Part shown: positions 1-64,000 of the stretch, in pieces | Layout of the letters: each line of letters begins with the position of its first letter | Position numbering within the stretch: position 1 is the first letter of the stretch | Assembly (NCBI GenBank): GCA_963716815.1 | Contig: CAVQUM010000012.1 | Coordinates: 145,030-209,029 of the forward strand | Length of the DNA: 64,000 bases | Direction: 5' to 3' | Source of the DNA: an uncultured Chloroflexia bacterium | GTDB taxonomy: Bacteria > Chloroflexota > Limnocylindria > Limnocylindrales > CSP1-4 | Translations under genes and position numbers: made by a program | Notes under the pieces: model-generated | Seen by the model: the letters and a program-made list of their open reading frames with translations, nothing else | Databases searched by the model: none | Told to the model about the DNA's origin: nothing

Positions 1-1
1 C

Positions 2-769
2 GGCTACGCCATGCGCTACAACGGTGACCCCGACTTCCTCGCGGGTGCCTTCACCAATCCCGACGCCGCGGTCCGGCGCAAGGCCGTCGACCTCACCCGG
101 CGCGGGCTTGACGAGGCGCGCGAGGCGGGCGCGTCGGTGCTCACGCTGTGGCTGGGCCAGGACGGCGTCGACCATCCCTTCGAGGCCGACTACGCCCGTC
201 TCTGGGAGTGGGAGATCGAGGGCATCCGCGCGGTCGCCGAGCACGATCGGGACTTCGCCGTCTCGATCGAGTACAAGCCCAACGAGCCCAAGGCCATCAG
301 CATCATCCCCAACGTGCACGCCACCTTGCTGGCCATCGAAGAGGCCGATGCACCCAACCTGGGTGTGACCCTCGACTTCGCCCACGTGCTCTATGGCGAC
401 ACCAGCCCGGCCCTGGCCGCGGCGCTGGTGGGACGGCGCAGCCGCATGCTCGGCCTGCACATCAACGACGGCTATGGAGCGCGCGACGATGGGCTGATGG
501 TGGGCTCGGTGCACACGGTGCAGACGATCGAGTTGCTGCGCCAACTACAATGCGACGGCTTCAGCGGCACCATCTACTTCGACACCTTTCCCGATGGCTC
601 GGGTCTGGACCCGGTGGCCGAGACCGAGGCCAACGTGGCCGTCATCGAGGCCATGTTCGGCATCGTCGAGCGGCTGCCCGAGGCAGAGCTCCAGGCGGCC
701 CTCGCCGCCGGGGACGCGCTCACCGCTCATCGGCTCGTCCAGCAGGCCATCCTCGGCATCGATGGCTGA
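2..769 (+). CDS. Xylose-isomerase-like TIM-barrel sugar isomerase (resembles D-apiose isomerase family), 5' partial
   Basis: Frame is open from the window edge (GYAMRY...). Motifs GAFTNPD, EYKPNEP, VTLDFAH and HINDGYG..DDG match metal-binding residues of xylose-isomerase-fold enzymes. Confidence 0.8.
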   Translation, partial: GYAMRYNGDPDFLAGAFTNPDAAVRRKAVDLTRRGLDEAREAGASVLTLWLGQDGVDHPFEADYARLWEWEIEGIRAVAEHDRDFAVSIEYKPNEPKAISIIPNVHATLLAIEEADAPNLGVTLDFAHVLYGDTSPALAAALVGRRSRMLGLHINDGYGARDDGLMVGSVHTVQTIELLRQLQCDGFSGTIYFDTFPDGSGLDPVAETEANVAVIEAMFGIVERLPEAELQAALAAGDALTAHRLVQQAILGIDG

Positions 770-1699
770 GCCGGGCCCGGCGGCGGCCGCGCGACCCCGC
801 GTGACGGTCGTGGGCAGCCTGCACTACGACGTCATGGTGCGGGCACCGTATCTGCCGCGTGCCGGCGAGACGCTCATCGGGTCGGCCTGGTGGTGGAAGC
901 CCGGTGGCAAGGGCGGCAACGGGGCCATGGCCGCCGCCCGCCACGGTGCGAGCGTGGAGATGATCGGCAGCCTCGGTAACGATGACTTCGGCGAACGCCT
1001 GCGGGCGAGCCTGGCCGACGCGGGTGTGGGCACCGGCTCGGTCCGTGTGTCGGCCCAGGGCTCGGGCATGAGTGTGGCCATGACCCAGGACGACGGCGAC
1101 TACGCCGCGGTCGTAGTCTCCGGTGCCAACCGCGACATCGACCCCGAGCAGGTCGCCGCCAGCGCCGACGCCATCCGCGACGCAAACGTGCTCCTGCTTC
1201 AGAACGAGATCGACGCCGCTGCCAACGTCGCCGCTGCCGAGCTCGCCCGCGCGGCCGGGGCCACGGTCGATCCTGAAACGCGGCACCCGCCCGACCACCC
1301 GAGGCGATGGCCGGCCTGGTCGACGTCCTCGTGGTCAACTCCGTGGAGGCGGAGATGCTCGGTGCCGGCCCGGTCGATGACCTGGGCAGCGCAGCCGCGG
1401 CCGCCCGGGAGTTGCTGTCGGTGGCACCGACCGCCATCGTCACCGCCGGCCCTGCCGGGGTCGCGGCAGCGTGGGGCGAGGAGACCGTCAGGCTGCATGC
1501 TCACGAAATGACCGTGCCCGATGCACACGGCGCCGGCGACGTCTTCGTCGGAGCCCTCGCCGCTCGCCTGGCCGGCGGCGAGCCGCTCGCCGACGCGCTG
1601 CGCTACGCCAATGCCGCCGCAGCCCTGCATGTGGGCACGCCCGACGAGGAGCGGCACGCGATCGGGCCAGCAGATGTGGTCCGGCTGCTCGAGGGCTGA
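762..1699 (+). CDS. PfkB/ribokinase-family sugar kinase (frameshift ~1285)
   Basis: VTVVGSLHYD, GGKGGN and VVVSGAN in the first frame; VLVVNSVEA and DAHGAGDVFVG (PfkB signature) in the second frame. Confidence 0.85.
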
Positions 1700-1700
1700 C

Positions 1701-2813
1701 TCAGCGGCTGCGGGGTAGTCGCAGCTCGGGACCCTCGATGATGGGCTCGCCGTCGATGTAGACAGCACCGCCGGCCCGCGTGGGTCCAGGCCGCAGGTCC
1801 TTGACGATGTCCCAGTGGATGGCCGAGTGGTTGACGCCCCCGCACTCGGGATAGGCCCGGCCCAGCGCGATGTGGGTGGTGCCCACGATCTTCTCGTCGA
1901 AGAACAGGTCCTCGGTCCAGCTGCGGATGTGGCGGTTGACCCCGATGCCGTACTCGCCCACGCGCGCGGCGCCATCGTCGGTGGCCACGATGGTCTCGAC
2001 GAAGCCGGTGGCCGGACCGGCATCGACCTTCGATACCCGGCCCTCGTGGAACTCGAGGCGCATCCGCTCGATGCGCTGGCCGCCGAAGATGAGCGGGTCG
2101 GTGAAGGTGATGTGGCCCTCGGCCGTGGTCTCCACGGGCGCGGTCGCGACCTCGCCGTCGGGCAGGTTCATGGCCCCGTCGAAGAGCTTCCAGGTTCGTC
2201 CCTCGACCGAGAAGGACAGGTCGGTGTCGTCGCCCACGATACGCACCTCGCGCGCACCATCGAGCGCCGCGGCGAGGCCCGCCCAGGCCGACCAGCCGTC
2301 ATCGTCGATGCTGCCACGCAGGAACTCGTCGGCGAGTGCCTCATAGGGCATGCCCAGGTAGTCGGCGTAGCTGGGCGTGGGCACGCGCACGATGCACCAA
2401 CGCGTCTGGGCCCAGCGAGCCGCCGAGACCTCGCCGTGTGCGGCCCGCAGCAGGGCAGCGCGGCGGCCGAAGCCTTCGCTGTCGGGCTCGCCGGCCGGAG
2501 GCACCAGCGCACGCAGCGCGACGTGCGTGTCTGCCCACGACATGGCGAAGAGCTCGACCTCGAGTCGCCGGCGCGCCTGGTCATCGTTCCCGTGTCGCCG
2601 GATGGCCTCGTCGACCTCCTCGGTATGGAGCAGCGCGTGGTGGCTGGCACCGCGCCGCACGGCGCCCTCGGCCAGCGCCGCGGCCAGCGGATAGACCTCC
2701 GGCGAGGTCAGCGTGACCAGCAGGTTCGCCCCGGCGCGTACCTCCACGGAGGTGTCGAGGATGCGGTCGGCCAGGCGGTTCCAGTCAGTGCCGGTGTCGT
2801 GGTCAGGCCTCAT
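1701..2813 (-). CDS. Aminopeptidase, thermophilic metalloprotease family M29
   Basis: Motifs NLPDGEV, GEYGIGVN, FDEKIVGTTHIALG and SAIHWDIV. Start placed at ATG 2813, overlapping the FGGY stop. Confidence 0.85.
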   Translation of the reverse strand: MRPDHDTGTDWNRLADRILDTSVEVRAGANLLVTLTSPEVYPLAAALAEGAVRRGASHHALLHTEEVDEAIRRHGNDDQARRRLEVELFAMSWADTHVALRALVPPAGEPDSEGFGRRAALLRAAHGEVSAARWAQTRWCIVRVPTPSYADYLGMPYEALADEFLRGSIDDDGWSAWAGLAAALDGAREVRIVGDDTDLSFSVEGRTWKLFDGAMNLPDGEVATAPVETTAEGHITFTDPLIFGGQRIERMRLEFHEGRVSKVDAGPATGFVETIVATDDGAARVGEYGIGVNRHIRSWTEDLFFDEKIVGTTHIALGRAYPECGGVNHSAIHWDIVKDLRPGPTRAGGAVYIDGEPIIEGPELRLPRSR

Positions 2814-4305
2814 GAGCCACCTCATGCATGAGCGTGCGGGTCGACTCGTACAGCCGACGCTGGCGGGACGCCTGCCGCTCGTACAGTTCCGCGAGTTCGG
2901 CGTTGGGTTCGACCGCGTGGTCGAACTCCAGCCACGATGGCACGTCCTCCCGCCGCAGCGCGCCCACGCCGACGGCGGCCAGGACCGCGTCGCCGTAGGC
3001 CGCACCTCGCTGGCTGACCACCTCCTGGCGCCGGCCCAGGCAGTCACTGACGGCCTGCAGCCAGGCTTGGTTCTTCACGCCTCCGCCCACGGCGCGGATG
3101 CGCTCGATGGGTACGCCGATCTCGAGCATGACCTCGACGTTGAGGCGGATACCCTGTGCGATGCCCTCCAGCGCCGCACGCGCCACGTCGGCGCGCGTGT
3201 GTTGCAGGGAGAGCCCGAAGACCACGCCTCGGGCATCGGGATCGTGGATGGGCGTCCGCTCACCGCTGAGGTAGGGCAGGAAGTGGAGGCCGTTGGCGCC
3301 CGCGGGCGAAGCGGCTGCCCACGCTGCGAAGTCGCCGTAGTGATCGCTCAGCGCGGTCGCGTCGTGCTCGTCCGACAGCAGCTCGATGAGCCAACGCGTG
3401 AGGGTGCCGGCGGTCGACGTCCCGCCGGCCACGATCGAGGTGCCCTCGAAGACGTACGGCGCGGCCCACATGCGCGGGTCCACGATGGGCTCATCGACGA
3501 CAGCGATGATGAAGATGCTGGACCCGTACATGACCATCAGGTCGCCCGGTCCGAGGACGCCCGCGCTGACCGCCTCGGCCGGCGCGTCGGGAGCACCGGC
3601 GATGACCGGCGTGCCAGCCGCGAGACCGCTGGCCCGCGCCGCATCGGCCGAGACCCGCCCGACCACGTCGGTCGGCCAGACCGGGCGAGGCAGTCGATCG
3701 GGCTCGACGGTGCCCGCGACCCAATCGTCGATCCAGGCATTCGCACGGATGTCGTAGAACGGCCCCCAGTAGGCCGCCGTGGTGTGGTCCATGACGTGCT
3801 CGCCGGTGAGCTTGGCCACCAGGTACGACTGGCAGGTGTGGAACATGGCCGCGGCCGTGAAGGCCTCGGGCCGCTCGTCCCTGAGCCAGGCCACCTTGGG
3901 GCCCGCCGACTGCGAGGTCAGGGCGTTGCCGGTGCGCGCGAGGATGGCGGCCTCGCCCAGCTCGTCGTTGAGCCGCTCGATCTGCGCGCCCGCGCGCGTG
4001 TCGATGCCGTAGAGGATGCCCGGACCGAGCGGCCTGACCTCCTCGTCGACGGGCAGGACGCAGGGACCGATGCCGCTGCACCCGACCGCCTCCACCGCTG
4101 ACGGCGAGACCCCGCTCCGGTCGAGGATCTCGCGCACCACCGCGCAGAAGTTGCCCCACCAGTCGGCCTCGGCATCGTGCTCGGCCCAGCCCGGCTGGGG
4201 CACGTGCAGCCTGTTGGGCGCGGACGTCCCCCCCAGCACGCGGCCGGCGCGGTCGACGAGCACGGCCTTGGTCTCGGAGGTCCCGACGTCGACACCGATG
4301 AACAT
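2803..4305 (-). CDS. FGGY-family carbohydrate kinase (xylulokinase-like)
   Basis: IGVDVGTSETKA, ILYGIDTRA, PYLSGERTPIHDP.ARG and GGG motifs. Confidence 0.9.
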   Translation of the reverse strand: MFIGVDVGTSETKAVLVDRAGRVLGGTSAPNRLHVPQPGWAEHDAEADWWGNFCAVVREILDRSGVSPSAVEAVGCSGIGPCVLPVDEEVRPLGPGILYGIDTRAGAQIERLNDELGEAAILARTGNALTSQSAGPKVAWLRDERPEAFTAAAMFHTCQSYLVAKLTGEHVMDHTTAAYWGPFYDIRANAWIDDWVAGTVEPDRLPRPVWPTDVVGRVSADAARASGLAAGTPVIAGAPDAPAEAVSAGVLGPGDLMVMYGSSIFIIAVVDEPIVDPRMWAAPYVFEGTSIVAGGTSTAGTLTRWLIELLSDEHDATALSDHYGDFAAWAAASPAGANGLHFLPYLSGERTPIHDPDARGVVFGLSLQHTRADVARAALEGIAQGIRLNVEVMLEIGVPIERIRAVGGGVKNQAWLQAVSDCLGRRQEVVSQRGAAYGDAVLAAVGVGALRREDVPSWLEFDHAVEPNAELAELYERQASRQRRLYESTRTLMHEVAHEA

Positions 4306-4309
4306 GGCG

Positions 4310-5131
4310 CTAGAGCGTGCGGCGGAGGTCCGTCACGAGCTGCATCAGCTCCGCCGTACGCTCGCGGTCACTGGGGTTCTCGAACACGCCGTCGACCTTG
4401 AAGTACGTGCCCACGACCGCGCCGTCCGCGATCGCCAGCTGCTCGCGCACGTTGCCCGGGTTCACACCGGTGTTGACGAACACCGGTGTGTCGCCGACGG
4501 CCTCCTTGACCCGATAGAGGACCTGCGTGTCGGTCGCGGCGCCCGCGGTGAGGCCGGAGACACAGAGGGCGTCGGACTTGGCGTTGAAGACGGTCGAGCG
4601 AGCGATCTCGGCCACGTCGCGATCGCCGAGGTAGCGCGCGGCCTCGGGCACGATGTTCATGAGCAGCCGCACATCCTGCGCGTGGAGCGCACGGCGATGC
4701 CGGGCCGCGGCGCCGACGTCGGTGTTCCAGAGCCCGAAGTCGCTGGCGTAGACGCCGGTGAAGATCTTGCGCACGAAGCGGGCGTCGGTCGCGGCTGCCA
4801 GCTCGATCGAGGCCACCCCGTCCCACAGCACGTTGACCCCGAAGGGCACTGAGATGTCGGGATAGAGCTCGGCGATCACGCGCGCCATGGCGATCGGCGT
4901 GATGGGCTCGACCTTCGTGAGATAGGGCAGGCTGAACTCGTTCGAGAACATGACCGCGTCGACGCCGCCGTCCTGCAGCGCACGCAGGTCGGCCCTGGCC
5001 CGCTCGACCACGGCCGCGAGCCCGGCCCGCTCGTCGTAGTCGGGATCGCCCGGCAGGGCCATGAAGTGGCACATGGCGATGACGGGTTTGTGGACGCCGA
5101 AGACCTCGTGGAGCCAGCTCAAGTCGATCAC
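4310..5131 (-). CDS. BtpA/SgcQ family protein
   Basis: KPVIAMCHF.ALPGDP, GGVDAVMFSNEFSLPY and ADGAVVGT.FK.DG are typical of the family. GTG start. Confidence 0.88.
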   Translation of the reverse strand: MIDLSWLHEVFGVHKPVIAMCHFMALPGDPDYDERAGLAAVVERARADLRALQDGGVDAVMFSNEFSLPYLTKVEPITPIAMARVIAELYPDISVPFGVNVLWDGVASIELAAATDARFVRKIFTGVYASDFGLWNTDVGAAARHRRALHAQDVRLLMNIVPEAARYLGDRDVAEIARSTVFNAKSDALCVSGLTAGAATDTQVLYRVKEAVGDTPVFVNTGVNPGNVREQLAIADGAVVGTYFKVDGVFENPSDRERTAELMQLVTDLRRTL

Positions 5132-5256
5132 CCCTTGATGTGAGTCTCTGTCTGAACTATAGGTGGACGTCCCGCCTCGAGTGCCATCGACGGGTGCCAG
5201 AATGTGCTCGAGGCCAGCATGGCCAGAACGATGCGCAGGAGGACGCCGTGGAGGCG

Positions 5257-6204
5257 ATGAGGAGCGGAGCAGGACCGTGGCTGACCGTGGTCGGCAGCAC
5301 GATGATCGACCAGATCGCGTATGCGGCCCGGATGCCCGAGCGAGGAGAGACGGTCATCGGCGACCGCTTCGCCCAGGGCTTCGGCGGCAAGGGTGCCAAC
5401 CAGGCCGTGATGGCGCGCCTGATGGGGGCCGAGGTGGCCATGGTCAACGCCGTCGGTGAGGACAGCTACGGCGAGCAGACGATCGATAACTTCGCGGCCT
5501 TCGGCATCGACACCACCTACGTCCGTCGCGAGCCGGGCTCCAGCGGCGTTGCGCCCATCTGGGTCGAGCCGGACGGCAGCAATCGCATCATCGTCATCCC
5601 CGGTGCCAATGACGGGTTGCTGCCGGAGCACGGCGCCGCCGCCGTGGCCGAGCAGGAGCACGTCGACGCTGTCATCGGCCAGTTCGAGATCGGCCAGGCC
5701 GTGACCACGGCCGCTTTCGCCGCCGCGCGCGAGCGTGGTGCCATCACGGTCCTGAACCCGGCACCCGGCGCGGCCGTCAGCGCGGAGCTCGCGGCCGTCA
5801 GCGACTGGATCATCCCCAACGAGACCGAGTTCGCCATCATCGCCCACGCTGCGGGCCTGTCCGAAAGCGTCGCGGACCCGGGCGCGCTGCAGGCCCTCGC
5901 GGAGGAGCTCGGCGTGCGACTGCTGGTCACGCTCGGCGAGCGCGGGGCGGCGGTCGTCGGGGAGGACGGCGAGGTCCAGCGCGTGGCCACGCCTGCGGTC
6001 GAGGCCGTCGATACCACCGGCGCCGGCGACGCCTTCGTGGGTGCCTTCGTCTTCGGTCTCGCGTCGGGCTGGACGGAGGCCGCCTCGGCCCGCCTCGGCT
6101 GCGCCATCGCCGCCGAGTCGGTCCTGCGCCCCGGGACGCAGAAGTCGTTCCCGGACAACGCCCGTTGCCGCGAGATCATCGCCAGCGTCGCGGCCGAGAG
6201 CTAG
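5257..6204 (+). CDS. rbsK: Ribokinase
   Basis: VVGSTMIDQ, GFGGKGANQA, IIPNETE and DTTGAGDAFVG. Confidence 0.85.
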   Translation: MRSGAGPWLTVVGSTMIDQIAYAARMPERGETVIGDRFAQGFGGKGANQAVMARLMGAEVAMVNAVGEDSYGEQTIDNFAAFGIDTTYVRREPGSSGVAPIWVEPDGSNRIIVIPGANDGLLPEHGAAAVAEQEHVDAVIGQFEIGQAVTTAAFAAARERGAITVLNPAPGAAVSAELAAVSDWIIPNETEFAIIAHAAGLSESVADPGALQALAEELGVRLLVTLGERGAAVVGEDGEVQRVATPAVEAVDTTGAGDAFVGAFVFGLASGWTEAASARLGCAIAAESVLRPGTQKSFPDNARCREIIASVAAES

Positions 6205-6219
6205 GGTGGAGAGCCGATC

Positions 6220-6763
6220 ATGACCATGCACGAAGCCGCCGCCGAGTTGTCCGAGGTCGCTGACCGGATCGACGATGCCGCGCTCGAGCCGACCGTCCGG
6301 GCCATCGCGAAGGCACAGCGGGTGATGCTCTATGGCTGCGGCCGCGAGGGGCTGATGATGCGGGCCCTGGCCATGCGCCTCCACCATCTCGGGCTCAGCG
6401 TCTGCATGCAGGGCGACATGAGCGCCTTCCCGCTTGGCCCCGGCGACCTCTTCCTCTGCGCAGCTGGACCTGGCGAGCTGCCCACGTCTTCCAGCCTCTG
6501 CCGCGTGGCGCGTGCGGCCGGCGCCCGCGTGCTGGTGGTGACCGCGGAGCCGGACGGTGCCACCAGCGCACTCGCCGACGAGCTGCTGGTCATCCCCGCC
6601 CAGACGATGGCCAATGACGTGGGCAGTGATGCCGTCTTGCCCATGGGCTCGCTCTTCGAGGGCGCCATGTTCCTGGTCTTCGAGGTGCTGGTGCTGCGGC
6701 TGCGCGAGGTGCTCGGCGAATTCATCCGAGTCCATGCGCGCACGCCACACCAACATGGAGTAA
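6220..6763 (+). CDS. SIS-domain sugar-phosphate isomerase (6-phospho-3-hexuloisomerase-like; frameshift ~6720)
   Basis: YGCGREGL, GPGDL and LPMGSLFE motifs. The C-terminus MRARHTNME* lies in another frame. Confidence 0.8.
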
Positions 6764-6791
6764 CGACTCCGGGTTCGTCCTGTGACGAGCC

Positions 6792-7709
6792 CTACTTCAC
6801 CGCGCCCGTGGACATGCCCCGGATGATGAACCGCTCGAGCAGGATGCCGACCACGACGAGCGGCAGGATGGCGCCGAACGAGAGGGCAGCCATGGACCAC
6901 CAGCTGATGCCTTGGCTACCGGTCTGGCTGGCGATCATCACTGGCAGCGTCTTGGCGTCGGTAGAGGTCAGCAGCGAGGCGAAGAAGTACTCGTTCCAGG
7001 TCAGCACGAGGGCGAGCACGAAGGCCGCGATCATGCCCGGCAGGGCGATGGGCAGGATGATCTCGCGGAACGCGCCCCAGACGCCCTCGCCATCGACGAA
7101 GGCGGCCTCCTCCAGCTCCGAGGGGATGGCCTGGAACTGGTCGCGCATGATCCAGATGACGATGGGCAGCACCGTCAGCGTGTAGAGCAGGATCAGGCCG
7201 ATGTGCGTGTCGTGGAGCGCGAGCTCCGTGTAGAGCACGAGGAACGGCAGGGCCAGCACCACCGGCGGCAGGATCAGCTGGGAGAGGAAGAAGAAGGAGA
7301 TGTCGTTGTTGCGCATCGGCCCGAACTTGTAGGCGAAGCGCGACAGTCCGTAGCCGGCCAGTGATCCCAGCACGATCGCCAGCAGCGAGGCCGAGAACGA
7401 GATGACCGTGGAGTTGGTGAAGCGCTTGAGGAACTCGTCGCGGACCGTGCTGTCGGCCCCGATCGTGTCAGGCGACAAGCCCAGCGAGCGCCAGCCCAGC
7501 CAGGCCGGCTCGAAGTCGAGGAAGGGGATCATGTTGCCCTGCATCACGTCCGGCGCCGTCTTGAAGCTGGTAGTGATGGTCCAGAAGATGGGGAAGAGGC
7601 AGACGATGGTCCAGCCGATGAGCAGGCCGTAGATGACCACGCGGCTGGTGTACCACTTGGCCTTGTAGGCGAGGTCGACGTCGCTGTCGCGGAAGATGGG
7701 CGCGCTCAT
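6792..7709 (-). CDS. Carbohydrate ABC transporter permease
   Basis: Multiple hydrophobic helices and an EAA loop (ELEEAAFVDG). Confidence 0.92.
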   Translation of the reverse strand: MSAPIFRDSDVDLAYKAKWYTSRVVIYGLLIGWTIVCLFPIFWTITTSFKTAPDVMQGNMIPFLDFEPAWLGWRSLGLSPDTIGADSTVRDEFLKRFTNSTVISFSASLLAIVLGSLAGYGLSRFAYKFGPMRNNDISFFFLSQLILPPVVLALPFLVLYTELALHDTHIGLILLYTLTVLPIVIWIMRDQFQAIPSELEEAAFVDGEGVWGAFREIILPIALPGMIAAFVLALVLTWNEYFFASLLTSTDAKTLPVMIASQTGSQGISWWSMAALSFGAILPLVVVGILLERFIIRGMSTGAVK

Positions 7710-8830
7710 CGGTAGGGCCTCATCCAGCGGCTCGAGACCCGCATCAGGATGGTGAAGCCGATGACGATGATGATCAGATAGAAGAAGGCCATGGTCGTGC
7801 CATAGCCCACGTTGGATCGGTCACGGTACTCGCGGTAGATGAAGCTGCTGACGGTGTCGGTGGCGCCGCCAGGGCCGCCCAGCGTGACGTTGATGATGAT
7901 GTCGGCCAGCTTCAGCTTGAAGATGATGCGGACGATGATGGCGGTCAGCGAGACCGGGATCATCAGCGGGAAGATGATGGACTTGGAAGGCCCGCCAGCC
8001 CGAGGCGCCGTCGACGCGCGCCGCTTCGGTCAGCTCGCTGGGGATGGCCTGCAGACCGGCCAGGAGCATCAGCGTCATCAGCGGGATGAACATCCAGGCG
8101 TCCATGAGCTCCATGGTGAGCTTGGCGATGATGGGATCGGAGAAGAACGCCGGGTCATCGATGCCCAGGCTGCGCGCGAGTCGCGCCAGCGGCCCGAAGC
8201 GGAACTTCCAGCATGGACTTGCCGATCATCCACGACACCGCCACCGGCGAGAGCATCAGTGGGATGAGGAAGGCCACTCGGAAGAAGCGCCGCGCCCGGA
8301 TCTGTGAATGGAGCAGGAGCGCCAGGCCGAAGGCGATGGCGTATTCGACCAGGACCATGCCCACGTAGAAGACCATGTTGAGCATGGCGTTCCAGTAGAA
8401 GGTGTCTTTGAGCAGCGTCTCGATGTTGTCGAGCCCGGCGTAGGAGGGCCCGTCGGGCGCAGACAGGTTCCAGTCGGAGAAGGCGATGGCCAGGCCGAAG
8501 GCGAGCGGGATGATGGTCAGCGAGATGACGAACAGCGCTGCCGGCAGGACGAAGAGGGCGCGCTTGCCCATCTCGCCGTTGATGATGACCTGGCCGGCGG
8601 TGAGGCAGGTCGCCCAGACGACGTAGGCGAAGAGCGTGGGCTGCCAGTTCTCGAAGCCGAGTTCGAAGACGCCCATGGCGTTGAGCAGCTGCAGCCCGAG
8701 CCACGATCGCGAACAGCGCAAAGGAGCCGCGGATGAGGAGTCCGACCGATGCGCTTTCGCCGCTCCGAGATGTACTCGTGCGAGACGACGTGGAAGAGGT
8801 CGCCGTTGCTCAATTCGTGTGGCCTGTCAT
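7706..8830 (-). CDS. Carbohydrate ABC transporter permease (several frameshifts; start approximate)
   Basis: Pieces IIPLAFGLAIAFSDWNL, LIPLMLSPVAV, ELTEAARVDGAS and TLGGPGGATDTVS are spread over three to four frames. Confidence 0.8.
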
Positions 8831-8968
8831 TGCGGTGACGTGGGTGTAGGGAATCCCCGGATGGAATCCCGGGTGGAATCATGCGGGGTGCACGGTCGGC
8901 GCGCACCCCGCAGTCTCACATGGCTCGGCATGCGAGGGGCGCAGCTTGCGGCCGCGCCCCATCGACGG

Positions 8969-10616
8969 TTACTCGAGACCCAGCGACGCCCTGTAGAGCG
9001 CCAACTGACCCTCACGTCCGATCTGTTCGGTGATCTCCTCCCAGGCGGCAGCGATGTTGTCGCCGATCTCCTGCGCGGAGGCGCCGCTGCCCCAACCCAG
9101 CGCCAGCTCGTCCTCGGCCACCGAGTAGTACTGGAAGATGCCGGGGATGCGCGGCTCGATCGCCGCGTTGGGGTGGTTATAGCTATCGGCGTTCGAAGAG
9201 AGATAGTCCTCGACGAAGGCACGGTCGTAGCCCGCGGTCTCCCACTCGTCGTAGTCGAAGTGCGAGTTGCGGTACGGCTGGAAGCCGGACGGATAGGCCG
9301 ACGTCCACAGCGAGAGGTCCTTGCCGCCGAGGTGCGCCGCTGCCGACCACGCGCACTTGCGCTTCAGCTCGTCATCGGAAACACGGTTGGTGACGTAGAC
9401 ACCCCAGCCGATGTAGGCGTTGTTGGGGGACTCGTTGTAACCCTCGACCCACTCGCCGGCGGCGCGGTCGTAGTACTTGTTGGCGCCGGGCAGGATGTCG
9501 AAGCCGACGACGTCGCCTACGACCGAGGTGTCGGAGGTGCGGGCGTTGGAGCCCACGTCGCCCCACCACGCCAGGGACGAGCCGGTGCCCGCGAGGAACT
9601 GGCTGAAGGCCGTGCCGCCCGGATCGGTGTTGATCTGGTCGGTCGGATAGGCGTCAGCCTCGATGAGGTCGATGACGTCCTGGATGGCCTGCACCCAACC
9701 GGGGTTGTTGACCAGCGGCGTCATGTCCTCGGGATCGAAGAGCCAGGCCGGGTCCCCGGGGGTCTTCACGTAGGCCGTGGCGCGGTCCTCAAGGAAGTAG
9801 AAGCCGAAACCGCCCCAACCCTTCAGCGGGTCAAGGAAGCCGTTGGCCTCGAGGCCGGTCAGCGGGTCCGTCTTGTCCTTGAGGAACAGGGCGTGCGCGT
9901 TGACCAGGTCCCACGTCATGGGCACTTCCCACGGGCTGCCGTCGACGTTGTACTCCGACTCCGCCCAAGCGGCGGCGAACTCCTCGTTGTCGTAGTAGTC
10001 GGTGCGGAAGGCGTAGGTGTGAGTGTCGCCATCGATGGAGATGCGATACGTCGACGCCGTCCCAGGTGCCGACAGGCGGCTTGAGGTAGTCCACGTAGTC
10101 GTCCATGTCGATCTGCTCGGCGACCCAATCGGGCATCGGGTCGAGCAGGCCGCGGCCGGCGGTGTCGCCCTCGAAAGGCGCACCCATCTCGATGATGTCG
10201 AAGTCCACCGTGCCGGTGGCGATCGACTGCTGGAGCTTGGCGTTGTAGTCGGCCTGCGCCAGGTCGATCCAGCTGAGCTTGGCGCCGGTGTAGTCCTCCC
10301 ATGGCTTCAGGAAGCCACGGAAGAGGAAGTTGTGCAAGTTCTGGTTGTTGAGGCCCATGAACGTGAGCTCGACACCCGAGCACTCGCCCTCGGCCATGTT
10401 CTCCTTGGTCGCGCCAAGGGTCAGCTCGCCGACCTTCTGCCAATCGGCATCGGTCGGGCTGCCCATGCCCACGCCCGGGATCTGCAGCAGCGCGGCGCGC
10501 TCGTCCGCATTGAGGTTCTGTGCCATCGCTGGCAGAGCCCCGATCGAAAGAGCCGCCACCACTCCTAGGGCGGTGGCCCTCGTCAGCACTCTTCGTTCCG
10601 TGAACTTGACCTGCAT
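8969..10616 (-). CDS. Sugar ABC transporter extracellular solute-binding protein (frameshift ~10060)
   Basis: Signal peptide MQVKFTERRVLTRATALGVVAAL after a GGAGGAGG RBS; DIIEMGAPFEGD and FAYRTD-like segments; directly upstream of two permeases. Confidence 0.85.
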
Positions 10617-10718
10617 GTTGTCCCTCCTCCTGGGAAGACACATCGCTCGCTCCCGCGGGCTCGCCGCCGGTAGACGAGACGGTTGGTCCGGCTAGGGTAG
10701 CGCTCGCACATGGGTCCA

Positions 10719-10732
10719 TGTCAACGTTTTCG
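10719..10732. promoter_or_regulatory. Possible LacI-family operator between divergent sugar genes
   Basis: TGTCAACGTTTTCG resembles the LacI-type palindrome TGAAAACGTTTTCA. No LacI gene is present in the window. Confidence 0.3.
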
Positions 10733-10827
10733 CAAGCGTGCACGGGTGGTAACGTGAGCGCCACCGGAGGCGTCCTTTCCGACCGGCGCATGACCGGTCA
10801 CCGCGCGCCACGCATGGGAGGAACCTG

Positions 10828-11277
10828 ATGCTCAAGGGGATCGACAACCGACTCAACGCCGACGTCCTGTACACGCTGCGAGCCATGGGCCACGGCGACT
10901 ACCTGATCGTGTCGGACACCAACTTCCCGGCGGACTCGATCGCCGCCGAGACGCGTGCCGGTGAGCTTCTGCGCATGGAGAACCTGACCGCAGCAGAGGT
11001 CGTCAACGCGATCCTCTCGGTCATGCCGCTGGACAGCTTCGTCGATGACTTCGCTGGCCGCATGGAGGTCGTCGGCGCCCCCGACGAGATCCCGCCCGTG
11101 CAGCAGGAGGTCGCGGCTGAGATCGCCGCCATCGGCGAGACCCGCCCCATGCAGCCGGTCGAGCGTTTCGCCTTCTACGACCTGGCCAAGGGTGCGTACG
11201 CGGTCATCCAGAGCGGCGAGCGACGCTTCTACGGCTGCTTCATGTTGCGCAAGGGCGTCGTCCCGCCCGAGGAGTAG
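10828..11277 (+). CDS. RbsD/FucU family sugar mutarotase/pyranase
   Basis: MLKGID..L...L..MGHGD.LIVSD.NFPA, ERFAFY and YGCFMLRKGV. Confidence 0.92.
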   Translation: MLKGIDNRLNADVLYTLRAMGHGDYLIVSDTNFPADSIAAETRAGELLRMENLTAAEVVNAILSVMPLDSFVDDFAGRMEVVGAPDEIPPVQQEVAAEIAAIGETRPMQPVERFAFYDLAKGAYAVIQSGERRFYGCFMLRKGVVPPEE

Positions 11278-11323
11278 GCGTCGGGGCGGTCGCCGCCGGC
11301 ATCGAGGCGCCGCCCGCACCGAC

Positions 11324-12324
11324 TCAGCCGAAGCGCGCGCGCAGCTCCGGCAGCACCCGCTCGGCGTAGAGCGCCATGGCCCGCTCCTGGTCGTCGCCGG
11401 GGAAGTGGAAGACCAGGTGGTCGAAGCCCCACTCGAGGTACGGGCGGATCTGCTCGATGTGCTCGTCGACATCGTCGCTGCACGAGCCAGCGGCGATGGG
11501 CCACATCCTCGACCGTCGTCGCCAGCCGCTCCATCTCGCGCGGGTCCTCGACGCCCATCTTCTGCTCGCCCGACAGCGCCAGCGCGGCCCAGATCTTGGT
11601 GTCCTCCATGGCTCGTCCGCGGTCGGTGTCGAAGCTGACCTTCATCTCGATCATGCGCTCGATGGCGTCATCCGGCCGGCCGGCCTTCTCGAGCCCCTCC
11701 GCCACCGCCGGCAGCAGTGTCTCGGTGTACAGCTCGGTGACCTTGCCGCTGGTAGCGATGTAGCCCTCCGCGATGCGGCCGGCGAGGCGTGAGGCCGCCG
11801 GACCCGAACCGGCGATGTAGACCGGTACCGGCTCGTCCGGCTTGTCGTAGATGGTGGCGTTGTGGGTCGTGTAGAACTCGCCCTCGAAGCTCACGAAGTC
11901 CTCGCGGAAGAGCTGCCCGATCAGCAGCACCGACTCCTTGAGCCGGCGGAAGCGCTCCTTCTGGTCGGGCCACTCGGCGCCGACCACGACCTCGTTGAGC
12001 GACTCGCCCGTGCCCACGCCGAGGATGACGCGCCCCGGTGCCAGGCAGCCGAGCGTGGCGAAGGCCTGGGCCACGACCGCGGGGTTGTAGCGCAGGGTGG
12101 GCGTGAGCACGCTGGTGCCCAGGACCACGCGCTCGGTGGAGGCTGCCGCGGCACCCAGCCAGGCCAGCGCGTTCGGGCGCGTGACCGTCGGTGTGGCGCC
12201 AGGGCTGGTAGTGATCGCTGGTCCAGACCGAGTCGTAGCCCAGGCGATCGGCCGTGACCGCGAAGTCGAGGAGTTGGCGCGGGCCGAACTGTTCGGCGGA
12301 GGCCTTGTAGCCGAGTCGAAGCAT
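11324..12324 (-). CDS. fgd: F420-dependent glucose-6-phosphate dehydrogenase (LLM class; frameshifts ~12180 and ~11480)
   Basis: [46 protein letters not shown] and GTGESLNE. Confidence 0.85.
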
Positions 12325-12437
12325 CGTGTCCTTTCTGAAGGGCATCGACGGCCGCCGGGTTCGCGACCGCAGGAACCTGAATCATGCGTCCGAACGGCGT
12401 TCCTGTCGACCGCTCCAGCCGCTAGCATCGGGCCACC

Positions 12438-13427
12438 ATGTCCCACGCGCGACCCGAAGCGCCGCCGCCCTCCCGACCAGGCCCCAATCCGCGCGCACCC
12501 GACCAGGCCCCCGGTTTCCTCTTGCGGGCGCAGGCGTGGCTCTACGGCTGGCTCTCCAACGAGTCGCGCTTCGTGCTGGGGATGGTCATCGTCGTCCTGG
12601 CGCTGCTGATCGCCATCATCCTCTCTTCGACCCGCCTGCTGCGCATCATCTTCGACGGGCTCGACGTCGTGGCTCTCGTCGGCGTCTTCCTTGTCAACTG
12701 GCTGGGCAACGGCGGTGCCTTGGTGCCCATCCCGGGGTCGCGCTTCGTCGGCCTGCTGCTGGTGTTCCAGCAGGCGGTCATCCTGCCGTCGTGGGAGGTC
12801 TTCGCGGTGGCCGGCGCAGCCATGGCGCTGGGGTTGTCCAGCTATTACATCGCGGGCGCACGCACGGCGGCCTCGTACGCCGAGGGCGACACCGAGGGTG
12901 CCGAGCAGTTGGCACAAGACACTGGCATGCTCGACGAGGACGCGGTCGACTTCTCGCCGGGCGCCGATCTCGATGCCGCCGCCGTGGCGGCGATGGCGGG
13001 GGTCGATCCGCCGCCCGCCGATCCCGCCGACCACCGGCCCGCGCCCGATCGGAGCGGGACGGCTACGCGCTTGCGCCGGCGCTTCACGACCTCGCTGAAG
13101 CGAGCACAGGAGCGCGCTCAGCCGGTCATCGAGCAACGCGGCGTGGCGGGCATGTTCCTGCTCTGCTTCGCGCCCACGCCGATGGGCACCGCTGCAGCCT
13201 ACGTCGGTGGCCTGATCCACTTCAGCTTCCGCCGCTACCTGCTGGCCTCCTTCGCGGCCAAGTACCTGCTGACCGGCATCATCGTCGTGCTCGCGCTCGT
13301 CTTCACCGATGCCGCACGCGCGGTGCAGATCCCCGAGATCGAGCTGCCCATCGTGGGCATCACCCTCTTCGATGACGGGTTGCCCGAGCTGCCGCCGCGC
13401 GCACCCTCGCCCTCGCCCTCGCCCTAG
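12438..13427 (+). CDS. Membrane protein, VTT/DedA-like with acidic insertion
   Basis: LVNWLGNGGALVPIPG and FLLCFAPTP...AAYVGG...F.RY..AS..AK resemble VTT halves, separated by a D/E/A-rich stretch. Confidence 0.55.
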   Translation: MSHARPEAPPPSRPGPNPRAPDQAPGFLLRAQAWLYGWLSNESRFVLGMVIVVLALLIAIILSSTRLLRIIFDGLDVVALVGVFLVNWLGNGGALVPIPGSRFVGLLLVFQQAVILPSWEVFAVAGAAMALGLSSYYIAGARTAASYAEGDTEGAEQLAQDTGMLDEDAVDFSPGADLDAAAVAAMAGVDPPPADPADHRPAPDRSGTATRLRRRFTTSLKRAQERAQPVIEQRGVAGMFLLCFAPTPMGTAAAYVGGLIHFSFRRYLLASFAAKYLLTGIIVVLALVFTDAARAVQIPEIELPIVGITLFDDGLPELPPRAPSPSPSP

Positions 13428-13438
13428 GCCCCGCTCGA

Positions 13439-14227
13439 CTAGGACTCGTCCGCAGCGGCCTCCCCCGCGACGGCGAGGGGCTCGCCCAGCTCGTGGTATG
13501 GGTCGCGCATCTTCAGTGGCGAGGAGTGCTTGGACGATCGGCGGATGTTGAGGATCTCCACGAAGACCGCGAAGCCCATGGCCGCGTAGACGTAGCCCTT
13601 GTCGATATGCTGGCCCAGGCCGTCAGCCACGAGCGTGAAGCCGATGAGTAGCAGGAAGGCCAGGGCCAGCATCTTCAGCGTCGGGTGCTCGTCGATGACG
13701 CGCGTGATGTAGCCGCTGGCCACCAGCATCACCACGACCGAGATGACGACTGCGGCGATCATCACCGCGACCTCGTCGACCATGCCTACAGCGGTGATGA
13801 CCGAGTCCAGGCTGAAGATGATGTCGAGCACCATGATCTGCACGATCACACTCCAGAAGGACGTGACTTTGCCTGTGTCGCGGACGTGGTCGCCGCCCTC
13901 CATGCGGCCGTGGATCTCCCACGTGGCCTTGGCGATGAGGAAGGCACCACCGCCGACGAGGATGAGGTCGCGACCGCTGAACTCGTGGCCGAGGACGGTG
14001 AAGAGCGGTTCGGTCAGCGTCACCACCCAGCTGATGCCCAGCAGCAGCAGGATGCGCATGCCCATGGCCGCGACGATGCCCACGCGCCGCGCGTTGTCGC
14101 GCTGCTCCTCGGGCAGCTTGTTGGCGAGGATGGAGATGAAGACGATGTTGTCGATGCCGAGGACGATCTCGAGCGCCGTCAGCGTCAGCAGCGCGATCCA
14201 GACCTCCGGGTTCGTCAGCAGCTCCAT
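13439..14227 (-). CDS. TerC family membrane protein
   Basis: LTLTALEIVLGIDNI, QIMVLDIIFSLDSVITAVG and HPTLKMLAL.FL.LIG. Confidence 0.93.
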   Translation of the reverse strand: MELLTNPEVWIALLTLTALEIVLGIDNIVFISILANKLPEEQRDNARRVGIVAAMGMRILLLLGISWVVTLTEPLFTVLGHEFSGRDLILVGGGAFLIAKATWEIHGRMEGGDHVRDTGKVTSFWSVIVQIMVLDIIFSLDSVITAVGMVDEVAVMIAAVVISVVVMLVASGYITRVIDEHPTLKMLALAFLLLIGFTLVADGLGQHIDKGYVYAAMGFAVFVEILNIRRSSKHSSPLKMRDPYHELGEPLAVAGEAAADES

Positions 14228-14458
14228 CAGTCCTCCTCGTGGCCGTCCGGTGTCCGCTGCAGACTAGCGGGCGCCGCCGTCGCTCCGCCGGCCGCCCCGG
14301 GCATGGGGCACCGCCGCCGTTCGTCGGCACGATCCCTTGGGGGCGCTGCCGCTCGTCGACGCTATTCCCTCAGGTGGGATATCGGTCAGTTCTGCCCTCC
14401 CTCGCCCAGTCAGATTGAGGCATATTCCATGCCCTCCAAGGGAATGGCGGGCTCCCGA

Positions 14459-14556
14459 GGGATAGCGAGCCTCCGTGGGATAGCGAGCCTCCGTGGGATA
14501 GCGAGCCTCCGTGGGATAGCGAGCCTCCGTGGGATAGCGAGCCTCCGTGGGATAGC
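14459..14556 (+). repeat. 18-bp tandem repeat GGGATAGCGAGCCTCCGT x5 plus 8-bp partial
   Basis: Read directly: perfect units with no spacers. Confidence 0.97.
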
Positions 14557-14604
14557 TGGCCACCGGGCCCCGGACAGCGGGACCTCGAGACGTCGGGGCC
14601 GCCC

Positions 14605-14700
14605 GCGACGAGCCCATCCCGCAACGAGCCTACCCCGCAACGAGAGCACCCTGCGACGAGGGCACCCTGCGACGAGGGCACCCTGCGACGAGGGCACCCT
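14605..14700 (+). repeat. 16-bp tandem repeat GCGACGAGGGCACCCT x6 (three perfect, three degenerate at the 5' side)
   Basis: Units start at 14605, 14621, 14637, 14653, 14669 and 14685. Confidence 0.93.
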
Positions 14701-14822
14701 GCGATCGAGTCGGCCCGGGACCGGTATGCCTCCGGGGGCCTGGAATATGCCTCAATTTGACTGGGCGGCAGGGGGTGGGTCCCCGTGACATGCGAGCTGG
14801 GGGCATAGAACCCAGCCAAGGG

Positions 14823-14892
14823 GCGAACGCAGCCGGGCCGCGAACCAGGCCGCGAACGCAGCCCGCCCGCGAACCACGCCGCGAACCCGGCC
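14823..14892 (+). repeat. 29-bp tandem duplication x2.4 built of GCGAAC subunits
   Basis: 14823-14851 and 14852-14880 are identical at 26/29 positions, followed by a partial third copy. Confidence 0.8.
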
Positions 14893-14937
14893 GACATCCC
14901 AGAGGCAGCCGTCGACAACGGCTACGATGGACGCTCG

Positions 14938-16729
14938 ATGACCGACAGCCCGCAGAACCCGCCCGCGCCCCCGAGCCGCCACGCCCATCCCGAGGAGCTG
15001 CTGGCCCTCATCCGGCGTAGCGTCATCGGTGACGACGAGGCCTTCGATGGCCCCTTCGGCATCCGCCGACTGACATACGCGGACTACACCGCCTCAGGCC
15101 GCAACCTCGGCTTCATCGAGGACTACATCCGCGAGCAGGTCATGCCGCTCTATGCCAACACGCACACCGAATCGAGCGGCACCGGTCTGCAGACGACGCG
15201 CTTCCGCGAGGATGCGCGCGACATCATCCGCGACGCCTGTGGTGCCGAACGAGACGAGTACGCCGTCATCTTCTGCGGCTCCGGCTCCACGGCCGCGGTG
15301 GACAAGCTCATCGCGGTCCTCAACCTGCGCATCCCGGCCGACCTCGACGCACGCTACGGCCTCTCCGCACACATCCCTGCAGATGAACGCCCGGTCGTCT
15401 TCATCGGCCCCTACGAACACCACTCCAACGAGCTGCCCTGGCGCGAATCGATCGCCGACGTGGTGACCATCCATGAAGACGCCGACGGCCGCATCGACCT
15501 GGACCACCTCGAGGCAGAGCTGGAGGCCTATGTCGGCCGGCCGCTGCTGATCGGCTCGTTCAGCGCCGCCAGCAACGTGACGGGCATCAAGTCGGACACG
15601 CGCGGCATCTCCGTGCTGCTCCACCGGCACGACGCGCTTGCGTTCTGGGATTACGGCGCGGCCGCGCCCTACCAGCCACTCGATGTGGCGCCGCGGCGGC
15701 CCAAAGATGACGGCGACACGACCGACGCACCCTTCGACTACAAGGACGCGCTCTTCATCAGCCCACACAAGTTCATCGGCGGACCCGGCACGCCCGGCGT
15801 CCTGGTGGTCCGTCGCGCGCTGCTGACCAACTCCGTGCCGGCCGTGCCCGGCGGCGGCACCGTGGCCTACGTCAACGCCGAGGAGCACGTCTACCTCGAC
15901 GATCCCGAGCACCGCGAGGAGGGCGGCACCCCCGCCATCATCGAGTCCATCCGCGCCGGCCTCGTCTTTGGGCTGAAGGACGCGGTCGGGGCAGAGGCCA
16001 TCCGCGACCGAGGAGGAGCTACTTCATCGAGCGCGCGCTCGCCCGCTGGAGCGACGTACCCGGCCTGGACGTGCTCGGCAGCAGGGAGTGCCCGCGCCTC
16101 TCGATCGTCAGCTTCGTCGTCCGCCACGGGCAACGCTACCTGCACCACAACTACGTGGTGGCCCTGCTCAACGACCTCTTCGGCATCCAGTCACGCGGCG
16201 GCTGCTCGTGTGCCGGCCCCTACGGCCACCGACTGCTGGGTATCGACGTCGAGACCAGCCACGAGTTCGAGCGCGAGATCACCCGCGGCTGCGAGGGCAT
16301 CAAGCCCGGCTGGGTGCGCGTCAACTTCAACTACTTCATCGACGAGACCGTCTTCGACTACATCCTGACCGCGGTCGAGATCGATCGCCCGGGACGGCTG
16401 GCGCCTGCTGCCGCACTATCGGCACGACCCGGCCACCGGCTCTGTGGCACCACGTCGGCCGGACGGCGGAGGCGCCCCTGTCGTTGCGGGATATCCGCTA
16501 CACCGCGGCGGGCATGACCTACGTCCAGCACCGCCGCCAGGAGCCCGAGACCGCGTTCGCCGACTACCTCGCCGAGGCTCGCGCCCTGATGGCGGACCCA
16601 CCCATCCCGGCCGAAACGCCGCAAGCCGCCACCGACCTGGAGGTCGGCGGCGACTTCGAGGGTCTGCGTTGGTACCTGCTCCCGGACGAAGCCGACCGGG
16701 AACTGGTCGAACTGGCCACCCGGCCCTAG
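14938..16729 (+). CDS. Class V PLP aminotransferase / cysteine-desulfurase-like enzyme (frameshifts ~16010 and ~16400)
   Basis: YADYTASGR, YANTHTE, FSAASNVTG, PLP lysine motif ISPHKF.GG, EEGGTP and the cysteine motif SRGGCSCAGPYGH. Confidence 0.87.
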
Positions 16730-17833
16730 CGAACAGCCGAGCCGGGGAGCGCCGTCAGGTCGATCTCGCACAGGCGGACGGTGTCGATCGCGTCGGCCTC
16801 GCACGCGTCAGTCCCTGGGCCGCCCTGCACGACGTCGCTCTCGCCGTCCACGCCCGCGAGCGTGTCGTCACCGCCGATGCCGAACATGCGGTCCCGACCG
16901 CTACCGCCCACGAGCAGGTCGTCGCCTGGACCGCCGCGGACGATGTCGGGGTGCGGCCCGCCGTAGAGCGTGTCGTACCCGCTGTTGCCCTTGAGCGTGT
17001 CCTTGCCGCGCCCGCCGTAGAGCCGGTCGGCGCCACGGCCGCCCAGCAGCCGGTCGGCGCCGTTCTCACCCAACAGCGTGTCCGGCCCATCGCCGCCGAA
17101 GAGGAAGTCGGCATGCATGCCGCCGGCCATGGTGTCCCGTCCGCTGCCGCCGACCAGTCGGTCGTCGTCCGGTCCGCCGACGAGGACGTCGTCGCCCGGT
17201 CCGCCGAAGAGGGCATCGAAGCCCTCCGCGCCGACCACGCGGTCATTGCCGCCGCCGCCCTCGAGGCGATCGCCATCAGGGCCGCCGAAGAGGCGGTCGG
17301 CACCTTCGCCACCGAAGAGCCGGTCACGCCCTCCGCCGCCGCGGACGACGTCGGATCCATCACTGCCCACGAGCACGTCGTGGCCGGCCCCGCCGAGCAG
17401 TCTGTCGTCGCCGTCACCCGCACCCACACGGTCATCGCCGTCGCCGCCGCGGATGATGTCGTCGCCGTCGCCGCCGTAGACGACGTCCGCTCCGGTGCCG
17501 CTGAGCAGCCGGTCGTCACCGAGCGAGCCGCTGATGATGTCGTCGCCGTCGCCGCCAAGGACGAGGTCGTCCCCCTTGCCGGCCCGCAGGATGTCGTCGC
17601 CGTCGCCGCCGATGAGCGTGTCGTTTCCGCCGCCGCCGACGATGAGGTCGTCCCCGCCCAGACCGCAGATGACCTCGCCTGCGGGCGTGCCGGTGAGGCG
17701 GTCGTCGCCATTCGTGCCACTGATGTCACACGCCGGTGCTGCGGCCGCCGGAACGATGGCAGCGAGCGCGAGCGTGGTGGTGCCGAGCACGGTCAGCAAG
17801 ACGGTGCGGGGCACGGAGATCACTTCGATACAT
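16726..17833 (-). CDS. Secreted calcium-binding protein with RTX/hemolysin-type GGxGxD repeats
   Basis: Signal peptide ending AAAAP followed by many GGxGxDxL nonapeptides. The AGGAGG-ATG at 17833 is out of frame by an indel; the alternative start is GTG 17814. Confidence 0.85.
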
Positions 17834-17977
17834 GTCGCCTCCTTCTCTGTATTAGAGGCCTCCTGCGCCTTGGTTCGTTCCGAGTTCACCACCGTGGGCC
17901 GCCCGCGTCGATGGACCAATGGCCCTTCCTTGCCCGTTCGGCGACGGCTGGAGCGCAAGGTCCCAGCCGGCCAGAGC

Positions 17978-18436
17978 TCAGCGGAGCGGGATGTACAACT
18001 CCGTCTTCAGCTCGGACTCGGCCACCTCCTGGGGGTCGTCGATGTAGACCTCCCAAGTGGGGCCTGCGGGCGCTCGGCCTTGCTCGGTCACCCAGGCCAT
18101 CAGTGCCTCCCACGTCCGGCCGATCTGGTCGTACGGGCCCGTGTGCAGCGTGAAGGCTGCCTCACCGCCACCGACCGTACTGGCCTGCACCTCGTTGGTG
18201 CCCGTGAAGGGATCCGGCACCGGGATGGCGCACTCGAAGGTCGTGGCCTCCTCATCGAAGTCGAAGTAGCGCGCGAGCGGCATGCCCGCCGGCTGCACGC
18301 CCGACGAGACGACCGCATGGTAGATCTTGGGGAAGGCCTCGCCCATGGCGGGCCCGATCTGGCTGATCGCACGGGTCATCCTGATGGCGGCCGTGTGCTG
18401 CTCGGTCGTCTGTCGGATCTGGAAGTCGCTCATCAC
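17978..18436 (-). CDS. GyrI-like small-molecule-binding domain protein
   Basis: HTGPYDQIG..WEAL..W and TWEVYIDDP. Confidence 0.88.
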   Translation of the reverse strand: MMSDFQIRQTTEQHTAAIRMTRAISQIGPAMGEAFPKIYHAVVSSGVQPAGMPLARYFDFDEEATTFECAIPVPDPFTGTNEVQASTVGGGEAAFTLHTGPYDQIGRTWEALMAWVTEQGRAPAGPTWEVYIDDPQEVAESELKTELYIPLR

Positions 18437-18895
18437 TCCTCCTCGACGGGCCAGTAGACCTCGGTCCGCAACTGCTCAGGCTCGGTCGTGTCGGGATCGT
18501 TCAGGTACGACTCCCACATGACGGTCGACGGCTTCAGCCCCTGGGCCTCGAGCCAGGCCTGCATCTGCCCGTACGTCTCCCCGAGCTTGCCGTAGGGCCC
18601 GATGTGCATGCCCACGGCCGCCTTCCCACCGCCGATCTCGCCGGCGACGACGTCTCCCTCGCCACCGAACGGCTCTGCCACCGGCAGACCAGCCTCGTAG
18701 GTGATGCTGTCCTCGGCGTAGGCCGTGTACTTGCACATGGGCGGGCCCGCCGCGGCCACGCCGGCCTCGCCGAGCCTGGCGAAGACCTTGGCAAAGGCCT
18801 CACCCATGGTCTCGCTCGATCCTGTCAGCGGACGTCGTGACCGCTACCACGGCGGTGTGCTGCACTGGCACGGAACGGAATTCGAACTCGGACAT
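18433..18895 (-). CDS. GyrI-like domain protein (frameshift ~18815)
   Basis: AGGAGG plus ATG 18895 (MSEFEFRSVPVQHTAVV) joins MGEAFAKV...HIGPYGKLGETY...WESYLNDP. Confidence 0.85.
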
Positions 18896-18949
18896 GCTGC
18901 CTCCTTGCAGGAAGATGCGAGTGGGCTTTCGACTCGAGGCGTCGCGGGC

Positions 18950-19822
18950 TCACTCGAACACCCGTGGACTGCCTGCCTGTGCCTTGACCGGGAAGGAGAT
19001 GTCGACCTGGTTGAGGTAGGTCTCCTGGTCGATCGAACCAGTGCGGTACCACTCGATCGACGCGCCGTAGACGATCATCTCGGGGTGGGCCATCAGCCGC
19101 GCGCTGATGAGTCCGTAGGCGTAGCCGATGCGACTGAACGGGCCGACGTAGGTCGTGAAGGCGTAGGTGCCGCCTGCGACCGTCTGCTGGCCCAGGCCAC
19201 ACTCAGGCGGCAGGTCACGATCGATGGTCCAGCCGGCGTCGAAGCGCAGGCGTTCTGGCGGCGTGATGTGCGGCGGGTCCTGGGCGATCCCCAGGGGCAG
19301 GCCGTCGGTGGAGCAGCCGAGCTCGGCGAGGCGGTCTCGGACGCGTCCCCAGAGGCTGCCGTCAACCTCGTCGTAGGGACCAGTGTGGCGCAGGAACGCG
19401 ACCTCGATGGGGCGCAGATCGGTCACCCGCGTGGAGGAGATGCGGGCACCCTCGATCTCCTCGGAGAGGCCCGGATGGCGCGCGTTATGCCCCAGGCCAC
19501 CGGCAGCCTGACGCGCGCGCCACGCGCTCGGCGACACGCCGAAGTGGCGGCCGAACGCACGGCTGAAGACCTCGTGAGAGACGTAGCCGTTGTCGAGCGC
19601 GACCTCGAGGATCGTGCCCTGCCGCACCATCAACTGGGATGCGGCCCGCTCGAGGCGCAGCCGCTCCACGTGGCGTCTGGGCGTCTCGCCCGTGGCTTCG
19701 ACGAGGCGACGGTGAAGGGTCGACTCGGACATCCCCGCCTGCCGCGCGAGAGCGGCTGTGCTGAGGTCCGAGTCGAGCCCGGCCTGGATGTGGACCAGTA
19801 CCGGCAGCAGGTCGGCGTCCAT
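18950..19822 (-). CDS. AraC-family regulator with C-terminal GyrI-like effector domain
   Basis: Double HTH (LARQAGMSESTLHR; ALDNGY.SHEVFSRAF..HFG.SP) followed by HTGPY...RFDAG...IEWY. Confidence 0.9.
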   Translation of the reverse strand: MDADLLPVLVHIQAGLDSDLSTAALARQAGMSESTLHRRLVEATGETPRRHVERLRLERAASQLMVRQGTILEVALDNGYVSHEVFSRAFGRHFGVSPSAWRARQAAGGLGHNARHPGLSEEIEGARISSTRVTDLRPIEVAFLRHTGPYDEVDGSLWGRVRDRLAELGCSTDGLPLGIAQDPPHITPPERLRFDAGWTIDRDLPPECGLGQQTVAGGTYAFTTYVGPFSRIGYAYGLISARLMAHPEMIVYGASIEWYRTGSIDQETYLNQVDISFPVKAQAGSPRVFE

Positions 19823-19925
19823 GGCCCGCAGCATGGCGGACACCGGTTCCGGTGTCTTGACAATTCCTGTCGTGTGGACTGCCCGCACAACAGGCTGCGC
19901 CGCAATCGGTCAGGCTGGTGGTGCC

Positions 19926-20627
19926 ATGACCAAGCAGTTCAAGCAGATGACCGCGGCGGAGGCACGGACCGCCTTCTACGTCGACTTCGAGGGTGGCGCG
20001 GACGCGCCGCCGGTGCTGCTGGGCATCCTGCGCAAGCACATCCAGCAGTACGTGGTCGACCCCGCCTTCCGGCCGCTCGGTCCCGCCTACCTCGAGCTGC
20101 GCCAGGCCGTGGCCACGGTGGTCACACGGGCAGAGAAGCAGGACCGGCGCATCGTCTCGTGGAGCGAACATGACCTTGAGATCGTGCGCAGCCTGACGGC
20201 CGAGCCCGGGCTCATCCGCCGTTTCGAAGCTCGCTATGCCAACGGCCGTGCCCTCGTTGCCCGCTGGGCCTCGCGCGGTCCCGGCATCGAGAAGCCCGAC
20301 ACGGGTGATCTGGAGCTCTACCTCGAGCTGATCGGCTTCGACGTGCCCGCGGCGGCCGGGCCGGGGCACGTCGGCGAGACGATCCGCAGCCTGCGACCCA
20401 GCCTCGACGCCGGACGCGGGCCGAACGAGTCACAGCTCGGGCGCTGGGCTGACCTGCTCGAGCACAACCGCTACGACTGCGAAGGGACGCGCGCGGTCTG
20501 CGTGCGGGCTGCGACCGACCTCGAGCGTATCGACGAGCGCATGCGGAAGGCGCGCAAGGGCCGCAAGGCGCGCAAGGGCCGCGACGCGCAGAAGGGCCCA
20601 AAGACCGGCGGCCCGGCCGGCGCGTAG
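19926..20627 (+). CDS. Hypothetical protein, possible RNase H-like/DEDD exonuclease fold with basic tail
   Basis: FYVDFEG (DxE) near the N-terminus, LLEHNRYDC (HNxxD) near the C-terminus, and a KARKGR-repeat tail. Confidence 0.5.
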   Translation: MTKQFKQMTAAEARTAFYVDFEGGADAPPVLLGILRKHIQQYVVDPAFRPLGPAYLELRQAVATVVTRAEKQDRRIVSWSEHDLEIVRSLTAEPGLIRRFEARYANGRALVARWASRGPGIEKPDTGDLELYLELIGFDVPAAAGPGHVGETIRSLRPSLDAGRGPNESQLGRWADLLEHNRYDCEGTRAVCVRAATDLERIDERMRKARKGRKARKGRDAQKGPKTGGPAGA

Positions 20628-20695
20628 CGGCGCTGCGGGACCGACCGTCACCGGCCCGACCCACTCCCCGCCCGGGCCCACTCCCCGCCCCGCGA

Positions 20696-21694
20696 CTACG
20701 CCCCGCCGACCTCGTGGACCGGCGCGCCGGTCTCCTCGAAGGCGGTGAGGTTGGCCATCGTGGCCTCGGCGATGTTCGCCAGTGCCTCGGCGGTGAAGAA
20801 GGCCTGGTGCGCGGTGATGAGCACGTTCGGGAACGTCAGCAGGCGGGCGAAGGTGTCGTCCTGGATGATCGAGGCGCTCTGGTCCTCGAAGAACCCGATG
20901 GCGTCCTCCTCTTCGTAGACGTCGAGCCCGAGGGCGCCCAAACGCCCGTCCTTGAGCGCGTCGATGGCGGCCTCGGTGTCGATGAGCCCGCCGCGGCTGG
21001 TGTTCACGATGAGCACGCCCGGCTTGACCCGCGACAGCGTGTCGGCGTTGACGATGTGGTGCGTCTCGGACGTGAGGGGAGCGTGGAGGGCGATGATGTC
21101 CGACTCAGCGAAGAGCTCGGGCAGGTCCACGTACTTGGCAGTGAGCGCCATCATGTCGTCGTTGGGGTAGGGGTCGTAGGCCATCAGCCGGCAGCCGAAG
21201 CCCTTCATGATGGTGGCGAAGACGGTGCCGATGCGGCCGGTCCCGACCACGCCCACGCAGCGATCGTGCAGGTCGTAGCCGAGCAGGCCGTCGAGAGCGA
21301 AGTTGCCGTCGCGGACACGGTTGAAGGCCCGGGGGGTGTGCCGGACCAGGCTGAGGATGAGCGCGACCGCGTGCTCGGCCACTGCATAGGGTGAGTAGGC
21401 CGGGACGCGGCAGACACGGATGCCGAGCTCCCCGGCAACCTCGAGGTCCACGTTGTTGAAGCCTGCGGCGCGCAGGGCGACGAGCCGTGTCCCGCCATCG
21501 GCGAGGACGCGCAAGACATCGCCGCTGACCTCGTCGTGGACGAAGACGCAGACCGCGTCGTGGTCGGCGGCCAATGGCGCGTGGTCACAGTTGAGCCTGG
21601 CTTCGAAGAAGTCGAGCTGGTGGGGAGAGCCCGCGGCGGCGGCACCGAGGTATCGCTCGTCGTAGGGCTTGGAGGAGAAGACGGCGACTCGCAT
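20696..21694 (-). CDS. ldhA: D-lactate dehydrogenase / 2-hydroxyacid dehydrogenase
   Basis: ALRAAGFNNVD, RVPAYSPYAVAEH, GVVGTGRIG, NTSRG, LGLDVYEEE and TAHQAFFT. Confidence 0.92.
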   Translation of the reverse strand: MRVAVFSSKPYDERYLGAAAAGSPHQLDFFEARLNCDHAPLAADHDAVCVFVHDEVSGDVLRVLADGGTRLVALRAAGFNNVDLEVAGELGIRVCRVPAYSPYAVAEHAVALILSLVRHTPRAFNRVRDGNFALDGLLGYDLHDRCVGVVGTGRIGTVFATIMKGFGCRLMAYDPYPNDDMMALTAKYVDLPELFAESDIIALHAPLTSETHHIVNADTLSRVKPGVLIVNTSRGGLIDTEAAIDALKDGRLGALGLDVYEEEDAIGFFEDQSASIIQDDTFARLLTFPNVLITAHQAFFTAEALANIAEATMANLTAFEETGAPVHEVGGA

Positions 21695-21787
21695 GGTCCG
21701 AGAGTAGCTGACGGAGGCAGACGCACCGAAAGGGCCGGGATGTGCTCCCGGCCCGTCCGTGTGCTAGTGCGCCCGGAGGCGCCGCCT

Positions 21788-22555
21788 CTAGGCGATCTCG
21801 TACTGGATGACGACGTTGACCGAGAGCTCGACCTCTCCCGGCAGCACCGGGGTGGAGGCGGCCGTATCGGCTGCGAAGGCCATCTCGGCCCGTTCCATGT
21901 AGATGGGCTGCGGCTGCTGCCCGCCCGACTCGCTGATGCTGACGATGCCGATGATCTCGACACCCGCGTCGGCTGCCAGTTGGTCGGCCTTGGCCCGCGC
22001 ATCGTCGACGGCGGCGGTGCGTGCCAGCATCTGGGCTTCGGTGGGGTCCTCCACGCGGAAGCTGATGCCGTTGACCTGGTTGGCGCCGGCCTCGACGACG
22101 GTGTCGATCACGTCGCCCACCGCTTCGATGTCACGCACCGTGACGTTGACCATGTTGCTGGCCTCCCAGCCCACGATGGCCGCTGGCTCCTTGTTCCAGT
22201 CGTAGCGCGCGTTGAGGTTGAGGCTGGTGGTCTGGATGTCCTTCTCGTCGATGCCCAGGCCCAGCAGCGCCTTCACCACCGAGTCCATCGAGGCTGCCGC
22301 CTTCTTCGAGGCGCCGCTGGCTTCCTTGGCCTGCTCGTACACCCCGATGTTGACGTCGGCCACGTCGGGGACCGCGTTGACGCGACCGGTGCCGTTGACG
22401 CTGAGCGTGCGCAGCGTCTGGTCGGCCGAAGTGTCCGACTGGGCTTGCGTGGCCATGGCGCCAGCTCCCAGGAACGAGGCGGCGAGCAGGCCGGCTGCGA
22501 GGCCGACCGCGATCGGTCGCAGGCTGGGACGGGTGAGGGAGATGGTGGTGTTCAC
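21788..22555 (-). CDS. SIMPL (DUF541/BP26) domain protein, secreted
   Basis: Signal peptide; LSVNGTG.V.AVPDVA; A...AV.DARAKA..LA; PV.PGE......V. Confidence 0.9.
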   Translation of the reverse strand: MNTTISLTRPSLRPIAVGLAAGLLAASFLGAGAMATQAQSDTSADQTLRTLSVNGTGRVNAVPDVADVNIGVYEQAKEASGASKKAAASMDSVVKALLGLGIDEKDIQTTSLNLNARYDWNKEPAAIVGWEASNMVNVTVRDIEAVGDVIDTVVEAGANQVNGISFRVEDPTEAQMLARTAAVDDARAKADQLAADAGVEIIGIVSISESGGQQPQPIYMERAEMAFAADTAASTPVLPGEVELSVNVVIQYEIA

Positions 22556-22670
22556 CGTGGTCGATCCTCCGGGTGTTCTGGTGCGTCCTGGCGCGGGCAG
22601 TCAGCGCACGATGGCGCGGCCTCGCACGGACTAGACGCCACCGAGTGGCGAGCGGTTCCCGGCCCTGGTC

Positions 22671-23159
22671 CTACGACGCGGGCTTGAGTGGGTAGATGAC
22701 CTCGGTCAGCCACTTGCCCGGGTCGGGTTCGGCCGAGGGGTCGGTGAGATAGAGCTCCCACGGGCCGCCGTTGGCCACGTAGTCCTGCGAGGCCTCGAGC
22801 CAGCGGTTCATGGCCTGGTAGGTGGCAGCGAGCGTGTCGTACGGGCCGGCGTGGACGGCGATGGCCGCCGGTCCGGAGGGCAGTCCGCTGGGCACGACCT
22901 TGCCGTCAGGGGCGATCGGGGCGCTGACCATGAACCCGGCCTCGAAGTCGACCGTCGCACCGTACGAGTGATAGCGCGCGAACGGCGCGCTGGTGGCGTC
23001 CACGCGCTGTGTCTCGAGGGCATGTCTGACGGCCTGGAGCGCGCTGCCCATCTGCAACGACAGCACCGAGGCGTCGACCTCCTGGCGCATCGTCGCGGTG
23101 TGGTGGCTCCGCAACACGCGAAGCTCGATCTTCGAAGACGGTCCTCGTTGGTCAGGCAT
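22671..23159 (-). CDS. GyrI-like domain protein
   Basis: PFARYH, HAGPYDTL.ATY..M..W and WELYLTDP..EPDP.KW.TEV.YP. Confidence 0.87.
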   Translation of the reverse strand: MPDQRGPSSKIELRVLRSHHTATMRQEVDASVLSLQMGSALQAVRHALETQRVDATSAPFARYHSYGATVDFEAGFMVSAPIAPDGKVVPSGLPSGPAAIAVHAGPYDTLAATYQAMNRWLEASQDYVANGGPWELYLTDPSAEPDPGKWLTEVIYPLKPAS

Positions 23160-23527
23160 GACGGCACCTCTGCGGTCGGTAGTGAGACTGTGCCGCGTCG
23201 TCCGCCCGAACGCAAGCCGCTGATGGTCATGTCGATCGATGTCTTCGGCGCACCCATTGCCGACCCCTTTCGGTTGCCCGTTCGCCTGCTGTTCCTCCTG
23301 GCGCGCTATTCCCCTTGGGGGCAGACCGAAGGGAGAGGCCCCCCTTCGGCCAGTCCGGTTGAGGCATACCTGGGGTCCCGATGGGGAATATGCCCAGCCG
23401 ATCAAGCCCGGGGATGGGAAGGCCGAAGCCCACGAGAAACGCGACCCAAGCCTGAAGTCAGCGCGAGGCGATGCCGGGAAAAGGCTGAGGTGGTCCCTGG
23501 AACAGGGTGAGACCGCACAGTGTCCGC

Positions 23528-23926
23528 ATGCCCTACCTCTTGCCCGACGGTGAATGGGACCGGATCCTGCTGCGAAGGTTCGGGGTTGCGCTGCGCCGAT
23601 GCCGGCTCGCGTCCGGGTTGAGTCAGATGGTGCTTGCCGAGCGCTCGGGCGTCTCACAGACGACCATCTCGCGACTCGAGAACGGCAAGGCACCGGCCGT
23701 GTCCGTCTACAAGCTCCTGCGCCTGGGCGACGTGCTCGGGCTCGGGTTGCCGCTGGCCTTCTGCCCGCACCGCCACCACTGCGCGTGGCGCCCGTTGCGG
23801 GAGGACGGCTCCGAAGACCGTCGCCACGAACCAGCCGTTGCGGACGACTTCTGGCGCAGCCTCCTGCCGGACGAACCAGCCAGCCTCCTGCCGGACGAAC
23901 CAGCCAGCCTCTTGCCGGACGAGTGA
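23528..23926 (+). CDS. XRE-family helix-turn-helix protein with C-terminal Cys/His motif
   Basis: LRRCRLASGLSQMVLAERSGVSQTTISRLENG, then FCPHRHHCAW. It ends in LLPDEPAS repeats. Confidence 0.8.
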   Translation: MPYLLPDGEWDRILLRRFGVALRRCRLASGLSQMVLAERSGVSQTTISRLENGKAPAVSVYKLLRLGDVLGLGLPLAFCPHRHHCAWRPLREDGSEDRRHEPAVADDFWRSLLPDEPASLLPDEPASLLPDE

Positions 23927-23956
23927 GCCAGCCAGCCTCCTGACCTCGAGTGAGCC
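23857..23956 (+). repeat. 24-bp tandem repeat CAGCCTCCTGCCGGACGAACCAGC (two perfect, two degenerate) spanning the HTH stop codon
   Basis: Units start at 23857, 23881, 23905 and 23933. Confidence 0.9.
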
Positions 23957-24240
23957 GTGAGCCCATTGGCCTGCCTGGTGGGTTCCATCGGGAGGACAGG
24001 CCCGCCCGGCATCACGAGTGCAGCCCGTCTTATGCCTCCAAGGGGACTTAGATATGCCTCAACCAGACTGGGCGGAGGAGGGCCTGTTCGTCCGACACGC
24101 CCCCAATGGGCATAGTGCCGGCCCACACCCGGCTTGCGTCCACGGCCGAGCCTGGCCCAGGCCCGCGGAGGAGGCCTACCTGGACCGCCGAGCCCGACAC
24201 GGTCGGAACCCCGGACGGAGAGGGGCGGTAGGCTGGCGCC

Positions 24241-24904
24241 ATGAGACGTCGCCCAATAGTGCTCCTGGTACTGACCTCAGCCCTCCTGCTGTCGGGTGTG
24301 CCGGCCGGGGCGCAAGGCGACACGCCATCGGCCACCCCGGAGCCTTTGGCCTCGGCACAGGCGACCCAGGTCCCGTCGGTGTCGAGATCGGGCCGGCCGG
24401 ACCTGTACCTCAAGATGCCGTACTACATCGGCGGCTTCGAGCCGGACATCGTGATGACCAGGGGGGAGGAGCATTTCGCCAACCTCGACGTCGGCGACCC
24501 GAAACGAGCAGAGCTCGAGAGCTTGCTCGAGACGGTCGGAGCGGAGGCCGACGATCTGGTCTCGGGCTACGCACTCGTGTCGCAGGAAGACTTCTTCAGC
24601 TTCGTCGTGGCCATCCGCGTCGACGGGATCGACACCGGGCACGTTGCTCCCTGCCTACCTGCCCATCCTCTACGAGGACCTCGAGGATCCGCGGAGCGTC
24701 GCCACGCAGATGGCCGGCCGCGATGTCACCATCATCACTTCGCTTGGCAGCGACGATGAGTACGTCGAGCTCTATGTCTATGACGAGGGCGACACGATCT
24801 GGATGCTCCAGGGTCCCCTGAGCGTGGTCGAGACGACCCTCGCCAATCTGCCCGACCCGCTGCCGATACCAGGGGAAACGACGCCAGGGGAAACGACGCC
24901 ATAG
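24241..24904 (+). CDS. Secreted hypothetical protein (frameshift ~24645); paralog of 45135-45740
   Basis: Signal peptide and acidic body. C-terminus GDTIWML....VVETTLANLP is similar to GDALWLL....LVEETVESLP. Confidence 0.65.
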
Positions 24905-24906
24905 GA

Positions 24907-24944
24907 AACGGGGTCCGACGTCGGGGGGAACGTCGGACCCCGTT
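24907..24944. terminator. Hairpin between convergent genes, probable bidirectional terminator
   Basis: AACGGGGTCCGACGT / ACGTCGGACCCCGTT perfect 15-bp stem with an 8-nt loop. Confidence 0.75.
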
Positions 24945-24983
24945 CTGTTCGCAGATCGGCCGCCCGAGGCCGATGCATGTGGT

Positions 24984-25490
24984 CTACGCGAGCGTCGTGC
25001 GCCGCGTCAGCTTCAAGAACTGGGCCGGCACCCACCACTTGAGGAAGTAGAGGCGGCAGCCGAGGCAGTAGCCGGTCGCCGCGAGGACGGCTTGCAGTGC
25101 CCCGACCGCTGCCGCCACGACCCAGCCGGCCGTCGCGAAGCCGAGGAGGAACAAGGCGGTCGCGACGGTGAAGCCGATGAAGCCGAGGGCCTGCGCGAAG
25201 CGCGGCGGGAGTTCGTGCTCGAGCTCCCTTGGCGGCGAGATGCGCAGAGTCGCCCGGACGACGGGCCATGCGCGACCCAGGATGGAATAGCGCGTGCCGA
25301 GGAAGGCGCTGGCCCCGAGCACCACGGCCAGGAGGGCGACCGTGGCAGGCGCTGCGAGGACGAAGCCGGCAGCGAGGATGACCACTGACAGCGCTGCGCC
25401 GAAGCGGTGCGCACGCGGATCGATCATGCGATCGGGCGCGGCATTCGCCTTCGGGGTGGGCTGACCGGTGGTCGCGTCGGTCGCGGTCAT
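24984..25490 (-). CDS. DUF4395 family membrane protein
   Basis: IDPRAHRFGA, PPRFAQALG and A.L.AATGYCLGC.LY. Confidence 0.9.
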   Translation of the reverse strand: MTATDATTGQPTPKANAAPDRMIDPRAHRFGAALSVVILAAGFVLAAPATVALLAVVLGASAFLGTRYSILGRAWPVVRATLRISPPRELEHELPPRFAQALGFIGFTVATALFLLGFATAGWVVAAAVGALQAVLAATGYCLGCRLYFLKWWVPAQFLKLTRRTTLA

Positions 25491-25631
25491 CGGTGTCTCC
25501 TCGGCTGGTAGTCGGGCTTGGTTCTGCCTGTTCTCGACGGTATAGGCTCACTACTGGACTGTCCAATCGAAACGTGAGAGGCTGGTGATCGATTGAGACG
25601 TTCACTGAATGGGGCGTGGAGGAGGATCGGC

Positions 25632-26564
25632 ATGGACCTACCGCGGCTGGAGGCGTTCCTTGAGGTCGCCCGACTCGGTTCGATGCGGGGGGCTGCGCGT
25701 TCGCTGCACCTGGGCCAGCCGGCGCTCTCGGCTCGGATCGTGGCGCTCGAGGACGAGCTCGGCGCCAAGGTCTTCGAGCGCACCAAGCGTGGCGTTCGCC
25801 TGACGCTCGCGGGCCGAGCCCTGATCCCACACGCGGAGCGGGCGCTCGAGGCGATCGATGCCGGCCGATCGGCCGTGAGCCAGGTGGAACAGGGCGATGA
25901 CGGCGAGCTGGTCATCGCGGCGGCAGGTGCCATCAACGCTTCGGTCGTGCCGGAGCTGGTGGCTCGCTTCCGTCGCTACCACCCGGGCGTGCACCTCTAC
26001 GTGCACACGGGGTCGGCGCAGCGCATCACCGAACTGGTCGCCTTCGGCACTGCGCAGTTGGGTCTTGTGCGCGAGGTGGCGCCGTCGAGGAATCCGCGGG
26101 TGCGGGTGACGCCGCTGTACGCAGAGGCCACGCTACTCGTGGCTCGGCCGGAGCACCCGTTCGTGGTCGAGGGCGCCATCCCCCTGGCGCGCCTGGGCGA
26201 CGCCACGTTGGTCTTCTACGACCGTGGCTCGGACGACTACCAGGCCACGCAGTCGCTGCTGAAGGAGGGCGGCGTGACGCCCTACGGCGTCATCGAGGTC
26301 GACTCGGTCGACACTGCCCGTCGGCTGGTCGAGCGTGGCCTGGGCGTGGCCTTCCTGCCGGCCACCGCGGCCGTGCCCTCGATCGAGACAGAACGGCTGT
26401 CGGCGATCTCGCTGGCCGATGCCCAGCCGGGCTCGTGGCGGATCGTGGCTCTCGAGCGCCCAGAGGCCTCGACCTGGCCACCCGTGGCCACGCTGCGGCG
26501 CCTGCTCGCGGAGGTGACCTCGTTCGTGCCCGGGGCGGAGTCGGTGGGACCAGCCGCGCCCTAG
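25632..26564 (+). CDS. LysR-family transcriptional regulator
   Basis: LEAFLEVARLGSMRGAA..LHLGQPALSARI.ALEDELG..VFERT.RGV.LT.AG. Confidence 0.95.
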   Translation: MDLPRLEAFLEVARLGSMRGAARSLHLGQPALSARIVALEDELGAKVFERTKRGVRLTLAGRALIPHAERALEAIDAGRSAVSQVEQGDDGELVIAAAGAINASVVPELVARFRRYHPGVHLYVHTGSAQRITELVAFGTAQLGLVREVAPSRNPRVRVTPLYAEATLLVARPEHPFVVEGAIPLARLGDATLVFYDRGSDDYQATQSLLKEGGVTPYGVIEVDSVDTARRLVERGLGVAFLPATAAVPSIETERLSAISLADAQPGSWRIVALERPEASTWPPVATLRRLLAEVTSFVPGAESVGPAAP

Positions 26565-27287
26565 TGGCCGCGCCCTGGAGAGTGGCTCGGCGGGACGTTG
26601 CAGTTGAGCCGGAAGAGGTTCATCGGATCCCATTCGTTCTTGAGCTCGACGAGCCGGTCCCAGGTGGCCGGCGGATAGGCGCCGCGTGCCTGCGCCTTCG
26701 CCTCCCCCTCGTCCTCGTGGCCGAGAAAGTTGGCCTAGTGGCCGCCGCGAGCGTAGCGATCAATCGCGCTCCAGAAGTCGCGGACCCAGCCGACCTGCCG
26801 TGAGTCCCTCGTCGGATCGGTCCACACGCCGCGGATGTTGAGCAAGTACCTGGCCTCGCGGTTGCCGAAGGCGGTGGCATCCTCGTTGAATCGGCTGAAG
26901 GCGCCGCCAAGACGATGGATCTCGGTCACCGTCAGTGGTGAGTGGCAGGCAGCGGCATAGTCGCCCACTGTGGTCACGACGTCGTCGCTGAACTTGTCGA
27001 AGTAGAGCGACTTGAAGTAGGCCCGGGTCTGGGCCGGGTAGAAGTCGTCGTTGTGCGACTGTAGGTCGAGCCAGTTGGTCGGCCCGGCGTAGAGATGGTC
27101 AGGATCGGTTCGCAGCAGGTTCTCCACGGCCTGCTCACCGTGCCGCCTGCAGGATCGCCGCGGGTTCCGGATCGACGAGACGGTTCCAGACGCTGCGGGC
27201 CTCAGCCCAGCCGTCGTCGCCCGGCAGCACGACCCGCCCATCGAGCTGCAGCGAGCGCAGGGCGGGGCCAGCGTCTGACATCGTCAT
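26561..27287 (-). pseudogene. FAD-linked oxidase (BBE-like) with large internal deletion and in-frame TAG
   Basis: The N-terminus GRVVLPGDDGWAEARSVWN...PAAIL is joined at ~27137 to the C-terminal part. A TAG at 26735 sits in the GHY/ANF position. The gene ends with the BBE tail RLVELKNEWDPMNLFRLN. Confidence 0.8.
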
Positions 27288-27360
27288 CTCCTCGGGCGGT
27301 GTGGCCCGAATATCCGGCCAGAGGGAGTTGCGTGCGAGGGCAAACGAAAGCCATACTTGG

Positions 27361-27655
27361 ATGACGACATATGAATCAGTGAGGTCAGTAGGAATTCCCA
27401 GCAAGGTCGGCGAGCGCGGGCAGATCACCATCGAGAAGGCCATCCGCGAAGAACTGGGCGTCTATGCCGGCGACCAGGCGGTGCAGTGGGTCGAGGATGG
27501 CCGTCTCGTCGTGACCTTCGTGCCGGCGCCGCATCGCCGGTCGCTGTTCGGGGATCCTCGCGAACGACATCACCAAGCGTCCGCAGTACGAGGAAGACTG
27601 GGAGTCGACCATCGAAGAGGCTCGCAACACGCCCGATCCGGATCGAGACTGGTGA
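27361..27655 (+). CDS. AbrB/MazE/SpoVT-family antitoxin (frameshift ~27550)
   Basis: SKVGERGQITIEKAIREELG...GD; its stop overlaps the GTG start of the PIN gene. Confidence 0.75.
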
Positions 27656-28047
27656 TCGCACTCGACACCTCGGTGGTCGTCCGCTACCTCACTGGTGTGC
27701 CCGCCGATCAGGCGCTCCGCGCGCGAACGTTCATCGACAGCGGGGACCGGTTGGGGATGTCAGTCCCGGTCCTGCTGGAGGCTGGCCGCACCCTCCGCAC
27801 GAGCTACGGCGTTGGTCGAGCCAGGGTGGTCGAAGTCCTGCTCGAATTCGTCACGCTCACGAACGTCGTGATGCTGGACCTGTCCAAGGATGCCGTGGTG
27901 GAGGCACTGGCCCGTGCACGCGAACTCGAGAGCGGTCCGTACCGGGACGCGCTGATCGCGGCTTTCGCGCGCGAAGCCGGGGCCGAGGCGCTTGTCTCGT
28001 TCGATCCGGGCATGGGACGCCTTGGCCTGCCGATCGTCGAGCCGTAG
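27652..28047 (+). CDS. vapC: PIN-domain (VapC-like) toxin
   Basis: IALDTSVVVRYL, E, YRDALI and VSFD acidic tetrad. Confidence 0.85.
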   Translation: MIALDTSVVVRYLTGVPADQALRARTFIDSGDRLGMSVPVLLEAGRTLRTSYGVGRARVVEVLLEFVTLTNVVMLDLSKDAVVEALARARELESGPYRDALIAAFAREAGAEALVSFDPGMGRLGLPIVEP

Positions 28048-30072
28048 GTGGCTGCGTTGACCGATATCGAGCGGATCCTCGAGGAGTTGAACGACGAGCA
28101 GCGGACGGCGGTGACCACCGCCTCCGGCCCGGTGGCCATCATCGCCGGCGCCGGCAGCGGCAAGACGCGCGTGGTCAGCCACCGCACGGCCTATGCCGTC
28201 GCCTCTGGCGTCGTGCCCGAGAGCCAGGTGCTGCTGGTGACTTTCACCGAGAAGGCCGCAAGCGAGATGAGGGAGCGCGTGCGCTCCCTGGGCCTGGGGC
28301 GGGTGATGGCACGGACCTTCCACTCGGCCGCGATGGCGCAGCTGTTCTACTTCTGGCCCTCGCGACACGATGGGACCGACCCGCCGGAGCTGCTGGCCGA
28401 CAAGTGGCGTCTCGTGGCGCCGCTGGCGCGAGATCTGCCGGGAGGCTACCGCTTCACGCCGACGAAGGACCTCATCGACGAGATCGAGTGGGCCAAGAGC
28501 CGGCGGCTGACACCCTCGACCTACCTGGCGCGCTCCGCCGGCCGCAAACCACCTGCGACACCGGACCTGTTCGTGCGCGTGTTCCGCGACTACGAGCGGC
28601 GCAAGCAGCGACGGGGACTGATCGACTTCGACGACATCCTGGGTCTGACCGTGGCGCTGCTGGAGGACGACGAGGAGGCGGCCCAGCTCGTGCACTCGCG
28701 CTACTCGTGGTTCACGGTCGACGAGTACCAGGACACGACACCCCTGCAGGCGCGGTTGCTGGAGCTCTGGCTGGGAGATGGTCGAGACATCTGCGTGGTC
28801 GGCGACGAGGACCAGACCATCTACACCTTCGCGGGCGCCACGCCGGAGCACCTGACGGGCTTCTCGCGGCGGTACCCGGACGCGATCGTCTTGCCGCTGC
28901 TCACCAACTACCGTTCGTCGCCACAGGTCCTTGCTCTTGCTAACAAGCTGCTGGCATCGACGGGATCGAGCAAGACGCTCGTGGCCACACGGGAGGATGG
29001 GCCGGAGCCGGTCGTGCGCTCGTTCGCCTCGGCAGCAGCGGAGGAGGCGTACATCGTCGGCCGCGTGAAGGCGCTCATCAGGGAAGGCACGTCGCCCGAT
29101 CGGATCGCGATACTGCTCCGGCTGAACGCGCAGACGGCCGGTTTCGAGGATGCCTTCGCACGTGAGGGTGTCGCCTACCAACTGCGCGGGGCGCGCTTCT
29201 TCGAGCGACGTGAGGTACAGCTCGCGGTGCGGGCACTCGAGCGCGTGCCGGACGACGTGACCGGCGAGGAGTTGGTGACGGCGGTCCACGGCGCGTGGGC
29301 GGAGGGGCTGGGCTTCGACCCCGATGACGAGCCCGAGGGGCGCGAGGCCCGGGAGCGCCACGCCACGCTGTCGACGCTCCTGACGATCGTGTCACAGCTG
29401 GCGCTCGCAGGGGAGGGAGCTGACCGCGATGCGGTGGTCGCAGCCCTCGCCGAGCGCGCCTCAGGCGAGGCCACCGACGGCGCCGGCGGCGTGGAACTGC
29501 TGACGCTGCATCGGGCCAAGGGACTCGAGTGGGACGCGGTCTTCGTTCCCATGCTCGAAGAGGGTTCGCTGCCGGTGAGCCAGGCGGGCGAGTCAGAGGC
29601 GGCGCTGGCCGAGGAACGTCGGCTGCTGTACGTGGGCATCACTCGTGCCCGCGATCACCTCACGCTCTCGTGGGCGCAGCGGCGGCTGTCGACGAGCGGC
29701 AAGTCCGGCTCCAGACGGCCGTCTCGGTTCCTCGCGGCACTTGGTGGCGGCTCTGGGTCGGCCGCCGGTGGCTCGAGCTCGGCCGCTGTCACGAAGCCAG
29801 AGCACCGGGAGCCCGGAGCCGCCCGCGCGCGGCTGAGTGCGGACGACGCGGTGCTCTTCGATGCGCTCAAGGCCTGGCGTCTCGAGCGGGCTCGGAAGGA
29901 CCGCGTCCCGCCGTACATCGTCACGCTCGACGCGGTCCTCGCGGAGGTCTCCGAGCGCCGCCCGGGCTCGCTCGACGAGCTGCTGCTCGTGCCGGGTATC
30001 GGCCCGGCCAAGGTCGAGCGTTACGGAGAGGCGATCCTCGCCATCGTGGCCGCGGAGAGCGGCGCGGATTGA
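28048..30072 (+). CDS. UvrD/Rep SF1 helicase with C-terminal HRDC domain (UvrD2-like)
   Basis: AGAGSGKT, VDEYQD, VGDEDQTIY, LTNYRS, TLHRAKGLEW and EERRLLYVGITRA; HRDC segment LFDALKAWR..RA...VPPY. Confidence 0.93.
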   Translation: MAALTDIERILEELNDEQRTAVTTASGPVAIIAGAGSGKTRVVSHRTAYAVASGVVPESQVLLVTFTEKAASEMRERVRSLGLGRVMARTFHSAAMAQLFYFWPSRHDGTDPPELLADKWRLVAPLARDLPGGYRFTPTKDLIDEIEWAKSRRLTPSTYLARSAGRKPPATPDLFVRVFRDYERRKQRRGLIDFDDILGLTVALLEDDEEAAQLVHSRYSWFTVDEYQDTTPLQARLLELWLGDGRDICVVGDEDQTIYTFAGATPEHLTGFSRRYPDAIVLPLLTNYRSSPQVLALANKLLASTGSSKTLVATREDGPEPVVRSFASAAAEEAYIVGRVKALIREGTSPDRIAILLRLNAQTAGFEDAFAREGVAYQLRGARFFERREVQLAVRALERVPDDVTGEELVTAVHGAWAEGLGFDPDDEPEGREARERHATLSTLLTIVSQLALAGEGADRDAVVAALAERASGEATDGAGGVELLTLHRAKGLEWDAVFVPMLEEGSLPVSQAGESEAALAEERRLLYVGITRARDHLTLSWAQRRLSTSGKSGSRRPSRFLAALGGGSGSAAGGSSSAAVTKPEHREPGAARARLSADDAVLFDALKAWRLERARKDRVPPYIVTLDAVLAEVSERRPGSLDELLLVPGIGPAKVERYGEAILAIVAAESGAD

Positions 30073-30149
30073 ACCAGGCGGTTCCGTCGGCAAGACCCAC
30101 GACGCCAGGCAGCGGCGATGAGCTCGTGCGCTGGCCGCCTGCAGGTCGG

Positions 30150-30458
30150 CTAGACCTCGATCTCGTCGATCCAGCACCAGCCCCAGATCTCGCCCGGCTC
30201 GTGCGAGCGCACGATGGGGTGACCGGTCTCCTCGAAGTGGCCGAATGCGTGCCGGCCCTCGGAATCGTTGCAGCAGCCGACATGGCCGCACTTGAGACAG
30301 AGCCGGAGGTGGACCCAGGTCGTGCCGGCCGCGAGGCACTCCTCGCAGCCGTCCGATCGCGGCTCCACGTTGAGCGCCTCGTCGAGGTGGCTGCAGCCGG
30401 AGCCGCCGCCGGTCAGCTTCGCCACCAGGCCCCGCAGGAATCCACTCAGCTCGGACAT
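30150..30458 (-). CDS. Stand-alone UBP-type zinc-finger protein
   Basis: CSH, CEEC, WVHLRLCLKCGHVGCCNDS..RHA..HF..TGHP and W.WC. Confidence 0.9.
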   Translation of the reverse strand: MSELSGFLRGLVAKLTGGGSGCSHLDEALNVEPRSDGCEECLAAGTTWVHLRLCLKCGHVGCCNDSEGRHAFGHFEETGHPIVRSHEPGEIWGWCWIDEIEV

Positions 30459-30486
30459 GCCATCTCCTCAGCTTGGGCGCGGGGCC

Positions 30487-31688
30487 TCATACCGGCGCAC
30501 ACTCGGCCACGCAGTCTTCTGCGGCCGTGACTTCCGCTGCGCGAGGTACGACTTGCGGCCGTGGCAGTAGCACCCAGGCGACGACGAAGGCCACGGCCGC
30601 GACGATGGCCGTCCAGGTCCCCAGCAGCCGGAAGCCGCCGTTGGCGAAGATGACGCCGCCGATGATGGGGGAAACGACTGCTGCGAGGTTGAGCGCGCTG
30701 CTGTTGAAGGCCATGACCGTGCCCCGAGCGCGATCGCTGATGCCGGCCGCGATCGACTGCTGCGCCGGCAGCCCGAACCACGTGCCGAAAACCCAGACCG
30801 CGAAGACCAGCAGCGCGAGCACGAGGCTCGTGACCGAGGGCAGGATCAGCACCGCCGTGCCGAAGCAGGCGATGGCCAGCAGCACCACCCGCCGTGGCCC
30901 GAACCGTGCCGCGCACGTCCGCTCGTACGCGCCGAGATGACGCCGACGAGGCCGAGCACGATGAAGACGATACTCACCTCCGACGTCGTCAGGCCGAACG
31001 AGGACTGGAAGAACTCGCCCACGAACGTCAACATGCCGAAGGGGCCCAGGAACCAGATGAAGGTCACCGCCAGCACCGAAAGCACCGCGCGATCACCGAC
31101 CGCGAAGCGCAGGCCCTCCACGTAGCCGATGGCGGTAGCCCCCGTGGCGCGGTGGGCCGGCAGGCGCCAGATGAGGAACGTGGCCACCACGGCCAGCAGC
31201 GCCACGGCCGCGAACGTGGCCCGCCAGCTGATCGCGCCCGCGAGCAGGGCGCCGAGCGGCAGCCCGAGCAGCGAGGCAAGTGGGAAGCCCATGGCCAGGT
31301 TGCCCATCGCGCGCGAGCGCTGCGTCACCGTGGGCAGGTCGCCCGCGTAGGCGAAGACCGCCGGCATGACCGCGGCGGCTCCAAGGCCGTTGAGCGCACG
31401 CAACACGATGAGCACGGGCAGCGTCGGTGCGACCGCGGTGCCGGCCACGGTGAGCGCGAAGAAGGCCATGCCTACGAGCATCACCAGTCGTCGTCGGTAG
31501 CGATCGGAGAAGGGCCCGAAGAACGGTGCCAGCAATGCGGTCGGCAGCGCATAGGCGCTCACCAGCAGGGCCAGCGCGGAGACCGGCTCGTCAAGGTCGG
31601 TGGCCATGGTCGGGATCAGCGCAGCGACGACGTACATGTCGATGCCGATGCAGAAGATCGCGAGCATGAGCGCGACGGTGGCTCTCAC
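30487..31688 (-). CDS. MFS transporter (frameshift ~30890)
   Basis: G.FSDRY.RR motif, LRALNGLGAA, and many transmembrane segments over two frames. Confidence 0.87.
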
Positions 31689-31791
31689 GGAGGGCCCTCC
31701 CTACGACCCCCCGGAGCGCGTACCGTAGCGGCGCCGCGGACCGAAGTCATGGGCGATCGACCGGCGACCGCTCGGCACGGCGAGCGGGCGA

Positions 31792-31839
31792 GAGTGGCGC
31801 GCTACGTGAGTGGCGCGCTACGTGAGTTGCGCGCTACGT
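31792..31839 (+). repeat. 16-bp tandem triplication GAGTGGCGCGCTACGT overlapping the kinase stop codon
   Basis: Units at 31792, 31808 and 31824 (one mismatch). Confidence 0.9.
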
Positions 31840-32478
31840 GCGCAGGATGATGTCCGGCTCGGCGCTGCGCTCGTAGACGAGGCGCGCATTGGGCAGGTCG
31901 TTGCCCTCGAGCTTGTCGCGGATCATCTCTTCGGTGTAGTCGTAGTCGACCCAGCGCCGGCGGTTGCGCTCCTCGAGCGTCGCCGGGTCGGTCTGCACCA
32001 GCACCGTGTGGTCGAAGAGCGGGAGCAGCATGGGCCAGGGTTCATCCTGCAGCAGCAACCAGTTACCCTCGCTAACGACTAATCGAACGCTCTGTTCGAT
32101 GATGATGGCGCCCGCGCGGGCGATTTCCAGGTCGCGGTCGAAGCGGGGCACGGCCACGTCGGGCTCGTCGTTGGCGCGGATGCGCTTGAGCGCTGAGGCA
32201 TAGCCGCACACGTCGAAGGTATGGGGAGCGCCCTTGCGTGGTCGCCAGCCGCGGGGCACCAACACCTCGTCGTCGTAGTGGTAGCCGTCCATGGGCAGCA
32301 GGGCCGTGGAGCCCGGAGCGAGCTCGTTGAGGTGACGGTCCAGCTCGGACGCGATGGTGGACTTGCCCGACGCAGGCGCACCTGCGATGGCCATGACCTG
32401 GCGCCCACCGGCGGGGATGTCACGAAGCAGGGACTCGGCGTGGGCCAGGAACGCGGTGGTCTCGAACTCCGCAGACAT
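31834..32478 (-). CDS. P-loop kinase (uridine/pantothenate/fructose-transport kinase-like)
   Basis: IAGAPASGKS, LPMDGYHYDD, RKGAP.TFD and EGNWLLL. Confidence 0.85.
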   Translation of the reverse strand: MSAEFETTAFLAHAESLLRDIPAGGRQVMAIAGAPASGKSTIASELDRHLNELAPGSTALLPMDGYHYDDEVLVPRGWRPRKGAPHTFDVCGYASALKRIRANDEPDVAVPRFDRDLEIARAGAIIIEQSVRLVVSEGNWLLLQDEPWPMLLPLFDHTVLVQTDPATLEERNRRRWVDYDYTEEMIRDKLEGNDLPNARLVYERSAEPDIILRT

Positions 32479-32498
32479 GCCCCGATGGTAGCGGGCGA

Positions 32499-34177
32499 CT
32501 AGATGCCTGATGTCGCCGCTTCCACCAGCGCCGCGAGACCCTCGGTCGAGCCTGCCCGTTCGAAGACCGCAGGAGCGCCTCGCGCGTGGGTTCGTCAAGG
32601 CCGGCCGACGTGGAGATGGCGTCGTAGGCGCGCTTGGCCTCGCTGATGGCCGGGACGGCCTCGTCGAACGCCCACGCTTCCATGAGAGCATCGACGAAGG
32701 CCGGCAGCGCCGTGCCCTCCATGGCCGCGAGCGTGTCGTGGTAGAGGCTGCGGGCCGAGAGCCGGCCAGCCATTTCTTCCATGGTCGCTACGCCATAGGT
32801 GGTCAGCGCTCGCTCGGCGGTTCCAAGGTCGTTCACGCCCGCGGGGACGTAGCCCAGCTCATCGACCGCGTCCAGCCAGTCGGTCCAGTCGGCCGGGCCT
32901 GTGGCTGCACCGGAACCGTCGCCATAGCGTGGTGTGCCGGCCAGCAACGAGTCGATGACCGCGCGCATCCGCACCATCCCGATGTCCTCGGCCGCTTCCT
33001 CGACGATGGTGCAGGCGGCCATGGCTTGCCACACCGGAAGCATGGGCGCGACCGCGTTCGGTTCGTGGCGGACCTGCCAATCATGCAGGTCGGGCGCACC
33101 GTCCGCCGGATATTCGGAAGCCGGGACGCAGCCATAGCCGGCAGCGACCAGCCCGGCCCAGAGGGCAAGGCCCTCGGCCAACCAGGGATCGGCGATGGAT
33201 GTCTCGGTCAACCACGTACGAGCGAGCGCTGCGAGCGGTGCCGCTCCGATCTCGAAGTCTTCGTCCATCAGCAGACGGCCTTCCCGCCGGTCTAGGTCGG
33301 TCGGGCTGCCGAAGTCGTTGACGCGTGCCGCTTCCTGGATCGTCAGCGAAGAGAAGGGCATGGCCGAGCCGTACAGACGCTCGATGAGGGGCAGGCCCTC
33401 CTCGATGACGGTCGCCATCGACGTGGCCCACGCCTGGTCGTCCGGCCAGGCCGAGAGCGTGATGAGCTGGCCGCGTGGCGCGAGGATGTGCGTGCGTACC
33501 ATCGCGTCCGGGTCGAGCGCGTCGGTGCAGATGACCGCGTTGCCGGGCAGCTTCTGATTTGCCAGGCTAACGACGGTGCTGCCCGCGCTGGTTCTCGTCT
33601 TGGTGGCAGCACCGGTCGAGCGCACCTCCCAGCCAGCGGGCAGGATCGCTCGGGCCGTCCCCTTGTCGGTGGCTTCGGGCCACCAGCAGAAATGGGCGTA
33701 GCCGGTGGTGACCCGCGTCTGCTGGCCGGCAGCCATGACGGAATCCGCAAGGTCATAGGCGATCTCGAGGACCTGCTTCTTCTTGTAGTACAGCGGAGGG
33801 AAGGTGGCGACCCAGGTCGTGCCGGCCGGGTCGCTGCCGATCGGGACCCCCTCGGCCTTCCTACCCGTGACGGTCACGTCGACTGCGTCGAGCGGGGTCT
33901 GGATCGGCCCCCAACCGGTGATGTGGTACCTGAGCGTCGTCGTGCACGTCCGCCGCGGCGCGCCCTTGCAGGGACCCCTGCTCACGAGCGGCTTCTTCTG
34001 GTTGACGAGGTTGACGGTGGCGCGCGCGGCGACCTTTCGTTCGTCGGGCAGGAGCGTGAAGACCGACTTGGAGGTCTCCTTGACCTCGTCCATGACCGCC
34101 AGCGTGCTGGTCGGGATGGCGACGACGAGTGCGAGGGCCGCAGACAGGGCAACAGTGCGACGTGGAGTGGCAGGCAT
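32499..34177 (-). CDS. Secreted protein with degenerate M1/gluzincin-like domain (frameshift ~32560)
   Basis: Signal peptide; WLAEGLA resembles the M1 WLNEG motif, but the HExxH position reads LAALARTW. Confidence 0.55.
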
Positions 34178-34324
34178 GGTCAGAGTTCCCCCGATCGGTG
34201 TGTTGCTCCGAGCGTGCGCTGACGCGCCGAAGGCGAGAAGTGGCTCTTTCGTCCCGCAACGGCTGGCTCCACGTCGTCGTCGGCCGCAACGACTAGGCTG
34301 GCACGAGCCCGACCGCGGAGGTCC

Positions 34325-36664
34325 ATGACACACGGGGAGGGGAGATGGCCGAAGAGCTGTCTGTGCCTGTTCAAGTCGAGCCGGCGCACCGAGTACACGC
34401 AGGAGAACCTGCGCATCCTCTCGGGCGCGCTCGGCAGCGAGGTCGAGGTCGCCTACAAGGAGCGATGGCTCGGCGAGGGCGTACGCGACCGATTACCCGA
34501 GGCCGGCGACCCGGTCCTGATCGCGCTGGCTGACCCTCCATACACCAGGAACCACCCCATCCGACGGGCGCAGGTCGTGCGCGTCGAGTACGAGGCTGAC
34601 ACGCTGCGGCTGGCCCTGCGCCTGGGTGTGCGGGTCGCGACCGAGAACAGGGACCGCTGGCGCGCGCTCGTCGAATCGGGCGAGCATCCCAAGGCGGGCC
34701 AGTTCGCGGTCCGTATCGGCATCGACGAGGGCGTGCTGGAGGACATGGTCGACCCCGTGCGCGAACTGAGCGTGTGGAAGAAGCAGGTCAAGGCCGTGAG
34801 CCACGGCGAGGGCTACGCACGCGTGGCCTTCCTGCGTGTCGAGCGCGTGGCCGAAGTGGGCGAGCCGCCCGTCGAGCCGCCCTACCGGTTGGTCAGCGGC
34901 CGCACCTACCAGGTCGACGTCTCTGCCTTCAACCCGCATCTCGACGCCGAGACGCTCGACGACCTGCGTCTCGTCCCGGTGCCGCAGCCGTCGCTCGCGG
35001 AAGTCGAGACGGACGCACAGCCGATCCCGGCCGACGGCGAACTGCAGGTGCTGCTGGTGCCCCGTGCGATGGGCCCAGCCCTGCTCGAGTCGAGCGTGTC
35101 CCGCGGCGCGGAGTTCTGGGATGCCCTCTGGTTCGAGTGGCAGACCGTGCCGCCCGCCCCGCAGGCCGAGCCGGTCGCTGTCTCCGGGCCGGCCGTCGAC
35201 GCGCCGGTCACCGTGCCAGAGGCCCCCGTGGCCGAGCCGGCAGCGGTCCCCCTCGCGTACGAGGACCTGGGGTCGCACCTCCTTGCTGCCTATGAGTTGC
35301 TCCGCGGCCATCATCCGGTCGACGCCGAGCTGCGTCTGCGTGTGCTCGACGAGATGCTCCAGGGCGCCCCCGGGCTGGAGCGGCTGCAGGAGCAGAAGGG
35401 CATCGTCCTGCACGAGCTGCGCCAGTGGCCGCAAGCGGCGCAGGTGCTTGACGGGTTGACGCCGGGTGCTCTCAGCGCGGAGGGCCGGACCATGCTCGTC
35501 TCGGCCTGGTTCATGCAGGGGCAGCTACCGCAGCCACTCGAGCGCATCAAGGTCGCCGACTTCTCACGGGAGGAGTGGTTCGGGCTGCTGCTCGATGCCT
35601 CGCGCCGCCTGACGGTCGCGCAGCAGGTCGAGGTCGCCCGTTTGCTCGCGACCACCGTGCTCGCCGAGGACAGGGCCAGCCGCTGGATCACGCCGCTGGC
35701 CACGAGCGAGTCACTGCCGCGACGCGATCGGCTGGACCTGCTGGACATCTGGGCCGAAGCCGATCCAGCCGCCGCGGCTGCTGCGCTCGAAGGATTGGTG
35801 GTCGACGGCATCGCCGAACTGGCGGACCCGCGACTTGCCCGGCTGGCACTGGATCTGGCGCTCGATGCGCGTCGGGTGACGCTCGCGCGCCGGGCGGCGT
35901 TCGCGCTCACGGACATCCATGCCGAGCGCAAGGACGTGACGGCATTGGAGGGCCTGCTCCAGGCCGTCATGGGCAGGTTCGTGCGGGACGATCGGAACTC
36001 CGTCGGCGAGGACATCGTCGTGACCATCGCCGACGTCGCGGACGAGGAGGCAGAGATCGACGTCGCGCTCGCGGCGGCAGCCGAGCTCATCGAGGACCGC
36101 CGGCAGCGGGGTGACCTCGACTCGGCCGCGCAACTCGGGAAGCTGGTCACGGCCAACGATCATCGGGCCGGCAAGCGCGTCCGGCACCAGCTAGAGGAGG
36201 TGATCGACCGGCTCGACGAGGCCATGGAGAAGTCCAGGACCATGCGCCGCTTCGAGATGGCGCGTCGGCGAGAGCTGGGCCAGGACATCAAGGACTTCGT
36301 CGGTGGCAAGCGCGTGCTCGTGGTCGGCGCCAACGATCAGCTGTGGTGGCCGGAGCTGCGCCAGGAGTTCGGCTTCGATCCGGGTTCCCAGTGGATCGCC
36401 ACCGAGAAGCGCAAGGCGCCATCGGCCGACAAGATCATCAAGAAGATGGAGCAGATCGAACTACTGGTCATCCAGCTGCGGATCGGCCACAAGACGTCCG
36501 CCCCGCTCGAGAAGGCGGCCAAGGAGCGGGGCATCAAGGTGGTCAAGGTGCCCAACCCCAGCCGCGACTCGTTCACGCAGGCCATCCGCATCGCGCTCAT
36601 CGACCAGGCGCCGACGGGTGTAGCGGCGATCGCGGGCTCCGGCATCGACGACCTGATCGGGTAG
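34325..36664 (+). CDS. Large hypothetical protein: unknown N-terminal domain, helical/TPR-like centre, DUF2325-like C-terminus
   Basis: 779-aa ORF. The C-terminus RVLVVG...IGHKTSAPLEKAAKERGIKVVKV resembles DUF2325. The start may be ATG 34345 with an indel. Confidence 0.6.
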   Translation: MTHGEGRWPKSCLCLFKSSRRTEYTQENLRILSGALGSEVEVAYKERWLGEGVRDRLPEAGDPVLIALADPPYTRNHPIRRAQVVRVEYEADTLRLALRLGVRVATENRDRWRALVESGEHPKAGQFAVRIGIDEGVLEDMVDPVRELSVWKKQVKAVSHGEGYARVAFLRVERVAEVGEPPVEPPYRLVSGRTYQVDVSAFNPHLDAETLDDLRLVPVPQPSLAEVETDAQPIPADGELQVLLVPRAMGPALLESSVSRGAEFWDALWFEWQTVPPAPQAEPVAVSGPAVDAPVTVPEAPVAEPAAVPLAYEDLGSHLLAAYELLRGHHPVDAELRLRVLDEMLQGAPGLERLQEQKGIVLHELRQWPQAAQVLDGLTPGALSAEGRTMLVSAWFMQGQLPQPLERIKVADFSREEWFGLLLDASRRLTVAQQVEVARLLATTVLAEDRASRWITPLATSESLPRRDRLDLLDIWAEADPAAAAAALEGLVVDGIAELADPRLARLALDLALDARRVTLARRAAFALTDIHAERKDVTALEGLLQAVMGRFVRDDRNSVGEDIVVTIADVADEEAEIDVALAAAAELIEDRRQRGDLDSAAQLGKLVTANDHRAGKRVRHQLEEVIDRLDEAMEKSRTMRRFEMARRRELGQDIKDFVGGKRVLVVGANDQLWWPELRQEFGFDPGSQWIATEKRKAPSADKIIKKMEQIELLVIQLRIGHKTSAPLEKAAKERGIKVVKVPNPSRDSFTQAIRIALIDQAPTGVAAIAGSGIDDLIG

Positions 36665-36680
36665 CGGTCGGTCGCCGACT

Positions 36681-36708
36681 TTCGCAACGGCTATCGTTGC
36701 GATACGAT
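36681..36708 (+). promoter_or_regulatory. Leaderless promoter with palindromic operator for the Xre-RES TA pair
   Basis: TTCGCA-N16-TACGAT lies 6 nt before ATG 36715; CGCAACG-N5-CGTTGCG spans 36683-36701. Confidence 0.6.
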
Positions 36709-36714
36709 GCCGAC

Positions 36715-37047
36715 ATGGACGGACGCGCACGACAGAAGCTGACGGCCCTGGTCGAGGACATGGGCAGTCAGGCGCAGGTCGCGCGGGCCCTCGAGGTGAA
36801 CCCCTCGCGCGTCAGCCGCTGGCTCGCGGACGAGGAGCCGGACCGCGAGAACCTGCTCAAGCTGGAGGCGGTCGAGTTCGCGCTGTCGCGACTGCAGGTG
36901 ACATACCAGCGGCCAACGGCGCTCAAGTGGCTCTACGGCTTCAACGCCCACCTCGGTGGTGCCCGGCCCATCGACCTGCTCAATCGCGGCCGGGTGTCGG
37001 ACGTGTTGCGGGCCATCGAGGCCGACGAGTCCGGCGCCTACGCGTAG
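36715..37047 (+). CDS. Xre/MbcA/ParS-type antitoxin
   Basis: HTH SQAQVARALEVNPSRVSRW followed by WL.GFNAHLGGARPIDLL. Confidence 0.85.
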   Translation: MDGRARQKLTALVEDMGSQAQVARALEVNPSRVSRWLADEEPDRENLLKLEAVEFALSRLQVTYQRPTALKWLYGFNAHLGGARPIDLLNRGRVSDVLRAIEADESGAYA

Positions 37048-37056
37048 GGCTGGCGC

Positions 37057-37638
37057 GTGCTCTTCCGGGTCTACCGCGCGCTCGAGGGAGCGGCCGCCGA
37101 CGCTCGTGGAGGACCGCTCTTCGTCCCGCGCGAGCGGCAGGGTGCGGGCCGGCATGACGACCCGGGCCGCTACGGCGCCTTCTATGCCGCGCGTTCACCC
37201 GTGGCCGCGGCCGCCGAGACGATCCAGGCCTTCCGCGGGCGCGACCTCTCCCCGGAGGACCTGGCGTTGGCCGATGGGTCGCACCTGACGCTCGCGAGTT
37301 TCGACGATGCCGCGCTCGAGTCGCTCCTCGACCTCGACGAGCCGGCGGTGCTGGTCGAGGAGGGCTGGCGACCATCGGGCGTTGCCAGCCGCGACCGAGG
37401 CGTCACCCAGGCCATGGCCGTGCGTGCCTTCGAGGCCGGTGCGTTGGGCCTCAGCTGGTGGTCCACGCTCGACTCGGCCTGGACCAACGTGACCCTCTTC
37501 GCCGAGCGCACGATCGCCGCCGGAGCGGTGGTGCTCGAGCGGTCGGTCGAGCCGCTGACGCTCGCGCATCCGGCGCTCGTGGCCGCGGCCGACCACCTGG
37601 CCATCCCGCTCACGCGTCGGAGCCGCCGCCGCCGGTAG
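37057..37638 (+). CDS. RES-domain toxin
   Basis: GRHD..G...FYAA.S...A.AE, TQAMA and WWS..N..LF; directly follows the antitoxin. Confidence 0.85.
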   Translation: MLFRVYRALEGAAADARGGPLFVPRERQGAGRHDDPGRYGAFYAARSPVAAAAETIQAFRGRDLSPEDLALADGSHLTLASFDDAALESLLDLDEPAVLVEEGWRPSGVASRDRGVTQAMAVRAFEAGALGLSWWSTLDSAWTNVTLFAERTIAAGAVVLERSVEPLTLAHPALVAAADHLAIPLTRRSRRRR

Positions 37639-37741
37639 TCGGGGCCATGATGGCGTGACACGCGAGGTGGCACGGTCGGGTGGGACGCTCGCCGTCCGAG
37701 CGTCCACACTGGCACCGAGCACCCGAGCACCCGAGGGCACG

Positions 37742-38920
37742 ATGCAACGATCGAACCAGCGGACGTCCGGTGAACCGGTCCGCTTCATCCTGACCGCCGA
37801 CTGGCAGCTGGGCATGACGCGCCACTTCCTCGAGGGCGAGGCGCAGGCGCGCTTCGGGCAGGCGCGCATCGACGCCATCCGTGCCATCGGCGGGCTCGCT
37901 GCGGAGCAGGATGCGCTCTTCGTGGCTGTCGGTGGCGATGTCTTCGAGACCAACCAGGTAGACCCGCGCACCGTCGGGCGCACGGCGGAGGCGCTGGCCC
38001 AGGTGCCCGTGCCCGTCTTCCTGCTGCCCGGCAACCACGACCCGCTCGATGCCGGCTCGGTCTTCCGCTCACGCACGTTCCTGCGCGACAAGCCGGACCA
38101 CGTGAAGGTGCTGGAGGATTCGCGGCCGCACCAGGTCGCCCCCGGCGTGGAGGTCGTGGGCGCACCCTGGTTCTCCAAGCGACCCCTGCACGACCTGGTG
38201 GCAGAAGCCTGCGCGGGGTTGGAGGCAGTCCCCGGTGTGCAGCGCATCCTGCTGGCCCACGGGGCGGTCGACGAGCTGATGCCCTTCGACAACCCGGCCC
38301 TCATCGGCCTCGCAGGCGTGGAGGCGGCCATCGCCGATGGGCGCATCAGCTTCCTGGGCCTGGGTGACCGCCACTCGACGACCCGCGTCGGGGCGAGCGG
38401 GCGTATCTGGTACCCGGGCACGCCGGAGCCCACCGACTACGACGAGGATGACCCCGGCAACGCCCTGCTCGTGGAGCTCGCCGCCGACGGTACGACCACG
38501 GTCACGCCGCACCACGTGGGCACGTGGAAGTTCATCTACCACTCACGCACGCTCGACGGAGCCGATGCGCTCGACGCGCTTGCGACGTGGCTGGCCGAGC
38601 ACCCGGACAAGGACCGCACGGTGGTGAAGCTGGCTCTCGAGGGCACCATCTCGCTGACCGACAACGCGCGGCTGGGCGATCTGCTCGAGCGCAACCGCCA
38701 GCTCTATGCCGCGATCGAGGTCCACGGCCGTCGCACCGATCTGGTGGTCCGGCCGGATGACGACGACTTCGAGGACCTGCACCTCTCCGGCTTCGCACAG
38801 GCGGCGCTGGACACGCTGCGGGAAGCGGCCGGCGATGACGACGATGAGGCGGAGGTCGCGCGCGAGGCGCTGGCCCTGCTCGTCCGCTTCGCTGCGAGCG
38901 GCGAGGAGGCCGCCCGATGA
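37742..38920 (+). CDS. Mre11/SbcD-like metallophosphoesterase nuclease
   Basis: ADWQLG, GGDVFE, LPGNHDP, LAHG and LGDRHS. Confidence 0.9.
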   Translation: MQRSNQRTSGEPVRFILTADWQLGMTRHFLEGEAQARFGQARIDAIRAIGGLAAEQDALFVAVGGDVFETNQVDPRTVGRTAEALAQVPVPVFLLPGNHDPLDAGSVFRSRTFLRDKPDHVKVLEDSRPHQVAPGVEVVGAPWFSKRPLHDLVAEACAGLEAVPGVQRILLAHGAVDELMPFDNPALIGLAGVEAAIADGRISFLGLGDRHSTTRVGASGRIWYPGTPEPTDYDEDDPGNALLVELAADGTTTVTPHHVGTWKFIYHSRTLDGADALDALATWLAEHPDKDRTVVKLALEGTISLTDNARLGDLLERNRQLYAAIEVHGRRTDLVVRPDDDDFEDLHLSGFAQAALDTLREAAGDDDDEAEVAREALALLVRFAASGEEAAR

Positions 38921-41560
38921 GGATCACGCGCGTCCGCCTCAAGAACTACCGCGGCATCGACGAGCGCGAGATCGAGCTCGAACCCCTCGGTGTGACCGTG
39001 ATCCAGGGTCCCAACGAGATCGGCAAGTCGTCCATCGCGGAGGGGCTCGACCTGCTGCTCGAGCACCTCGACAGCTCGGGCCGGAAGGAGATCAAGGACG
39101 TCCAGCCGGTCGGGCGAGACGTGGGTCCGGAGGTCGAGGTCGACATGGAGACCGGGCCATACGCCTTCACCTACCGCAAGCGCTTCCTGCGCGACCGCGA
39201 GACGGTCCTGCGCATCACCCGGCCGCGCCCGGAGAACCTCGCTGGCCGAGAGGCGCACGAGCGCGTGCAGTCGATGCTCGAGGAGACGCTCGATCGGTCG
39301 CTGTGGAGGGCCCTGCGCATCACGCAGGGTGACAAGGTCGGTGACATCAAGCTCAACGGCATCGGCTCGCTCTCTGCGGCGCTGGACGCAGCGGCCGGCA
39401 CTACGCCGGTCGGCGATGCGGAGACCTCGCTCTACGACCGCGCTCGCGAGGAGTACCTGAAGTACTGGACCGACACGGGCCGGGCCAAGGGTGAGGCCGG
39501 CGACCTGCGGAAGGAGGTCGAGGCGCAGCAGGTCCTCGGTGGATGAGATCGAGGCGGCGCTGCGGGCGCTCGAGGACGATGTCGAGAGCGTGGCCCGGCT
39601 CAGCGCTGAGCGCGAGAGCCTGGGAGAGCAGCGTGCCCAGAACGAAGAGCTGGCCCAAGAGCTACGCGGGGCCTGGCGCAAGGTCGAGGGCATCCAGAAG
39701 CAGGTGGAGACCGCGGAGGCTCGCCTGGAGACCGCACGCCTGGCGACCGAGCAGGCAAGCGCAGCCGTCAAGGCCCGCGCTGCGCTCGTGGCCAGGGTTC
39801 AGGCAGACCAGGCCGAGCGGAAGCGGTGGCGCGAAGCGAAGGAGCGGTCGGCGCCGGCGCTGAGGTCGAGCCTGGAGCGGGCCGAGGCGGCCGGGACCGC
39901 CCTTGCGGCTGCGACCGAGGCGCGGGCGGCGTCGGAACGGGCCGCGACCCTGCTGCGCAACGACATCGAACACCTGCGGGACCAGGCCGCCATCGCGGCC
40001 CTGCGCGACCAGCGCCAACGGTTGCGCGAGGCCAGCGCTGGCCTGGCGCAGGCGGAAGCCGTGCTCGCGGCCAACAAGGTGGACGACGATGCGCTGGAGG
40101 CGGTCCAAGCGTCGAGCATCGTGCTGCAGACCGCGCAGGCGCGGCTGGAGGCCGGCTCCCCGTCGGTGGCTATCGAGTCGCTGGGCGCCGATCGCATCGA
40201 GGTCGATGGTGAAGCCGTGGAGCTGGAACCCGGTGCCACCGAGGAGCGTCCAGTCATCGGGCAGCTCCGCGTGGAGGTGCCTGGTTCGGTGCGTTTGGAG
40301 GTCAGCGCGGGCGCCGATGGCGAGGAGCTGAAGCGCGCGTTGGCTGGGGCAGCGGCAGCGTTCGCCCAGGCTTGCGAAGCGGCCGGTGTCGACGACCTGG
40401 CCCAGGCACAGGCGGCGGCGGTGGCGCGGAGAGACGCGGTGACCGCGCGGGACGCCCACCGCCGCACGATCACGTCGATCCTCGATCATCTCGATCTTGA
40501 GTCCGCCGACGAGCTCGATCCGCGCATCAAGGTCACCGGGCAGCGCGTCGAGGAGTACGCGCACGCGCGTCCCGCGGAGCGCGCGCTGCCCGTGGACCTG
40601 GATACCGCCGTAGCTGCGGTCAGGCCGGCCGACGAGACGCTGGAGGCTGCGCGGGCAGCGGAGGAGCAGGCTCGCGCGGAGGACGAGGCCGCGCGCGGGC
40701 AGCTGGCCAAGTTCGAGACTGCCGCCACGGAGGTCGACGTGCGGCTGAACGTCGCCGGGGAGGCCCTGGCTGCGAGCGAGACGGCCCTGGCCCAGGCACG
40801 CCAGGCTGCATCAGACGAGGCGCAGGCGGAGCGGCAGGCGGAGGCGGAGAAGGCCGAGGGCGCGGCTGACGCCGCCGTCAAGGAGGCGCGAGCCACGCTG
40901 GAGGCGGAGGGTCCGGAGGCGCTGAAGGCGCGGCTGGACAACGCAGAGGCCGTGCTGGCCCGCTCCAGCGGGGATCTGCGTGACGTGGAGGACCAGTTGC
41001 TGGCGGTGCGGACCCGCCTGGCCGACCGCCAGGAGGAGGGCCTCTCGGAGCGGCGCGACCAGGCGGTCGTGGACCTGGGAGTGGCCGGACGTGAGCTGGA
41101 GACCTACCAGCGCCGGGCAGCCGCGCGCAAGCTGCTGTACGAGACGCTCAAGGCCGCGCGGGATGAGGCCCACCGCGCCTACATCGGCCCGCTGCGAGAG
41201 AGCATCGAGCGGCTCGGCCGCGTGGTCTACGGCGAGTCGTTCGGGGTGGAGCTGAGCGACGACCTGCGCATCGCGGACCGCACGCTCGACGGCGAGACCG
41301 TGCCCTTCGAGAGCCTGAGCGTCGGCACCAAGGAGCAGCTGGGCGTCATCGCCCGTCTGGCTTGCGCCGTCATCGTCGCCGACGACGAGGGCGCGCCCCT
41401 CATCCTCGACGACACCCTCGGCTTCAGTGACCCGGTCCGGCTCGAGGCGATGGGCGCGGTGCTCGGCCTCGCCGGCAGCTCCTGCCAGGTCATCGCCCTC
41501 ACCTGCTACCCCGACCGCTACCGCCACGTCGGCGCTGCCACCATCCGTCGACTGGGGTAG
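38917..41560 (+). CDS. Rad50/SbcC-like (YhaN-type) coiled-coil ATPase (frameshift ~39530)
   Basis: Walker A GPNEIGKS, long coiled coil, signature LSVGTKEQ and Walker B LILDD..GFSD. Confidence 0.88.
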
Positions 41561-41566
41561 AGAGTC

Positions 41567-41595
41567 TTGACAGTAGAACGTGATACTGTCATTAT
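41567..41595 (+). promoter_or_regulatory. Sigma70-type leaderless promoter overlapped by palindrome TGACAGTA-N8-TACTGTCA
   Basis: TTGACA (41567)-N17-CATTAT (41590) lies 6 nt before the MerR ATG; the perfect 8-bp inverted repeat spans 41568-41591. Confidence 0.7.
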
Positions 41596-41601
41596 CACCC
41601 C

Positions 41602-42166
41602 ATGCCGAAGGAGCAGGAGTATGCGATCGGGGAGCTGGCTGACCTCGCAGGAGTGACGCCACGGACCATCCGCTACTACGTCTCGATCGGCCTGTTGCCC
41701 TCACCGGAGCAGGCCGGGCCCAAGACCAGGTACACGGACGGTCATCTCCAGCGCCTGCGCCTGATTCGTCATCTGCAACGGCAACATCTGCCGCTGGCGG
41801 GAGATCGGCGACCGGGTCGCAACGCTCGACGACGAAGCCGTGGCAGCGGCGCTCGACGCGGACGTGGCGGCTCGGCCGGTGGACTCGGCATTGGACTACA
41901 TCGAACGCCTCCGGGGCGAGCGGCCGCTCGAGCCCGGATCGAAGGAGGTCACGCCCACGCCCAGCAGGACATTCGCCCTGCGGCTCACAGAGCCGAGTCT
42001 GCAGCCGCCGAGCAAGGCGCAGCTGGACACACGGACGCGTTGGGAACGCGTCCCGCTCAGCGAGTCTGTCGAACCGCACGTCCGCCATCCCATGGACCGG
42101 CGGACGCGCAGGCAGATCGAGCACTACATCCGGCTGGGCCGGGAGATGCTCGAGGAAGGGGAGTGA
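41602..42166 (+). CDS. MerR-family HTH regulator (frameshift ~41805)
   Basis: YAIGELADLAGVTPRTIRYY...GLLP and RL.LI..LQ; C-terminus WERVPL...VE.HV. Confidence 0.88.
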
Positions 42167-42168
42167 CC

Positions 42169-43471
42169 ATGAACTCGAACGAGAACAAGACCGCCCGACT
42201 GACCATCACGCAGGACCGCGAGCTTGTCCGGGGCCGCTGGCACAGCGCCCGTTTCGTCGTGGCGCGTCTGATCGCGCCGGAGGCCACGACCAACGCCGAG
42301 CGCTCGCCCGTGAACCTGGGCTTCGTCATCGACCGCTCAGGCTCCATGGCCAACGGTCGGCTTGCGCTCGCGCTGGCGGCGGTCCAGGAAGCCATCGGTC
42401 GGCTCAAGTCGCAGGACCGCTTGCAGCGTGGTGGTCTACGACAACGAGATCGAGACCGTCGTGTCGGGTGCCACCGCGACGGCGAGCGCGAAGGCATCTG
42501 CCGTCGCGCGGCTGCGCACCGTCCAACCGCGCGGCTCGACGGACCTCGGTGGTGGCTGGCTCCAGGGTTGTGAGCACGTGGCCTCCGAGTTCATGGAGCA
42601 GGGTGTCAACCGCGTCCTGCTCCTGACCGATGGCTTGGCCAACCAGGGCATGACCGATCCGGCCGATCTAGCGCACCACGCCGAGGAGCTTCGCAGGCGC
42701 GGGGTCTCGACCTCGACCTTCGGTGTCGGCAATGGCTTCAACGAGGTCCTCCTCCAGGCCATGGCCCAGGCCGGCGGTGGCCAGTTCTACGACATCGCCA
42801 CCCCCGAGCAGATCCGCGACCACATCGAGAGCGAAGTGGGCGAGACACTCGAGATCGTGGCGCGCAACGTCGCGCTCGACGTGATGTACCCCCAGGGTGT
42901 CCGCTTCGAGTCACTCGGTGCCTTCCAGGCCCGGGTGGCCCGCGACCGCGCCATCGTCGAAATCGGAGACCTCGTGTCCGGCCAGGAGGTCGAGGTGCCG
43001 CTGCGCCTCTCGTTCCCGACCGGCGCCGAGGGCGAGTCGGTCACGGCCATGTTCGGTGTGGCCGATCGCGCTGGCATCTTCCAGGGCTCAACCGGCCGGG
43101 CTTCGTTCGCATTCGCCGACGACCACGCCAACGACATCCAGCCGCGGGTGACCGAGGTCGACCGAGTGGTCGCGGAGATCTACGCCGCCCGGGCGCGTCA
43201 GCAGGCGGTCGAGCGCAACCGTGGCGGTGACTTCGATGGTGCCCGCGAGGTCCTGCGCTCGACGGCTCACCGCATCCGCGTGTACGCGGCTGGCGATCCG
43301 GTGCTCATCGGCATCATGGAGCAGTTGTTGCGCGACGCGGAGGTGTTCCACCGGGTCATGGCCGAGCGCTCGCGCAAGGAGCACTACGCCACGAGCCACC
43401 ACCGCCTGCGCTCCCGCGACTCCGAGGGTAAGGCGCGCAAGGTCGACCGGCGGTTCGAGCAGTCGTACTAG
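42169..43471 (+). CDS. von Willebrand factor A domain protein (frameshift ~42420)
   Basis: MIDAS motif IDRSGSM, T in GSTD, LLTDG.AN, TFGVG and GGG.FY. Confidence 0.88.
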
Positions 43472-43529
43472 GCTGCGAGCGGGGCCGTATCGATCACGTC
43501 GGAGATCGCCTGAGGGTCGCTCATCTTCA

Positions 43530-43710
43530 GCGAGGAACGTCACCAAGGCCCGGGCGTCCTCGGTCGACCCGAAGCGCTCGGGGAGGCCAGGGCGGTACTC
43601 GAGCGTCCTGAAGTGGGTCTCGCTGACGGGGATCATTGCTCACGCGCGGCCGGCTCTGGCTCTTGGTGATGCCGAAGTCGGCCGGGAGTAGGGCCACCGG
43701 CCTGCACGCC
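43530..43710 (-). mobile_element. Degenerate DDE transposase (IS3/rve integrase core) fragment
   Basis: LLPADFGITKSQSRPRVSND, then after a frameshift SETHFRTLEYRPGLPERFGSTEDARA. This matches the SRP.VSNDNP.SE..F.TLKY.P.FP.RF pattern of IS3-type transposases. Confidence 0.7.
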
Positions 43711-43775
43711 ATCGCTGCATCGTGCGCTTCGCGTGGGTTCCGTGATGGCCGCCGTGCTGGCGTAGTCTTGCTGAC

Positions 43776-44081
43776 ATGGATGAAGTGACGACCCTCGGTG
43801 ACCAAGCGCACGATGCGCTCGCAGCCTATGAGGACCTCGAGAGCCTCGCGGAGGAGATCGAGGACGAGTGGACGTATGTCACCGATCTCCACGCTGCGTG
43901 GCGTGGCCGGATCGAGGAGCTGATCGAGGCGCGGGGCGCGGAGCCCGTCACCGCGCTCGAGGCGGCAGCCATCCGTCGTGCGGTCGATGAGATCGGCCGT
44001 ATCAGCGACCCGCACCGTGCCATCGACTGGCTCTCGACGTTCCCGCAGATCGTGCTCCTCACCCTGGGCGGGCGGTCGTGA
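43776..44081 (+). CDS. Small acidic helical hypothetical protein
   Basis: 101-aa ORF with TAGTCT 7 nt upstream of the ATG; GTGA overlap with the next gene. Confidence 0.65.
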   Translation: MDEVTTLGDQAHDALAAYEDLESLAEEIEDEWTYVTDLHAAWRGRIEELIEARGAEPVTALEAAAIRRAVDEIGRISDPHRAIDWLSTFPQIVLLTLGGRS

Positions 44082-44743
44082 GGTTCCAGGATGCTGCGCA
44101 GGATGCCCGCGCCATCACCTATGCGGCCATCCAGGCAGAGCCTGTGGTGGCGCAGGCGGCCGGCCTCCTCGCCGATGCCACGCCCGCGCAGCGGCTGCTG
44201 GCCAGGTCGGTCATGAACGGCGAGACGCTCGATCCTGATGGCTGGCGGACGATGTTCCCGACGCTGTTCGGGCCGACCGTCGAGCCGTCCGAGCGCGAGC
44301 GATCGGAGGCCATCCTGACCGCGTCACTGGCCATCGCCGACCGGGGCGATCAGACGCGCAACCAGCTGCGCGGCGCACTCGTCGAATTGCTGACCGTCGA
44401 GCTGCTCGGGCGCCGGGTCGGGGCGCCGGGTGTCCGTCGCGAGCGGCGCATCCTGTTCGATGGCGTACGTGCGGAGATCCACCCCTACGACGTCACCGTC
44501 GAGCGCTCGGGCGCAGCTGAGGTCTACGACTGCAAGTGGGGAGCTCGCGGCATCAACGCGGACGTGCTCCACCAGTTGGAGGATGCGCGCGCGAACGCCG
44601 AGGCCGAAGACGAGGTGCTGCGCGTGGCCCTCGTCGTGCTCGACGCCGAGCTCTCGTGTCGCGTCCGACTCGAGCGCCAGACCGCGCCGCACGACCGTTC
44701 CGGCCTGGTGACGCTCGAGTCCCTGGAGTCCCTGTCGAGCTGA
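44078..44743 (+). CDS. Hypothetical protein with PD-(D/E)XK-like nuclease motif
   Basis: E(44390 region)...PYDV.....AEVYDCKWG pattern followed by a helix and a beta strand. Confidence 0.5.
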   Translation: MRFQDAAQDARAITYAAIQAEPVVAQAAGLLADATPAQRLLARSVMNGETLDPDGWRTMFPTLFGPTVEPSERERSEAILTASLAIADRGDQTRNQLRGALVELLTVELLGRRVGAPGVRRERRILFDGVRAEIHPYDVTVERSGAAEVYDCKWGARGINADVLHQLEDARANAEAEDEVLRVALVVLDAELSCRVRLERQTAPHDRSGLVTLESLESLSS

Positions 44744-44759
44744 CATTCCCCAACGGCCG

Positions 44760-45086
44760 GCGTACGCGAGCTTCGAAGAGAGGCCAGCGCGATCCCGCGG
44801 CGGGTCAGTGCGAGGCCACCGTCCGAGCTGGTCTCGGAGGGGCGCGACGAGTGGGTGCGCCGTACTGGACAGCTCGGCCTTGGTCAAGACGATCGTAGCG
44901 GAGCAGGGGACGGAGGCCCTCCGAGCGGTCCGGCACCTGGGGCCACAGGCACTGGCCCGCGTGCGTGAGGCATTGCGCCGAGTCGACCTGGCGGCCATCG
45001 ACGACCTGCGCGTCGTGGTCACCTACGACGAGCGCATGATCAAGGCCCCGTCACTCCTGGGCATCCCGACCGCGACCCCCGCCTGA
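44760..45086 (+). pseudogene. Internally deleted TA remnant (antitoxin C-terminus plus shortened PIN toxin)
   Basis: ...PSELVSEGRDEW, then LDSSALVK..VAE, LRRVDL and VVTYDERM. About half of a PIN domain is missing. Confidence 0.65.
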
Positions 45087-45134
45087 GCCCCTCGGCCATC
45101 CCGGGTGCCTCAGCGTCAGGCGCCGCTGGGCGAA

Positions 45135-45740
45135 TCAGGACTCGGGCAGTGACTCCACGGTCTCTTCGACCAACTCCGCCGGCACCGCAAGCAACCAGAG
45201 GGCGTCACCTCGAGCCAGGATCACGAACCCACCGCCTTCGGGATCCTCGGCGATGCTGAGCATGATCACATCCACATCACCCACCTGGGTCTCCTCCACG
45301 ACCGCGCCGGGCATGTCCTCCTCGAAGGCGGCGACGAAGAGCGGCAGCGCCGGCTCGATATCTCCGCCTCGGACCTGGAAGGCAATGATCGTTGCGTACT
45401 CGTACTCGCCCAGATCGACGTAGCTGGTGGCGACCGCAGCATCGTCCAGCGTCGCCCCGGCAGCCGCGGCCAGCTCGTGGAGCTGGTCGATGTCCGCGGC
45501 ATCGTCAGGGTCGCTCGGATCCATCTCGCCGATGAGTTCCTGTCCGACGTTGATCTCGAGGTTGTCCAGGAGCGACACACCTCCGACCGTCTCGGGGAAC
45601 AGGGCTGCGAACTCGGCGGCATGCTCCTCCATCTCCGGCGTGCGCTCGATGGGCGGTGGCGTCTGGGCGAGGACACCACCCGCTTGCACGAGCAGCAGCG
45701 TCGTGGCCAACGTGGCACTGAGCAGTCGAGTCCTGGTCAT
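45135..45740 (-). CDS. Secreted acidic hypothetical protein; paralog of 24241-24904
   Basis: Signal peptide ending VLAQ; shared C-terminal motif with the 24241 gene. Confidence 0.7.
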   Translation of the reverse strand: MTRTRLLSATLATTLLLVQAGGVLAQTPPPIERTPEMEEHAAEFAALFPETVGGVSLLDNLEINVGQELIGEMDPSDPDDAADIDQLHELAAAAGATLDDAAVATSYVDLGEYEYATIIAFQVRGGDIEPALPLFVAAFEEDMPGAVVEETQVGDVDVIMLSIAEDPEGGGFVILARGDALWLLAVPAELVEETVESLPES

Positions 45741-45741
45741 A

Positions 45742-46227
45742 TCATCCCCTTTGCGGCGATTGCCCCTGCAGTCTACGGCTGCCGTCACCAGCCGAGCCGG
45801 CGACTTCCTCCACGATCTCGCTGGGGCGGCGTCCGAGGCCGGCCTTGAGCAGGGCCTTGTCCAGCGTCGCGAGCTGCGCTCCTCGAGCGCGGGCCACAGC
45901 GGCGTAGGTCGCGTCGTACATGGTCAGTCGGTGCTGCTCCGCGAGCCGAGCGGCGCGTCGCCGGTCCGAGGCCGTCGGCGCGATCACCGGGCAGATCCCA
46001 GCGAGGATTTCGAGGATGACCACCGTCTGTTCCGCGGTGGCACCGGTACGACCGCGAAGGACGATGTTGGCGAGCTCGTATCGAGTCAGGTCGAGCACTG
46101 ACAACGCGATGCTGCGCTCTCCGAACAGCCTCACCAAGGCACGCGAGGCCTCGACACCGACCTCACCTTCGGTATGGAACCACTGGTAGACCACGCTCGT
46201 GTCGCTAACGACGCCGATCACAGGCAT
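45742..46227 (-). CDS. vapC: PIN-domain (VapC-like) toxin
   Basis: VVSDTSVVYQW, YELAN, YDATYAAVA and TLDK. Confidence 0.87.
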   Translation of the reverse strand: MPVIGVVSDTSVVYQWFHTEGEVGVEASRALVRLFGERSIALSVLDLTRYELANIVLRGRTGATAEQTVVILEILAGICPVIAPTASDRRRAARLAEQHRLTMYDATYAAVARARGAQLATLDKALLKAGLGRRPSEIVEEVAGSAGDGSRRLQGQSPQRG

Positions 46228-46459
46228 CTCGCTCGCGCCGGTCACGCGCGACCTCCTCGGCGGCGTCGGCGGGACCAAGGCCGGCTAGCGCCGCCTGTCC
46301 GGCTGCCAGCGCAGCCTCCAGCTCCTCGGGGTCCCGCCAACCGAGCTCGTGTAGCGCTGCCTGCCGGAAGAACGCGCTTCGGCTCAGGCCTCGATCGTCC
46401 GCCTCACGGTCGATGTCGGCCAGGAGGTCTGCGGGCAGAGAGATGAGTACTTTTGCCAA
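46205..46459 (-). CDS. Ribbon-helix-helix (CopG-like) antitoxin
   Basis: KVLISLPADLLADID..A...GLSRS.F; overlaps the PIN start. Confidence 0.85.
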   Translation of the reverse strand: MAKVLISLPADLLADIDREADDRGLSRSAFFRQAALHELGWRDPEELEAALAAGQAALAGLGPADAAEEVARDRRERDACDRRR

Positions 46460-46531
46460 GTTTCGAGTATGTACGGGGGATATCCCGTGAGCAACGATGT
46501 CGCCACGGTGGCGAGCGACGCTCGCCGGCCC

Positions 46532-48256
46532 TTACCCAGCCCTTCGGAGGCGCTCCGCCAGGGCAGGGGGTGCGATGATCGACGACGTGTGTGGTCGCGC
46601 GCGTCAGCCCCACGTAGAGCAGTTCGTCGAGGCGCCCTGCGCCCTCGGGCAACTCGCACAGCACGATGACCTCGCGCTCCAGGCCCTTGAAGCGACGGAT
46701 GGTCTCGAAGAGCACGACATCGCCGGGCTCATCGGGCACCTCCTCCGGCGGCAGGCCCTTCGATCGACCAGCCTCGTCGAAGGCCTCGTTCCACAACACG
46801 GCGTTGCCGAACCTCCGCTGGGCCCACACCGCGCTCTTCGTCGGCGTCGCACCCGAGAGCACCGCGATGCGGAACTCGGGCACCTGCTCCTCGACGGTCA
46901 AGCGGTGCAGCGCCACGCGCACGGCCTCCACCGTGGCCGCGCCCGCTTCCGCGTCGACGATTTCCGCGGGCAGTCCCTCCTCGCGGAAGACGTCGATCTC
47001 CACGTCGTCGTCTCGGAAGCGCGACGCCAGGCGCGACACGGCCGGCGGCGTGCGATGGTCCTCGAACAGCTCCAGCGGCTCCAGCCCCAGCCCGCCTACG
47101 ACATCGGGCCGGAACAGCGCCTGCGCGGGGTCGTGGAAGACCCAGAACACGCCGTCCTTGGTGTCGAACAGCATCATCCCCAGCGATGCCAGCCAGCCGG
47201 GGGCGAAGTCCTGTCCCTCGTCCACGATGACCGCGTGGTAGCGCATGTCCAGGTCGGCATCGATGGCCGCGTCCAGCGCATCGGGCAGGGTCTCGTCCCA
47301 CCACGTCTGCGGAATCGGGCTCGGCCGCGCCGGCAAGACCCCGGCACGAGCGCCCATCAGCTCGCACAGCCGATGGAAGGTGGTCACGTCCAGCCCGGCC
47401 GGCGCCTTCGTTTCGGCCAGGTCGCGCTGCATCGTGGTCGCGAGACGTTGGTTGAAGCAGACCAGCAGCGTGCGATAGCCCTCGCTCGCGAGCCGCCGCG
47501 CCTTCTCCGCGGCCAGCATCGACTTGCCCGAGCCGGCCGGTCCCACCACCTCCACCTGGCGCAGCGCCCGCGAGCGATTGAGGATGCGCGACTGCGTGCG
47601 CGAGGCCTCCACCAGCGCCGCGCGGTCGTCCTCGATGCGCCCGCGCACGAGCCGGTGCAGCGACACCGTCGGCCGCAGCAGTTCGTCCACCAGCTGCACG
47701 CCCTTGGGCCCCAGCGGTGCGTAGCGGCCCGCTCCGTCACCGCGCCAGTAGTCGAAGACGTGGTCGAGCCAAGCCTGGATCCGTCGGTCGTCTCGAGCGC
47801 ATGCGCATCGAGCACGAGGTCGGTCGGCGCATCGACCCCCAGGCCGAAGCAGCGAGTGCCCCCGCGGCAGCGACTCGAGGTCGACATCGGGGAAGGCCAC
47901 GGCGTGCCCCGCGAGCGGATCGACGTCACGAGGCCAGTCGGGCAGGTCCACCAGCTTGGCCCGCAGGTAGTGCTTGGACGTCTTGGCCTGCTCGAACGGC
48001 GACACGGGCAGGACCGTGGCCCCAGGTGCCAGTGCCCGTCGTGGTCGACCGACGGTTCGCCCGACTTGACCTCCAGCACCAGCAGGCCGTAGTCGGGATG
48101 GGTGATGACCGCGTCCGCTTCGCCGTCGCGCGCCGGCCCATGCGTGCGCACCGGCCCGGTCCAGTTGACGTTGACGTAGATGCGGTACTCGTCCTTTGGC
48201 AGCGCCGCCCGCAACCGCTCCTCGACCTGGCGCTCGGCCGCCTCCCCGCGAGTCAT
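46532..48256 (-). CDS. NERD nuclease fused to SF1 helicase-like ATPase (frameshifts ~48030, ~47800, ~46580)
   Basis: NERD GEADAVITH...LLVLEVKSG and PFEQA; GPAGSGKS, VDEGQDF, TIRRFKGLE and LYVGLTRA. Confidence 0.8.
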
Positions 48257-48333
48257 GGGCGGAGTCTGCGTGCGGTGACCTCGGAGCGCAACGTCTCAGA
48301 GGTCCCGGACGAGCATGTGTGGATACTGTGCGC

Positions 48334-48486
48334 ATGGCTCGCGTCAACGTCTATCTGCCAACGGACCTTGCCCACGACGCCCGTGCCGCCGGCCTGAACG
48401 TGTCCGCCCTGGCAAGGGCCGCCCTGCGCGAGGTCCTCGCGGACGTCCACGAGGCGCGGGAGGAGCTGGAGCGCGGTCGCGAGTGA
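48334..48486 (+). CDS. Short CcdA-like/RHH antitoxin (appears shortened)
   Basis: MARVNVYLPTDLA..ARAAGLNVSAL; GTGA overlap with the PIN remnant. Confidence 0.65.
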   Translation: MARVNVYLPTDLAHDARAAGLNVSALARAALREVLADVHEAREELERGRE

Positions 48487-48720
48487 CGGAGGTACTGGTC
48501 CTCGAGGCCCTGGCGCAGGCGCCGTTCGAGCGTCACGCGCTGGCGTCGCTCGTGGCTGCGGCATGGGACCGAGGAAGGAACTCGCGTCTCGTGGATGCGC
48601 TCTACATCGCGCTTGCGGCCCAGCTCTCGGCGCCGATCGTCACCTTGGACCGCGGCCTCGCGTCCACGGCTCCCCACGCCGAGCTGCTCGACGTCGCACC
48701 GCCCGGGACTCGGGCCACTC
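48483..48720 (+). pseudogene. PIN toxin remnant lacking the N-terminal catalytic segment
   Basis: VTEVLVL is joined directly to EALAQAP...; it retains DALYIALA..L.API.TLDR.LA. The frame runs on to 48917. Confidence 0.6.
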
Positions 48721-48742
48721 GCGATGGAGGTGACGCCGCCCA

Positions 48743-49992
48743 ATGGCTGAGATCACTCCCCGGCCCGTCGGTCGGGTCCAGAGCCTCATCGGCACGCCGT
48801 TGCGCGCGGAGGTGGACCTGCCCGACGACGAGGCCCTGGCCGCCTATGAGATCGAGCTCGTGCCGGGGAAGCGGGGCGGGCGTTCCACGGCCTGGGCCGA
48901 ACCGACCTGGCGGGTGACCAGCGGACGACCCCGGATCGAGGCGGTCGATGGCCATCCCGCCTTCGAAGGCATGTCCATCGGTCACCGCCGACCGACTGTT
49001 CGCATCGGTTCGGACGAGTCGTTCGACGCCTACGCCTGGCGCCTCCATCAGGACGGGAACTCGATCGAGTCAGAGGCAAGCACGACCGACGGCATCGAAC
49101 CCGACGGCCTGGGTGCCGAGCTTCGGCCCTCGGGACGACTGCGGCGATCGGGCCGGGCAGGCCAGCCGCGGCGCAGGACGTGTTCTATCCGCCGTTCGAC
49201 TCGCATCTGCCGGACATGCCGCGGAGCGAGGCCTCACGCATCGCCTACACCCCGCTCACCCACGCCGGCCACACCGGTCACGATGCCTATGCGGTCGACT
49301 TCAACTGGGGATCGGGTGAGGCCGATCGCGGACATTGGGTCCGCGCGGCTGCGACCGGCGTCGTGAGCCATATCGATGCCGACAACGGCCAGGTGCACAT
49401 CCGCCACGCGGGCATCGACGGTGAGCGCGACTGGGAGACCGTGTACGCCCACCTCGATCAGATCCGGGTCCGCGAGGGCCGACGCGTGCGACCGTACGAG
49501 CGCATCGGCCGGATCGGCTCCACCTACCACGGCGACGAGACCATCTCTCCGCACCTGCATCACCAGCACCGGGTGGACGGCCAGCCCACACGTATGCGTC
49601 TGTTGGTCGACGGGGAGGTCAGGCCCATCGGCGTCAGCCGTCCCGATCCCGGGCGGACCATCGTGGGCCGTGCGCCGGTGCCCGGCTGGGAGCGACCTCG
49701 GGGCCCGGCGCCGGCGCAGCTGGCCGTGCGGACCCGGCGAGCTGCGGACCGGGTGTGGTCGCCCTGGACCGAGCTCCCGTTCGTGGTCGCGCGCAAGGGC
49801 GCACCGACCATCGGCGAGCACGACGCAGCGTTCGAGCCCGAACCCGACAGGGCCGACATCGCAGTCGCGTACACCGGCCCGGCCGTCGAGCCGGGCGAGT
49901 ACACGGTCCGCTATCGGGCTCGCGGCGACGCCGGCACGACCACGCCGTGGGCCTACGACCGTTCGATCGTCGTCGAGCCGGCGCTGGCCTGA
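48743..49992 (+). CDS. M23-family metallopeptidase domain protein with flanking beta-rich domains (frameshift ~49150)
   Basis: H...AVDFNW, VRAAATG.V, VYAHL and PHLH; C-terminal WSPW motif. Confidence 0.7.
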
Positions 49993-50118
49993 GGCACCGG
50001 GTCGGACCAGGCCAGGGCTTCGCGCTCTTCCGTTTCGGGGGCGACCGTGGCCGCGCCTTCGAAGTCCCACCTTTGGGGCTTGCCCGTGGCGGCAGGGGTG
50101 GTGCATCCTGTCACCACC

Positions 50119-50373
50119 ATGGACCGCCCGGTGCAGGTCTTGATCAGCGTGCAGGAGCGTAGACGCGCCCGCCGCCGAGCCGCCGAGCAGGGCCTCACGC
50201 TCTCGGACTACATCGCGGGACTCGTCCGTGCGGACCTCGATTCGTGGTCACCGGACCCCGGCGCTCCGGCCATCATCCCGGTCGTCGCTGACGACGTCCC
50301 TCCCGACCACGAGGGCATCTACATCGGCGAGGCCGTGGCCGAGCGCATGAAGCAGACGAACCGGCCCGGTTAG
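50119..50373 (+). CDS. Small orphan RHH-like DNA-binding protein
   Basis: VQVLISVQERRRARRRAAEQGLTLSDYIAGLVRADL. Confidence 0.55.
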   Translation: MDRPVQVLISVQERRRARRRAAEQGLTLSDYIAGLVRADLDSWSPDPGAPAIIPVVADDVPPDHEGIYIGEAVAERMKQTNRPG

Positions 50374-50510
50374 TCGCGCCCCTCAGGGGCCGTCCCGGGG
50401 AGATTGTTCCGGGCTGCGTGGACCGCTGGATACGTGCCTCGCACGGGGGCAGACTTGTGCTCGTGGGCGCGAGTCCGCGTGAGGGCCGCGCCCCGGAAGG
50501 GGGACTCAAG

Positions 50511-51382
50511 ATGCTCTGTCTGACTTCGCGCCATGGCCGGACTGTGACGAGCGGGACCGTCGCCACCATCGTCGTCGCGAGTGTGCTCACACTGGCCCTT
50601 GCCGTGCCGGCGTCGGCGCGGCCCACTTGCACCGTCGAGGGCGGGCCAGGCAACGACGTCCTGAAGGGCACGCTCGGTGACGACGTCATGTGTGGCAATG
50701 GCGGGGACGACACGTTCTACGGGTTCAGCGGGGATGACCAGATATACGGCGGCTCCGGGATCGACAGGGTCTTCGCGGGCAAGGGTGCTGACTACATCGC
50801 TACGGGACCCGGTAACGACATCATTCGCGGGGGCCGTGGCAACGACACGGTCTACGCGGGGACAGGCAACGACATGGTCGCGGGCGACCGGGGCGAGGAC
50901 GTGATCCACGGCGGGCTCGGCAACGACCGGCTCTACGGTGGAGAGCATCGCGACGTGATCTTCGGCGGCGACGAGTGGTGCGAGCAACCACACTTGTGCC
51001 CCGGCCCCGTTCGCGACATCCTGCGGGGCGGCCCCGGTCTGGCTAGCGACTACCTGTACGGCGATGGCTGCAGCTCAACCATCGGTGACGACGACGACAT
51101 CCGCGGCGGCGTGGTCGTCCGCGGCGGCGGTGGAGACGACTACATCGTGGGCACCGCGATCGCTGACGAGATCTTGGGCGGCTCCGGCAACGACGTCATC
51201 AAAGGCTTGCGCGGAGGCGACGAGCTCCACGGCGGCCCGGGTGCCGACACCGTCTATGGCGGTGGGGCGCGTTCGAGGCGCCCGACGGCGTGAAGGACAA
51301 GCTCTTCGGCGGCCGCGGCTACGACAAGGCCTGGCGGGAGCTCATCGACATCGTCTGGAACGTGGAGAAGCTGTTCCCATAG
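50511..51382 (+). CDS. Secreted calcium-binding RTX-repeat protein (frameshift ~51270)
   Basis: Signal peptide ending ASAR, then GGxGND repeats; the C-terminus is in another frame. Confidence 0.82.
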
Positions 51383-51411
51383 TCGCTCGCGCCGAGTGCG
51401 ACACACAGAAC

Positions 51412-51435
51412 GGCCCGGGCTCTTCTGCCCGGGCC
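51412..51435. terminator. GC-rich hairpin between convergent genes
   Basis: GGCCCGGGC-TCTTCT-GCCCGGGCC. Confidence 0.6.
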
Positions 51436-51463
51436 TTGCCTCTATCAGGCGCGAGGGCCGTCG

Positions 51464-52237
51464 CTAGCTGACCTTGCTCAAGAGGCCGGTGGAGCCGGCG
51501 CCGCTCGAGTGGAGGGAACCGTCCTCGTCCCCTTCAGTGGATTCGGACTTGGGCAGACCCCAGGGGTTGCCCACGCCGGTGTCGTCCTTGTTCTCAGGGG
51601 ACTCGGACGTGTCGTCGTCGGCCTCTGCCTGGGCCTCCGCCTCGGCAGCGACCGTCTCGGCTTCGGAGATCACGTCGGCTTCGTCGGTCGTCCCGTCGGT
51701 CGTCTCGCCTGACTCGTCCTCGACCGACTCGTCCTCGACGGCGCCTGCGGTCTTGGCTACGGCCTTCGCGGCCTCAGCCGCCGGGGTGCCGGAGAGGTCG
51801 ACGTCGTCGCTGCTGAGTGCGATGTGCGGGACCACGATGGCCTCGTTCTCGCCCTTCCACACCTGTAGCTCCACGACCACCAGGGGGAGGTGCTCGGCCA
51901 GCGTCTCGAGCGTGGTCTGGTAGCGGTCGGAGATGGCCTCGGTCACGAGGACCGCGACGTGGGTCTTGTCGGGATGACGAACGCGGTTGCGAGCCCAGTT
52001 GTCGAGGACGCCGAAGCCACGGGAGGCTTCCATCTCGCCCATCTGCACGTCGACGCTGAAGCAGCGGTCGTCGTCGGTGGCCACGAACGAGCGGTCGTCA
52101 TCGGTAGCACCATCGGTCGGATCCAGTTCGCCCAAGCCCAGGCGGCTCGGCTGTTCCTTGAGCCACGCCTGCAGCCACGCTTCGTCCTTGCCCAGGTCGG
52201 TGATCGTCGAAACGACCCCGGAAACGAAATCAGTCAT
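51464..52237 (-). CDS. Degenerate NucS/PD-(D/E)XK-like domain protein with long acidic tail
   Basis: DEAWLQ.WL...PS.LGLG, VQMGE and H.AVLVTE resemble NucS-like domains; the catalytic positions look altered. Confidence 0.5.
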   Translation of the reverse strand: MTDFVSGVVSTITDLGKDEAWLQAWLKEQPSRLGLGELDPTDGATDDDRSFVATDDDRCFSVDVQMGEMEASRGFGVLDNWARNRVRHPDKTHVAVLVTEAISDRYQTTLETLAEHLPLVVVELQVWKGENEAIVVPHIALSSDDVDLSGTPAAEAAKAVAKTAGAVEDESVEDESGETTDGTTDEADVISEAETVAAEAEAQAEADDDTSESPENKDDTGVGNPWGLPKSESTEGDEDGSLHSSGAGSTGLLSKVS

Positions 52238-52466
52238 CCCTTGCTCCTCGCGCTAACGGGCTCGGCGCCGGCGCGGGTGCCGGACACGTCCGCTCGAGTA
52301 CACCGCTGCTCTGCGTTCTGCACCACAGGCCCGAAGGTCCGCCCCCCGATGGGTCTGGTGGCGCGCCTGTGCACCATCCGATTCGCGCGCGTGTGCGACG
52401 ATTGGTCATTCCCCCTCGCCACCCGCACTCGCGCCTGCCCTGTCTGTGCTCCCGAAAGGAGCTTCG

Positions 52467-53225
52467 ATGTCTACCAAGTCCACCCCCAAGAAGCCTGCCG
52501 CGAAGCCCAAGGCCGCGCAAGACTGCGACCAAGCCCGCCGCGAGCAAGGCGCGCCCAAGCCCGCCGCGAAGACGCCGGTCAAGGCTCCCGGGCCGAAGGC
52601 TGTCCCCGCTGCGACCAAGTCCGCCGCGAAGCCGAAGGCCGCTTCGCCCAAGGCGAGGAAGCCCGCCGGGCCTGATCCGCTCACGGTCGTGCACCCGCTC
52701 ATCAAGGTCCGTCAGGCGCGCGAGTTCAGCGGGCGCAAGGTGACCAACGCCGAGCTGTACGCGATCACCGAGGTCGCCCGCTGGTCGGGCAGCAGCCGCA
52801 ACGAGCAGCCCTGTCGCTTCATCGCTATCCGCGACCGTGACCTCATCCGCCAGGTGGCCGAGCTCGGCCTGCCCCAGACGCGGGGCCTGCCGACGGCCAC
52901 AGCCGCGGTCGCCATCATCGTGCCCGAGGAGCCCGAGCGCGAGCTCTCGCGCGCCTTCGACGACGGTCGGGCCGCCGAGCGCATGCTCGTGGCCGCGCAC
53001 CTGCTGGGCCTCGGCGGCGGTATCTCGCGCGTGCGCCCGGACGTGCGCAGCGGCATCAACAAGGTGCTGAAGCTGCCAGCCAACCGCTCGGTGCGCACGA
53101 TCGTCGGTTTCGGCCACCCGACCGAGGACGCGCTGCAACCCAAGACGCGCACCGGCCAGGCTCGCCTCCCACGCGAGGAGGTCATCTACCAGGACCGCTG
53201 GCCGGAGCCGCCCGCACAGGACTGA
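52467..53225 (+). CDS. Nitroreductase-family protein with K/A/P-rich (histone H1-like) N-terminal extension
   Basis: RQAREF, ARWSGSSRNEQP.RF, FD.GRAAERM..AA..LGLG and GFGHP; AGGAG RBS. Confidence 0.87.
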   Translation: MSTKSTPKKPAAKPKAAQDCDQARREQGAPKPAAKTPVKAPGPKAVPAATKSAAKPKAASPKARKPAGPDPLTVVHPLIKVRQAREFSGRKVTNAELYAITEVARWSGSSRNEQPCRFIAIRDRDLIRQVAELGLPQTRGLPTATAAVAIIVPEEPERELSRAFDDGRAAERMLVAAHLLGLGGGISRVRPDVRSGINKVLKLPANRSVRTIVGFGHPTEDALQPKTRTGQARLPREEVIYQDRWPEPPAQD

Positions 53226-53300
53226 CGCCGCCCAGGGCACCAGGCGCGACGTTCGTCGTCGGCAGCGATCCGTGCTCCTGTACGGCCTGAAGGCGCAGGC

Positions 53301-54128
53301 CTAGGCCCGCGTCGGCCCGACCGAGTCCACGCCCAACGACTCTATCGACGCGCCGACCACGCGCGCGACCGTCTCGGCCACCGCGGTGAAGGCCGGCAGC
53401 TTGTCTCCGCTGGCCTCGTCCATGTAGAGCCCGCGACGGACCTCGATCATGACCGAGCGCACGCGCGGATCGCGGCCGTAGTAGCCCGTGGGTACGAACG
53501 AGCCCGCGAATGGAACGTCGCGCGCGACCTGCAGCCCGACCTCGGCGAACCCCGCTGCCAGCGCGGCGGCCAGCTCCGGCGGCGTGTGAGTCTCGTCGCT
53601 GCCGATGCAGATGTCCGGTCGGTCGGGCGTCTGGTCGATCTCCGAGCGCAGCGGCGCCGTGGGGAAGGAATGGCAGTCGATGAGCGTGCAACCGCGGAAC
53701 TCGTCCAGCACCTCGCCCACGAGCGTATCGAGCGCTGCATGGTACGGCCGATACAGCTCCGCCACCCGCCGCTCGCGCAGCTCGATCGAGGCCTCGCGCA
53801 GCAGTTGCAGCTGTGAGCCCAGCCAGTAGACGACGCCCTGGCCGCGGGCAGCCGCGGCTTCGACCGAGTCATCGAGGAAGCGTTCGGGGTCGAAGACCAG
53901 GCGCGAAAGCCGGTTCACGAACATCGTCGCGCCCAGCGCCCGCAGACCGCCAAAGAGCTCGTCGGTATACCAGTCGGTCAGGTGCAGCAACTCATCGGCC
54001 AGTTCACGGTGGGAGATGAGCAGCTCGGCCCGCACCTCGTCGGGGACCACGGTCGACGCATGCGGCACATGGGCGACCAGCGGGCCACGCGGTCCGGGTG
54101 GCGCGCGCACTTCGACCACTGCCGGCAT
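53301..54128 (-). CDS. N-formylglutamate amidohydrolase family protein
   Basis: HVPHAS, TDWYTD, SRLVFDPERF, YRPYH, IDCHSFP, PFAG and SVMIEVRR.LY. Confidence 0.9.
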   Translation of the reverse strand: MPAVVEVRAPPGPRGPLVAHVPHASTVVPDEVRAELLISHRELADELLHLTDWYTDELFGGLRALGATMFVNRLSRLVFDPERFLDDSVEAAAARGQGVVYWLGSQLQLLREASIELRERRVAELYRPYHAALDTLVGEVLDEFRGCTLIDCHSFPTAPLRSEIDQTPDRPDICIGSDETHTPPELAAALAAGFAEVGLQVARDVPFAGSFVPTGYYGRDPRVRSVMIEVRRGLYMDEASGDKLPAFTAVAETVARVVGASIESLGVDSVGPTRA

Positions 54129-54130
54129 CG

Positions 54131-55018
54131 CTACGTTGCGGACTTCGCCGGGTACTTCTTGCGCAATGCGATGATGGCCTTCTCCACCAGTTCGATGGCG
54201 TTGTCGATGTTGTGCGAGAGGGCGACCATGTCTTCCACGCTGCCCACGAGGGTCTTCACCGGGTGCATGACCTCGTTGCGCAACTCCCCCAGTGGCCTGA
54301 TCATCGAGTTCCACTTGGGCACGTCGTAGCTGCCCAGCTCCGCCCGCAGCGCGCGATCCTTCTCGAAGACGCGCAGCAAGTGCTTGAAGTTGAGGTAGGA
54401 GACGACGTCGTCATGGCCGGAACCGGCGCGATCGCGTGACATGCGCTCGTTGAGCTCCTCGGTGTCGCGACTGCCGAGATGGGCCACGAGGTTCGACTGG
54501 TTGGTCCCGTAGCGCCAGCGGATGAGGTCGGCGAGGGCGATCTCAAGGCCAGCCAGCACGAGGTAGTAGTAGGCCCGTGCCGGCTGCTTGTTGAAGTCCC
54601 AGATGGTGACGATGCCGGTGACCTCGCGGCCCTCGAGCACGAAGACGATGCGTTGCTCGGCGATCCAGCCCATGACGTCGGCGATGGGCGTGTCGCCGCT
54701 GATGATGGCGCCGCCTGCGAGCGAGTGGGTCACGGTTCGGATGGGCTGGTCGGCCTCGGCGCGTCCCAGTTGCGTGCGCTTGATGTAGCCCACCACGCGC
54801 CCTTTGGACGTTACGGGCGCGTTGTCCCAGCGATTGGCCTGCATCGCCTGGAGCACGTTGCCGGCCTTGGCGTAGAGGTCGAACGTCGGCGCCCGCTCCA
54901 TGTTCAGCTGGATGTGGCGCGCCCGCACGCCCTGGCCCAGGTCGAGGTGCGGGACGAGGTTCTCCCAGCTGCGCGAGCGCGTGGGCATGGGCCTGGGGCC
55001 CCTGCGCTCGATGCTCAT
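54131..55018 (-). CDS. CBS-domain pair fused to Swt1-like HEPN domain (putative ligand-gated RNase)
   Basis: CBS-like NAPV...GRVVGYI and FVLEGREVTGIVT..D; helical C-terminus with LEIAL, YLNF..L and the RxxxxH motif LRNEVMHP (54263-54280). Confidence 0.75.
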   Translation of the reverse strand: MSIERRGPRPMPTRSRSWENLVPHLDLGQGVRARHIQLNMERAPTFDLYAKAGNVLQAMQANRWDNAPVTSKGRVVGYIKRTQLGRAEADQPIRTVTHSLAGGAIISGDTPIADVMGWIAEQRIVFVLEGREVTGIVTIWDFNKQPARAYYYLVLAGLEIALADLIRWRYGTNQSNLVAHLGSRDTEELNERMSRDRAGSGHDDVVSYLNFKHLLRVFEKDRALRAELGSYDVPKWNSMIRPLGELRNEVMHPVKTLVGSVEDMVALSHNIDNAIELVEKAIIALRKKYPAKSAT

Positions 55019-55118
55019 GCGTCGTCGGCGTGGCGGGTCATGAGGAAGCAGCGTGAGCGGCAGATGAGGTCGTTGAGCCAGGCTCCGGGCATCGTGATCT
55101 CCTGTGCGTGGCCGGAAC

Positions 55119-55145
55119 TGTGCCACACAGGTGGCACATGCAGGG
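55119..55145. promoter_or_regulatory. Palindromic operator copy 1: TGTGCCAC-N4-GTGGCACA-T-GCAGGG
   Basis: Perfect 8-bp inverted repeat; near-identical to 58752-58779. Confidence 0.65.
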
Positions 55146-55148
55146 CAG

Positions 55149-55385
55149 ATGATCGAAACGCGCGAGAGAGACGAGGCGGTCTCTCTCGCCGCCACTATCG
55201 AGAGCACCCATGAGATCCGGCTCGACGAAGGTGCGGCAACCTGACCGGCGGCGTTCGCGCTGACCGCCGCGATCGCGTCGTTCGCCGTGCAGCTCGCCAT
55301 CGTGGGCGCCATCCTTGGCTACCTCACCGGTATCCCCTGGTCGGTCTGGTTCCGGGTCCGCCACAAGTGCTGGCCGGAGGTTTGA
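55149..55385 (+). pseudogene. Small membrane-protein ORF interrupted by in-frame TGA
   Basis: MIETRER...GAAT*PAAFALTAAIASFAVQLAIVGAILGYLTGIPW...; hydrophobic helix after the TGA at 55242. Confidence 0.35.
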
Positions 55386-55395
55386 AGGAGGGCAC

Positions 55396-55966
55396 ATGCG
55401 CTACCTGACCCGGGTGCTCCCCCTCGTCCTGGTGGCGTTGGTGGCAGCGCCCGCTGCGGCCGTGTCGGTCGAGGCACCCACGCCACCCGCCGACGCGGAA
55501 CTGGCGCTGGTCGTCTCGGTCACCGACGGCGATACCATCCGCGTCGACCGGGTCGGTGGCGGCTCGGAGCCGGTGCGCTACATCGGCATCGACACACCCG
55601 AGACGGTCCACCCGGACCAGCCGGAGGAACCGTGGGGAGCGGAGGCCTCGGCTGCCAACGAGGCGCTGGTGGCGGACCGACTGGTACTGCTCGAGCGCGA
55701 TGTGAGCGACACCGATCGTTACGACCGCCTGCTGCGCTACGTGTGGGTCGAGGAGCCCGACGGCTGGGTGATGGTGAACGGCGAGCTCGTGGCCCAGGGC
55801 CTCGCAGAGGTGCGGGCCTACGAGCCCGACACCCGCCACCACGATTGGTTCAGCCAGCTCGAGGACGAGGCCATCGGAGGCGGAGCGGGGCATGTGGGGC
55901 CCCATGCCACAGGCGGAGCCCGACAGCCTGCTGGAGGACATCCTGGACCTGTTCGGCTGGGGTTGA
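55396..55966 (+). CDS. Secreted thermonuclease (SNase-like; frameshift ~55875)
   Basis: Signal peptide; DGDTI, VRYIGIDTPE, DRY.RLLRYV and N.ELV..GLA. Confidence 0.9.
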
Positions 55967-56050
55967 AGGCCGCCCACGGTTGACCGAGGGCGGCTTCACC
56001 CGCACACTGACGGCCGACGCCGGGGGGCAGAGGAGTAGACACCGGCGCCC

Positions 56051-57699
56051 ATGGCCGACCGACCTGACACACACCGGGACCAGGAAGCTGCGCGCGCTGA
56101 GACCGCCGCGGACATCGAGCAGCTTCGCCGGCGGCTGGCTGCGGCGGAGCACTTTCCCGACGAGAACCCCAACCCCGTGCTGCGCATGGATGCTGAGGGC
56201 GTGCTGCTCTACGCCAACCCCGCGAGCAGCGAGTTGGTCCGGGACCTCGGGCTGCGCGTGGGGCAGCCGCTACCCGAGGATGTGCGCGAGCCGCTGCGCG
56301 AGGTGCTCGCGGCCACCGACGGCATGGCCGAGGTCGGGGTCGGGCGACGGACCTTCTGCCTCAAGCCGGTGGCCTCATCCGAGTTCGGCTTCGTCAACAT
56401 CTACGCTCTCGACGTCAGTGCCGCGCGTGCGGTCGAGCGCTTCCCGGACCGCAATCCCAGCCCGGTCATGCGCGTGTCCCTTGCCGGCGTGCTGCTCTAC
56501 GCGAATGCCGCGAGCGCGCCGATCGTGTCTGCCCTCGACTTGGCCACCGATCGGCCCCTGCCGGCACGACTGTGGGCGGACCTGCAGGCTGCTGAGTCAG
56601 CGGATGAGGCCGAGAAGGTGCAGGTCCAGGGTGACGGCCGCTGGTACGAGCTGAGCTGCGTGGTCATCCCTGAGATGGGCTTCGCCAACGTCTACGGCAC
56701 CGACGTGACCGCGCTGCGGGCGCTGCGGCGATTCCCCGCAGCAGAACCCCAACCCGGTGATCCGCGTCACCCACGAGGGCGCGCTGCTGTTCGCCAATCC
56801 CGCGAGCGGCGACATCGTCGACCATCTGGGACTGGTCGAGGGTGGGACGGTGCCGGCGGGCCTGATGGAGCCGATCCGGCAGGGCATCGACGCGGGGCAG
56901 TGCTGCTTCGAGCTCCAGACCCGTGAACGCCTCTACCGCATCACCGCCGTGGCCGAGTTCGAGTTCGGCTTCATCAACGTCTACGCCACCGATATCACCG
57001 CCGCGCGCCAGGTGGAGGCCGCCCACGCCGAGAACGAGAAGCTGCTGCTCAACATCCTGCCGGCGCCCATCGCGCAGCGGCTGCGCGCGGGCGAGAAGGT
57101 CATCGCCGACCGCCACGAGGACCTGTCGCTGCTCTTCGCCGACATCGTGGGCTTCACGCAGATGTCCGCGGACCTGCCGCCCGACCGGGTCGTCGACCTG
57201 CTCGACGATCTCTTCCGTCACCTCGATGACCTCGTCGACGAGTATGAGCTGGAGAAGATCAAGACCATCGGCGACGCCTACATGGTGGTCGGCGGCCTGC
57301 CGCCCCGGACCGAGGACCACCTCGCGCGCGTGGCCTCGATGGCGCTCGACCTCAACGAAACCCTCGAGCGTCGCGCGGACGCCGCATCCCATCCGCATGC
57401 GCATCGGGCTGCACGCCGGGCCGGCCGTGGCCGGGGTCATCGGCGCGCGCAAGTTCATCTACGACGTCTGGGGTGACACGGTCAACACCGCCAGCCGCCT
57501 CGAGGCCTTCGGCGTGCCCGAGCGCATCCAGGTGACCGACGTGGTCCAGCAACGCCTGGCCGACCGCTTCGTGTTCGAGCCGCGGGGCACGGTCGAGCTC
57601 AAGGGCATGGGGCCCACGCGCACCTGGTTCCTGCAACGACGCAAGGCACGGGTGGCGATGACCGTGTCCTCTCCCTCCGCGCGGCTGGCGGGAGCGTGA
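56051..57699 (+). CDS. Class III adenylate cyclase with three N-terminal PAS-like repeats (frameshifts ~56740, ~57390)
   Basis: Three FP..NP.PV.R....G.LL.AN.AS repeats; LFADIVGFT, EKIKTIGDAYM and YDVWGDTVNTASRLE (K and D indicate ATP specificity). Confidence 0.88.
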
Positions 57700-57711
57700 G
57701 CGGAGGTAGAC

Positions 57712-58513
57712 ATGGGCGATGAGCGTGTCGAGCGCATCGACGAGCTGGTGGAGCGCTTCTCGGCGGGGGACGCTGAGGCGGTCGCGCAGCTGGTGGCGCC
57801 GGAGTACTTCACCTACGCGCCGGGCCCCGACGAGCCCTCGGCCAGCGCGGTCTTCGCCCGCTTCGGCGCGGAGCTGCGGGCGGCAGCGCCCGACCTGCGC
57901 CTCGAGATCGTCGGCCTGCGCGACGCCGGTGACGGACTGCTCACGGGCGAGGCCATCGTGAGCGGCACCTGGACCGCCGAGCTCTGGGGCGCACCACCCG
58001 ACGGTCAGCGACACGACGTTCCGCATCCCGGTGCGCATCCGCGCCATCGGCGAGCGCTTCGCCTTCGAGCTCGGGCTGGAGACGCCCGAGGCCTTGGCCG
58101 TGCTGCGCTCGCTCGGCCTGGTCAACCCGCCCGACCAGATGCACCTGCCGCCGCCGCACGCGGTGGTCATCGACGACCTGCTGCTGAAGGTGCTCTTCAC
58201 CGGCCAGGTCGCCGACAAGCCCTGTGCGCATCTCGGCAACGTCGAGGTCGTGGGCACCGACGCGGTCACCTGTGACGACTGCGCTCCTGATGCCATCTGG
58301 CCGGCGCTGCGCATGTGCCTGACCTGCGGCCACGTCGGCTGCTGCGATACCTCCACGGAGAAGCACGCCAAGGCGCACTGGGAGGACACCGGCCATCCGC
58401 TGATGCGTTCGATCCGCATGGCCGAGGGCTGGATCTGGTGCTACGAGGACAACGCGCTGTTCGGGAAGCGCACGCTCGAGCGCATCGCCGACCGGCTCGG
58501 CGGGACCGTCTGA
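57712..58513 (+). CDS. SnoaL-like (ester cyclase) domain fused to UBP-type zinc finger (frameshift ~58020)
   Basis: SnoaL-like N-terminus (APDL..EI, GTWT..LWGAPP.G); C-terminus C.H, CDDC, LRMCLTCGHVGCCD and H...HW..TGHP. Confidence 0.72.
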
Positions 58514-58737
58514 TGTACATGGTCCAGCAGCGGGTCACGACCGCTGTGCGCGATGGCTACCGCAACGCCGATGCACGCGAGCTCGAGCAGGCGCTGGCCG
58601 GGGCCGGGGCGACGAGAGCGTGGCTGCGCGGGCTGCACCTGGACGACGACGTACGTGCGTCGCTCGACGAGCCCGTCGCGGCCGTGGAAGAGGCGCTCGC
58701 GGAGTGCCTGCGGAGGTGTCGCCGAAGCACGGCTTGA
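58513..58737 (+). CDS. Small hypothetical protein
   Basis: 74-aa ORF translationally coupled to the previous stop (TGATG). Confidence 0.4.
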   Translation: MYMVQQRVTTAVRDGYRNADARELEQALAGAGATRAWLRGLHLDDDVRASLDEPVAAVEEALAECLRRCRRSTA

Positions 58738-58751
58738 GCACCGCGGCGATC

Positions 58752-58779
58752 TGTGCCACACAAGGTGGCACAGGCAGGG
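58752..58779. promoter_or_regulatory. Palindromic operator copy 2: TGTGCCAC-N5-GTGGCACA-G-GCAGGG
   Basis: Lies just upstream of a candidate -10 CACGGT (58782) and ATG 58794. Confidence 0.65.
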
Positions 58780-58793
58780 TCCACGGTGTGGGC

Positions 58794-59786
58794 ATGACGA
58801 CTCGCTCCGCCGATCCCATCGGCACCCTCATCGACTCGGTCAAGCCACTCGTGACCATGGAGTGCGACGGCCTGGTGGTCATCGCGCTCGCCAGCGACCT
58901 GCCCTCGGGCGTGCCTGCCTACCTGACCTTCGATGAAGCCGCCGCCACGGACGCGGTCGACGTCCACGAGCTCGGCGCCGGCAGCGTCCCCACCGTCGAG
59001 GTCGAGACGGCAGACACACCGGTCGTCATCTTCGGTGGCGACACCATCGTCGGCGGCATGCAGAACCGCATCGTCAACGCCACCATCTGGCTCACGCCGC
59101 GGAAGAAGACGCAGATCCCGGTGACCTGCTTGGAGGCCGGCCGCTGGGACCGCTCCGGCGGTGTGCGCTTCGCATCGGGCCCCAAGGCGGACCTGCACAT
59201 GCGCCAGATGCTGAACACGCAAGTGCATGCCAGTGCCCGCGGGGCGGCCATGGACCACGATGCGCCGGCGCCCACGCGCTATGCGGCGGACCAGGGCGAG
59301 GTCTGGAACGAGGTCGAGCGCAGGCACCGGCGTGCCGCGAGCTCATCACGGACCGGCGCGCTCCACGACTTGTATGCACGAGAGGCATCGGACGTGGCGG
59401 CTCTCGAACGCGCCTTTCCGTACCCGGACGGAGCCACCGGCGCGGCCTTCGCCATCGGTGGCCGCCTCGTCGCCCTCGAGCTCTTCGACCGCCCCGAGAC
59501 CGCACGGGTGCTGTGGGCCCGGGTGATCGAAGGCGCCGTCCGGGCCCACCTCGACCACCGTCGCCTGGTCGTCGCCGGAACGACGAAGCCACCGCGCCAC
59601 CGCTACCCCGACCGCGATGCGTTGGTACGTATGCTGCGCCGTGTGAAGCGCGCTCAGGACGGAGCACTCAGGTCGCCTGCGGTGGGCGAGGGGAGTGACC
59701 TGCGCTTCGAGACCGAGCGCATCACCGGCTCGGCCCTGCTACGCGAGGACCAGGTCATCCACGCGGAGGTGCACCGTGTCGCTTGA
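58794..59786 (+). CDS. ARPP-1 (DUF6569)-like protein
   Basis: YLTFDEA, V.ELG.GSVP.V, GD.IVGGMQNR.VN, IPV.CLEAGRW, DQGEVW..V and G.AF.IGG.L..LELF. Confidence 0.75.
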   Translation: MTTRSADPIGTLIDSVKPLVTMECDGLVVIALASDLPSGVPAYLTFDEAAATDAVDVHELGAGSVPTVEVETADTPVVIFGGDTIVGGMQNRIVNATIWLTPRKKTQIPVTCLEAGRWDRSGGVRFASGPKADLHMRQMLNTQVHASARGAAMDHDAPAPTRYAADQGEVWNEVERRHRRAASSSRTGALHDLYAREASDVAALERAFPYPDGATGAAFAIGGRLVALELFDRPETARVLWARVIEGAVRAHLDHRRLVVAGTTKPPRHRYPDRDALVRMLRRVKRAQDGALRSPAVGEGSDLRFETERITGSALLREDQVIHAEVHRVA

Positions 59787-59973
59787 GATGGAGTTCACCG
59801 AGCCCTGCCACCGCTGCGGGACGCCCCTCGGGAACGATCCCGACGATGACCCGGACGGTGGCGTGGACGGTCTGCCCATGTGCGGGGAGTGTGTGCGCCA
59901 CCGTGACGAGGCAGCAGACTTCGAGGCCATGGACATGCAGGACGGCGAGCTCGACGGTGTCATCGAGTTCTAG
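59776..59973 (+). CDS. Acidic zinc-ribbon microprotein
   Basis: GGAGG RBS plus GTG; CHRC...CGEC with a D-rich linker; 65 aa. Confidence 0.6.
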   Translation: MSLEMEFTEPCHRCGTPLGNDPDDDPDGGVDGLPMCGECVRHRDEAADFEAMDMQDGELDGVIEF

Positions 59974-59982
59974 CCGGCCGGG

Positions 59983-62900
59983 TCAGCCCTTCGGTGCGCT
60001 CTGTCGGCTCGGGCAGACGCGCCGGTAGTCGCACCAGTCGCAGCCACGCCACCGGGTCATGGTCGCGGTGAAGTCGCCGCGGCGCATGCTCATGGCGGTG
60101 TCGATGAGCTTGGCCTCATGTGCTGCGAGCTGCTCGTCGGACCGGGTGGTGGAGCGGGCGGTGTCCGTCTCGGCAAAGTAGAGCGTCAGCTTGCTCGCGG
60201 CCGGGAGCACCTCGCCGGCATCGTCGGTGACCGCACCCCGGGCCATGGCCAGCGCGTAGGTCGAGAGCTGGTCGTCCTTGGCCACGTCCGCCTGGGTCTT
60301 GGTGCGGCCGGTCTTGTAGTCGATGATCTCGATCGAGCCATCCGCATGGCGGTCGATGCGGTCGATGACGCCGTTGACGCGGATCGGCTCACCGTCGTCG
60401 GGTGCCGCTAGCTCGAGGGTGAACGGGCGCTCCAGCCCGACAGCCTCGGCCGCTGACTTCAGCTCGCGTTCGTAGAAGGCGCGCAGGGCCGCGGTCGAGC
60501 GCTTCTCGTAGGCGCCGGCCTCGGTCTCGTCTCCGAAGGACGAACGGTCGAAGTGCTCTTCGAAGGAGGCCTGCAGCCGGGTGAAGTCGGGCGCCGGCGT
60601 GCCGGCAGCCCTGGCTGCGCGCGCCTCGTTGACGAAATCCTCGAAGGCGCTGTGCACCATCGTGCCGAACTCGAAGTATCCCTTCCGCTCGATCGAGGGG
60701 ATGCGATACAGCTTCTCGAACGCGTAGCGCAGGTGGCACTGCTGATAGACCCAGAACTGGGAGTGGCTGAAGGCATACGGCAGCGGCGCCAGCTTGAGCA
60801 GCTCCTCGCCCGCGGGGCCGTGTGTGGCGAGCACGCGCAGGGTCAGCGGGTCCACGCCGTGCGCGCGTTGTTCAGCAGCGGCATCCGCGGCGTCGAGAGC
60901 CACGGTCACGAGCGCGGCGATGACGGCCTCGCGTGCTTCCTCGTCGGCCCGGTCCAACTGCTCGAGCGTGCCCATGAGCTCGACCGCCTGGCGCCGCAGC
61001 GCATAGCGCCGCTCAGAAGGCTCCGGCACCGGCATCAGCTTCTCGAGCACGGCGGTCGGGTCGGGCGTGGGCGGCTCCGGCGCCAAATCACGTCGCACCG
61101 CGATCACGTCCTTGGGCGCGCTCGCGGATGCTTCGTCCTCGGCATCGCCGGCCAGCTGCGGCGCGACCTCGCTGATGAAGGGGCTGGGGCGTGCGCTCCC
61201 GGTCTTCTTGTCCAGCGTGGTCAGGAACAACCGGTCGCGGGCACGCGTCATGGCCACGAAGAAGAGCCGCCGTTCCTCGTCCTCGGCATGCCCGGGCGGC
61301 GGCTCCTGCTTGAGCAGCTCCAACGGCAGCAACTGGTTCTCGGCGCGCGTGTCCGGGAAGACGCGGCTGACGATGCGGGGCACCAGGACCACTGGCCACT
61401 CGAGGCCCTTGGCCTGGTAGATGGTCATCAGCTGCACGCCGTCAGCGCCGGTCGCGGCGGCGGTCTCGATCTTCGAGGTCACCACCGGCCTCCTCGAAGA
61501 GGTCCACGTAGTCGATGAAGTCGCGCAGGCTGTGGCGACGGTGAGCCGCCTGGTAGTCGGCCGCGAAGCGCATGAAGCGGGCGATGTTGAGCACGCGCTG
61601 GTGGGCCTCGGGCGTGCCGCTCGCGACGAGGTCATGCACGAGGCTCGTGCGCACCACGAACTCCTCTGTCAGCGACGCCGGCCCGTCACGCCAGGCGCGC
61701 GGGACGAGGTCCTCGATGACACCGAACAGGCGCTCCAGCTTGGCCCGCAAGGCTGCGTCGAACGGTTCGGGCGGCCCCACTTCCGCCTCGCTTCCGCCGA
61801 CCTCGGCTGGCTGGGCCTCTGACGGCACCGCGTGCATCTGTTCGAGCAGCTCGCGCGCCGCCTGCAGCATCGCCCGCCTGTCCCACTCGGCCCGGCGTCG
61901 GAGCTCCATGATCTCGCCCGCGTCGAAGCGCCACGGCCCGGCTGTCAGCAAGCGGGTGAAGCTGACCGAGTCGGCCGGGTCGGCCAGGACGCGCAGGGCC
62001 GCCTCGAGGTCGCGGACCTCGGGTTGGACGAAGAGCCCGGTGGCGCCGATGACCGAGTAGGGGATGTTCGCCCGTGCCAGCCGGTCGATGATCTCCAGCC
62101 GATGGGCGTGCCGCCGGTAGAGCACCGCGATGTCACGCCAGCGACGCGGCTCAGGCAGGGCCTCGTAGGCGCCACGGATCCGCTCGACGATGGCCTCGGC
62201 CTCATCCTGGGCGTCGGTCGCGATGACGACCTCGACCTGGGCACCCTCCGCTCGCGTCGGTGTCAGCGGCGTCTCCACCTTGAGCCGGGCGCTGTTGTGC
62301 TCGATGACGCGGTTGGCGGCAGCGATGATGTGCGCCGCGGAGCGCCGGTTCTCGATCAGGGGCACGCTCGCGACCGCCACGGCCGGCCGCGCCGGATCGA
62401 ACGTGGGTGCGGACCCGAAGCGCTCCTGGAAGCGCTCGAAGGCGGCGTACGAGGCGCCACGGAAGCGGTAGATGGACTGGTCGTCGTCACCGACCACGAC
62501 CACGTTGTCGGGCTTGTCCGGGCCCCGGCCGACCAGCTCGAGCAACTGGATCTGGGCCATGTTGGCGTCCTGGAACTCGTCCACGAGGACATGCCGGAAC
62601 TGCCCCTGGTAGCGCAGGGCCAGGTTCGGCCGCTCCAGGAGCAATCCGATGGCGCGCGCCATCTGCTCACCGAAGTCGAGCTGCCCGCGTCGCGTCAGTT
62701 CCTCCTGGTAGAGCCGGTAGACCAGTGACTCCTCCTCCAGCCGCAGCACCTCGAGCGCTTCGGCATCGCGGGTATACGTGGGCTTAAGCGCTCGTGCCAG
62801 CTCGGCCTGCTCGGGCGAGAGGCGCCCCCATGCGGTGGCCTTGCCGGTCCCGTCGGCGCGGCGCCGAGCCTCGCGGTCAGCCGTCTTGGCGGCCTGTTCC

Positions 62901-63553
62901 TCACCGTGACGAAGCAGGTCCCCGCGGACGTCTCTGATGACGTCGAGCTCAGCCTCGCTGCGCACAGTGCGCAAGTCCTCGATCGCGGCAGCCCACGAGC
63001 CCGGCCCATGACCCCGCTCGAACGCGGCCCGCCGGCTGGCGGCGTAGGCCGCGTACTCGGCCGGCGTGACCAGCTCGTCCTTGGCCCGCGAGATGAACTC
63101 GGCGAAGTCGCCGAACGTGTCCATCGCGTTCCAGGTCAGGTCGTAGTAGAGCAAGTCGCGCATCTGCGGTTGCAGATCGCGCAGCAGCAGTCGCTGACCG
63201 ACGCCGTCGAGCAGGTCCCCGTCGCGCGAGACCCTCGCTTCCGCGCGGTGCTCTCGCAGGAGGCGATAGCCGAAGCTGTGGAAGTTGTGCACCCACAGCC
63301 GGCTGGCAGCCTCGATGCCCAGCGCATCCTCGAAGCGCTCGACCAACTCGCCTGCCGCGCGCACGTTGTAGGTCAGCACGAGCATGTTCTCTGGGGCCAG
63401 GTCGGGGTCGCTCGCAAGCAGGTGCTTCACGCGCTCGACGACGACGGTCGTCTTGCCCGTGCCGGCGCCGGCCAGCACCATCAGCGGGCCGTCGCCCCAT
63501 TCCACGGCCTGTCGCTGCGCGGGTGAGAGGTCGAAGCCGGTGGTCGCGCTCAT
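59983..63553 (-). CDS. UvrD/AddA/AdnAB-like helicase fused to PD-(D/E)XK nuclease with Fe-S cysteines (frameshift ~61490)
   Basis: AGAGTGKT, VDEFQD, VGDDDQSIY.FRGA, MTIYQAKGLEW and EERRLFFVAMTRA; nuclease G.IDRID...IIDYKTG; C..C.Y..VCP. Confidence 0.9.
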
Positions 63554-63720
63554 GCGCTCGATGATGCGCCCTGCACCGGCAGCCTGCCGACCGATCGGCC
63601 CGGCCCGCAGGCGAGGACCTGAGCGACCGGAACGATCCCGCCTCGGGTGCTACGGTGGGGATGAAAACGATGACATCGCCGGTTCCCCCGCCGGCAGCAC
63701 GATGAATACGGAGTCTGCTG

Positions 63721-64000
63721 ATGCGGTGGACCGTGCATGGCCTGATGGCTGCCATGACCGGAACCCTGTTCACTGGCGCCCTGGCCACCAGTGCGCTCGC
63801 GCAGGTGAGCGATCCCGAGTCCGGTGTCCTCACCGCCGTGCGGGATGAGCTCGCCGGCGATGTCGCCGCGGTGGATGCGCGGATCCACATGTGTCGGGCC
63901 GCCATCGACGAACCGCTGGTCGAGGTCTACGACGAGACGAATGGCTACCCCGATATCGTCACCATCGACCTCGCGCGGATGCCCGACTACGCGCGGGTCA
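63721..64000 (+). CDS. Secreted hypothetical protein, 3' partial
   Basis: MRWTVHGLMAAMTGTLFTGALATSALAQ signal-like start; the frame is open to the window end. Confidence 0.5.
   Translation, partial: MRWTVHGLMAAMTGTLFTGALATSALAQVSDPESGVLTAVRDELAGDVAAVDARIHMCRAAIDEPLVEVYDETNGYPDIVTIDLARMPDYARV

Follow-up and report, generated by a model that had tools for sequence, protein, structure and literature searches.

A gene for a small helix-turn-helix protein with a CPHxHxC motif, here termed XRE-CHHC, lies between two inverted arms in the DNA analysed (the window, 64 kb in full), and arms of this kind accompany the gene among its relatives: inverted repeats (z of at least 5) flank 17 of 23 XRE-CHHC loci, taken from members of the genus and from distant metagenomic relatives, and 0 of 25 control loci (Mann-Whitney p = 1e-8). 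This is the co-occurrence of sites and factor gene across relatives that is looked for in an operator array. On balance, and judging from sequence comparison, the arms probably represent arrays of cognate sites for XRE-CHHC, be it as operators or as nucleoprotein arms; most likely they are neither a folded RNA nor a REPIN. In the initial annotation the arms were described as a structured module, and the key association was missed, namely that they constantly accompany the XRE-CHHC gene, which here lies in doublet 2.

Arms, cores and copy number

The four arms annotated in the window were recovered by model matches and by their cores (at 14406, 14746, 23350 and 24053), and they form two convergent inverted doublets, as had been described. 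Arm 1 (14360-14450, plus strand; core CCAGTCAGATTGAGGCATA at 14406-14424) and arm 2 (14722-14809, minus strand; core at 14746-14764, minus strand) are the left and right arms of doublet 1, which is gene-free between its arms. Arm 3 (23304-23394, plus strand; core at 23350-23368) and arm 4 (24027-24117, minus strand; core at 24053-24071, minus strand) are the left and right arms of doublet 2; arm 3 is proximal to the XRE start and has a conserved inner extension, GGAATATGCCCAGCCG. The conservation of the core claimed earlier is far above chance: CCAGTC-N3-TTGAGGCATA has 4 matches in the window vs 0.02 expected, and genome-wide (24 contigs, 78% complete) its 8 copies correspond to 8 arms in 4 doublets, all of them convergent inverted pairs with the arms 180-975 bp apart. 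Clusters of GGCATA are likewise found at the doublets only. By model search an arm measures about 88 bp (arrays of 60-90 bp), the two arms of a pair are 72-87% complementary and thus constitute terminal inverted repeats, and in every doublet the left and right arms share an identical 11-nt stretch, TTGAGGCATAT. The identity matrix for the arms of this genome reveals an invariant 22-nt core and 49-71% identity in the remainder, and no clustering of left with left or right with right arms, so that separate left and right lineages could be rejected as the source of the T/G difference in the outer motif.

Outside this genome, the exact core is absent from all 36 genus genomes in which it was sought and yields chance-level single matches only among GTDB species representatives; the divergent copies in 41 genomes of the genus were detected only by model search.

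Unit architecture and folding

Each arm can be viewed as an array of about four phased units of ~22 bp. The outer one would be a palindrome, CTATKCCC-N3-5-GGGNGTAT, another would be rich in C, CCAGTC-N8-GCATAT would form the core and CCAGKC-N8-9-GMATA the inner unit. The constant distance between outer motif and core that had been remarked upon was confirmed, CTAT(T/G)CCC standing 57 bp from GGCATA in 11/11 arms of three species, and in these same arms the unit spacing is invariant, with values of 57 and 20-22 bp that are near multiples of the helical repeat. The outer 8-mer is kept in 7 of the 8 arms. The 22-nt core is invariant, the rest of the arm only 49-71% identical and the spacing fixed, a constraint typical of a binding site and one of our grounds for favouring the binding-site reading. 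The arms of relatives retain the inner units only, the outer half and the 84-bp 'hairpin' not being conserved, and in the orthologous gene-less doublets of two relatives (G010, G030) the units appear to have been retained and the spacers lost.

A family of RNA or single-stranded DNA hairpins (a REPIN or an IS200/IS605-type end for a Y1 HUH enzyme) or an ncRNA, as originally put forward, is by now largely refuted, and we find it hardly credible. It is true that the outer CTATKCC and the inner GGMATAG are 86% pairable and that some single arms fold better than shuffles (z down to -3.7), but most arms fold no better than shuffles and the RNAalifold consensus reaches -2.14 kcal/mol. The supposedly compensatory T-A versus G-C swap in the closing stem dissolves over the 8 arms into GC in four, UA in two and a broken pair in two, a degree of covariation reached by 63/500 shuffles, and the 84-bp structure, in arms that differ so widely outside the core, has no conserved outer half in relatives. 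An ncRNA is further contradicted by the absence of promoter-like or terminator-like sites within the arms and by the Rfam search, in which the arms had no match at E<=1 (two chance-level matches elsewhere, E 0.15-0.18). As to recognition by an HUH enzyme, no Y1/RAYT (PF01797) gene was found in this organism's own genome at 78% completeness, control genomes being positive, and the wide separation of the arms and their low copy number do not fit either. A short intergenic repeat arranged in inverted doublets does recall REPIN/RAYT systems; a REPIN, however, is one compact hairpin of ~100 bp, present in tens to hundreds of copies together with a Y1 RAYT, whereas here 8 arms of 88 bp stand 180-975 bp apart and no RAYT was found. 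IS200/IS605 elements possess subterminal hairpins at their left and right ends, both on one strand, together with a Y1 TnpA, in contrast to the inverted arms seen here, which have no stable conserved hairpin and no PF01797 partner.

Association with the XRE-CHHC gene

The XRE-CHHC gene (23519-23926, plus strand) lies inside doublet 2 and encodes a protein of 135 aa with HTH_31/HTH_3 at residues 20-76 followed by FCPHRHHCAW, that is, the CPHxHxC motif after an XRE helix-turn-helix; its C-terminus is encoded by a 24-bp tandem repeat (23857-23942). No catalytic domain was found in the 135 residues, and the AlphaFold model resolves the HTH only, the CHHC tail being of low confidence. The family, with the signature ...P(L/F)G.CPH.H.C.W..., comprises 392 representative clusters at E<=1e-10, and the names retrieved for sampled members are all generic labels such as "XRE regulator". 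A metagenome scan with the protein returned one locus only.

The repeats flanking XRE-CHHC homologues consist of inward-pointing (C/T)AGTC-N-GCAT units, which in this genome's flavour are helically phased at fixed spacing. At the XRE-CHHC loci the motif (C/G/T)AGTC-N5-10-GNMAT is found 27 times inward and 4 times outward, vs 2 and 2 at the controls, and every close XRE-CHHC orthologue in the genus sits between arms. Where a genome has two XRE paralogues (G030), these have different arm flavours and the gene-less doublets match one of the two; the present genome has a single XRE, and all 4 loci, a relic (the C9 doublet) among them, share one and the same core. The motif is conserved or co-varies with the protein, the constraint resides in the motif and the spacing is fixed, all of which belongs to the picture of an operator array.

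Several findings nevertheless run counter to an operator. The core is non-palindromic, unlike that of a simple HTH-dimer operator; G010 keeps well-formed arms although truncation has left its XRE with about 27 residues and no further orthologue was detected; G064 contains a related element with no XRE orthologue detected in a genome that is 73% complete; and in G016 some single arms stand without a partner.

Inheritance, insertion and inversion

To judge from gene order and divergence, the XRE locus is vertically inherited: the module is syntenic, and its divergence keeps pace with that of the adjacent genes. The order SIMPL-like gene, GyrI-like gene (22671-23159, minus strand; left neighbour), module and gene for a secreted 172-aa protein (24241-24759, plus strand; right neighbour) is kept in G000, G006, G062, G030, L104 and L168. 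The other three of the four doublets (doublet 1, C4 and C9) are without an XRE gene. The C9 doublet is what remains of a second XRE module after loss of the gene, and stems from an ancestral module different from the present one. Doublet 1 and the C4 doublet, by comparison of orthologous sites, are lineage-specific insertions: the spacer between the TerC and aminotransferase genes that houses doublet 1 measures 712 bp here vs 100-160 bp in G021, G032, G033 and G036, and the C4 site, between GH125 and its neighbour, 1357 bp here vs 30-60 bp in five relatives. Empty sites thus exist, since close relatives lack both doublets at the orthologous positions. A DUF2652 gene forms part of the C4 doublet, and orthologues of it elsewhere are without repeats. 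The earlier proposal of a lineage-specific mobile or structured element survives as far as repeated lineage-specific doublets and insertion polymorphism are concerned, and is not supported in its HUH and ncRNA parts.

An IS-like or MITE-like element would have the arms as transposon ends, with binding sites at the termini and just inside them, XRE-CHHC as the element-encoded end-binding protein, with catalysis by another or a host enzyme, and the gene-less doublets as non-autonomous copies able to carry passenger genes; in each of these parts we consider it rather unlikely. It would account for a gene lying between inverted repeats, for the conservation of both the outer 8-mer and an internal block, for the insertion of doublet 1 and the C4 doublet where close relatives have 30-160 bp, and for the DUF2652 passenger. 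In the same direction point G064 and G005, which share ~98% identical flanks and differ in an element of ~470 bp, G016 with at least 10 arms, some near toxin-antitoxin genes, and the decay of the protein gene in G010 and G001. Against it speak the 135-aa protein without a catalytic domain and the lack of a target-site duplication at the 4 doublets and at the G064/G005 difference, although old copies could have lost it; the latter difference, moreover, is a replacement of the whole spacer and not a clean insertion. That neither a transposase nor a target-site duplication adjoins the arms had been stated before and holds. No larger autonomous copy was found in the 41 genus genomes, among which MAGs may miss repeated IS copies; arm pairs in these genomes enclose at most about 1 kb, and the only gene inside the examined gene-bearing pairs is XRE-CHHC. 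The copies within the genome are old, as their divergence outside the core attests, and the vertical descent of the XRE module argues in the same sense. Of the hallmarks of a MITE, terminal inverted repeats and presence/absence at orthologous sites are found, an autonomous parent is not. There is a resemblance to IS/MITE systems and to multi-site-end transposons (Tn7, Mu, Tn552, IS21) in the gene enclosed by inverted arms with several sites of ~22 bp each, in the pairs without a gene, in the presence/absence polymorphism and in the capture of passengers. These systems differ from the present case in that here no transposase or target-site duplication can be recognised, the copy number is low, the copies are old and diverged, and the gene-bearing copy is syntenic across the genus.

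At the syntenic locus the XRE cassette occurs in both orientations across the genus, toward the side of the GyrI-like gene in G000, G006, L104, L168, G033 and G004, and oppositely in G062 and G030, two genomes that the GH125 tree does not place as sisters. This could indicate an inverton, in which the arms are recombination sites and flipping of the segment alters expression of XRE or a neighbour, the shared core allowing one enzyme to act at all doublets; both propositions strike us as distinctly improbable. The 11-nt identity between the two arms of each doublet is in keeping with it, but the arm pairs are otherwise imperfectly complementary (72-87%), no tyrosine recombinase lies in or near any doublet, the two intact tyrosine recombinases of the genome (probably XerC/XerD) and one fragment are all remote from them, and rare homologous recombination between the repeats would equally give inversions between species. 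The arms also bear no likeness to the dif candidate at C1:95039, and Xer/dif-type modules were rejected on that ground. As in hin/hix, gin/gix and the promoters under Bacteroides global invertases, inverted repeats surround a segment of ~0.2-1 kb with a gene for a small DNA-binding protein, the repeat recurs at several loci and both orientations exist among species; in contrast to these systems, a recombinase domain is missing from the protein encoded between the repeats, which are imperfect and far longer, and flipping is known between species only.

Neighbouring genes and tandem repeats

Doublet 1 is framed by two outward-facing genes, a TerC-family gene on the left (13439-14227, minus strand) and a class-V aminotransferase gene on the right (14938-16368, plus strand). 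A conserved -10-like TAGTCT (reverse complement of CAGACTAGCG) adjoins the TerC-family gene outside the arm, and a conserved GGCTACGATGG stands about 10 nt upstream of the ATG of the aminotransferase gene. The doublet lies about 95-115 bp from these conserved -10 elements and is therefore too far away for simple occlusion. Arms serving as promoters or 5' leaders were discarded, since TAGTCT and TACGAT of the neighbours are conserved in relatives without arms and promoter-like sites are missing from the arms, and so was a plasmid or phage origin, there being no protein or DNA match in the plasmid or phage collection.

Tandem arrays occupy the interior of doublet 1 (14455-14709; 5.7 copies of an 18-bp unit and 5-6 of a 16-bp unit), where the 18-mer GGGATAGCGAGCCTCCGT carries on from AAGGGAATGGCGGGCTCC, the final unit of arm 1, and a further array with GCGAAC-rich units of 12/17/29 bp is situated just outside arm 2 (14823-14893). 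Near the doublets 10 such arrays are found vs 0.3 expected, an enrichment of about 33-fold within 250 bp. They are not a unique hallmark of the doublets, as 48 tandem-repeat clusters (periods not multiples of 3) occur elsewhere in the genome without inverted arms; only the local enrichment is real.

This enrichment, the duplication of arm units in several of the arrays and the hypervariability of the same spacers in relatives would be expected of a polar protein-DNA barrier like Ter/RTP, at which stalled forks lead to tandem duplication, indels and gene insertion nearby. In Bacillus subtilis the inverted repeats IRI/IRII adjoin rtp, and the architecture found here is similar. We nevertheless judge such a barrier highly improbable: the case is purely circumstantial, the 48 clusters elsewhere stand without arms, and GC skew is too noisy in the 24-contig assembly to place the doublets relative to origin or terminus. 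With RTP/Ter and the iterons of plasmid origins the doublets have in common a small DNA-binding protein gene beside inverted composite sites, additional sites elsewhere and, in the ~22-bp direct repeats, an iteron-like character; they differ in the fold family of the protein, in having sites on both sides of the gene and in the lack of evidence for fork arrest or replication.

Possible mode of action and significance

If the arms are site arrays of XRE-CHHC, as we favour, its own gene is bracketed by two inverted arrays with inward-pointing units. The protein may bind cooperatively on one helix face at both arms and bridge them, which would loop out its gene and result in autoregulation or insulation, and the looped complex could influence the outward-facing neighbours; the other three doublets would then be protein-less satellites bound in trans. 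Binding, looping and regulation are what we infer from the arrangement. Autoregulated repressors of the Cro-CI type (lambda CI at OL/OR; controller C-proteins of restriction-modification systems) offer a parallel with a small XRE HTH gene beside its own repeated sites, helical phasing and two separated clusters that could be bridged. The present system departs from them in its inverted arrays of 60-90 bp to either side of the gene, in units that are no simple palindromes, in the additional CPHxHxC motif of the protein and in the protein-less satellite pairs elsewhere in the genome. A pure operator model leaves unexplained both the insertion of whole doublets, one of them with a passenger gene, and the pile-up of short tandem repeats around them.

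XRE-CHHC and the inverted arms might together form a previously undescribed, self-contained DNA element without a canonical transposase or recombinase, a thought we entertain with considerable reserve. An HTH protein of ~110-135 aa with a CPHxHxC metal site would assemble a nucleoprotein complex on the two inverted arrays, and this complex, alone or with a host enzyme, would favour the inversion, duplication or relocation of the DNA between the arms, whereby gene-less satellites could be seeded, passenger genes captured and nearby DNA destabilised. If true, this would be a minimal system for recombination or mobility, or else a barrier of the Ter kind.

A protein family that is uncharacterised and seems to be widespread is hereby linked to a specific DNA motif and to a constant and unusual architecture, and a family without known function gains a direct and cheap test, for which the protein and an 88-bp arm would suffice. 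The doublets furthermore provide a natural system for asking by what route binding-site arrays reach new loci, for what reason tandem repeats gather in their vicinity and whether a small HTH protein is able to invert or relocate DNA in the absence of a classical recombinase.

Arrangement and conservation of the arms

The four repeat arms reported from the window in the initial annotation were confirmed at their positions (14360-14450 and 14722-14809, doublet 1; 23304-23394 and 24027-24117, doublet 2), and the core CCAGTC-N3-TTGAGGCATA has four matches in the 64 kb, against 0.02 expected from shuffles. Their reading as two convergent inverted pairs was also borne out, one pair being 72% complementary across 88 nt and the other 87% across 39 nt. 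The genome-wide count suggested there gave eight arms in the own assembly (G000; 3.58 Mb, 24 contigs, 69% G+C, 78% complete), four beyond those of the window, forming four convergent doublets, the other two at C4:196031/197006 and C9:357557/357736; the window itself spans C12:145030-209029 (C-numbers denote contigs). Outside the 22-nt core the eight arms share just 49-71% identity. They are about as similar within a doublet (60%) as across doublets (56%), and this comparison did not separate a left-arm from a right-arm lineage. Although the sequences diverged, the spacing is rigid: in all 11 arms compared, which come from three species, GGCATA lies 57 bp from the outer motif and is followed by a 3' G.ATA after 20-22 bp. 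An arm can be read as about four blocks of ~22 bp, with the ending G(C/A)(G/A)TA(T) common to three of them, and the inner half of the relatives' arms consists of two plain tandem units, CCAGTC-N8-GCATAT and CCAGTC-N6-9-GGGCAT. In a genome-wide scan, the doublets were the only sites with clusters of GGCATA. Together, the strong conservation of the core, the freely varying flanks, the absence of indels and the phasing on the helix form the signature of a protein-binding array, and the pattern argues against both a decaying repeat and a folded RNA.

The initial annotation had proposed a REPIN-like element or ncRNA, with a compensatory T-A/G-C swap in a closing stem (outer CTATKCC with inner GGMATAG). 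Rfam gave no match in the arm region, for most single arms the fold is no more stable than that of shuffles (z of -0.14 to -2.9 on the aligned strand, +0.23 to -3.7 over both strands), and the RNAalifold consensus of the eight arms has an energy of -2.14 kcal/mol. In the closing stem 86% of the cells are pairable; the position of the swap is GC in four arms, UA in two and broken in two, and the covariation score was equalled by 63 of 500 shuffles; a compensatory swap was not confirmed. An RNA family is not supported by these results, and neither is a REPIN, no Y1/RAYT gene (PF01797) having been found in the 78% complete own genome. No promoter-like or terminator-like sites were found within the arms.

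The XRE-CHHC gene and its putative cognate arms

Doublet 2 contains a single gene (window 23519-23926) for a 135-aa XRE HTH protein (HTH_31/HTH_3), in which the HTH is followed by FCPHRHHCAW; the family name XRE-CHHC was coined in this analysis. An arm sequence model detected diverged arms, for the most part as convergent pairs, in 16 of 41 genomes of the genus (G-numbers; single loci bear L-numbers). Two matches, L020 (G010:C1:230719) and L021 (G001:C5:61287), are false positives not to be counted as arms, lying in what we take, from the translation, to be a linker-coding stretch within an E2 acyltransferase gene. Close orthologues of the XRE gene (G006, G062, G030 with two loci, G033, G004) are all situated between arms, and homologues of only 36-50% identity are also arm-bracketed, their arms differing in sequence and keeping the unit (C/G)AGTC-N7-9-GCAT. 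When 1.84 billion representatives were searched with a profile, 392 proteins were recovered at E<=1e-10; all sampled members (~100-240 aa) carry ...P(L/F)G.CPH.H.C.W... after the HTH, and the names retrieved for them are generic XRE-type labels. Distant members from unrelated metagenomes have inverted repeats with the same unit type on both sides. The flanking inverted repeats of XRE-CHHC loci measure 48 nt at L168, 69 nt (84% complementary) at L169 and 42 nt (86%) at L171; L177 has two plus two copies of CCAGTCAGGTCGGGGCAT, and L178, in a complete 2.89-Mb genome, has one copy upstream and a tandem-triplicated arm downstream (L178:3142-3372), whose 84-88-bp period is about one arm length. In one uniform test, flanking inverted repeats reached z >=5 at 17 of 23 XRE-CHHC loci versus none of 25 control loci (Mann-Whitney p = 1e-8), and units point gene-ward 27 times and outward 4 times (controls, 2 and 2).

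G030 possesses two XRE-CHHC paralogues and two arm flavours, AGTCGGGGCATAT and GCTCGGCGCATAT, and its gene-less doublets are of the first; the own genome has a single XRE-CHHC gene and one core common to all four loci. The C9 doublet is the orthologous site of the second G030 module, with left and right neighbours shared and the gene lost. Next to doublet 2, the non-conserved C-terminal tail ...PRCHHHHFAWQRR of a secreted 172-aa protein (window 24655-24759), whose alignment to relatives stops at residue 138, resembles CPHRHHCAW, which may reflect chance or a frame change.

Descent, inversion and insertion

The gene-bearing module has descended vertically: a SIMPL-like gene, a GyrI-like gene, the module and a secreted-protein gene follow one another in G000, G006, G062, G030, L104 and L168, remnants of this arrangement are found in G001, and divergence of the XRE-CHHC protein parallels that of its neighbours. 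The cassette lies one way in G000, G006, L104, L168, G033 and G004 and the opposite way in G062 and G030; since the latter two are non-sisters on the GH125 tree, inversion between the arms occurred more than once, and arms and enclosed segment may constitute an inverton. The XRE gene has decayed to ~50 residues in G001 and to ~27 in G010, where the arms are nevertheless still well formed.

Doublet 1 and the C4 doublet, satellites without the XRE-CHHC gene, are insertions, as comparison with relatives shows, and arms plus XRE-CHHC may represent an IS-like element. Doublet 1 separates a TerC-family and a class-V aminotransferase gene, a pair syntenic across the genus, with a spacer of 712 bp here versus 100-160 bp in G021, G032, G033 and G036. 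The neighbours' -10-like elements are conserved across the genus beside the genes (CAGACTAGCG, rc TAGTCT, window 14250-14272, ~35 nt before the TerC start; GGCTACGATGG, window 14918-14930, ~10 nt before the aminotransferase ATG), which places doublet 1 between two resident promoters; their positions suggest short-leader or leaderless transcripts. At C4, two convergent genes, which in five relatives lie within 30-60 bp of each other, are separated by a 1357-bp block made up of a DUF2652 gene with, on each side, an arm and then tandem repeats. DUF2652 orthologues in other places lack flanking repeats. Other, different repeat-rich inserts occur in the TerC/aminotransferase and C4 spacers of G013, G064, G034 and G062. 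G064 and G005 have ~98% identical flanks and differ by a ~470-bp element replacing the whole spacer, at which no target-site duplication was seen. In G013 (L050), where no XRE-CHHC orthologue was detected, the TerC/aminotransferase spacer has a 765-bp insert with ~7 tandem GCCGCCCAGCGGGCCAATCGGGCATCGACCGGCTC units to one side and inverted TCGCCCGCTGAGCGGGCAGCC... units to the opposite side; this insert may be related to the arms at some distance. The same spacer in G020, G023, G061, G011 and G008 (L055, L056, L057, L059, L063) contains an extended open frame on the minus strand, without counterpart in the own genome, which, read by eye, is presumably a methyltransferase-like gene.

G016 contains at least 10 arms of the family, single ones included, some adjoining toxin-antitoxin genes. 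Judging from the translations, the small toxin-antitoxin-like genes beside the G016-flavour arms at L160, L162 and L166 are an RHH+PIN pair of VapBC type and antitoxins resembling Phd/YefM; one ~890-bp arm-bearing segment is duplicated in tandem.

Ten tandem arrays are found no more than 250 bp from one of the four doublets, against 0.3 expected genome-wide. Several of them duplicate arm units, among these the 18-mer that follows arm 1 and, at C9 and C4, units containing CTATGCCC. Another 48 tandem-repeat clusters with non-multiple-of-3 periods in the own genome are arm-free, intergenic short tandem repeats of such periods being a general feature of this genome, independent of arms (periods of 10-55 bp, e.g. 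C5:25033-26987, C4:117119-117595). To the right of the C9 doublet, the neighbouring gene's open frame (C9:357749-358837, minus strand) continues for ~90 non-conserved codons through a 16-bp tandem array into the right arm, and its C-terminus seems altered by repeat growth. The 27-bp periodic repeats at window 16835-17698 are due to the RTX repeats of a 410-aa ORF (16726-17958, minus strand; 14 calcium-binding nonapeptide matches, PF00353, E = 7.5e-78).

Possible functions

An operator model alone leaves whole-doublet insertion, recurrent inversion and local repeat instability unaccounted for, and arms and XRE-CHHC may therefore instead form an IS-like element, an inverton or a Ter-like barrier. 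A catalytic candidate was found for none of the three; no catalytic domain could be recognised in the enclosed protein, and a tyrosine recombinase search recovered only two intact ones in the own genome. A candidate chromosomal dif site, GGGCCGATAATGTAAGTTATGTAACAT, lies at C1:95039 (minus strand), a local extreme of that contig's cumulative GC skew. No plasmid or phage relatives occur in the collections searched, and no published description of the arrangement was found in the literature searched. Gene-arm association, motif conservation and geometry are matters of observation, and the arms are best explained as putative cognate site arrays of XRE-CHHC, which would bind them, with autoregulation or looping as the consequence.

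Follow-up and report, generated by a model that had tools for sequence, protein, structure and literature searches.

The open reading frame (ORF) at positions 23528–23926 (plus strand) of the window, as the whole 64,000-nt stretch of DNA analysed here is called, encodes a 132-aa XRE-type helix-turn-helix (HTH) protein with a Cys/His tail (PLAFCPHRHHCAW). Inverted arrays of a short motif bracket the gene in the window and in all relatives examined, so the protein very probably binds the DNA to either side of the gene that encodes it. The reading favoured, with a probability of roughly 0.6, is that the protein binds both arms and thereby forms an autoregulatory loop resembling that between the lambda operators OL and OR, its cognate sites being the bipartite units described below.

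The HTH gene and its Cys/His tail

Only one ORF between the arms looks coding (23507/23528–23926, plus strand; GC3 0.85, GC2 0.50), in agreement with the preliminary description of an XRE HTH with a Cys/His tail as the sole gene there. The 12 homologues of the window protein all begin with MPY, and conservation of this N-terminus in 13 homologues places the start at the ATG at 23528. Pfam searches returned HTH_31 (1.6e-14, 54.4 bits; gathering cut-off 27) and HTH_3 (9.8e-11, 42 bits; gathering cut-off 23), so that the protein carries the five-helix HTH, above the Pfam gathering threshold, that marks members of the XRE (Cro/C1) superfamily. In the AF2 model, helices are found at residues 9–69 (pLDDT 85–96), and the closest solved structures by sequence are HigA (6af3), HipB, C.BclI, C.AhdI, the 434 repressor and SinR, all of them dimeric, operator-binding XRE proteins. 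Pfam detected no domain beyond the HTH in the 132 residues, including no S24 peptidase or oligomerisation domain. The gene is present as a single copy, is the sole family member in this genome, and is under purifying selection (dN/dS 0.06–0.27). Its neighbours specify a GyrI-like protein, a SIMPL protein, a secreted hypothetical protein and a DUF4395 protein; neither an adjacent, co-oriented toxin gene nor restriction-modification (R-M) genes lie beside it.

The tail segment FCPHRHHCAW comprises residues 78–87 (nt 23759–23788), within which the codons of the family-defining motif CPHRHHCAW (residues 79–87) occupy nt 23762–23788 on the plus strand. Residues C79, P80, H81, H83, C85 and W87 are each at least 90% conserved among the 12 homologues, and the motif is kept in all but two or three of 58 distant representatives, each standing for one 50%-identity cluster, the exceptions appearing to be frameshifted or truncated. 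In place of a hydrophobic residue, R, H, P, D or G is found between the two histidines, and no conserved Tyr follows. The pattern P-(L/F)-(G/A)-x-C-P-H-x-H-x-C-x-W lies about 10 residues past the last HTH helix and its CPHxHxCxW core is nearly invariant, defining a wide XRE subfamily, with an estimated 10^2–10^3 members, that has neither a model nor a name in Pfam, NCBIfam or PHROGs. Four of the conserved residues (C79, H81, H83 and C85) are of ligand type and are candidates for binding a metal or forming a disulfide, as in regulators that alter their DNA binding on sensing metal or redox state; the AF2 monomer model has a pLDDT below 50 at the motif.

The 3' end of the gene overlaps a 24-nt tandem repeat of 3.4 copies (nt 23857–23942, plus strand; TRF, repeat family D8) that encodes the C-terminal (LLPDEPAS)n stretch and continues beyond the stop codon. 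Its copy number differs among strains, and one contig of read run X1 is without 27 nt at 23920. Other modules have tandem repeats in the gene-to-arm interval as well, unrelated to this one.

Paired inverted arms and their co-occurrence with the gene

The left arm (23303–23396, plus strand) and the right arm (24025–24118, minus strand) were delimited by inverted-repeat searches and arm alignments, and score 75.7 and 72.9 bits, respectively, with the arm model R1. Their inverted-repeat cores (23303–23390 and 24031–24118) are 88 nt long and 72% complementary, and the whole module measures 816 bp. Reading inwards, the left arm consists of an outer imperfect palindrome (CTATTCCCC-TT-GGGGGCAGA), unit 1 (CCAGTCCGGTTGAGGCATA, 23350–23368) and unit 2, the box of which (GGGGAATAT) lies near 23382–23390; in the right arm, unit 1 is CCAGTCTGGTTGAGGCATA (24053–24071, minus strand). 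The universal core of an arm is two direct units of about 21 nt, CCAGTC-N6-7-GGCATAT, which is longer than the GGCATA-type box alone. The box originally noticed, G(A/G)G(C/A)ATA, had been described as repeated every two helical turns, and those boxes of the window do show the spacing of 21–22 nt, as do about 40 of the 44 arms compared across 11 genomes. Allowing at most one mismatch, TTGAGGCATA occurs seven times in the window, compared with 0.55 expected, and five of the seven are inside arms.

Several other features were sought in the arms. A scan of 23100–24300 for promoters and terminators returned nothing. An outward mini-ORF ('MPQPDW') starting from an ATG in the arm core was rejected, as its length varies (13 aa in A_R, while that of B_R enters another gene) and arm variation shows no codon periodicity. 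An exact scan for CCAGTCNNNTTGAGGCATA in 185,579 species genomes gave 87 single matches, which are due to chance as none extends beyond the pattern. Also considered was the possibility that an arm folds, as a structured RNA or as a REP-like hairpin in which the outer box pairs with the inner one, since the outer TAT(T/G)CC and inner GG(A/C)ATA covary in the four arms of the window and several minimum free energy (MFE) folds close the stem. However, this covariation fails over 18 arms (11 fit and 7 do not), folding z-scores of single sequences range from -1.8 to +0.7, RNAalifold gives -1.7 kcal/mol for 13 arms with the long-range stem absent, Rfam returned no match and the outer half of the arm is missing entirely in one clade, so that such a structure is barely credible.

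Homologues were asked to show the same flanks in the preliminary description, and all close orthologues do. An inverted arm pair was found by R1 at all 12 loci where both sides are present (the window, L096, L097, G006, two in G046, G049, G004, G069, G064, G068 and G024), and on the available side of all five cut contigs (L099, L100, L101, L104 and L105). Distant CPHxHxC members from other lineages have their own inverted repeats, most with the word CAGTC or GAGTC, and brackets of this type are seen, beyond the window, at 16 orthologous loci and around 10 distant members. The latter include L098 (22 nt, 95% complementary, the downstream copy within the 3' end of the CDS), L206 (38 nt), L207 (50 nt), L209 (21 nt, perfect, at the stop codon) and L210 (a palindromic CCAGTCAGATTGGGCCGACTGG upstream and a second copy downstream), as well as L111, L113, L114, L116 and L117. 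Generic XRE genes do not share this arrangement: none of six without the Cys/His motif is bracketed, and their scores are no better than those of shuffles. A two-frame HTH match on G010:C3 was considered as a hidden family member and rejected, having neither the CPHxHxC motif nor sites.

This comparison of sequences, with flanking modules that recur and controls that lack them, favours the earlier suggestion that the protein binds the ends of its own element. A different reading would assign the arms to another system, such as an unrelated host protein that binds there or an old repeat family of which they are remnants, with the HTH gene simply located where such repeats accumulate and its protein regulating something else. 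Arm pairs without a gene, arms in genomes without an intact gene (G010 and possibly G063), and the abundance of unrelated tandem repeats in the intergenic DNA around all copies are in keeping with it. Against it, the bracket recurs with different sequences in different lineages and neighbourhoods (23 loci versus 0 of 6 controls), and a genome scan gave no lone sites elsewhere, seven of the eight CAGTC-N6-7-GGCATA occurrences in 3.58 Mb falling within arms. We regard this reading as very unlikely.

Conservation of the arms exceeds neutral expectation: the window gene and its G006 orthologue have diverged to a dS of about 0.9, yet the G006 arms still score 59–64 bits with R1. Within one genome or clade, arms share a unit-1 spacer from locus to locus, and at the orthologous A locus it differs by clade (nGrTTGA in this genome, G000; CCTTCAC in G064; GrGTCkG in G063). 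Spacers that vary by clade and not by locus would be expected of sites that follow a single trans-acting protein. No clean rule related the recognition-helix residues (QTT, QTS, QSM and QST) to the arm spacer among the sequences compared.

According to the favoured reading, the cognate site would be a bipartite unit, (C/G)AGTC-N6-8-G(G)CAT(A), with two direct units placed two helical turns apart in each inverted arm, sometimes accompanied by the outer palindrome. Dimers or higher oligomers would occupy adjacent units cooperatively, the Cys/His segment possibly joining the oligomers with or without metal, and the bound protein would bridge the arms to form a loop of 0.5–0.8 kb enclosing the gene. 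The predicted outcome is that the gene is tightly autoregulated and that neighbouring promoters are perhaps controlled or insulated, while gene-less arm pairs may represent extra binding loci of the same protein or leftovers after gene loss. Several observations count against this reading. The unit is no obvious palindrome, unlike the preference of a simple XRE dimer; no sigma-70-like promoter could be detected within the arms or next to them; two of the four arm pairs of the genome are empty, and two (on C4 and C9) are at positions that are odd for operators; and a linked gene and its arms would diverge together even without interaction. Others, which look more like mobility, are taken up below.

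Gene-less arm pairs and the question of mobility

The genome contains eight arms in four pairs, one around the HTH gene, one around a DUF2652 gene and two empty. Element A, the gene-less pair of the window, has its left arm at 14360–14448 (plus strand, R1 68.6 bits) and its right arm at 14722–14810 (minus strand, R1 68.9 bits), the latter in a conserved position 128 nt upstream of an Aminotran_5 gene (start 14938). Its interior (14455–14709) has no ORF and consists of tandem repeats only (18 nt × 5.7 and 16 nt × 5.7; TRF). The arms of element A (aligned over 14362–14448 and 14722–14810) are homologous to those of the HTH module, with a mean column identity of 72% over the four. The two further pairs, outside the window at C4:195985–197070 and C9:357512–357797, both sit between convergent 3' ends. 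No similarity was found among the interiors of the four pairs.

The HTH gene had been described as cargo, and element A as its internally deleted derivative. 'Cargo' is a misnomer, since the gene constantly accompanies the arms; it is also single-copy and occupies one syntenic site in many genomes. Nor does anything indicate that element A arose by deletion: blastn of its interior against that of the HTH module found no HTH relic, and arm pairs upstream of Aminotran_5 also occur in G064 and G063, the gene being absent from the site in all three arm-bearing genomes. The idea of deletion derivatives does fit the C9 pair, the orthologous site of which in G046 holds an intact HTH gene, and also G010 and G001, where truncated HTH genes lie between or beside arm relics (in G010 the HTH ends after residue 28).

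Across the genus, the module is either present or absent at one intergenic site between the genes for a GyrI-like and a hypothetical protein, the empty site measuring 150–290 nt in seven genomes; similarly, some genomes carry the module between SIMPL and DUF4395 genes, where G052 has an empty site. The pattern of occupied and empty sites fits gain or loss equally, and the relics in G001 and G010 indicate that loss occurs. Arm pairs persist in G010 despite the truncated HTH gene, and G063, an 88%-complete MAG, has arm pairs with no family member found, so the protein is not needed for the arms in the short term, a further point against the favoured reading.

These observations raise the alternative of a module that is mobile, or used to be, and is built like a REPIN-RAYT system, spreading gene-less arm doublets and, at times, captured genes to new sites. 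The HTH protein would then be an end-binding factor, with cutting and joining performed by a transposase, by host recombination or by the HTH protein itself. In its favour are the four arm pairs at unrelated loci, the variable occupancy of both intergenic sites, and the second HTH module of G046 where this genome has the empty C9 pair, the two G046 proteins being sisters in the tree (88/82). In addition, the DUF2652 gene is flanked by arms only in this genome, where its neighbours differ from those in 13 relatives that have no arms around it, the spacer signature follows clade and not locus, and many homologues are on contigs of 1–2 kb that end at or near arms. Ends of Tn7, Mu and Tn402 carry several direct binding units per inverted end, and the multi-unit inverted arms resemble them. 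Tandem repeats within MITEs likewise have a reported precedent (PMC4596501).

Much argues the other way. Neither a transposase nor a recombinase lies within or next to any of the modules, and the search for a transposase flanked by arms found none in the assembly, which is 78% complete, so that the absence of an autonomous element with a transposase is not proven. Target-site duplications are not visible at the four pairs, the flanks of which share no direct repeat, although the insertions may be too old to retain them. There are just eight arms and they are only 66–80% identical in the core, which means no recent burst, and arm-pair positions are conserved between species at three loci. The downstream sites of L098 and L209, within or at the end of the CDS, suit an operator better than the tip of a transposon, and no known catalytic fold is found in an HTH protein of 110–140 aa by Pfam, structure matches or AF2. 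Mobility of this kind is considered unlikely. A bolder form of the idea, that arm-HTH-arm is a new minimal and long-lived genomic replicator, analogous to REPIN-RAYT and built on an XRE-type HTH/Cys-His protein, is quite unlikely; here the protein would bring its two multi-site ends into synapsis and, by itself or helped by host enzymes, promote inversion, duplication to new sites, capture of neighbouring genes such as DUF2652 and homogenisation of the dispersed arm doublets.

The segment bounded by the arms might also be an invertible switch, in which recombination between arms flips the gene. Relative to conserved flanks, the HTH gene is in forward orientation at 10 loci and reversed at four, and the protein tree requires at least two flips. 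These are fixed differences between species, however, as would arise from rare homologous recombination between 90-nt inverted repeats; there is no recombinase nearby, and flipping would change little because the two arms are equivalent. Public reads and contigs, inspected for inversion or excision, showed no mixed orientation, although they offer only fragments of 2–7× word depth and are too thin to tell. A switch is highly improbable, and autoregulatory looping remains the preferred reading.

Significance and comparison with known systems

If autoregulatory looping is correct, a wide XRE subfamily (HTH plus CPHxHxCxW), named in no curated library, would be defined, and sequence alone would predict both its DNA motif, (C/G)AGTC-N6-8-GCAT(A), and a two-sided layout of sites. 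The lambda-style layout, with a repressor gene between two operator clusters, would then also be known from the chromosomes of uncultured, Chloroflexota-like soil bacteria, and the module would offer a natural loop-forming part of small size that may respond to a metal or to redox state. Its gene-less doublets, presence or absence and repeated flips would make it a tractable case of regulatory modules grading into mobile-element-like repeats.

Like the REPIN-RAYT systems, the module combines a single-copy, largely vertically inherited gene with inverted repeat units that also occur elsewhere as long-lasting, gene-less doublets (bioRxiv 10.1101/2021.07.10.451892; PMC3116915). RAYTs are IS200-like Y1 (HUH) transposases, and REPs are hairpins of about 25 nt present in tens to hundreds of copies (bioRxiv 10.1101/2021.07.10.451892; PMC3116915). 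The module differs in its gene, an XRE HTH without a catalytic fold that matches only HTH families and no Y1 (HUH) transposase, and in its arms, of which there are only eight, each 45–90 nt and unstructured, no consensus structure of the short-hairpin kind having been found. The 88-nt, 72% complementary arms do constitute terminal inverted repeats as in a MITE, but eight arms in 3.58 Mb are not the many copies of such an element, and an autonomous relative with a transposase was not found in the 78%-complete assembly. In IS1, the small Cys/His and HTH protein InsA is encoded between the inverted ends of an element of about 0.8 kb and binds those ends. The module is alike in size and arrangement, but IS1 also encodes the InsAB' transposase, whereas the module lacks a further ORF and leaves no space for a catalytic domain. 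HigA (6af3), HipB, C.BclI and C.AhdI, the best sequence matches among solved structures, are small dimeric autoregulators with tandem operators; the operators of XRE antitoxins and R-M controllers are upstream only, however, and these proteins lack the CPHxHxCxW tail, while the module has no toxin or R-M genes.

In the immunity region of lambda, the gene for the CI repressor lies between the operator clusters OL and OR. The module likewise has a Cro/C1-type HTH gene bracketed by two inverted clusters of adjacent sites, with neighbouring sites about two helical turns apart. It differs in having no phage context, in carrying the short CPHxHxCxW segment instead of an S24 peptidase or CI-type C-terminal oligomerisation domain, in units that are not clear palindromes, in a proposed loop of 0.5–0.8 kb compared with 2.3 kb in lambda, and in operator-like pairs that also occur without the gene. 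Cooperative filling of sites, long-range bridging and a loop around the repressor gene are features of lambda CI that are proposed for the module. Looping between the lambda operators has a reported precedent (PMC3708714). Looping by a Cro/C1-type repressor between multi-site operators also has precedent in Rco of the Bacillus plasmid pLS20, an XRE-type protein that binds cooperatively at several sites in two operators, OI and OII, and loops the DNA (PMC4207663). Rco is tetrameric and its C-terminal domain is a different one; both operators are found to the same side of its gene, within a divergent promoter region, from where they control genes for conjugation; what it shares with the proposed module is looping between two multi-site operators and regulation of its own gene (PMC4207663).

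The HTH gene and its Cys/His-tailed family

The MAG under study (G000; 3.58 Mb, 69% G+C, 78% complete), in which the window is C12:145030–209029, carries a single coding-looking ORF between the two arms of element B (GC3 0.85, GC2 0.50), which matches the Pfam families HTH_31 (1.6e-14) and HTH_3. As all 13 homologues start with MPY, the start codon was assigned to the ATG at 23528, giving a protein of 132 aa. Its tail reads PLAFCPHRHHCAW, and C79, P80, H81, H83, C85 and W87 are near-invariant in the homologue alignment. The final 20 residues, (LLPDEPAS)n, are specified by a 24-nt tandem repeat that shows a different copy number in one public contig. Comparison with four orthologues gave a dN/dS of 0.06–0.27 (dS ~0.8–1.1), and the HTH protein is therefore constrained. 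In an AF2 model, residues 10–70 are confident (pLDDT 85–96) and the tail is of low confidence (pLDDT <50 at residues 77–84). A PDB-sequence profile search returned only generic XRE proteins, namely HigA 6af3 (1.9e-9), C.BclI, C.AhdI, the 434 repressor, SinR and HipB.

Searched exhaustively with a profile, 1.84 billion cluster representatives yielded many single-domain proteins of 100–240 aa. Nearly all of the 58 representatives fetched carry P(L/F)(G/A)xCPHxHxCxW, the 2–3 exceptions being apparently frameshifted or truncated. Since the motif is near-universal, and searches of NCBIfam and PHROGs recognised the HTH alone without any model for the tail, the tail marks a wide subfamily that is unnamed in curated libraries. 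G000 has exactly one member. Two distant members, at L098 (an Anaerolineaceae MAG) and L210, both have ArsR-type HTH_5, thioredoxin and double-zinc-ribbon genes as neighbours, a hint of a link to redox or metals in that part of the family.

Inverted arms and tandem repeats in G000

The arms of element B (23303–23390 and 24031–24118) are inverted, 88 nt long and 72% complementary, and they are homologous to each other and to both arms of element A. The preliminary description of a Cys/His-tailed HTH gene between inverted arms, with GGCATA-type boxes 21–22 nt apart (14725/14746 and 24031/24053), is confirmed. Eight arms, forming four inverted pairs, were identified in G000 by blastn over the whole genome and by a covariance model of sequence only (R1, built from the 13 arms of alignment A3). 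Pair A (14360–14810) encloses only tandem repeats, pair B (23303–24118) the HTH gene, pair C4 (C4:195985–197070) a DUF2652 gene (Pfam 1.5e-25), and pair C9 (C9:357512–357797) ~110 bp. When 34 arms (11 genomes) were aligned, the universal part proved to be two direct ~21-nt units with the consensus [CCAGTC-N6-7-GGCATAT][yCnAGTy-N6-GGGGCAT(A/G)], spaced 21–22 nt apart in ~40/44 arms; an outer imperfect palindrome, CTAT(T/G)CCC-N3-5-GGGC(A/G)TA, occurs in some clades only. CAGTC-N6-7-GGCATA is found eight times in G000, seven times within arms and once by chance.

That the arms specify a structured RNA was rejected, and this reading is given a smaller weight. Covariation of outer and inner boxes, seen in the four arms of the window, breaks down in a set of 18 (11 conforming, 7 not), fold z-scores range from -1.8 to +0.7, RNAalifold gave -1.7 kcal/mol, and an Rfam search of the arms returned no match.

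The C4 pair (L162, C4:195900–197200) has several unrelated tandem-repeat arrays inside and outside its arms, one of which copies the inner GGGCATAGGCACGTCC box. Tandem repeats also lie directly outside arms at 14823–14886 and C9:357440–357500, and the C9 outer box CTATGCCC is repeated with an 18-nt period, which suggests that box-bearing arm ends are slippage-prone. Elsewhere in the window, on the minus strand at 16835–17698, a long tract repeats with a period of 27 nt (9 codons), is rich in GGxGxD-like codons and looks like an RTX/hemolysin-type calcium-binding repeat protein.

Gene–arm pairing, sites and relics

Twelve homologues were collected with their contigs, and three queries (the protein itself, a protein profile and the arm model) were run against the genus genomes. 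A +/- arm pair flanks every close orthologue (L096, L097, G006, two loci in G046, G049, G004, G069, G064, G068 and G024, the match in the last being weak), and the short contigs L099, L100, L101, L104 and L105 show an arm on whichever side they cover. The pairing also holds outside the genus and for arms of a sequence other than that in G000. L098 (P0012) has three direct TAGTCGCTCAGTCGCATA copies upstream and an inverted copy (22 nt, 95%) within the 3' end of the CDS; L206 (P0094) is bracketed by 38-nt arms; and L207 (P0164, on a 392-kb contig) has arms of 50 nt and, between arm and gene, tandem 22-mers. L209 (P0058) carries two copies in direct orientation upstream of the gene and, at its stop codon, an inverted copy of 21 nt without mismatch, and L210 (P0047) has a palindromic CCAGTCAGATTGGGCCGACTGG upstream with a second copy downstream, the first 13–14 nt of this repeat matching the G000 arm core. 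CPHxHxC is also present in seven weaker genus paralogues (L111–L117). All five of those scored have their own inverted repeat, four with a GAGTC-N6-8-(G)CAT-type unit, and L112 and L115 gave weak arm-model matches on both sides. Six generic XRE genes without CPHxHxC had inverted-repeat scores no better than shuffled sequence. From orthologues, distant members, paralogues and controls together it follows that gene and bracket belong together across the family; arms unrelated to the HTH protein are given a smaller weight.

The B module occupies one syntenic place, SIMPL(-) GyrI-like(-) / HTH / hyp(+) DUF4395(-), and in one clade lies between SIMPL and DUF4395 instead. The site is empty in G005, G013, G041, G009, G020, G067 and G070, where GyrI-like and hyp are separated by 150–290 nt without arms, and in G052, where SIMPL adjoins DUF4395. 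The hyp gene, a secreted hypothetical, lies right of the module in two frames (24241–24759 and 24644–24904); both parts are one gene of ~204 aa in relatives (L096, 3159–3773), so the split is a frameshift or assembly error. At 24226–24233, 8–15 nt ahead of the start codon of hyp, lies GGTAGGCT with a -10-like TAGGCT. It is kept in relatives, which suggests a transcript with no leader or a very short one. On the other side, all genus genomes, module present or not, keep ACGCAAG(C/T)CGC(C/T)GATGGTC (23205–23232) ~50–75 nt ahead of the start codon of GyrI-like. It is a possible leader or operator element of the GyrI-like gene, and a check against Rfam returned nothing there.

Relics were found in G001 (an HTH fragment, residues 15–71, and an arm relic) and in G010 (L212, G010:C1:297400–298500), where the HTH gene breaks off after residue 28 (MPYLGPETPGLAEMLRQFGAELRRCRYQ...) with arms still around it and the flanking CAGTC-N-GGGCATA sites intact. 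G010 keeps further arm pairs as well. The second module of G046 lies between orthologues of the genes flanking the empty C9 pair, which is thus a gene-less version of an HTH module. Arm pairs are also present in G064 and G063 at the A position, which lies immediately upstream of Aminotran_5, never with a gene, and no HTH relic was found in the interior of element A. Deletion derivatives, as first proposed for element A, exist in kind (C9, G010, G001), but for element A itself the proposal is unproven; 'cargo' was the wrong word for the HTH gene, which is the constant core of the module. In each of 13 other genomes, the DUF2652 orthologue lacks arms and has different neighbours; in G049 and G069, DUF2652 is ~6 kb away from the HTH locus.

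Relative to its flanks, the module is forward in 10 loci and reversed in 4, and the protein tree requires at least two flips; an invertible switch is also given a smaller weight. The unit-1 spacer is common to arms at different loci of one genome or clade (nGrTTGA in 8/8 arms of G000, CCTTCAC in 6/6 of G064, CCAyCTA in 3/3 of G006, GrGTCkG in 4/4 of G063) and, at the orthologous A locus, varies from clade to clade. Between the close genomes G010 and G063, arms group by locus (83–89%). The G006 arms still score 59–64 bits with R1 despite a G000–G006 dS of ~0.9, so arms are conserved well above neutral expectation.

A mainly mobile, REPIN-RAYT-like history (bioRxiv 10.1101/2021.07.10.451892) is unlikely: it would explain the gene-less arm doublets, the presence/absence pattern, the second G046 copy, the arm-flanked DUF2652 and the clade-wide spacer signature, but neither transposase nor target-site duplication was found, copy number is very low, arm identity within a genome is only 66–80%, positions are kept across species, and the downstream site of L098 and L209 lies within the CDS or at its end.

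Predicted binding sites and known looping systems

The inverted (C/G)AGTC-N-GCAT units are best explained as predicted binding sites of the CPHxHxC-type XRE protein, because protein and arrays on both gene sides are strictly paired family-wide; the constant two-turn spacing and the arm conservation point likewise. The sequence comparison supports the earlier proposal that the protein binds its own element ends, and we put binding with autoregulation at a probability of about 0.6. The HTH protein would fill adjacent units cooperatively and bridge the two arms into a 0.5–0.8-kb loop, with the conserved Cys/His segment as a putative oligomerisation and/or metal- or redox-sensing element. The arm unit is not a plain palindrome, and a promoter scan of 23100–24300 located none. 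A protein that binds the sites could act in regulation and also in rare rearrangement, and the regulatory and mobile readings are compatible.

XRE autoregulators and operator looping are already known. The subfamily, its Cys/His motif, the predicted bipartite site and the self-bracketing layout with orphan arm doublets fall outside the curated family libraries searched (Pfam, NCBIfam and PHROGs); literature searches found no description of the subfamily, motif, predicted site or layout. In lambda, the CI gene is enclosed by the OL and OR site clusters. The module has the like layout of a putative repressor gene enclosed by two mutually inverted clusters of several adjacent predicted sites. Looping between OL and OR mediated by CI is among the subjects of PMC3708714, and the proposed module loop also recalls the DNA looping by Rco, the XRE-type protein of pLS20 (PMC4207663).

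Follow-up and report, generated by a model that had tools for sequence, protein, structure and literature searches.

A predicted dyad promoter element upstream of DNA-repair and accessory genes in a family of uncultured soil Limnocylindrales

The SOS box of Gram-positive LexA, a repressor, is a palindrome (CGAAC-N4-GTTCG) whose position relative to the promoter is variable. A different promoter architecture has been described for activators of the WYL type. The mycobacterial heterodimer PafB/PafC acts by 'sigma adaptation' on promoters that combine a -10 hexamer with a '-26 element' and have no -35 box (PMC8635444), the consensus being tTGTCRgtg-8nt-TAnnnT (PMC5656591). DriD of Caulobacter crescentus, a homodimeric WYL activator of an SOS-independent DNA-damage response, recognizes palindromic sites with the half-sites CGAC-N7-GTCG, which lie over the -35 position and keep a constant spacing to the -10 hexamer, again with no -35 box (PMC13004042; PMC9186387). 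In Moraxellaceae, where it has replaced LexA, the WYL activator DdaA controls both DNA-repair and anti-phage genes via the palindrome CGWCA-N5-TGWCG upstream of recA and other target genes, and both binding and activation have been shown experimentally (PMC12392091).

Here, we analyzed a 64,000-nt stretch of DNA (the window) from the 3.58-Mb metagenome-assembled genome (MAG) G000, in which a first-pass annotation had noted a near-identical palindromic operator at two sites. The palindrome is real: CTGTGCCACAC(A)AGGTGGCACA-n-GCAGGG occurs at only two sites in the MAG, starting at 55118 (copy 1, CTGTGCCACACAGGTGGCACATGCAGGG) and at 58751 (copy 2, CTGTGCCACACAAGGTGGCACAGGCAGGG), and the copies differ by a T/G substitution and one additional loop A. 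The arms TGTGCCAC-N3-6-GTGGCACA were matched twice in the window and not once in 100 shuffles, and had no further exact match anywhere in the assembly. As originally described, copy 1 lies in the intergenic region between a divergent CBS-domain gene (start at 55093, minus strand) and the small-ORF/SNase genes. Copy 2 ends 21 nt before the ATG of an ARPP-1 gene (58794). The extra A had been suspected to be a homopolymer error, which turned out to be wrong: of the 149 sites listed for the genus, 25 have the 4-nt spacer, and one of these belongs to the promoter of the SNase orthologue of genome G026 (GTGCCACACGGGTGGCAC, spaced like copy 1); the one-base length difference is therefore natural variation.

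Both copies are contained in a larger motif, GTGmCAC-N4/5 (ending AG)-sTGkCAC-R-N9-nAnnnT. Here, a dyad of 19-20 bp stands exactly 9 nt upstream of a weak -10-like hexamer nAnnnT and spans about -41 to -22, the usual place of a -35 box. In the window, the parts of the two copies are:

55120..55138, plus strand: putative regulator site of copy 1 with a 4-nt spacer, GTGCCAC-ACAG-GTGGCAC-A
55148..55153, plus strand: -10-like hexamer of copy 1, GATGAT, 9 nt after the site
58753..58772, plus strand: putative regulator site of copy 2 with a 5-nt spacer, GTGCCAC-ACAAG-GTGGCAC-A
58782..58787, plus strand: -10-like hexamer of copy 2, CACGGT, spaced 9 nt from the site and 6 nt from the ARPP-1 ATG downstream

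No -35 box was found, as the dyad occupies the positions 17±1 nt upstream of the -10 hexamer, and their consensus, CGCTAG, bears no likeness to TTGACA. To assess the spacing, we used 14 independent strict-motif instances from nine family genomes, collected with a search pattern that did not include the -10 distance. At a background of about 70% GC, the base 11 nt after the site was A and the base 15 nt after it was T in 13 of 14 instances each, so that the site ended 9 nt before nAnnnT in 13 of the 14 found without that constraint. The AG at the end of the spacer, likewise outside the search pattern, was kept almost throughout 124 sites (A in 122, G in 116). Furthermore, all seven G000 dyads with a correctly spaced nAnnnT show it in one orientation only, and none was found at four poorer G000 dyads (C9, C10, C12:73877 and C19). 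Because of the fixed -10 spacing and the missing -35 box we favor an activator site; the first-pass term 'operator' probably understates the element.

Two other promoter classes were tried and rejected. A MerR-type promoter would place a -35-like hexamer 19-20 bp upstream of the -10 hexamer, where none was found; the only TTGACA-like stretch is the GTGACA of the left half-site, 23 bp away. For a sigma-54 promoter (TGGCAC-N5-TTGCW), the MAG (78% complete) gave no Sigma54_DBD/rpoN match, and most instances lack the -12 GC.

For enrichment analysis, the pattern GTGNCAC-N4/5-STGNCAC-N11-A-N3-T was compared with the same pattern read backwards as control. This resulted in 7 matches versus 0 in G000, 166 versus 4 in the genus (46 of 46 genomes) and about 177 versus 3 in the 93 genomes of the family. 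The other sites in G000 were exposed by the -10 constraint and not by a fuzzy palindrome search alone (up to three mismatches). Thus, the two copies are not the private pair implied by their first description; at least seven promoters of this type occur in the genome, and the genus as a whole has about 170.

The genes behind these sites indicate what the element serves. According to the sequence, DNA repair is the core of the regulon, with recA, SbcCD, helicase-nucleases and a RecB-like nuclease. The site of the recA-recX operon is kept in at least 11 genus genomes; the recA upstream regions of 30 other genera have no dyad and carry a different periodic repeat (GTGAAG/GTGCAG), so recA membership is specific to genus g1. 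A third predicted promoter of this type lies in the window itself:

37655..37689, plus strand: motif match GTGACAC-GCGAG-GTGGCAC-G-N9-GACGCT
37742..41560, plus strand: SbcD-like phosphoesterase (PF00149) and SbcC/Rad50-like ATPase (only the latter interrupted by a frameshift), both behind the third promoter

Sites of the same type precede the genes for a PcrA/UvrD-like helicase with a Cas4-like nuclease domain, the TM0106 RecB-like nuclease and an MrfA-like helicase (DEAD and MZB domains), and small Zn-ribbon proteins appear to be driven by such promoters in this genome and in the family. A 68-aa membrane protein follows another promoter of the regulon (C3:296329). The predicted promoter type is thus found in this genome and throughout its Limnocylindrales family. 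For ARPP-1, the helicase-nuclease, the RecB-like nuclease, the SbcD of genome G012 and a protein of about 430 aa, the start codon follows 6-8 nt after the -10 hexamer, implying leaderless mRNAs. Taken together, the dyad is very probably a promoter element that depends on a regulator and belongs to a DNA-repair regulon, and we consider it likely that its regulator is an activator.

Since recA and other classic SOS genes are included, and since LexA boxes too are palindromes upstream of DNA-repair genes, the dyad might be taken for the SOS box of this lineage. This is almost certainly not the case: the sequence differs, and for lexA of G000 a canonical SOS box (TCGAACAGACGTTCGA) was found within an ordinary promoter with a -35 box, TTGACA-N17-TACCGT, which argues that the dyad is not a LexA operator. 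In addition, genome G413 carries a CGAACGGGTGTTCG box downstream of one dyad at the MrfA-like helicase gene, so that both signals coexist and differ.

A non-LexA repressor, for example XRE- or DdrO-like, could instead cover the -35 region of intrinsically active promoters and be removed after stress. We regard this as unlikely. It is true that a dyad centered near -32 would block sigma region 4, that DNA-repair regulons are often repressor-controlled and that one genus site (L155) lies upstream of a gene for an XRE-like protein. However, the -10 spacing is constant to the base pair at nearly all sites, whereas operators usually drift, the -35 box is absent and the sites are not accompanied by a gene for a candidate repressor. 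Moreover, the -10 hexamers of the listed genus sites mostly lack the first T, so basal promoter activity should be poor. It is very unlikely that the whole conserved block is read by an alternative sigma factor acting with no separate DNA-binding regulator. A conserved upstream element at a fixed distance from a conserved hexamer does resemble ECF-type promoters, but the proximal half is 9-10 nt and the distal half 21-23 nt away from the -10 hexamer, compared to 16-18 nt for -35 elements of the sigma-70 family; furthermore, the dyad symmetry suggests a dimer, and the downstream hexamer has the housekeeping-type A(2) and T(6).

At copy 2, the predicted promoter leads directly into the ARPP-1 gene:

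58794..59786, plus strand: ARPP-1 domain protein (PF20208, E = 1.7e-63), predicted leaderless mRNA

A leaderless start next to copy 2 had been proposed at the outset and fits the predicted geometry, because the ATG stands 6 nt after the -10-like hexamer. Phylogenetic footprinting, suggested at the same time, found the site upstream of all five ARPP-1 orthologues detected (the others in genomes G009, G012, G013 and G226), which represent at least two genera. To our knowledge, the ARPP-1 domain has no known role, and the DNA-damage-type promoter at five of five family orthologues found is a first functional hint.

Copy 1 would fire rightwards into an operon whose transcription start is predicted near 55160. 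The features around it are:

54131..55093, minus strand: CBS-domain (DS-11-like CBS-HEPN) gene, divergent from copy 1, regulon membership unsupported
55162..55189, plus strand: GC-rich hairpin of 11 bp within the 5' leader predicted for the copy-1 transcript (-24 kcal/mol, z = -2.3)
55245..55385, plus strand: small membrane-protein reading frame, 48% identity over 42 aa to the 68-aa protein behind the promoter at C3:296329
55397..55983, plus strand: SNase-like (staphylococcal nuclease) gene with a strong Shine-Dalgarno sequence (PF00565, E = 5.5e-19)
56051..57699, plus strand: gene for three PAS-like repeats and an adenylate/guanylate cyclase domain, in three frames with two apparent frameshifts
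57712..58737, plus strand: SnoaL-like, zf-UBP and unassigned frames, shifting, end of the putative copy-1 operon

The small membrane-protein frame may join an ATG at 55211 via an assembly indel, and the Guanylate_cyc profile of the cyclase gene is divided over two frames (3-91 and 97-182). The SNase orthologue in G026 stands behind the same kind of site, and the 11-bp leader hairpin is absent from that orthologous locus.

The first-pass annotation had assumed a shared regulon of this nuclease, the ARPP-1 protein and the CBS-HEPN RNase. The SNase operon and ARPP-1 are indeed linked by the element; membership of the RNase is not supported. The element is directional and its -10 hexamer points away from the CBS-HEPN gene, which is therefore not a demonstrable member. 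Footprinting upstream of the CBS-HEPN orthologues agrees with this correction, as the site is not kept there (only a decayed half-site in G006, none adjacent in G436), and at the syntenic locus of G026 the SNase gene and the site are present while the CBS-HEPN gene is absent.

The latter finding would also fit copies left over from a local duplication or marking the ends of a mobile cassette, without any part in regulation, all the more as they bracket a 3.6-kb accessory segment and have six of the nine spacer bases (GCAGGG) in common, which are not conserved at other sites. Nevertheless, such an origin is hardly credible. The similarity ends within about 33 nt and no similarity was found between the flanks, so a larger duplication with the copies as its ends can be discounted; both stand at orthologously conserved promoters (SNase in G026; ARPP-1 in four other genomes of at least two genera), and the same element occurs at unlinked DNA-repair genes. 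We also regard it as extremely unlikely that the palindrome acts as a nucleic-acid hairpin, be it a terminator of the operon upstream of copy 2 or an RNA/DNA structural signal. The RNA folds of the two copies are stable (-13.5 and -17.1 kcal/mol, z = -2.5 and -4.6), and a stop codon lies 15 nt before the beginning of copy 2. But a U tract is missing, copy 1, in a region of divergent promoters, has no upstream transcript that could end there, and transcription is predicted to start downstream of the element. In only 79 of the 149 genus sites are the central arm bases complementary (the combination A/G occurs 39 times), indicating that stem pairing is not selected. An Rfam scan of 54900-59000 gave no family match and sub-threshold noise only.

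Going back to the preferred reading, an activator site, each copy would be the upstream half of a specialized promoter, copy 2 firing into ARPP-1 on a leaderless mRNA and copy 1 driving the small-membrane-protein/SNase/PAS-cyclase operon. A dimeric activator on the dyad would recruit the RNA polymerase holoenzyme to promoters that the holoenzyme alone could not use, with DNA damage or ssDNA as the trigger presumed by analogy. As a whole, we consider this activator-promoter model reasonably probable. Three observations sit less easily with it: repressors, too, classically occupy dimer sites centered near -32; the half-sites are either N4 or N5 apart, and such a variation by 1 bp is unusual for a rigid dimer; and the dyad symmetry differs from the asymmetric PafBC element, whose consensus is matched only in TG-C-A.

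While the first-pass annotation knew of no cognate regulator, a plausible class can be named, that of the PafBC/DriD-like WYL-domain proteins. Four hallmarks of WYL-type activation were found together, i.e. a constant -10 distance, no -35 box, recA and repair genes as targets and an HTH-WYL-WCX gene. G000 encodes a single HTH-WYL-WCX protein (C4:213606-214595), which would be the best candidate activator. Among solved structures it is closest to PafBC and DriD chains (full-length alignment with DriD, E = 1.6e-8), orthologues were detected in 117 of 121 genomes of the order, and their recognition helix RT(I/V/A)YRDL is invariant. However, no dyad site lies upstream of the WYL gene in G000, and the only match adjacent to a WYL gene, in genome G110, is inside the preceding coding region. 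By analogy, we put the chance that the regulator is this WYL protein at about even. More specifically, one homodimeric WYL protein might act as master activator of a DNA-damage regulon that is independent of LexA in this soil family, with the proximal half-dyad at the PafBC '-26' position, a tentative idea to which we give slightly less than an even chance.

Similar to the mycobacterial RecA-NDp promoters of PafBC, the promoters described here combine an element at a fixed distance from a TAnnnT-type -10 hexamer with the lack of a -35 box, and the T of the proximal half (TGTC(R) there, TG(T/G)CA within TGkCAC here) stands 16 nt upstream of the -10 hexamer. The regulons are centered on recA and helicase-nucleases with many leaderless transcripts (here predicted), LexA coexists with a separate box of its own, and an HTH-WYL-WCX protein is encoded. 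In contrast to the one asymmetric -26 element read by PafBC, a dyad of two half-sites is found here, in Chloroflexota instead of Actinomycetota, and the first T of the -10 hexamer is usually missing; the strict RecA-NDp motif (tTGTCRgtg-N8-TAnnnT) is not matched beyond TG-C-A and the 16-nt offset. Moreover, a homodimer is presumed here because there is a single WYL gene. In this respect, and in the palindrome over the -35 position with an identical -10 distance and no -35 box, the system resembles DriD, a homodimeric activator and an SOS-independent response being proposed here by analogy. The half-sites differ from those of DriD (GTGmCA-N6/7-TGkCAC here), the regulon is larger and repair-gene-centered, and autoregulation was not seen. 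With DdaA it shares a palindrome upstream of both repair genes and, here, defense-island-type genes (ARPP-1, SNase-cyclase), but motif and phylum differ, LexA is retained and control is deduced from sequence.

The promoter type is thus known in principle, and the form found here is new and specific to this lineage; an orphan operator becomes a defined regulon of a widespread uncultured soil lineage with a consensus, a geometry, a gene list and one candidate regulator. If the WYL assignment is true, WYL/PafBC-type promoter logic reaches Chloroflexota in dyad form, and sigma-adaptation-like activation would exist outside Actinomycetota with two half-sites, which bears on the generality of sigma adaptation. 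The same switch would turn on defense-island-type accessory genes, making the ARPP-1 protein and the SNase/PAS-cyclase operon DNA-damage-induced effectors. A nuclease/cyclic-nucleotide operon under the type of control that recA has echoes the coupling of DNA damage and anti-phage genes in Moraxellaceae.

Beyond the family, the motif fades. The sister family with 1.1-Mb genomes has the WYL protein conserved to the same degree, yet the motif was near background there (13 matches versus 5 in the control), which counts against the WYL assignment; in the rest of the phylum matches and control were about equal, at background level. Among 185,579 species, the strict motif gave 104 matches, roughly chance by our own estimate, and only about a dozen share context, all of them from this Chloroflexota family; the strict 20-mer is therefore meaningless outside it. 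A recurrent 4-nt-spacer group, GTGTCACGnnGCTGTCACC...GAGACT (about 11 of the 149 listed genus sites), also fits the pattern, forms a direct repeat before an OmpR-type response regulator and is probably a different system.

Two palindromic sites are present at the positions claimed in the first-pass annotation, CTGTGCCACACAGGTGGCACATGCAGGG from 55118 (copy 1) and CTGTGCCACACAAGGTGGCACAGGCAGGG from 58751 (copy 2). The palindromic core TGTGCCAC-N3-6-GTGGCACA matched twice in the window vs 0 times in 100 shuffles, and no further match beyond copies 1 and 2 was found in the assembly of G000, the MAG that contains the window (3.58 Mb, 69 % GC, 24 contigs, 78 % complete). Comparison of the sequences flanking the two copies revealed no relationship. 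The extra A that distinguishes them had tentatively been attributed to a homopolymer error, which was not borne out: a 4-nt spacer is also found at the orthologous SNase promoter of the related genome G026. Judged from this comparison, the 4-nt-spacer form of the dyad is a natural variant. The gene map of the locus, based on Pfam and third-position GC frame analysis, is as follows:

53301-54314, minus strand: FGase
54131-55093, minus strand: CBS-domain protein with a weak DS-11-like match (CBS-HEPN)
55120-55138, plus strand: copy 1
55245-55385, plus strand: small membrane ORF
55397-55983, plus strand: SNase
56051-57699, plus strand: three PAS-like repeats and a nucleotide cyclase, across three frames
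57712-58737, plus strand: SnoaL-like, zf-UBP and unassigned frames
58753-58772, plus strand: copy 2
58794-59786, plus strand: ARPP-1
59983-63553, minus strand: UvrD/PD-(D/E)XK helicase-nuclease, split

Frame breaks are numerous in this assembly and also split further conserved genes (SbcC-like ATPase, 38917-41560; PAS-cyclase, 56051-57699; UvrD/PD-(D/E)XK helicase-nuclease, 59983-63553). Since recA itself lies in two frames (C1:109016-109802), most of them are probably indel errors; the MAG thus probably carries many such errors and the broken genes are unlikely to be pseudogenes.

To describe the element, we aligned 14 instances of the strict pattern GTGCCACACA-N1-3-TGGCACA on the right half-site. 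Against a background GC of about 70 %, an A was found 11 nt past the element and a T 15 nt past it, each in 13 of the 14 instances. Neither position is part of the search pattern, indicating that the element is separated by exactly 9 nt from a -10-like hexamer, nAnnnT, on its downstream side. An ATG lies 6-8 nt past the hexamer at copy 2 (ARPP-1), at a nuclease gene of G030 and at a 421-aa gene, which would imply leaderless mRNAs. Transcription is predicted to begin about 7 nt past nAnnnT, which at copy 2 is the A of the ARPP-1 ATG (58794). Without the -10 constraint, each of the seven pattern dyads in G000 has nAnnnT in one orientation only; at four other, poorer dyad loci of this genome the hexamer was not found. 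Among 149 sites listed for the genus of G000, 124 have a 5-nt spacer and 25 a 4-nt one, and the last two bases of the 5-nt spacers, again outside the search pattern, are A in 122/124 and G in 116/124. The central bases of the two half-sites are complementary in only 79 of the 149 sites, with the A/G combination occurring 39 times. Variation in one half-site is thus independent of the other, which favours recognition by a protein and speaks against a hairpin. The resulting consensus is GTGmCAC-nnnAG-sTGkCAC-R-N9-nAnnnT (family-wide: GTGACA-C-GCTAG-C-TGTCAC). Ordinary promoters of G000 have a -35, as at lexA (C14, about 246340-246400), where the hexamers of TTGACA-N17-TACCGT flank a canonical SOS box, TCGAACAGACGTTCGA. 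No -35-like hexamer was detected at 17±1 nt in the dyad promoters, and the first T of their -10 is mostly missing, so that they look activator-dependent; a repressor sitting at -32 may act there instead of an activator.

The strict pattern matched 8/401 family genomes vs 0 for the reversed control, the same pattern read backwards. Across 185,579 species it gave 104 matches, which is about chance level by our own estimate, and the sole coherent group among them is this Chloroflexota lineage (Limnocylindrales). The genes behind the strict-pattern instances include ARPP-1 orthologues, a TM0106-type RecB-like nuclease, an MrfA-like helicase, which also carries a LexA box, and an SNF2-like gene. 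A relaxed pattern with looser half-sites and the -10 constraint (GTGNCAC-N4/5-STGNCAC-N11-A-N3-T) matched seven times in G000 vs 0 for the reversed control. The five matches other than copies 1 and 2 are located as follows:

C1:110179: before a small-ORF/recA/recX operon
G000: before a 1004-aa PcrA/UvrD-like helicase with a Cas4-like nuclease end
G000: before a small Cys-rich protein that has a small membrane protein encoded behind it
G000: before a 680-aa nuclease-like protein adjoining a Dcm-like methylase
37655-37689 in the window: before an SbcD/SbcC-like pair

Allowing one mismatch gives an eighth site, in front of a Zn-ribbon mini-protein. Among relatives, the match totals (sums of per-genome counts) were distributed as follows:

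Genus: 46 genomes, every one matched; 166 matches, 4 in the reversed control
Family f1, the Limnocylindrales family including G000: 93 genomes; about 177 matches, 3 in the reversed control
Sister family (1.1-Mb genomes): 28 genomes; 13 matches, 5 in the reversed control
Rest of the phylum: about 190 genomes; matches about equal to the control

The recA-linked site is orthologously kept in at least 11 genus genomes. Helicase-nuclease, TM0106 nuclease, MrfA-like helicase and SbcD genes recur downstream of the element across genera, as do SNase (G026), proteins of ~430 and ~90 aa without known function and Zn-ribbon mini-proteins. Another element, the direct repeat GTGTCACGnnGCTGTCACC with GAGACT after it, accounts for about 11 of the 149 listed genus sites and stands before an OmpR-type response-regulator gene (G438:C4:270087, G009:C6:262763, G026:C5:49293 and similar sites); its match to the pattern is accidental, and it probably represents a separate autoregulated system. 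Three matches, one of them good (GTGACACTCAAGCTGTCACA...TAGAGT), lie within 18 kb (G566:C1:1230624-1248264) in a 1.7-Mb genome from a different Chloroflexota family; judging from this cluster, sporadic occurrences of the motif beyond the family are possible.

Phylogenetic footprinting of ARPP-1 was positive: each of the five orthologues found (48-73 % identity, from at least two genera) has the site directly in front of the gene, with the ATG again about 22 nt past the site in G009 and G013. In G000, G009 and G013 a small acidic Zn-ribbon protein (…CHRCG…LPLCGECVRNRDE…DGELDG…W) is encoded convergently to ARPP-1 (G000: 59739-59963, minus strand); that of G004 has a dyad promoter of its own (L166). 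The CBS-HEPN RNase, in contrast, could not be confirmed in the regulon, as the -10 of the element points away from its gene and no nAnnnT was found when copy 1 was read in reverse orientation. At the first of two CBS-HEPN orthologues, in G006, all that is left of the site is a decayed left half right next to the SNase start; the second, in G436, has no site beside it. In G026, SNase and its site adjoin the FGase gene without any CBS-HEPN (L184, G026:C2:322000-334000), and the CBS-HEPN gene looks like an insertion beside a pre-existing SNase promoter. The shared regulon first read from the two sites does exist, but it is far larger than the pair, DNA-repair-centred and directional, and the RNase is not demonstrably a member.

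Several WYL-type activators use comparable promoters. PafBC promoters combine a -10 with a PafBC-specific element at -23 to -28 without a -35 (PMC8635444), with the consensus tTGTCRgtg-8nt-TAnnnT (PMC5656591). In the dyad promoters, 16 nt separate the T of the proximal half, TG(T/G)CAC, from the -10, the very distance given by the PafBC consensus. [quoted passage not shown] G000 encodes one HTH-WYL-WCX protein (C4:213606-214595); among solved structures, PafBC and DriD chains are its closest relatives. Orthologues occur in 117/121 genomes of the order and the recognition helix RT(I/V/A)YRDL is invariant. Based on these parallels and features, we propose that this protein would act as the activator of the dyad promoters. 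Against this proposal, the sister family, with motif counts close to background, conserves the WYL gene equally well; the spacing of the half-sites is variable by one bp; and the recA dyad is limited to the genus, with other repeats at recA elsewhere. By analogy, we regard the element as a variant of WYL-activator-type damage-response promoters that is new and specific to this lineage; a literature search found no paper describing such an element in Chloroflexota.

An identity of the dyad with the LexA box was rejected, because the lexA promoter carries the canonical SOS box instead. At several genes for a ~90-aa protein, the dyad is followed by TTGACA and then by a TCGAAC/ATCGAA-like sequence, a possible SOS-box half, which suggests dual control. 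The dyad at recA is confined to this genus. The recA loci of 30 other genera (L124-L153) carry GTGAAG/GTGCAG two or three times at a period of 11-12 nt, the final repeat 10 nt before a TAnnnT hexamer, ahead of a conserved ~55-aa basic ORF and recA. We regard these repeats as a second conserved promoter motif. G000 has both in tandem: on C1 the dyad promoter comes first and the repeats after it, about 40-75 nt ahead of the small basic ORF that precedes recA.

The copy-1 transcript has a predicted leader that contains a perfect 11-bp GC-rich hairpin (GCGAGAGAGAC / GTCTCTCTCGC, 55162-55189), which is absent from the orthologous G026 locus. The small membrane ORF at 55245-55385 is paralogous to a 68-aa ORF on C3 (48 % identity over 42 aa), which comes after a 119-aa Cys-rich ORF downstream of the site C3:296329-296362. 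Both small membrane proteins are encoded directly downstream of regulon promoters and possibly form a damage-induced membrane peptide family.
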